A DNA stretch of 20,946 bases from an uncultured bacterium (GTDB lineage: Bacteria; Lernaellota; Lernaellaia; Lernaellales; Lernaellaceae). The notes under the pieces were generated by a model that worked only from the letters and a program-made list of their open reading frames with translations, made no database searches and was not told the origin of the DNA. The stretch lies in assembly GCA_964534375.1 (NCBI GenBank), contig CAZHPN010000098.1, positions 1 through 20,946 on the forward strand, in the 5' to 3' direction. Below, piece after piece: positions 1-20,946 of the stretch (within the stretch, counting starts at the first letter, position 1; every line of letters begins with the position of its first letter). The translations under genes were made by a program, and so were the position numbers.

Positions 1-231
1 CAACTCGACCTGCCGGCGCCGGGCGAATTGCGCTTGCGGCTGTTGGCCGACGCGGCGGTCGCCGATCGCGTTTGCCGCGAAGCCCGGGAACGCTTAACTT
101 CCATTTATCGCGGCGGCCGTTGCGAAGTGTTTGTCGCCGACGCGCTCGAACATGAGCTGTCGGGCAAGTTCCGCTTCGCGCGCGCCGCGTATTCGGTGGA
201 TCACCGCGTTTTGTGGGAGCCGGAACGATGA
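1..231 (+). CDS. 3' end of a CDS, possibly phenylacetate-CoA ligase/CapK-like adenylate-forming family (partial)
   Basis: Frame open from base 1 to TGA 229-231, overlapping the next ATG (ATGA). The C-terminal 'LEHELSGKFRF' resembles the SGKFR motif of this family. Confidence 0.5.
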   Translation, partial: QLDLPAPGELRLRLLADAAVADRVCREARERLTSIYRGGRCEVFVADALEHELSGKFRFARAAYSVDHRVLWEPER

Positions 232-929
232 GCGTTGCGCCTCTGCCGATTCACTTGCTGGCCGGCGGCGGCTGGCGCGCCCTGGGCGGGCGCGATCCGC
301 TGCTGGCGCCGATTCTCGCGCAGGCCGGAAAAGAGCGGCCGACCATCGCCTACATCGGCGCGGCCAGCAACGACGACCGCACGTTTTTCTTGTGGTTGTC
401 GCGCTATTTCAAAAAAGGCGGGGCCGGCGACGTGCGTCTGGCCGCGTTGTCGTCGAAGCGCGCCGATCCGGATAAGGCGCGCGCTATCATCGCCAGCGCC
501 GACCTTGTGTTCATCAGCGGCGGCGACGTCGAGGTCGGCATGCAGTGCCTGGAAGCGCGCGAGATAATTCCGCTGCTGAAAAAACTGTACGCCGGGGGCA
601 AGCCGTTCTTCGGGATTTCGGCGGGCAGCATCATGCTCGCGAACGGCTGGGTGCGTTGGAGCGATCCGGATGACGACGCGACCGCCGAGACGTATCCGTG
701 CCTCGGCCTGGCGCCGATCCTGTGCGACACGCACGCGGAAAAAGACGATTGGGAAGAGTTGCAGATGCTGCTGAAGTTGAGCGCGCCGGGGCACGGTTAT
801 GGCATTCCGAGCGGCGGCGCGTTGCGCGTCGACCCCGACGGCGGCGTCGCGGCGCTCGGCAAACCCGTGGCGCGTTTTCAGCGGCGGAAGAGCGACGTCG
901 TGGCGTTGGCGCCGCTGATGCCGGCGTGA
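228..929 (+). CDS. Peptidase S51 family (dipeptidase E/cyanophycinase-like, class I GATase-like fold)
   Basis: Motifs IAYIGAAS, ADLVFISGGD, nucleophile elbow GISAG and DTH. ATG coupled to the upstream stop. Confidence 0.8.
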   Translation: MSVAPLPIHLLAGGGWRALGGRDPLLAPILAQAGKERPTIAYIGAASNDDRTFFLWLSRYFKKGGAGDVRLAALSSKRADPDKARAIIASADLVFISGGDVEVGMQCLEAREIIPLLKKLYAGGKPFFGISAGSIMLANGWVRWSDPDDDATAETYPCLGLAPILCDTHAEKDDWEELQMLLKLSAPGHGYGIPSGGALRVDPDGGVAALGKPVARFQRRKSDVVALAPLMPA

Positions 930-990
930 AATGCGGCGGTCTTTTCTTGGCGCTCTTTGCGTCGTTGCGGTGAACAAAGGAGAAACTTAA

Positions 991-1779
991 ATGTCGAAAG
1001 TCATTGTCATCACCGGGGCCAGTTCGGGCATCGGCGCCGCGCTCGCCAAACTGCTGGGCGGGCAGGGCCATCGTCTCGCGCTCGCGGCGCGCCGCGAAGC
1101 GGAACTCCAGCAGGTCGCCGCGGCGGCCGGCGCGTCGGCCATCGCCGTGCCGACGGACGTGACGCGGCGGGCCGAGGTCGAGGCCTTGCGCGACGCGGCG
1201 TTGCGGCAGTTCGGGCAGATCGACGTCTGGATCAACAACGCCGGCCGCGGCATCACGCGGCGCGTGCTCGATCTGACCGACGCGGACTTCGACGAAATGA
1301 TCGCGGTCAACCTGAAATCGGCGCTCTACGGCATGCAAGCGGTCGTGCCGCATTTTCAGGCGCGCGGCGCCGGCCATCTGATCAATGTTTCGTCGTTTCT
1401 CGGGCGCGTGCCGTTCGCCACGTTCCGGTCGGTGTACAGCGCCTCGAAAGCCGCGCTGAATTCCTTGACGGCCAACCTCCGCGTCGATTTGCGCAGCACG
1501 CACCCCGGCATTCACGTGTCGGTCGTCATGCCCGGCGTCGTTGCTACTGAGTTTGGCGCAAAAGCGCTCGGCGGGCGGTTCCAGCCGCCGCCCGGCTTCA
1601 CCTTGCCGCCCTCGCAAACCGCGGAAGAAGTTGCGGCGGTCATCGCGAACTTGATCGAGCATCCGGTCGCCGAGGTTTACACAAATCCGGCGCAGGCGAA
1701 GGTCGCGCAGCAATATTATCAGGACGTCGGCGCGTTCGAAGAGAACGCCGCCCGCCCGGCGCCGAAGAAGGCGCCGTAG
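991..1779 (+). CDS. Short-chain dehydrogenase/reductase (SDR)
   Basis: TGASSGIG, NNAG and YSASK motifs; AAGGAG RBS upstream. Confidence 0.95.
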   Translation: MSKVIVITGASSGIGAALAKLLGGQGHRLALAARREAELQQVAAAAGASAIAVPTDVTRRAEVEALRDAALRQFGQIDVWINNAGRGITRRVLDLTDADFDEMIAVNLKSALYGMQAVVPHFQARGAGHLINVSSFLGRVPFATFRSVYSASKAALNSLTANLRVDLRSTHPGIHVSVVMPGVVATEFGAKALGGRFQPPPGFTLPPSQTAEEVAAVIANLIEHPVAEVYTNPAQAKVAQQYYQDVGAFEENAARPAPKKAP

Positions 1780-1853
1780 CAAATTTTTGTCTGTGAAATC
1801 TGCGTAATCTGTGGCTTCATGCCGCCCCGCGGGCGGGGCGAATCAGCTTCGCA

Positions 1854-2132
1854 TCAGTGGAAATACACCAGATACGCGATCAGGTAGACGACGAAAAACA
1901 GCAGCGCGGCGAGCATTCCGCCCAGCCCGGTCTTGATCCACGCCTCGTTTTGTTCATTTTCGGCGGCGATCACAGTTTGCTCGGCGTCGGGCGTCGCAAC
2001 CGCGCCCGGTTTCGGGAAGGTCTGGCGCAACACCTGCCACACGGCCGGCTCGACGGTCGGGTTGCCGCACTGGCGGCAGAGCGACTCTTCGTCGGCGGTC
2101 AGGCGGCGGCAAACGGGGCAAACACGGGCCAT
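1854..2132 (-). CDS. Small zinc-ribbon protein with C-terminal transmembrane helix
   Basis: CPVC...CRQCG at the N-terminus, hydrophobic C-terminus, AAAGGA RBS. Confidence 0.65.
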   Translation of the reverse strand: MARVCPVCRRLTADEESLCRQCGNPTVEPAVWQVLRQTFPKPGAVATPDAEQTVIAAENEQNEAWIKTGLGGMLAALLFFVVYLIAYLVYFH

Positions 2133-2314
2133 CGGCGCGGTCCTTTCTTTCGGCGTTCAACATAGCGACTTCGGCGGCAAGGCTCAAGGCGGCGGGCGAA
2201 AACGGAAAAAGGAGCCCGGCGCCAACGGCTGGCCCCGCGCATCGCGCGGCCTTTTTTCATGGACGCCCGCTCCGCTTTTTGCTACAACGCGCCAAGAAAA
2301 CAACGGGAGCCGAC

Positions 2315-3442
2315 ATGGGTTGGATCACCGACGAAGTCCGTTACGACTGCATTTACTACCGCGGTGAAAAACCGTGCGTCTACCGCCTGCATTGCCCGGG
2401 GTGCATCCGTTACCACCCGATGACCTTTCGCACAATCATCTTCAAATTGGGCGCGATGGGCGACGTGCTGCGCACCACGAGCATTTTGCCGAGCCTCGAA
2501 AAACAGTTCCGCCAAAAGCACAACTTCGTTCACGTCACGTGGGTCGTCGATCCGCCGAGCCGACCGCTGCTCGAAGAAAACCCCTGCATTCATCGGCTGT
2601 GGACGCCCGACTTCGAGACGTTGATCCGGATGCACGTCGAGAAATTCGATCTCGCCTTGTGCTTCGACAAAGAGCCGCGCGCGATCGGCCTGATGGGAAT
2701 CTGCCAGGCCGCCGACAAACGCGGCTTCACGATGGGCGCGGAAGGCAACCTGCACCCGGCAACGCCCGCCGCCGAGGAGATGCTCTGGATGGGCCTGTCG
2801 GACTTCTACAAATTCCGGCGCAACCGCAAGAGCTACCAGCAGCTCATTCACGAAATGGCCGGCGTGCCGAGCGCCGGCGAACTTTACGTGCTGCGGTTCA
2901 CCGAGCGTGAAAAAGAGACGGCGGCGCAACGGCTGACCGAACTGGGCGCGACCGCGCGGCCGCTGATCGGGCTCAACACCGGCGCGGGCTCGGTTTTCCC
3001 AGGCAAACGCTGGGCGGCGGCGAAGTTCACCGAGCTCGCCAAACGGCTGCTGGCCAAAACGCCGGCGACGATCGTGCTGCTCGGCGGGCCGGAGGAAGTC
3101 GCGCGCAACGCCGCGATCGTCGCCGAACTCGGCGGCCGGTGCGTCGATCTGGGCACGGATAATCCGTTGCGGCGCTTCGCGGCGATGGTCGCGCGGCTCG
3201 ACCTGCTGGTCTGCGGCGACACGATGGCGCTGCACGTCGGGCTCGCATCGAAGGTGCCGACGGTGGCGCTGTTCGGCCCGACGCCGGCGCACGAGGTCGA
3301 TCTCGGCGGCCGCGGCGAAATCATCGCCCGCGAGCCGTTCGGCCCGGGGATCATGGGCCAGACGGACGAAGCGTCGAGCGTCATTCAGGAGATCGGCGTC
3401 GATGAAGTCGAGGCGGCGTGTCTGCGCGTGTTGGGCAAGTAA
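2315..3442 (+). CDS. Glycosyltransferase family 9 (ADP-heptose:LPS heptosyltransferase-like)
   Basis: KLGAMGDVLRT, GLNTGAG..KRW, LLGGPEE and CGDT..LH..VALFGPT motifs; GGGAG RBS before ATG 2315. Confidence 0.9.
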   Translation: MGWITDEVRYDCIYYRGEKPCVYRLHCPGCIRYHPMTFRTIIFKLGAMGDVLRTTSILPSLEKQFRQKHNFVHVTWVVDPPSRPLLEENPCIHRLWTPDFETLIRMHVEKFDLALCFDKEPRAIGLMGICQAADKRGFTMGAEGNLHPATPAAEEMLWMGLSDFYKFRRNRKSYQQLIHEMAGVPSAGELYVLRFTEREKETAAQRLTELGATARPLIGLNTGAGSVFPGKRWAAAKFTELAKRLLAKTPATIVLLGGPEEVARNAAIVAELGGRCVDLGTDNPLRRFAAMVARLDLLVCGDTMALHVGLASKVPTVALFGPTPAHEVDLGGRGEIIAREPFGPGIMGQTDEASSVIQEIGVDEVEAACLRVLGK

Positions 3443-4192
3443 ATGCGCATTGTTGCAACCCTCCCCACTTTCAATGAAGCCGAAAACATCGAGCCGCTGA
3501 CGCGCGAAATACGGGCGCTGGGCCTCGAAGTGCTGGTTGCCGACGACAACAGCCCCGACGGCACTTGGAAGCTCGTCGAAAAAATGGCGGCGGACGATCC
3601 GGGCGTGCACCTGCTGCTGCGCCGCGAGAAAAAGGGGCGCGGCTACGCCGGCGCCGAGGCGTTCGTCAAAGCGCTCGAACTGGGCGCCGCGCGCATTGTC
3701 GAGATGGACGCCGACTTCTCGCATCAGCCACGTTTTGTTCCCGATCTCTTGCGCGCGCTCGACGCCGGCGCCGACGTGGCCGTCGGCAGCCGCTTTGCGC
3801 CGGGCGGCAAGGACGTCGATCGCCCGTGGCATCGCCAGTGGTTGACGCGCTTCTCGGCGTGGTACGCGCGGCGCGTGCTCGGCTTGACGATTCGCGACGC
3901 CAACAGCGGGTTCCGCGCCTTCACGCGCGAGGCGATGACGCGGATCGATCCGGCCACGCTGATCTCCGCCGGCCCGAGCATCGTCCACGAGGTTTTCGCG
4001 CGCGCCACGGCCCGCGGCTTGCGCATCGCCGAATGCCCGATCGAGTTCGTCGAACGCCAGCGCGGCACGAGCGAACTGACCGTCGGGCGGCTGCTCGACG
4101 GCTTCCTCAAAGTCTGGCGCGTCAGAAAGAGGGAAAAAGGAAAAAGGAAAAAGGAAAAAGTCGAACTGCGAGACGCGCCCCCGACAGATTGA
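3443..4192 (+). CDS. GT2 polyprenol-monophosphomannose synthase-like glycosyltransferase
   Basis: PTFNEAENI, DDNSPDGT, MDADFSHQP, GSRF, SGFRA and PIEFVERQRGTS motifs; abuts the GT9 stop. Confidence 0.9.
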   Translation: MRIVATLPTFNEAENIEPLTREIRALGLEVLVADDNSPDGTWKLVEKMAADDPGVHLLLRREKKGRGYAGAEAFVKALELGAARIVEMDADFSHQPRFVPDLLRALDAGADVAVGSRFAPGGKDVDRPWHRQWLTRFSAWYARRVLGLTIRDANSGFRAFTREAMTRIDPATLISAGPSIVHEVFARATARGLRIAECPIEFVERQRGTSELTVGRLLDGFLKVWRVRKREKGKRKKEKVELRDAPPTD

Positions 4193-4280
4193 TCCATTTC
4201 GGCAAAAGTTGGCGGATTGCGTGCGGCGCAACGGTGTCCGGCCGGGCTGAATTTTTTCCTTTTTCCTTTTTCCTTTTTCC
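4132..4280. repeat. Inverted pair of heptamer arrays (GGAAAAA)4 ... (TTTTTCC)4 with 93-nt spacer
   Basis: Arms read directly at 4132-4159 and 4253-4280. Confidence 0.9.
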
Positions 4281-4327
4281 TTCCCTTGCCTTACAATGCG
4301 CTTCCGTTTAACGGTTGGAGGCAACGC

Positions 4328-5413
4328 ATGACCGCCTACGAACAACTCGCCGCGTTGGCGAACGAGCCGTATCGCAAAGCCGACGACCGGCCGCTGATCG
4401 CCGTCTTCCCCATGTGGTTCCCCTACGAGATTCTCGTGGCCGCCGGCCTGCGGGCCAGCGAATGGTGGGCCGTGCCCAAGCCGACGACGCTGGCCGACGC
4501 GCATTATCCGCCCTTCGTCTGCTCGCTGGTGAAATGCAACTTCGAAGCGCTGCTCGACGGGGCCGCCGCGCCCGACGGCATGGTGTTCCCGAGCGCGACC
4601 TGCGACTCGATTCAGAACAGCGCCGGCTTGTTCCGGCGGCTCTTCCCGACCAAGTTCTCGGCGTATTTCCGCATGTCGCAGAACCCCGAGAGCGCCGGCG
4701 CCGCGACCTTTGTGCGCGACGAAATGACGCGCATCGTCCACCAGGTCCGCGCCTTCTTCCACCAACCCGTGACGGACGCCGACCTGTGCGAGGCGATCGC
4801 CGCGGTCAACGCCTGGCGCCGCGCCGCCCGCCGCTTGCTGGCGAAACTCGGCGAGGGCCGGGTCGCGGCCGCGCCGGTCTACACCGCGCTCAAGGGCGCG
4901 CTGGCCGACATCGGCCGGCCGACCGCGCGGTTGCTCGAGGAATACGCCGGCAGCCTCGCCGTCGCCCCGGCCGCGGGCCGCAAGGTGATGCTGGTCGGCA
5001 TGACGCCGGAGCCGACCGATGCGCTGGCGGTGATGGAAGCCGCCGGCGCCTGCGTGGTGGGCGACGATCTCGGCCTCGGCTGGCGCACCGTCGCCGTCGA
5101 CGCCGGCGAAACCGGCGACCCGCTGGCGGCCCTGACGCAACGCCTGTTGCAATCGCCGCCGTGCAGCAGCCTGCACTTCGCGACCAAGCGCCGCAGCGAC
5201 GCGGTCGTCGCTCGCGCGCGCGCGCTGCACGCTGACGCCGTGGTGTTCACGCGCGTCAAGTTCTGCGATCCGGAAGCGTTCGATTATCCGAACATCAAAA
5301 AGGCGCTCGACCTGGCCGGCTTGCCGAGCCTGTTGCTGGAGCGCGAGTTGACCACCGCCGCCGAAGGCGCCGTCGCGACCCGCGTCGAGGCGTTCGTCGA
5401 GCAACTCGGGTAG
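4328..5413 (+). CDS. 2-hydroxyacyl-CoA dehydratase / benzoyl-CoA reductase subunit C-like (HGD-D family)
   Basis: PYEILVAAG, FVCSLVK, TCDSIQN and KFCDPEAFDYP motifs; C-terminal TRVEAFVE; GGAGG RBS. Confidence 0.85.
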   Translation: MTAYEQLAALANEPYRKADDRPLIAVFPMWFPYEILVAAGLRASEWWAVPKPTTLADAHYPPFVCSLVKCNFEALLDGAAAPDGMVFPSATCDSIQNSAGLFRRLFPTKFSAYFRMSQNPESAGAATFVRDEMTRIVHQVRAFFHQPVTDADLCEAIAAVNAWRRAARRLLAKLGEGRVAAAPVYTALKGALADIGRPTARLLEEYAGSLAVAPAAGRKVMLVGMTPEPTDALAVMEAAGACVVGDDLGLGWRTVAVDAGETGDPLAALTQRLLQSPPCSSLHFATKRRSDAVVARARALHADAVVFTRVKFCDPEAFDYPNIKKALDLAGLPSLLLERELTTAAEGAVATRVEAFVEQLG

Positions 5414-5423
5414 GAGGGATCTC

Positions 5424-6626
5424 ATGGCCCCGAAGATCAAAGCGACCAGCAAAGTCAAAGAGATGATGACGATCTACTACCTGACCGCGAAAAACGCGGC
5501 GTTCAACAACCGGCAGATCGGTTGGATCACGTCGGGCGGCCCGGTGGAACTGCTGCAGGCGTTCGACGTCATCCCGATTTATCCGGAGAACCACGCGGCG
5601 ATGGTCGGCGCGGTGAAGATGGGCGGCCAGCTGGCGGCGGTCGCCGAGGGCATGGGCTACAGCCCGGACTTGTGTTCGTATTTCCGCATCGACGTCGGCG
5701 CGGCGGAGACCAACGGCGGCCCGATCGCCGGCCTGCCGAAGCCGAATTTTTTCGTGTGTGCAAGCAACATCTGCAAGACGGTGGTCAAGTGGTACGAGGT
5801 CCAGGCCGCCAAATTCGACGTGCCGCTGCTGATGATCGACATTCCTTTTGTGGAAGGCGCGATCACCGGCTCGGAAGTGGCGTACGTGGCGCAGCAGTTG
5901 CGCGAGATGGTTCCGGCGCTGGAAAAAATCACGGGCAAGAAGTACGACGAAGCGAAGTTCATGGGCATTCTCGAAAAATCGCGCGACGCGGTGAATCTCT
6001 GGTCGCAGTGCCTCGAGACCTGCCGCCAGTCGCCGGCCCCGATGAGCAGCTTCGACTCGTTCTTCCACATGGCGCCGATCGTCACGTTGCGCGGCGAGCA
6101 GCAGACGCTCGATTATTACCAGGCGCTGCTCGCGGAACTGACCGAACGCGCGGCGCAGAACATCGCCGCCGTCGAGAACGAACGCCACCGCTTGCTGTTC
6201 GACAACATTCCCATGTGGTACGCCGTGCGGCACATGTTCGAGCTGCTCGCGGCGCGCGGCACGGCCGTCGTCACCGCGACGTACACCGCAAGCTGGAGCC
6301 TGGAACGCGACATGACGCAAGGCGATCCGTTCGAAGCGATGGCCTACAACTACCTCGCGCCGTACATCAATCGCGGCTTCGAAACGCGCCTCGAGATCCT
6401 CGAAGGTTTGCTGAAGAAGTACAACTGCGACGGTTTCCTGATGCACTCCGCGCGTTCGTGCAAAGCCTACAGCCTCGGCCAATACGACCTGCGCGACGCC
6501 TTGACCGCGCGCACCGGCAAACCGGGCGTGGTCATCGAAGGCGACATCGCCGACGAACGCATCTGGTCCGAGGGGCAGGTCGACACGCGCCTGGAAGCGT
6601 ACCTCGAAGGGCTCGACCGCGCCTAA
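5424..6626 (+). CDS. 2-hydroxyacyl-CoA dehydratase / benzoyl-CoA reductase subunit B-like (HGD-D family)
   Basis: YPENH, DLCSY, NICKTVVKW and RSCK motifs; C-terminal TRLEAYLE; GGAGG RBS. Confidence 0.88.
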   Translation: MAPKIKATSKVKEMMTIYYLTAKNAAFNNRQIGWITSGGPVELLQAFDVIPIYPENHAAMVGAVKMGGQLAAVAEGMGYSPDLCSYFRIDVGAAETNGGPIAGLPKPNFFVCASNICKTVVKWYEVQAAKFDVPLLMIDIPFVEGAITGSEVAYVAQQLREMVPALEKITGKKYDEAKFMGILEKSRDAVNLWSQCLETCRQSPAPMSSFDSFFHMAPIVTLRGEQQTLDYYQALLAELTERAAQNIAAVENERHRLLFDNIPMWYAVRHMFELLAARGTAVVTATYTASWSLERDMTQGDPFEAMAYNYLAPYINRGFETRLEILEGLLKKYNCDGFLMHSARSCKAYSLGQYDLRDALTARTGKPGVVIEGDIADERIWSEGQVDTRLEAYLEGLDRA

Positions 6627-6712
6627 GCCGGGGAAGAGACCGCGGGCATAGCCGCCGAAATAAGACCGCCCAGACCGCGAAAACGGCCGAATTGAACTCG
6701 TTTTTGGCCGCG

Positions 6713-6968
6713 CAGACCTCTCCCCGGAAATTTTGGCTCCCGCCGAAATTTCCTGCCCCTCCCCGACGCAGGGAGGGGCGCACGGGGCCGCATTGGCAGG
6801 CGGATAGGAAGCAAAGAAAAAAGCCTCGTTTGTTGTTTCACCAAGGCGAAGGCGAACTCGCGGGCGGCGTAGCGCCTCTTCGCACCCCGGGTCCACAAAC
6901 TCGTCCGCTCGCCCCTCCCTGTGCCGGGGAGGGGCGCGGCCACGCCGAGCGTGGCCGGGGGAGAGGTC
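6713..6968. repeat. Palindromic REP/MITE-like element, copy A
   Basis: Terminal IR GACCTCTCCCC/GGGGAGAGGTC, internal hairpins such as GCCCCTCCC..GGGAGGGGC, 130-nt core at 6781-6910; homologous to 8336-8594. Confidence 0.85.
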
Positions 6969-7039
6969 GGCGTGGCAAAGGCAGGGCGGCGAAGCGACCA
7001 GCGCTTATCCGAGCGCCAAGGAAGACCGCCGCCGGCCCG

Positions 7040-7369
7040 CTAGTCGCCGGCGGTGCAGTTGTCGATGCAGTTGGCGAACGCCGCGCAATCGCCGTTTTCC
7101 TTCGCGCCGGTATTGCACGTCGCGACGCAGGCGCTCAATCCGCTGCTGTTGCAACTGCTCGTGCACTGGCTCTGCGTCAACGCGTTGCCGTTGGCGTCGT
7201 TGATCGACAAGCTGCAGCCCTGGTAAAGAATGTCGCAGGCGTCGGAGCAGTTGCTGTTGCCGCCGCCCGAGCTGCTGCTGTGGCTGCTTGAGGCGCAACC
7301 CGCGACGACCAGCCCGGCCGCCGCCGCAAAACAAAGAGACAGAATCGTCAGACCATAGAGTCCGCGCAT
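7040..7369 (-). CDS. Small Cys-rich lipoprotein, paralog 1
   Basis: GGAGG RBS, signal peptide with lipobox VAGC, Ser/Gly linker, 10-Cys domain shared with three neighbours. Confidence 0.85.
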   Translation of the reverse strand: MRGLYGLTILSLCFAAAAGLVVAGCASSSHSSSSGGGNSNCSDACDILYQGCSLSINDANGNALTQSQCTSSCNSSGLSACVATCNTGAKENGDCAAFANCIDNCTAGD

Positions 7370-7448
7370 CGAATACCTCCCATAGTTGTCCGAGCGGCCC
7401 CCAACCCGAACAAAGTTTTCAATGGTTCCCACGTAATTGTAAGAAAGA

Positions 7449-7458
7449 TAATGACGGA
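7449..7458 (-). promoter_or_regulatory. Conserved motif TCCGTCATTA upstream of lipoprotein paralog 1
   Basis: Identical 10-mer about 80 nt upstream of three paralog starts. Confidence 0.6.
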
Positions 7459-7555
7459 AACGGCAAAGAAAACCGTCCGGCCGCGAAAGCAGCGATTAAA
7501 TCCAACATTGACATCCGCCGCCCCAGGCGTTGCGCGCCGGGGGGCGCCCGGCGAT

Positions 7556-7912
7556 TCACAAGCCGCCCGTCAGGCATCCTTCGATGCACGTGGCGAACGC
7601 CGAGCAATTGACATCGGCCTCGAGGCCGGCGCTGCATTGGCCCGCGCAGAAGCTCAAATGGCCGGTGTCGCACCCGCTCGCGCAGTCGTTTTGGGACATC
7701 GGATTGCCGTTTGCGTCCGCGATCGTCAGATTGCAGCCCTCGTACAGGTTCTTGCAGGCGATAGTGCAAAAGCTGGAGGCGCCGCTGGTGTCGGCGCCGG
7801 CGCTCATGTTGTCGCTGCCGCTGTCGTCGCCGGAACCGCAACCCACGGCCAGCGCAATCGCCGCCGCGGCAAAACCCAGCGACAGAATCGCCCATCCGGT
7901 ACGTGTCAGCAT
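7556..7912 (-). CDS. Small Cys-rich lipoprotein, paralog 2
   Basis: AGGAGG RBS, lipobox AVGC, same 10-Cys spacing, DANGN motif. Confidence 0.85.
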   Translation of the reverse strand: MLTRTGWAILSLGFAAAAIALAVGCGSGDDSGSDNMSAGADTSGASSFCTIACKNLYEGCNLTIADANGNPMSQNDCASGCDTGHLSFCAGQCSAGLEADVNCSAFATCIEGCLTGGL

Positions 7913-7993
7913 GGGGTCCCTCCTGGTTTTGTGATCTCCAAAAGGCCAAGCCGAACGCGAGGTCCGGCGACTCTCCCTGAATCGCCGGAATTG

Positions 7994-8003
7994 TAATGAC
8001 GGA
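7994..8003 (-). promoter_or_regulatory. Conserved motif TCCGTCATTA upstream of paralog 2
   Basis: Identical 10-mer; runs into the -10-like hexamer TACAAT on the minus strand. Confidence 0.6.
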
Positions 8004-8188
8004 TAGCGGAAACGCCAGATCAAGTAGTCCGTTGCCCGAACACCCGTTCAATGCGCGACTCGTCGCGCCGACCCCTTCCCGACGCGACACGGCATCAGCT
8101 CTAGAACGAAGAGCTGCGATACTTCAAATGGCGCGCAACTGCGCTCGTTTTTGCTCGCTCAGACCTCTCCCCGCGCCCGTCGCTGCGA

Positions 8189-8293
8189 ACTGTCCACTGT
8201 CCGCTGTTCGCTGCCCACTGCCCACTGTTCGCTGTTCGCTGTTCGCTGCCCACTGTTCACTGTTCGCTGTTCGCTGTTCGCTGTTCGCTGCCC
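8189..8293. repeat. Heptamer tandem array (RCTGYYC)x15
   Basis: 15 contiguous units such as ACTGTCC, GCTGTTC, GCTGCCC and ACTGTTC. Confidence 0.95.
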
Positions 8294-8335
8294 GAGCCTC
8301 TTGCAAAATTGCAGTTCGATAATCGGCGCTCCGAG

Positions 8336-8594
8336 CAGACCTCTCCCCGGACGATCACGCCGCAGGCGTGATCGTCCTGCCCCTCCCCGACGCAGGGAGG
8401 GGCGAGAAGACACCGTGGCGGACCCGCGTTGCGGAGAGATCCTGCACGGCCCGCGAGATCGCCTTCGCCGTGGTGAAACAACACCGGATGCCTTTTCTTC
8501 AACGCCTGTCCGCCTGCCAATGCGGCGCCTGCCTGCCCCTCCCTGTGCCGGGGAGGGGCGCGGCCACGCCGGGCGTGGCCGGGGGAGAGGTCTG
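8336..8594. repeat. Palindromic REP/MITE-like element, copy B (core inverted relative to copy A)
   Basis: Same left and right arms as copy A; core 8405-8534 matches the reverse complement of 6781-6910. Confidence 0.85.
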
Positions 8595-8663
8595 CGCCCG
8601 CCGAGAAAGGATTAGGCAAATACGCTTTTCCGAGCGTCGCCGCTCTTTATCCTAAAGCCTATG

Positions 8664-8713
8664 CTGTGTCGGGGAGGGGCGCGGCCACGCGGGGCGTGGC
8701 CGGGGGAGATGTC
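8664..8713. repeat. Third (solo) right arm of the palindromic element
   Basis: CTGTGTCGGGGAGGGGCGCGGCCACGCGGGGCGTGGCCGGGGGAGATGTC is nearly identical to the right arms of A and B. Confidence 0.85.
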
Positions 8714-8904
8714 GACGCGAGGCGCCGGCTATTGATCTGCCATTCCTGCAAGAGGCTCGAGAGACATTGAGAATCGACAGGGCTGCATCGGGCAATAGTC
8801 CCGCGGCGGCGCCGCCCTGGCGGGGGTCGCTGAAACCGCGGTGGCGGCGCCGCAAATCGGCGCTCCGCGTCCGCGTTTTGCCTGAGCGCCGTTCGCGCCG
8901 CGTT

Positions 8905-9243
8905 TCATAAGTTCCCGCTGAGGCAGCCCTCGACGCAATCGGCGAGCGCGGTGCAGTCGCCGTTGGCCTCCGTGCCGGCGCTGCACTGCACGACGCAGGA
9001 CTCCAAGGCGCTGGATTCGCAACTGCTCGTGCAGTCGTCCTTGGACATCGGATTGCCGTTCGCATCGCCCAGCGTCAGGTCGCAGCCATCGTAGACCGTT
9101 CGGCACGCGTCGGGGCAAACGTTGCCGCCGTTCGGGCCGTTATATCCGGGGCCCGCGCCGTAGTCGCCGCAACCGACGGCGATCAGCGCTGTTGCCGCCG
9201 CGAGGCAGCATGCCAGCATCGCCAGCCAAAGTTCTCTGCGCAT
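8905..9243 (-). CDS. Small Cys-rich lipoprotein, paralog 3
   Basis: AGGAGG RBS before ATG 9243 (MRRELW...), lipobox AVGC, same 10-Cys spacing. Confidence 0.85.
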   Translation of the reverse strand: MRRELWLAMLACCLAAATALIAVGCGDYGAGPGYNGPNGGNVCPDACRTVYDGCDLTLGDANGNPMSKDDCTSSCESSALESCVVQCSAGTEANGDCTALADCVEGCLSGNL

Positions 9244-9287
9244 CGGACACCTCCTGTTTTTCTCCGAGACGCCGAACCGCACACGGT

Positions 9288-9707
9288 TCACAAACCGCCG
9301 GTGACGCACTCGTCGACGCAGTACGCGACATCTGCGCAGGCGCCGTTGGCCGGCGTGCCGACGCCGCACTGCTGCACGCAGTAAGCCAAATCCTGGGCGT
9401 CGCAAATGTCCGTGCAGTCGCTCTGTGACAGCAGGTCGCCGTCCAGATCCCAAAGCGGCTGGTTGCAGACTTCGGCGACGTCCCGGCAGGCGCTGGCGCA
9501 TTCGCCGCCGCCGCCGCTGCTGTTGATGCCGATCACGGCGCCGTTGTTGCCGCCGCCGGCGGCCGGATGCTCCGTCACGCCGATCCGATTGCTGCCGGCG
9601 GGCTCGTTGCTGCTGGTCCCGTCGCCGGCCTCGCAGCCCATGGCGATCACACCCGCCGCCGCGGCCAAACAGGCCGCCACGATCGCCAACCCGTAAAGCG
9701 CACGCAT
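9288..9707 (-). CDS. Small Cys-rich lipoprotein, paralog 4
   Basis: AGGAGG RBS, lipobox AMGC, longer Gly-rich linker, same 10-Cys spacing. Confidence 0.85.
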   Translation of the reverse strand: MRALYGLAIVAACLAAAAGVIAMGCEAGDGTSSNEPAGSNRIGVTEHPAAGGGNNGAVIGINSSGGGGECASACRDVAEVCNQPLWDLDGDLLSQSDCTDICDAQDLAYCVQQCGVGTPANGACADVAYCVDECVTGGL

Positions 9708-9783
9708 GGGAATCCTCCTGTCTTTTCTCCGAAAGGCCGACTGAAACCGGTCTTCCAGGATTCGTCCTGAACCGACCGAATCG

Positions 9784-9793
9784 TAATGACGGA
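9784..9793 (-). promoter_or_regulatory. Conserved motif TCCGTCATTA upstream of paralog 4
   Basis: Identical 10-mer; runs into the -10-like hexamer TACGAT on the minus strand. Confidence 0.6.
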
Positions 9794-9958
9794 ATGTGCA
9801 AAAGATAGTGGGGCGATACGGGCGTTGCACACGCTCGCACGTACCGCATTTCAGTGCGGTACGGCCGCCTTCTGATTTCTATCTTCTGACTTCTCGCAGC
9901 TTGACAACCCGCCGATTCTTCTCTCAGATGACGACCCACTACGTGTTAGGTTAATCAA

Positions 9959-10762
9959 ATGAACGATTCGTCCCGCGTCTCGCCGATGAACGAAACCGAA
10001 TTGCTGCCGCAGTTGGAGCGCATCGTCCGCCGCGCGGGCCGGATGGCGATGGAATTTCGCCCGCGGCTCGACGTGCGCACGAAAGCCGACGGCTCGTTCG
10101 TCACGCAGGCGGACATCGCCATCGAGGAATTTCTCGCCGGCGCGCTCGGCGAAATCCTTCCCGAGGCCGCGTTTCTCGGCGAGGAGCGGCCGCTGCCCGC
10201 GGCCGACGGCGAGCGCCCGGTGTGGATCGTCGACCCGATCGACGGCACCGATTCCTATCGCCAGGGCCTGGCGTACTTCGGCGTCAGCGTCGGCCTCGTG
10301 TGCGGCGGCGACTTCCGCCTCGGCGCCTTCTTCAATCCGCACCTCGACGAAATGCACCTGGCGCGGCGGGGCGGCGGCGCCACGCGGAACGGCGAACCGG
10401 TCCGCGTGCAGACGCGCGACGCGATCACGGCCGATTGCGATGTGTGCGGGTCCAGCGATTTTCACCGGTTTTTCGAGTTTGACCTGCCGTTGAAGGTCCG
10501 CTCGCTCGGCAGCACCGCGCAGCATCTGGCGCTGGTCGCCGACGGCCGCTCGTGCTTTTGCTTTTGCCATCCGCGGATTTGGGACGTCGGGGCGACGATC
10601 CTGCTCTTGCAGGAAGCCGGCGGCGCGGTCTGCCATCTCGACGGCAGCTCGTTCCGTCCGGCCGCACACCTGGACGGCAAGATGATCCGCCCGCCGCTCG
10701 TCGCCGGTCCGGCCAATCTGCTCGCCGATATCCTCAAAAACATCGCCTGGAAACATACGTAG
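9959..10762 (+). CDS. Inositol monophosphatase family protein (SuhB/HisN/CysQ-like); alternative start 9986
   Basis: KADGSFVTQAD, LGEE, WIVDPIDGT and WDVGA..EAGG motifs. Confidence 0.9.
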   Translation: MNDSSRVSPMNETELLPQLERIVRRAGRMAMEFRPRLDVRTKADGSFVTQADIAIEEFLAGALGEILPEAAFLGEERPLPAADGERPVWIVDPIDGTDSYRQGLAYFGVSVGLVCGGDFRLGAFFNPHLDEMHLARRGGGATRNGEPVRVQTRDAITADCDVCGSSDFHRFFEFDLPLKVRSLGSTAQHLALVADGRSCFCFCHPRIWDVGATILLLQEAGGAVCHLDGSSFRPAAHLDGKMIRPPLVAGPANLLADILKNIAWKHT

Positions 10763-10768
10763 TTCGTG

Positions 10769-10832
10769 CCCGGACCTCACACGAAGCATCTCGGTCCCGG
10801 ACCTCACACGAAGCATGTCGGCCCCGGACCTC
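10769..10832. repeat. 27-bp tandem direct repeat, about 2.4 copies
   Basis: CCCGGACCTCACACGAAGCATSTCGGY at 10769 and 10796; partial copy at 10823. Confidence 0.85.
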
Positions 10833-11208
10833 CGAAGGAGATGCCGCAAAGACGGACAGAGGTTCAGCGCCAGCGCACGGAGAAACTCTGCTCGGCTCCG
10901 TGCGACTGCGCCTGATGCCCGGAACATCTTGCAATATGACGGCGGCTCGTGGTCGACCATGAAAATCCCAACGGGCGTTTCCTCCTTATACGGAGTCCGG
11001 GGCGTCGCGCCGTAGACCGCGGTAACCGTCCGCTCAATCGCCGTGGGCCAAAATCGCGAACTTGGCGCAATATTTGAGTCAGCCATGTGCCGGGCGCGGG
11101 GCCTACGCTTCGGGCGGGCGGCGCCCGCCCCGGGCCATCAGGCTGGCAAACTGCGAGATGTTGCGGTTAAACAAATGATGATAAACCACGAATATCCCTA
11201 ATGTACGC

Positions 11209-11224
11209 TATTTTACGTGAAACA
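11209..11224. promoter_or_regulatory. Degenerate parS site
   Basis: TATTTTACGTGAAACA, 2 mismatches to TGTTTCACGTGAAACA. Confidence 0.6.
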
Positions 11225-11417
11225 TTCGGGGTCTCGTTCGCCTGCGTGCACAGCCAAACAAACGCGTAGTCGGGTGCATTGGCGGATAAACAACCAAACA
11301 AATGCGTAATCGGGCGTTTTTGAGGTTATTTTGACCGAGAAAATGAGATGGGGTCGCGAGAAACGCGCAGCAGACAAACATAAACGGCGAATAAACGCGA
11401 AAAATGGCCGTTAACTG

Positions 11418-11433
11418 TGTTTCACGTGAAACA
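11418..11433. promoter_or_regulatory. parS: parS centromere site (ParB binding)
   Basis: Perfect palindrome TGTTTCACGTGAAACA, the chromosomal parS consensus, in an AT-rich intergenic region. Confidence 0.9.
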
Positions 11434-11595
11434 ATTTGGAGCGAATTGACAACCGACATTCATGTAAAATTACGAAACAAAGCCAATTTTGTTCCGCGGC
11501 CGAGGGCGCCGGCGGGGCCAAACGCCTTTGGCGCCGGAAGGCGCGGGAAATGAATCTTGACGCCGCGAACCCGCTGGCATAACTATGAAATCGAC

Positions 11596-13221
11596 ATGAT
11601 GAACCCCTCCCAAACCATCGGCCCGTATCAGATCGTTCAGCCGCTGGCCGCGGGCGGCATGGGCCAGGTCTTCCTCGCCAAGAAGACGGGCGAGGGCGGC
11701 GTCGAGATGACGTGCGTCGTGAAGACCCTGCTGGCGGCGTACGCCGGCGACGCCGAGTTCGTGCGGATGTTTCTCCGTGAGGCGCGCATCCTCGCGTCGT
11801 TGCGGCACCAGAACATCGTGCAACTGTTCGATTGCGGCCGCGTCGACGGCACGCTGTACCTCGCGATGGAGTACGTTGAGGGCCACGACCTGCGCGACAT
11901 GATGACGCAGGCCGGCGGGCGGCCGCTGCCGCTGGCGGTGGCGCTGCGCATTGCGATCGAGGCCCTCAACGGTCTGGCGTACGCGCACACGCGTGTCGGC
12001 GACGACGGCCGGCCGCTGAACCTCGTCCATCGCGACCTGACGCCGACCAACATTCTGCTGTCCCGCGAAGGCGCGGTCAAACTGGTCGATTTCGGCATCG
12101 CCAAAGACGCGGTGTCGGAAGATCGCACGATCGCCGGCGTCATCAAAGGCAAGTTGCAGTATATGTCGCCCGAACAACTGGACGGCCGGCCGCTCGACGC
12201 CCGCGCCGACCTGTTCGCGATGGGCTTGGTCTTGTATGAATTGGCGACGGGTGTCCGACCGTTCGCCGCGGACACGACCAGCCCGCTGTTCGCGAAGGTC
12301 CTGCACGGCGAATATACACCCGCGTCTGTCGTCGCCGGCACGCCCCAGGAATTGGACCGCCTGCTCGCCAAGGCGCTCGCGAAACGGGCCGAAGACCGCT
12401 TCGCGTCGGCGGCCGCGATGCTCGCCGACGTGGAGAAACTCGCGCTCGCCGTCGGCGCGCTGCCGATCAATGGCCTGCGCGACTATTACCGCGACTTGTT
12501 CGAATCGCCGCGGTTGCCGCATGCCGCTGCCGACGAAACCGGCTCGGCCGACGAACAAACCGTCGGCCGGCCGAGGTTGGCGCCCGCGCCGGCGTCGGCG
12601 TCTGCGCCCCCGGTTCCATGGAAAGCGCCGCCGCGATGGATTGGGGCGATCGTCTTGCCGGCGGCGATTCTGGTCGCCGCCGGGGCGTGGGCGTTGTTTT
12701 CCGGCAAAGCAGTTGTGCCACGCGCGGAAACGTCGAGCGTGCGGCCGGCCGCGCCAGCCCATTCGACAACGGGCCCGACCGCGGCGGCGAATCCGGCGCC
12801 GGCGTCGCCGCCCGGCCGCATCAAGGTCGCGCCGGATGTCGATTGCGACGTCTACCTCGACGGCAAGCTCATCGGCGCCACGCCGCTCGCGTCGTTCGAG
12901 GCCGCCGCGGGGCAGCACGAATTGTTGCTCCGCAACGAGAACCTGGGGGTTGCGGCGACGGTCCCGGTGACGGTCGCCGCGGAGAAAACCGCCCGGGTTG
13001 CCGCCACGTTGATGGCGACGTTGGTGGTCAAGGTCATCCGAGGAACAAAGGTCTACGTCGATTCGACAGTGCTCGGACTGACGCCCTTGCCGCCGACGCC
13101 AGTCAAACCGGGCCCGCATCAAATTCGCCTGGTTCACGCAGCGCTGGGAAAAGACGTCGCGATCCAGCGCACGTTCACGGCGGGGGCCGTTACCAGGATC
13201 GACGAGGATCTGACGAAGTAG
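11596..13221 (+). CDS. Hanks-type Ser/Thr protein kinase with TM helix and C-terminal PEGA-like domains
   Basis: LAAGGMGQVF, HRDLTPTN, DFGIAK and GKLQYMSPEQ motifs; TM segment; VYLDGKLIGATP and VYVDSTVLGLTP PEGA-like repeats. Confidence 0.93.
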   Translation: MMNPSQTIGPYQIVQPLAAGGMGQVFLAKKTGEGGVEMTCVVKTLLAAYAGDAEFVRMFLREARILASLRHQNIVQLFDCGRVDGTLYLAMEYVEGHDLRDMMTQAGGRPLPLAVALRIAIEALNGLAYAHTRVGDDGRPLNLVHRDLTPTNILLSREGAVKLVDFGIAKDAVSEDRTIAGVIKGKLQYMSPEQLDGRPLDARADLFAMGLVLYELATGVRPFAADTTSPLFAKVLHGEYTPASVVAGTPQELDRLLAKALAKRAEDRFASAAAMLADVEKLALAVGALPINGLRDYYRDLFESPRLPHAAADETGSADEQTVGRPRLAPAPASASAPPVPWKAPPRWIGAIVLPAAILVAAGAWALFSGKAVVPRAETSSVRPAAPAHSTTGPTAAANPAPASPPGRIKVAPDVDCDVYLDGKLIGATPLASFEAAAGQHELLLRNENLGVAATVPVTVAAEKTARVAATLMATLVVKVIRGTKVYVDSTVLGLTPLPPTPVKPGPHQIRLVHAALGKDVAIQRTFTAGAVTRIDEDLTK

Positions 13222-13255
13222 GCTGCGGCCGAGGCGCGCCCGAAGGAAGCGAAAT

Positions 13256-14407
13256 TTGCCACTGATTAGCTGTCCGGATTGCGGCAAGGAGATCAGCGAC
13301 CAGGCCGTGATTTGCATCGGCTGCGGCCGTCCGATGAAGCCGGCGGCGACGCCGTCGGAAGAATCGCTGCTGCGGCAAAACGGCCGGTCCGACGCGAAAC
13401 CAGAACCGCGAGCCGCAGCGGTTTCGCCCCCGGACGTTCGTCCGATCGCCCGCAAACGCCGATGGCCGCTCTGGCTCGCGGCGGCGCTGGCGGGCGTCGC
13501 GGCCGCGGCGTTGTGCTGGTGGCGGTTGAGTCCCGGCAAGGTCGCGGAAAGCTCGACGATCGGCTACCGGCTCGTCCGGATTCCGCCCGGCCGCTTTCAG
13601 ATGGGCTCACCGAGCGACGAGCCGCAACGGTCCGAGGGCGAAACCCGGCACTGGGTGACGATCAGCAAAGGATTCCTGCTGGGTGCGACGACCGTGACGC
13701 AGGGGCAGTGGCAGAAGGTCATGGGAAACAATCCGAGTTTTTTCAAGAACTGCGGCGATGACTGCCCGGTCGAAAGCGTCTCGTGGTTTGACGTGGTGGA
13801 TTTCTGCAATCGGCTGTCCGATTTGGAAGGGTTGAGCCACTGCTACGGCGGCGTCGGCGAAGCCATCCAATGGGACCGGACCTGCGCGGGTTACCGGTTG
13901 CCGACAGAGGCCGAATGGGAGTACGCGGCGCGCGCGGGAAGCGACGCCGCCCTGTCTACCGGGCCGCTGACGATTCGCGGCGAGAACAGCGGGCCGGAGT
14001 TGGACCCGATCGCGTGGTACGGCGGCAATAGTGCGGTGGCCTATGCCGGCGCCATCGATTGTTCGGCGTGGAAGGGCAAGCAGTATCCCTCGACGAGTTG
14101 CGGGCCGCATCCGGTGGCCGGCAAGCGCGGGAACGCGTGGGGCCTTTTCGACATGTTGGGGAACGTGTGGGAGTGGGTCTGGGATTTCAAAGGCGAGTAC
14201 CCGGCCGGGTCCGTCACCGATCCCACGGGCCCCGCCGCCGGCGCTCTGCGCGTGGATCGCGGCGGGTGCTGGGAGTGCTACGCGAGTTTCTGCCGTTCGG
14301 CGTATCGCGACGGCACGGTTCCGGGCTCGCGGTATTACAGTCTGGGTTTCCGCTTGGCGAGGTCCTTGCCCGACCCCGCGACGATCCAAAAGCTCGATGG
14401 GTTGTGA
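13256..14407 (+). CDS. Formylglycine-generating-enzyme (FGE-sulfatase, CLec fold) domain protein with N-terminal zinc ribbon and TM helix
   Basis: CPDCGKEISDQA..C..CG, FQMGSP, YRLPTEAEWEYAARAG, DMLGNVWEW and RGG.W...GFRLA motifs; TTG start. Confidence 0.9.
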   Translation: MPLISCPDCGKEISDQAVICIGCGRPMKPAATPSEESLLRQNGRSDAKPEPRAAAVSPPDVRPIARKRRWPLWLAAALAGVAAAALCWWRLSPGKVAESSTIGYRLVRIPPGRFQMGSPSDEPQRSEGETRHWVTISKGFLLGATTVTQGQWQKVMGNNPSFFKNCGDDCPVESVSWFDVVDFCNRLSDLEGLSHCYGGVGEAIQWDRTCAGYRLPTEAEWEYAARAGSDAALSTGPLTIRGENSGPELDPIAWYGGNSAVAYAGAIDCSAWKGKQYPSTSCGPHPVAGKRGNAWGLFDMLGNVWEWVWDFKGEYPAGSVTDPTGPAAGALRVDRGGCWECYASFCRSAYRDGTVPGSRYYSLGFRLARSLPDPATIQKLDGL

Positions 14408-14491
14408 TCGGCTCGCGCGCGGCGCAACTCCGGCCTTCCTTCGGCTGCCCGGTTCGGGTAACGTCGAATCTCACCCGCGGGGAACCTGTTC

Positions 14492-15781
14492 ATGACCCCT
14501 GTTTCGCGCGCCAAATTCTTCCTTTTTCTTTTTTCCTTTTTCCTTCTCCTGTTCGTTGCCGCCGTCGCCGCGCAAGACGACTCGCCTGCGGCAATCGCCC
14601 GCGCGGCGTTGGCCAAACTCGACGGTTTCGACGCGACCTATTCGGCGACCACGCCGAGCGGCAAGACGTTCACGGTTCGCGTGCGGCAGCGGCGGCCCAA
14701 CAAAATGCGGGTCGACGTCGAGCCGCTGGGCCTGATTTCGCTCTTCGACGGCCGACGGTATCTCTATTTCGAGCGCGACACCAAGCGCGCGATCGGCATG
14801 ACGGTCGAGGACCTGCAGGCCGAAATGCGCCAACAGCGGCGAACGCTCGGCGCCATGTCATGGTTCGCCGCCGCCGCCGGCCGCGCCGACGCCGACGAGG
14901 CGATCTACCCCAGTTTGACGCTGGGCCTGGCGCCCGAACGCCTCGACGTCGCGCTGGAAATGTCGTCGACCCCCGAGCAATACAGTTGGCTGCGCTCGCT
15001 CGCGGCGGCGACGGCGCCGACCCGCACCGGCGACCAGGTCGCGTTCGACGAGACGGCGGGAAAGAGCACCGTGCGCATCGCGGTGAACCTCGCCGACGGT
15101 TTGCTCGAACGCGTTGCGTTCGTCGGCGGCAACGACCCGGCCGGCGCGCTGGTCCGCACGAGTTTGCAGAAGGGACCGCCGGACAGCAGCGATTTCGACA
15201 TCGCCGCGGTCGGCGGCGAGGCGGCCGGAAAACCCAGCGACCGCGTGTTGCTGCAGCAGGCGCTGATCGCCGGCTGCCGCGGCAATCTCGATCGCGTTCT
15301 TGCCGTCGCCAAAGAGCGGTGGCCGGCCTTCACGGCCGAGGAAAAAGAGGAACTGCCGCGGGCCGTGGCCAAGATGTTCGGCCAAATCTTCGGCCTGACG
15401 CTGCCGCAAACCAGGGCCGGTCTGGCCGAATCACTGCGCCATAGCGAACTTCCGGCCAAGGTCGCCTCGGCGTTGCACGATGTGACGGCCAATGCGAAAT
15501 TCGCGGCCGATCATCCGGCGTTGAAAAACGAAGCGCTCGCCGCGGCCTGGAAACGACAGGTCGTCGAGGAAACGACGCGCTCGGTGATGTACAACCTCTT
15601 GCACACCGCCAACGAGCAGTTCGTCGAACCATTCCGCCAACAGGCGCTCGACGCGACCGGCGGCATGAAGGACGAGCCGCGCCGGGATCTCATTGCGGCC
15701 GTGGTGCAACCGATTTTTCGCGTCTTCAGCGAGTTGCTGCAGCCGACCGTGGTCGAGACGCTCAACGAAATGGTGAAGTGA
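14492..15781 (+). CDS. Exported hypothetical protein with possible LolA-like N-terminal domain
   Basis: Signal peptide ending AVAA-Q; RPNKMRVD...LFDGRRYLYF resembles LolA-fold proteins; typical high-GC codon usage. Confidence 0.65.
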   Translation: MTPVSRAKFFLFLFSFFLLLFVAAVAAQDDSPAAIARAALAKLDGFDATYSATTPSGKTFTVRVRQRRPNKMRVDVEPLGLISLFDGRRYLYFERDTKRAIGMTVEDLQAEMRQQRRTLGAMSWFAAAAGRADADEAIYPSLTLGLAPERLDVALEMSSTPEQYSWLRSLAAATAPTRTGDQVAFDETAGKSTVRIAVNLADGLLERVAFVGGNDPAGALVRTSLQKGPPDSSDFDIAAVGGEAAGKPSDRVLLQQALIAGCRGNLDRVLAVAKERWPAFTAEEKEELPRAVAKMFGQIFGLTLPQTRAGLAESLRHSELPAKVASALHDVTANAKFAADHPALKNEALAAAWKRQVVEETTRSVMYNLLHTANEQFVEPFRQQALDATGGMKDEPRRDLIAAVVQPIFRVFSELLQPTVVETLNEMVK

Positions 15782-15828
15782 GGGATGGCCGTTTGTCGAC
15801 GATGAAACCGGCAGGCGCAGCGCGGCCA

Positions 15829-16536
15829 ATGGGACTTATGGGACCCATGGGACCGATAAGACCTGGAGCCGAAAGAACCTTTTGCAGGCGGGGCGGCCAA
15901 TGAGCGACGAAAAATTCATACCGCCCCATGGAAACTACCAAGAATTGTTTTCGTACCGGAAAGCCGAAATAGTTTACGACGTGACCTTCCGCTTCTGCGA
16001 ACGGTTTCTCAAGAAGGGCGACCGCACAATCGATCAAATGGTGCAGGCCGCGCGTTCCGGCAAACAGAACATCATCGAGGGAAGCCAGGCGTCAGGCACG
16101 TCGAAAGAAATGGAGATCAAGTTAACGAATGTCGCTCGCGCGAGTCTCGAAGAATTGCTCGCGGATTATCGCGATTACTTGCGAGCGCGTGATCTCATTA
16201 CTTGGGAGAAAAACTCAACAGAAGCGCTGTATGTGCGAAAGCTCGGCAATCGGCCCGACCTGTCCTACGAGACCTATCGCGGCTTCTGCGAGACGCGGCC
16301 GGCCGAAATCGTCGCGAACATCGCCATCTGCCTGATTCACCAAACCAACTTTCTGCTCGACCGCCAACTCCGCCGACTCGAACAGGATTTTCTCAAAGAC
16401 GGCGGCTTACGCGAGCGCATGACCCGCGCGCGCCTCGTGGTGCGTGACCGCCAGCGGAACTGACGAGGGTGCGGCGCCGGCAACCGACGGCGACTCGTCT
16501 CGCGCCCATCGGTCCCATTGGTCCCATATGTCCCAT
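15829..16536. repeat. Inverted nonamer arrays (ATGGGACNN)n at 15829-15864 and 16501-16536 flanking the four-helix-bundle gene
   Basis: 15829-15857 matches the reverse complement of 16508-16536 at 27 of 29 nt. Confidence 0.9.
15900..16463 (+). CDS. Four helix bundle protein with suffix domain (TIGR02436/TIGR04258-like; 23S-IVP/Avd-like fold)
   Basis: HGNYQELFSYRKA, RTIDQMVQAARSGKQNIIEGS, LTNVARASLEELLADYRDYL and FLKDGGLRERMTRAR motifs. Confidence 0.9.
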   Translation: MSDEKFIPPHGNYQELFSYRKAEIVYDVTFRFCERFLKKGDRTIDQMVQAARSGKQNIIEGSQASGTSKEMEIKLTNVARASLEELLADYRDYLRARDLITWEKNSTEALYVRKLGNRPDLSYETYRGFCETRPAEIVANIAICLIHQTNFLLDRQLRRLEQDFLKDGGLRERMTRARLVVRDRQRN

Positions 16537-16546
16537 GCACGGTGGG

Positions 16547-18109
16547 CTATGGCCGCCAGGCGCCGATCCGTTTGATGCGGCCGTCCGGCGGCGCATCGAT
16601 CCGCTTCTTTTGCACGATCGCCTCGATCAGCACATCGGCCAGGGGCACGCCGGTGTCCACGTCGTCCGGCCGGTTCTTGAGCATGTCGAACTTGTCGCCG
16701 CCCTCGGCCATGAAATCGTTGATCGCCACGGTGTAGTTCTTGTTTTCGTCCAGCGGCTGGCCGGCGACTGTGATGTTGACGGCGTGGGCGCCGTCGATCT
16801 GGTAGGTCAGCCCCGCGATCTGCAAGAACTCGCCCGGATTCTCCGCTGGGTTTCGCGACACGCCGCGATCCAGCGCCTCGCGAATGACGCGGCCGGGAAG
16901 GGTCAGCCGGTGCAGGGTGTCGCCGAACGGGACCGCCTGCAACACGTCGCCCCGCAGGATCGGGCCTTTCGGCAGCGAAGCGCGAATGCCGCCGCTGTTG
17001 AGCAGGACGACCTCGACGCCGAGCCGCTCGCGCACCGCGTCGCAGGTGAAGTCGCCGAAATTGGTTTCGCCGCGGCGAATCGTTTCGTCGCTCGCGTCGA
17101 GCGTTGCGACCGCCTCGCCAAGCACCTCTTTTCGCTTTTCGCTCAGTTGCGTCAGGTAGCCGTCGACCATCGACTTGACCACCGAATCTTCCGGCTGGTC
17201 CGGCGTGATGTCGTACATCTTGTAACGCACGAGATGCAGCACGCCGCCGGTTTTCTCGAGGTCGAGGCGGCCCAGGTGCTCGCCGTATTTGCCGGCCTGC
17301 ACGATCATCTTGCCGTTTTCGATCAACGGCTGTTCGAGCAGCGTGTGATTGTGCCCGCCGATGATGATGTCGATCAGCGGCGCCTCGCGCGCCAACCGCT
17401 TGTCGGTTTCCAACCCGCAATGGCTGAGCACGACGTGCAGGGAATTGCGGCCGGTGCGGTTGAGCGCCGCGCGCAACGGCGCCACCGGGTCGTCGACGAC
17501 GAGGTCTTTGACGTTGCGCGGCCGGGATTGCGTGAGCAGTTCCGGGGTGGTGACGCCGACGATGCCGACGGTCATGCCGCCGCGGAATCGCCGGGTGATG
17601 CCGATCGGCAGCCAGGGCGACGCCGAACGTTTTTCATGCAGATTGCAGACCAACCACGGAAATTTCGACTCGTCGGTGAGCTTGTCGAACGCGTCGCGGC
17701 CGAAATCGAATTCGTGATTGCCGACGGTCGTGGCGTCGAGTTGCATCTGGTTGAGCACGGCGATGTCGGCGAGGCCGCGAAACGCCGAGGAGAGGGCGGA
17801 GCCAGTCAATATGTCGCCGGCGTGCAGCACGAGCGTGGCGACCCCGTACGAGTCGTTCTGCGCGCGAATCTGATTGATCAACGCCGTCATGCGCGCCAGG
17901 CCGCCGACGGTCTTGCCCTCGGCGTTCTTATGTTCCTGCAAGTAGCCGTGCAGGTCGTTGAAATGCAGAATCGTCAACCGCTGCACCGGCGGCGGGCCTT
18001 TCTGTTCCGAGGCGCACGCGGCCAGCAGCAACGTCGCGAGCAGGAAAACGGCGAACGGCAAACCGTATGCAAAACAGGGGCGCGAACGTCGGCGAGCGGC
18101 TCTGGTCAT
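16547..18109 (-). CDS. Bifunctional metallophosphatase/5'-nucleotidase (UshA-like) lipoprotein
   Basis: HFNDLHG, AGD, GNHEFD, LSHCG, GGHNH and NSGGIRA motifs; lipobox LAAC; GGAGGA RBS before ATG 18109. Confidence 0.93.
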   Translation of the reverse strand: MTRAARRRSRPCFAYGLPFAVFLLATLLLAACASEQKGPPPVQRLTILHFNDLHGYLQEHKNAEGKTVGGLARMTALINQIRAQNDSYGVATLVLHAGDILTGSALSSAFRGLADIAVLNQMQLDATTVGNHEFDFGRDAFDKLTDESKFPWLVCNLHEKRSASPWLPIGITRRFRGGMTVGIVGVTTPELLTQSRPRNVKDLVVDDPVAPLRAALNRTGRNSLHVVLSHCGLETDKRLAREAPLIDIIIGGHNHTLLEQPLIENGKMIVQAGKYGEHLGRLDLEKTGGVLHLVRYKMYDITPDQPEDSVVKSMVDGYLTQLSEKRKEVLGEAVATLDASDETIRRGETNFGDFTCDAVRERLGVEVVLLNSGGIRASLPKGPILRGDVLQAVPFGDTLHRLTLPGRVIREALDRGVSRNPAENPGEFLQIAGLTYQIDGAHAVNITVAGQPLDENKNYTVAINDFMAEGGDKFDMLKNRPDDVDTGVPLADVLIEAIVQKKRIDAPPDGRIKRIGAWRP

Positions 18110-18136
18110 CGGTTCCTCCAGCCACAAGGGCGGTTC

Positions 18137-18165
18137 ACGGTACGGTCCGGAGCGGCGAGTGTCAA
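18137..18165 (-). promoter_or_regulatory. Putative sigma70 promoter of the 5'-nucleotidase
   Basis: Minus strand TTGACA-17 nt-TACCGT. Confidence 0.45.
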
Positions 18166-18331
18166 CGAGGAGAAGGAAGAAGGAAAAAGGAAAAAATGGG
18201 CCATGCCTCTTCTCCGCGCTCTGTTCCTACGTCAGCGGTTCCGGCTTTTGCCGAAAGATTCCGCCTCCGTTCATTCCGCAATCCGCAATCCGAAATCTGG
18301 TTCCGGTTCTGCAGTTCATCTTGGCGCAAGC

Positions 18332-18359
18332 AAAAGGGGGAGCCCCTTCGGACTCCCCC
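18332..18359 (-). terminator. Intrinsic terminator of the DUF1566 lipoprotein gene
   Basis: GGGGGAG/CTCCCCC stem followed by TTTT on the minus strand, about 30 nt after the stop at 18387. Confidence 0.7.
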
Positions 18360-18386
18360 GCATGACCTAACGAATGTCCGGGTCGG

Positions 18387-20507
18387 CTATTGCACGCAAC
18401 GCACGGCGTACGCGCTGTAGCCGCCGGCGATCGTGTCGTCGATCGCGCCGGTCGTGAAACTGACGGTCCATGCGTCGCCGCCGTCGTCCGGAACGGCCGT
18501 GGCCGACCAGTACAGCGAGGGAAGGCCCGAGATCTCGACGGGCCAGTAGGCCCCGCCCTTTCCGGGGCCGCCGGAGACCGTGCAACCGTCGCAGACGTCG
18601 CTCGAACACGTCGTATCCGGACAAGCGTCCGTGACGCCGCAGGAGCCGCCGGTATCGGTGGCCGAGCAACCCCGGAGCAAGCTGCGCAGTTGGTCGATAT
18701 CCGGCAATTGCCAGCCGGTCTGGCCGCCCCACGTCAGACTCGCGCAGTAACTCTGGGCGTCGGACCAACCCACTACGCTGGCGCCCACCGTTTCGCCGTT
18801 CTGCCACGTCAATGTGCTTGCCGGATCGGTCCATACCGTTTCGGCGTCGTCCGCCGCGCACGCTTGCTGCGAACTGCAATAACCGACGTTTGTGCAGTCG
18901 GCGCACGAGGCTCCGGCCGTGCCGCACACGGTGTTGGCGTCGCCGGGCTGGCAGATTCCGCTCGCGTCGCAGCAGCCCGTCGGGCAACTAGTCGCGTCGC
19001 ACTGGCACGCGCCGCCGCCCGCGGCGCTCACGCATTCTTGTCCGGTCGGGCATTCGATGCACGCCGCGCCGTTGGCGCCGCACGCGTCGGTCGCCGTTCC
19101 GGCCATGCAGGACGACCCGTCGCAGCAGCCGGTCGTGCAGGCGCCGCAGGTTGCCGTGCAAACCCCGGCGGTGCAACTATCGCCGGCGCTGCATTCGACG
19201 CAGGCCGCGCCGCCCACGCCGCAGGTCGCGTCGCTGGCGGTCTGGCAGACGCCGTTGGCGTCGCAGCAGCCGCTCGCGCAACTCGCCGCATTGCAGACGC
19301 ACGCGCCGCCGCCGGCGACGCTGACGCACTCTTGCCCTCCGGCGCACGCGACGCACGCCGCGCCGTCCACGCCGCACGCGGCGTTCGCCGTGCCGGCCGC
19401 GCAGGAGGTTCCATCGCAACAGCCGGTTTGGCAAGTCGTCGCATCGCAACCCGCGGTGCATGTTCCGGCCGTGCAGACGTCGGCGCCGCCGCAGGCGACG
19501 CAGGTCGCGCCGTTCGTGCCGCAGGTGGCGTCGCTGCTGGCCCAACAGACGCCGCTCCCGTCGCAGCAGCCGTTCGGGCAACTGGTTGCGTTGCAGGCGC
19601 CCGCCGGGTGCACGCAACGCACGCTGTTGAGGTTGCTGACGCCGTTGTAGCTGCTGAGGTGGGCGGTATTGAATTCGATCAGCCACTGGTCGCCGGCGTT
19701 CGGAACCGAAGCCGACCAATACCAATTGCCGTCGGCGCCGGTGACCGCTGGCGGCCAGTACGCGCCGCCCGGTCCGGGTCCGGCCAAACTGCCGCAGCCG
19801 TAGCAGCTTCCGTTCCAGCAATCATAACCCAGGCAAGCGTCGGTCACACCGCAGGACCCGCCCGGCGCCGTGGCCGCGCAGCCCTGAATCAGGCTGCGAA
19901 GCTGGTCGATGTCGGGCAACTGCCAGCCGGCGTAGCCGTCCCACGTCAGGTTCGCGCAGTAACTCGCGGCGTCGGCCGGGCCAACCACATTGGTCCCGAC
20001 TGTATTGCCGTTTTGCCACAGGTTGCCGGTGTTCGGATCGGTCCAAACGGTCTGGGCGGTGTCGTTGTCGTCATCGTCGTCCGGCGCGGTGTCGTCGTCG
20101 ATCGGCGACGAGTCGTCATCGTCGTCGGGCGCGGTGTCGTCGTCGTTGTCGTCGTCATTGTCGTTGTCGTCATCGTCGTCGTTGTCGTCATCGTCGTCGT
20201 TGTCGTCATCGTCGTCGGGCGCGGTGTCGTCGTCGATCGGCGACGAGTCGTCATCGTCGTCGTCGTCGTCGGGCGCGGTGTCGTCGTCGTTGTCATCGTC
20301 GCCCGGCGACGCGTCATCGTCGTCGTCGCTCGGCGACTGGTCATCGTCGTCGTCGCTCGGCGAACTGTCGTCGTCGCTCGGCGACGCATCGTCGTCGATG
20401 GCGGGGTGACCGCTGCTGCTGGTGGAACTGCTGCACGACGCCGCTGCGCAGACCGCGAGGCCAAGCAGGAGCATCAGAGCCAAACGCCAACTGGATCTGG
20501 ACTTCAT
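18387..20507 (-). CDS. Large lipoprotein: Asp-rich linker, two DUF1566 (Lcl C-terminal, CLec) domains and five Cys-rich repeats
   Basis: GAGGAGG RBS, signal peptide with AASC lipobox, poly-Asp tract, two copies of WTDP.T...WQ...A.SYC..L.W.G..GWQLPDIDQLRSL...YWS...VRCV. Confidence 0.88.
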   Translation of the reverse strand: MKSRSSWRLALMLLLGLAVCAAASCSSSTSSSGHPAIDDDASPSDDDSSPSDDDDDQSPSDDDDDASPGDDDNDDDTAPDDDDDDDDSSPIDDDTAPDDDDDNDDDDDNDDDDDNDNDDDNDDDTAPDDDDDSSPIDDDTAPDDDDDNDTAQTVWTDPNTGNLWQNGNTVGTNVVGPADAASYCANLTWDGYAGWQLPDIDQLRSLIQGCAATAPGGSCGVTDACLGYDCWNGSCYGCGSLAGPGPGGAYWPPAVTGADGNWYWSASVPNAGDQWLIEFNTAHLSSYNGVSNLNSVRCVHPAGACNATSCPNGCCDGSGVCWASSDATCGTNGATCVACGGADVCTAGTCTAGCDATTCQTGCCDGTSCAAGTANAACGVDGAACVACAGGQECVSVAGGGACVCNAASCASGCCDANGVCQTASDATCGVGGAACVECSAGDSCTAGVCTATCGACTTGCCDGSSCMAGTATDACGANGAACIECPTGQECVSAAGGGACQCDATSCPTGCCDASGICQPGDANTVCGTAGASCADCTNVGYCSSQQACAADDAETVWTDPASTLTWQNGETVGASVVGWSDAQSYCASLTWGGQTGWQLPDIDQLRSLLRGCSATDTGGSCGVTDACPDTTCSSDVCDGCTVSGGPGKGGAYWPVEISGLPSLYWSATAVPDDGGDAWTVSFTTGAIDDTIAGGYSAYAVRCVQ

Positions 20508-20738
20508 TTTCCCTCCTCGGTTTGACATTTAGAACGGCTTTCGGGTGTATAATACCGTCAAATAGGGCAAGGAAGTCAAGGGCGATTTTTTGATAGCGTC
20601 GATTTTCCCGGGACGATAAAAACATTTTTGTTTTCAATGCGTTATGGCGCCACGTTTAATAAAATGCTAAATGTGCGCCGGGCGACGCCCGCTGTGACGA
20701 TGCGGCTGCACGTTTTCGATGGCACGTATGCGATTTAC

Positions 20739-20893
20739 GGGAAGGAAAAAGGAAAAAGGAAAAAGGAAAAACTCCGACCGCGGGCTGCAGACCGGGGCAA
20801 AGGGCGGCGCACCTATTGACGCCGCACGAGACGGGCGCGGGCAACCAACAGCGGCTGCTCTCGGCCATTTTTCCTTTTTCCTTTTTCCTTCCC
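20739..20893. repeat. Inverted pair of heptamer arrays GGGAA(GGAAAAA)4 ... (TTTTTCC)3TTCCC with 96-nt spacer
   Basis: Arms at 20739-20771 and 20868-20893; same architecture as 4132-4280. Confidence 0.9.
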
Positions 20894-20946
20894 TTATACC
20901 ACCACCGATTTGAACACAGGACGGGCGAAGAGCTCCTTAAGGGAGC

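Follow-up and report, generated by a model that had tools for sequence, protein, structure and literature searches.

This locus raises the question of whether a piece of DNA has been flipped between two fixed arms. Two elements, A (6713-6968) and B (8336-8594), lie in a 20,946-nt stretch of DNA from an uncultured bacterium (the window), and carry near-identical end pieces in direct orientation around 129-nt cores that can be matched only by reading one as the reverse complement of the other (identity at 96 of 131 aligned positions). A preliminary description took them for an invertible switch, or for a REPIN-like element whose core flips during mobilisation. The analysis presented here favours, with a probability of about 0.6, a reading in which A and B are opposite-orientation members of a multi-copy, non-coding family of fold-back repeats, resembling MITEs or BIMEs, and not a flipping switch. 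The features of the region, with the strand where one is assigned, are as follows.

6697-6712: ext-b, a conserved extension outside the left terminus of A; always found with an hp1A-side terminus
6713-6970, minus strand: copy A, canonical; minus-strand order terminus, hp1R, hp2, core, hp2, hp1A, terminus
6726-6753: hp1A, an AT-rich outer hairpin and the asymmetric marker of the family
6754-6780: hp2 of A beside hp1A, a G+C palindrome with a 5-nt loop; 27 of 27 positions identical to 8378-8404
6781-6909: core of A, 129 nt; matches the reverse complement of the core of B
6910-6968: hp2, hp1R and terminus of A, the upstream-type arm; 57 of 58 positions identical to 8535-8592, 92% identity to 8664-8714
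6969-7016: possible degenerate flank module M to the right of A; weak, with a 13/14 match at a similar offset from the terminus and a score reached by 2 of 500 shuffles
8144-8173, plus strand: lone terminus with ext-b and no hairpins behind it
8180-8290: tandem array of about 13 copies of a 7-mer, followed by a 45-nt conserved flank (8291-8335) that leads into B
8336-8594, plus strand: copy B, apparently chimeric; order terminus, hp1B, hp2, core, hp2, hp1R, terminus
8349-8377: hp1B, the outer hairpin of the left arm of B; its middle resembles hp1R with compensatory changes
8405-8533: core of B, 129 nt
8598-8663: flank module M, between the right terminus of B and the lone half-arm
8664-8714, plus strand: lone half-arm C; hp2 loop and 3' half-stem, hp1R, and a terminus with one mismatch

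The window thus holds two full and two partial copies in 21 kb. The lone terminus (8144-8173), the half-arm (8664-8714) and the conserved flanks past both supposed ends were absent from the preliminary description. Positions 6697-6726 and 8144-8173 are 90% identical, and the score of a wider flank alignment (6640-6712 against 8085-8159) was reached by 1 of 500 shuffles. In half-arm C, M stands in place of the 5' half of hp2. Elements are 256 to 259 nt long, and their terminal boxes (13 to 16 nt) are 100% complementary, forming terminal inverted repeats. The terminal 11-mer occurs six times in the window with at most one mismatch, against 0.38 occurrences expected, and none of 100 shuffles reached six. 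A literature search with this 11-mer gave no paper related by title among the matches listed.

Arms and cores of copies A and B

All of the similarities first reported between the two copies are present. The arms match in direct orientation at 6751-6780 and 8375-8404 (30/30) and at 6911-6968 and 8535-8592 (57/58), and the left 13-nt termini are identical (13/13). Inverted matches join 6831-6865 to 8483-8449 (33/35) and 6755-6808 to 8559-8505 (87.5% over 56). Aligned directly, the cores share 70 identities in 141 columns, which is the chance level: 300 shuffled cores gave a mean of 70.2 (sd 3.9, maximum 84), compared with 96 for the real inverted alignment. The inverted repeat said to bound the core is also there, perfect over 12 bp in A and 11 bp in B. 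The left arm is shared only in part, since its outer hairpins (6726-6753 and 8349-8377) agree at only 15 of 29 aligned positions. At 16 of 29, hp1B matches the reverse complement of hp1R about as it matches hp1A (15/29), and its basal stem and junction base are those of hp1A.

The termini and the inner hairpin hp2 are nearly perfect inverted repeats with almost no polarity, so that polarity is carried only by the outer hairpin hp1 and by two transition sites in each hp2 loop. Leaving hp1 and the core aside, the mismatches number 2 in 80 positions in the direct alignment and 8 in 80 in the inverted one. Since the two differ so little, the view that the arms lie in the same orientation rests on a few sites and on the right hp1 (hp1R), which has 1 mismatch in 21 between A and B when read direct. 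The hp2 loops read G-R-C-R-C from outer to inner, with three A/G combinations at the two R sites; of the exceptions, one has C at the first R site and one, in the metagenome protein P0010, is off the pattern. The left and right loops of A and B are two transitions apart and differ in nothing else, and they match exactly between A and B when read direct, which polymorphism explains only as a moderate coincidence. The global alignment score is 176 for A against the reverse complement of B and 105 for A against B, so the antiparallel alignment of the whole element explains more sequence than the parallel one. The first reading was misled because the reversal of a whole near-perfect palindrome is visible only in its middle.

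Module order in related copies

Protein searches with three frames from the window and one profile found 13 further cassettes, present as spurious ORFs in ten metagenome proteins (P0001-P0010), and module order was scored by script. With A and B this makes 15 cassettes, which are not independent, as some of the proteins may be one locus from different samples. For the copies outside the window the source was the amino-acid translation of spurious ORFs alone, so that only part of the loop bases could be read, and any copy lacking an open frame was missed. A search with the plus-strand frame of A returned only two proteins that were already known. Alignment of the proteins to the window by tblastn was noisy from low complexity and usable only for long flank matches, and a module-window script was used instead.

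With all cores oriented alike, each of the 11 elements with hp1A has it downstream of the core and none has it on the other side, hp1B lies upstream in 3 of 3, and hp1R precedes the core in 9 and follows it in 2 (B and P0006). Both arms were seen in 11 elements: the order is hp1R, core, hp1A in 8, including A, whose order is thus that of 7 metagenome elements; hp1B, core, hp1A in 1; and hp1B, core, hp1R in 2 (B and P0006). A nearly identical hp2-core-hp2 cassette carries three arm pairs, namely hp1R/hp1A in P0008, hp1B/hp1A in P0005 and hp1B/hp1R in P0006. Likewise, B and the second element of P0004 have a common cassette, with the arm pairs hp1B/hp1R and hp1R/hp1A, respectively. Identical cassettes therefore occur with different arm pairs, and the arms reassort on a constant cassette.

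The flanks are modular as well. The ext-b extension is also translated in P0001, P0002 and P0005, and the 7-mer array with its flank beside elements in P0004, P0008 and P0010. M is translated beside hp1R-side termini or half hp2 in P0001, P0002, P0003, P0006 and P0009. The half-stem and loop of hp2 are joined to M in five places (C in the window, P0001, P0002, P0003 and P0009), which makes hp2 a recurrent junction.

Each element consists of a 13-nt terminal box, the variable hp1, the conserved G+C palindrome hp2 and a 129-nt asymmetric core, followed by hp2, hp1 and the box in mirror image. The terminal boxes and hp2, as near-perfect inverted repeats, look alike whichever way the element lies. 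The polarity of the family appears to be fixed: reading the core one way, an hp1R-type hairpin is upstream and hp1A is downstream. On this view A follows the canonical order and lies on the minus strand, and B would be a chimera whose two ends are both of the upstream type, hp1B at the left and hp1R with its usual flank M at the right. That would be why the right arm of B matches the right arm of A although the cores run antiparallel. Copies may recombine or switch template at the conserved hp2 palindrome and the G-boxes and so give rise to such chimeras, and the family could spread non-autonomously, with a hairpin-recognising enzyme acting in trans. The case for mobility is the copy number alone: no target-site duplication could be seen, there is no known transposase, and conserved sequence continues beyond the terminal boxes. 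Should hp1B belong to the hp1A type of arm, then B and P0006 would be the flipped forms of the canonical arrangement.

Inversion, phase variation and misassembly

If the core, or the whole hp2-core-hp2 cassette, had truly been inverted by recombination or strand switching between the inverted hp2 stems, the outer arms would have stayed in place, and B (or A) would descend from such an event. The perfect inverted repeats that bound the core fit this account, as do the basal stem common to hp1B and hp1A and the direct match of the arms, including both hp2 loops and hp1R. P0002 also fits, as it has the right arm and flank of B (86% over 43 aa, plus strand) with a core that matches the minus strand of B, the cassette being reversed. 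The two proteins with this arm and flank differ, the orientation being the same as in B in P0006 and opposite in P0002; the flank is itself a repeated module, and P0002 is taken here to show that the arm-flank block can sit on either side, though an inversion is another way to read it. The expected product of inversion, hp1A upstream of the core, appears in 0 of the 11 hp1A elements, and the series P0008, P0005, P0006 arrives at the arm pair of B by two arm replacements, with the cassette unchanged and the intermediate observed. Inversion is thus an unlikely origin of the arrangement, and any such event would be old, with no working switch between A and B, since their cores are 27% diverged.

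Of the two preliminary interpretations, the switch or flipping core is not supported, as hp1A keeps the same side in 11 of 11 elements and the two proteins that share the left flank of B (P0004 and P0008) both have the core in the orientation of B. The argument that the arms are distinguishable enough to exclude inversion of the whole element also fails, because hp1R is found at either end (9 and 2 elements) and the hp2 loops differ at two transition sites. The suggestion of a REPIN-like, non-autonomous element is supported, as the repeats are non-coding, strongly folded and multi-copy.

A phase-variable inverton would have a site-specific recombinase that flips a promoter-bearing core and so controls the neighbouring genes for small secreted proteins. 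The core is flanked by inverted repeats, and elements A and B do lie between paralogous secreted-protein genes. A, however, sits at the 3' ends of two convergent genes, and a scan for the sigma-70 consensus only found no promoter-like site in either core; the sole such site in 6500-9000 is at 7204-7231. As the preliminary description had it, no recombinase is encoded nearby, neither a recombinase nor a transposase being found among the 29 ORFs of the window. The family has multiple copies with a wide variety of flanks, and both proteins with the left flank of B show its orientation. Phase variation of this kind is therefore very improbable. The repeats in the window sit among tandem paralogues of small secreted cysteine-rich proteins.

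A repeat-induced misjoin could also have reversed the middle of one copy during assembly. Contigs of only 597 to 2071 nt are the source of 6 of the 10 proteins with related copies, which suggests that the repeats break assemblies. A divergence of 27% shows that the two cores are not a single sequence put in at two sites; the arrangement of B recurs independently in P0006, and that of A in 7 other elements. An artefact is accordingly very improbable. Repeats that lie among secreted-protein paralogues and break assemblies matter for the annotation of such genomes.

A nested insertion, with the core as an element in its own right that is bounded by 12-bp ends and entered the loop of one central hp2 in either direction, was rejected for A versus B, as the polarity of the core relative to hp1A is constant. 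It is possible as the distant origin of the core. Locus L031 has a 101-nt element of minimal design with a single central hp2.

Folding and coding capacity

Element A is predicted to fold as one long hairpin with hp1 as side branches (z = -7.4 to -10.0 against shuffles), and the predicted fold of B is similarly far from its shuffles (z = -8.8 to -11.8). The arms pair end to end in the predicted fold. The hp1 hairpin is conserved in structure and not in sequence, with compensatory change at 7 of 7 stem pairs; 90.5% of cells are paired, compared with 50.3% when shuffled and no more than 50.9% when slid.

Neither A nor B showed a conserved ORF, and the six-frame ORFs that were tested had no match to a Pfam family. 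The stop-to-stop frames that run across A and B are low-complexity read-through. A role as terminators was dismissed, since 3 terminator-like sites in 6500-9000 against 2.6 expected is no excess. No direct repeat that could be a target-site duplication was seen beside the terminal boxes of A and B, but conserved sequence continues beyond the boxes, which may not be the true ends. A distant-mode search of a plasmid collection with A as the query gave no match.

Arm design in other lineages

A scan of the collection for the arm pattern found at least 79 loci. The design, conserved G-boxes around a freely covarying hairpin, is present in several phyla and recurs in distant lineages including Chloroflexi, Anaerolineae and Scytonema. 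Among the at least 79 loci listed as matches, the core was absent from all, and megablast of the window against them gave no match.

Both left arms align on the minus strand to positions 1-56 of the full Rfam model whalefall-1 (RF01762), and their scores, 30.2 bits (E = 2.4e-5) and 27.7 bits (E = 1.5e-4), are under the gathering cutoff of 37. The right arms gave no match to this model at E up to 10. At gathering, Rfam had no match in the window and only a tRNA in 20 related loci. In the excerpted part of its original report, whalefall-1 is rated as certainly an RNA and not cis-regulatory, and is described as a free-standing non-coding RNA, there only from whale-fall metagenomes (Weinberg et al. 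2010, PMC2864571). The arms share the layout given in that account, in which a C/T-rich versus G/A-rich hairpin is joined by a short linker to a second, variable hairpin, followed by a conserved 3' tail rich in G. Unlike whalefall-1 as described there, the motif here is the terminal inverted repeat of a larger DNA repeat.

These matches raise the alternative that each arm is a gene for a small structured RNA like whalefall-1; the repeats would then be clusters of RNA genes and not mobile DNA, with the core as a spacer. The alignment of both left arms to the full model, the rating of whalefall-1 as an RNA and the strong covariation of hp1 are in its favour. Covariation is equally expected for hairpins that are read in single-stranded DNA, and the motif occurs once per strand in every element, as expected of DNA terminal inverted repeats. 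With scores below the cutoff, unmatched right arms and no promoter-like sites found in the cores by the sigma-70 scan, RNA genes are quite improbable here. Whalefall-1 is an orphan motif that has been classed as an RNA since 2010, and it may be worth re-examining as the end of a mobile element.

Under a broader and rather improbable extension of the fold-back repeat reading, hp2 would be the working site of a hairpin-specific cut-and-join enzyme (such as an HUH/Y1-type transposase acting on single-stranded DNA) that reassorts arms, cassettes and flank modules either way. The arm of G-box, variable hairpin and G-box, with whalefall-1 as one branch, would then act as the recognition unit for a superfamily of modular mobile repeats that is widespread, so far undescribed and present in several bacterial phyla. 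The finding had the look of a new type of DNA switch, but it is more probably something ordinary, a mosaic repeat that is non-autonomous and whose family is undescribed.

Comparison with known repeat systems

The comparisons with published systems draw on excerpts of the papers cited. In REPINs, REP hairpins form pairs that RAYT transposases mobilise (Bertels and Rainey 2011, PMC3116915; PMC3337134). Like REPINs as outlined there, the elements are non-coding, intergenic and multi-copy, the whole element forms one long hairpin, and two hairpin-bearing arms are inverted around a spacer, here with two hairpins per arm and a spacer of 129 nt. Unlike them, the elements are about 256 nt long with a 129-nt core, each arm has two different hairpins, and the arm hairpins differ between the ends; no RAYT (Y1 transposase) gene was found among the window ORFs. 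The GTAG/CGTC tag, given as a criterion for REPs in the excerpt of Di Nocera et al. 2013 (PMC3733652), is absent at the feet of the hairpins, which are flanked by G-boxes. In the arms of A and B that were read, CGTC occurs only inside one variant of the hp2 loop.

Bacterial interspersed mosaic elements (BIMEs) are modular repeats. The BOX elements of pneumococcus are modular in the same sense (Croucher et al. 2011, PMC3049150). As in BIMEs and in the excerpted account of BOX, the present family is a mosaic of a few modules in varied combinations and orders, and has partial elements and extra flank modules (M, ext-b and the 7-mer array); the likeness is one of design, and none in sequence is expected. 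Unlike the modules of these repeats as described, those of A and B form a near-perfect fold-back with terminal boxes.

Bacterial MITEs have been reviewed (PMC10969869), and a MITE of Porphyromonas carries a minisatellite (PMC4596501). As in the excerpts of these papers, the elements are small, non-coding, multi-copy and intergenic with terminal inverted repeats, and, as with the Porphyromonas MITE (PMC4596501), a tandem array, here of a 7-mer, is associated with the family. Unlike MITEs as presented there, they have conserved sequence past the terminal boxes, no target-site duplication was identified and no parent insertion sequence is known.

Opposite insertion combined with exchange of end modules in near-perfect fold-back repeats mimics a flipped core, and scans for invertible DNA should control for it. 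Imperfect palindromes such as parvovirus terminal repeats and plastid inverted repeats are known to flip-flop. The present case differs from these in showing no sign of hairpin-primed replication or of two isomers at one locus. It is like them in that the reversal of a whole near-perfect palindrome shows only in the asymmetric middle.

Architecture of the two copies

Copies A and B have a common module plan: a terminal box of 13 nt, an outer hairpin (hp1), an inner G+C palindrome (hp2; stems of 9-10 bp, loop of 5 nt), a core of 129 nt, and then hp2, hp1 and terminal box in mirror image. The unit hp2-core-hp2 is referred to here as the cassette. The terminal 11-mer occurs six times in the window against 0.38 expected, a count reached in 0 of 100 shuffles, and the hp2 stem 10-mer nine times against 2.06 expected. 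Each element is predicted to fold into a single long hairpin with both hp1 as side branches, and with 100 mononucleotide shuffles as reference the fold z-scores of A and B range from -7.4 to -11.8 on either strand, as DNA or as RNA. The left arms of A and B are unlike in hp1 (hp1A and hp1B, identical at 15 of 29 aligned positions), and the right arm of both copies carries a third type, hp1R. Similarity extends beyond the terminal boxes on either side.

Repeat elements and neighboring paralogues in the window
6713-6968, copy A
6726-6753, hp1A, AT-rich hairpin in the left arm of A
7040-7369, minus strand, paralogue with cysteine-rich C-terminal domain
7556-7912, minus strand, paralogue with cysteine-rich C-terminal domain
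8144-8173, lone repeat terminus, followed by the 7-mer array
8180-8290, 7-mer tandem array with about 13 copies and 85% matches; a 45-nt flank comes after it
8336-8594, copy B
8349-8377, hp1B, hairpin in the left arm of B
8598-8663, module M, 66-nt flank module to the right of B
8664-8714, lone half-arm without the 5' half of hp2
8905-9939, minus strand, paralogue with cysteine-rich C-terminal domain

Direct and inverted similarity of A and B

The preliminary description held that A and B have arms in the same orientation around inverted cores, and all the similarities it claimed are present. In direct orientation, 6751-6780 and 8375-8404 match at 30 of 30 positions and 6911-6968 and 8535-8592 at 57 of 58; in inverted orientation, 6831-6865 and 8483-8449 match at 33 of 35, and 6755-6808 and 8559-8505 at 87.5% over 56 nt. 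As reverse complements, the cores have 96 identities in 131 columns; aligned directly they have 70 in 141, which is the level of shuffled cores (300 shuffles: mean 70.2, sd 3.9, maximum 84).

The terminal boxes are inverted repeats of each other, as are the hp2. With hp1 and core left out, A and B mismatch at 2 of 80 positions in direct orientation versus 8 of 80 in inverted orientation, the gap consisting of four loop positions and junction bases. Read from the outside inward, both hp2 loops follow G-R-C-R-C, their 'left' and 'right' versions being two A/G transitions apart, and the global alignment score is 176 for A with the reverse complement of B versus 105 for A with B. The description of the arms as equally oriented therefore rests on four transition sites and on the hp1R that A and B each have at the right.

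Further cassettes and polarity of the family

Gene callers often annotate open non-genic frames in G+C-rich DNA. Protein collections were searched with translated non-genic frames that are open through elements of the window (three sequence searches and one profile search), which recovered ten metagenome proteins, P0001-P0010, on contigs of 597 to 44,332 nt. These contain 13 further cassettes, a small sample in which some proteins possibly represent one locus from several samples. Modules were called with sliding windows of 9 or 12 residues against six-frame translations of the window's hp1A, hp1B, hp1R and cores, at a threshold of 75% identity; the scripted calls agree with direct reading of the sequences and with an alignment (A1).

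When every cassette is turned so that its core reads as the plus strand of B, hp1A lies downstream of the core in all 11 elements that carry it and upstream in no element among A, B and the 13 protein cassettes. The hp1B type is upstream in 3 of 3, and hp1R is upstream in nine and downstream in two.

Arm combinations in the 11 elements with both arms seen
hp1R, core, hp1A (8): A (minus strand); second elements of P0001, P0004 and P0009; P0002; P0007; P0008; P0010
hp1B, core, hp1A (1): P0005
hp1B, core, hp1R (2): B; P0006

Since the searches matched by core and hp2 similarity irrespective of hp1 type, and the relevant frames of hp1A have no stop codons, we see no bias against recovery of the flipped form. 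The arrangement of these modules points to a repeat family with fixed polarity. Of the interpretations first offered, that of a non-autonomous repeat is supported. Neither a switch nor flipping of the core during mobilization is supported, and the 11 elements with hp1A include no flipped form.

Reassortment of arms, flanks and loops

The cassette translations of P0008, P0005 and P0006 are almost identical, and this near-constant unit carries the arm pairs hp1R/hp1A, hp1B/hp1A and hp1B/hp1R, respectively. Another cassette version, common to B and the second element of P0004, has hp1B/hp1R in B and hp1R/hp1A in P0004. Arms thus reassort while cassettes stay constant.

The left flank of B, made up of the 7-mer array and the 45 nt that lead from it to the terminus, is common to P0004 and P0008, whose cores are oriented as in B (60% over 134 aa, 47% over 148 aa). 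Array and flank are translated beside elements in P0010 as well, so that both are part of the repeat mosaic. On the right side of B, hp1R, its terminus and M form one block that travels together. In the canonical P0002, which has its core antiparallel to that of B, this block lies next to the upstream end; in B and P0006 it lies next to the downstream end. B thus has an end of upstream type at left and right alike. Most simply, B would have arisen when two copies exchanged sequence at the conserved hp2 or at the G-boxes, the conserved G-rich boxes on either side of the arm hairpins; the series P0008, P0005, P0006 contains an intermediate step of such an exchange. An hp2 half-stem and loop is fused directly to M in five places (the window half-arm, P0001, P0002, P0003 and P0009), with both loop classes found at these junctions, which marks hp2 as a recurrent junction.

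In favor of a true inversion at the hp2 stems, in one lineage, the best point is the exact match of the A and B loops in direct reading. Where the frame fixes the bases, loops read inward have three A/G combinations at the two R sites, the exceptions being one loop with C at the first R site and an odd variant in P0010. The loop pair of A differs by one transition from the pair in P0005, P0006, P0008 and P0009, in which the downstream loop is only partly fixed, and the pair of B equals that of P0004. The exact match is therefore compatible with polymorphism, and we regard the inversion as unlikely. We favor, with a probability of roughly 60%, A and B as opposite-orientation copies of a modular fold-back repeat, B being an end-exchange chimera.

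Gene surroundings and other repeats

The window encodes a peptidase S51, a short-chain dehydrogenase, two glycosyltransferases, two HGD-D proteins, an inositol monophosphatase, a Ser/Thr kinase, an FGE-sulfatase protein, a 5'-nucleotidase and an Lcl_C protein. No recombinase or transposase is among the 29 ORFs tested. The three minus-strand paralogues have 42% and 49% identity in their cysteine-rich domain and match no Pfam family, and the two short proteins each carry a lipoprotein-like signal peptide. The repeats sit between these paralogues, A between the 3' ends of two convergent genes and the B cluster between two of the three. No promoter-like site lies within the core of A or of B, and terminator-like sites around A and B show no excess over expectation.

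A second, unrelated fold-back repeat lies at 4131-4292, across a GT2/HGD-D gene junction, and at 20741-20897. It consists of four tandem A-rich heptamers, in an otherwise G+C-rich window, a G+C-rich spacer of about 90 nt, complementary T-rich heptamers and a shared short tail. Repeats lie within the 713-aa Lcl_C-domain ORF (minus strand) at 18958-19604 and 20061-20397: a 294-nt tandem repeat in 2.2 copies with 75% matches, and a long tract of GTC-rich triplets and 45-nt repeats. A 27-nt tandem repeat (10769-10832; 2.4 copies, 94% matches) lies just beyond the end of the inositol monophosphatase ORF.

Arm design in other genomes and relation to whalefall-1

A scan of genome contigs with the arm pattern gave at least 79 loci; none of the 79 listed belongs to the source genome of the window, and none contains the core of A and B. 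The arm design (hp2, G-box, variable hairpin, terminal G-box) is present in at least 27 arms from 25 of these 79, after filtering on two features, half of an hp2 upstream and an hp1 that can fold. Among these, a Chloroflexi MAG and an unclassified MAG have several copies each, and Scytonema, an Anaerolineae MAG and others have single copies. These elements are short, with about 100-130 nt between mirror-image termini, and in one (L031) a single central hp2 is common to two arms.

In an alignment of 19 chosen arms (four from the window, 15 from the loci), all seven outer hp1 stem pairs have compensatory changes. Paired hp1 cells amount to 90.5%, a figure somewhat inflated by the prior selection of arms for foldability, versus 50.3% in shuffles and at most 50.9% with a slid partner. 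The outer hairpin hp1 is conserved in structure, not in sequence.

Twelve Streptomyces loci (L005, L008, L014, L032, L034, L044, L046, L061, L062, L070, L074, L076) have the arm pattern at one fixed spacing, and their flanks to the left and right are conserved; they look like a single conserved locus with a chance resemblance to the pattern rather than the repeat family. Five loci from Bacteroidales, Prevotella and other records (L028, L036, L042, L058, L059) have two G-boxes directly after an hp2-like hairpin, without hp1 between them, and this pair is repeated; hp1 may be optional, inserted between similar G-boxes. An Isosphaera MAG has another multi-hairpin repeat of about 200 nt, conserved at four loci (L004, L011, L021, L048) and made from the same terminal box motif, self-paired.

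At a relaxed threshold, the full-length Rfam whalefall-1 model aligns with each left arm on the minus strand. The bit scores are 30.2 (E = 2.4e-5) and 27.7 (E = 1.5e-4), under the gathering score of 37, and neither right arm matches the model at E up to 10. Weinberg et al. 2010 (PMC2864571) class whalefall-1 as certainly an RNA, as not cis-regulatory and as known only from whale-fall metagenomes. The repeats of the window form a new family within a known kind of element.
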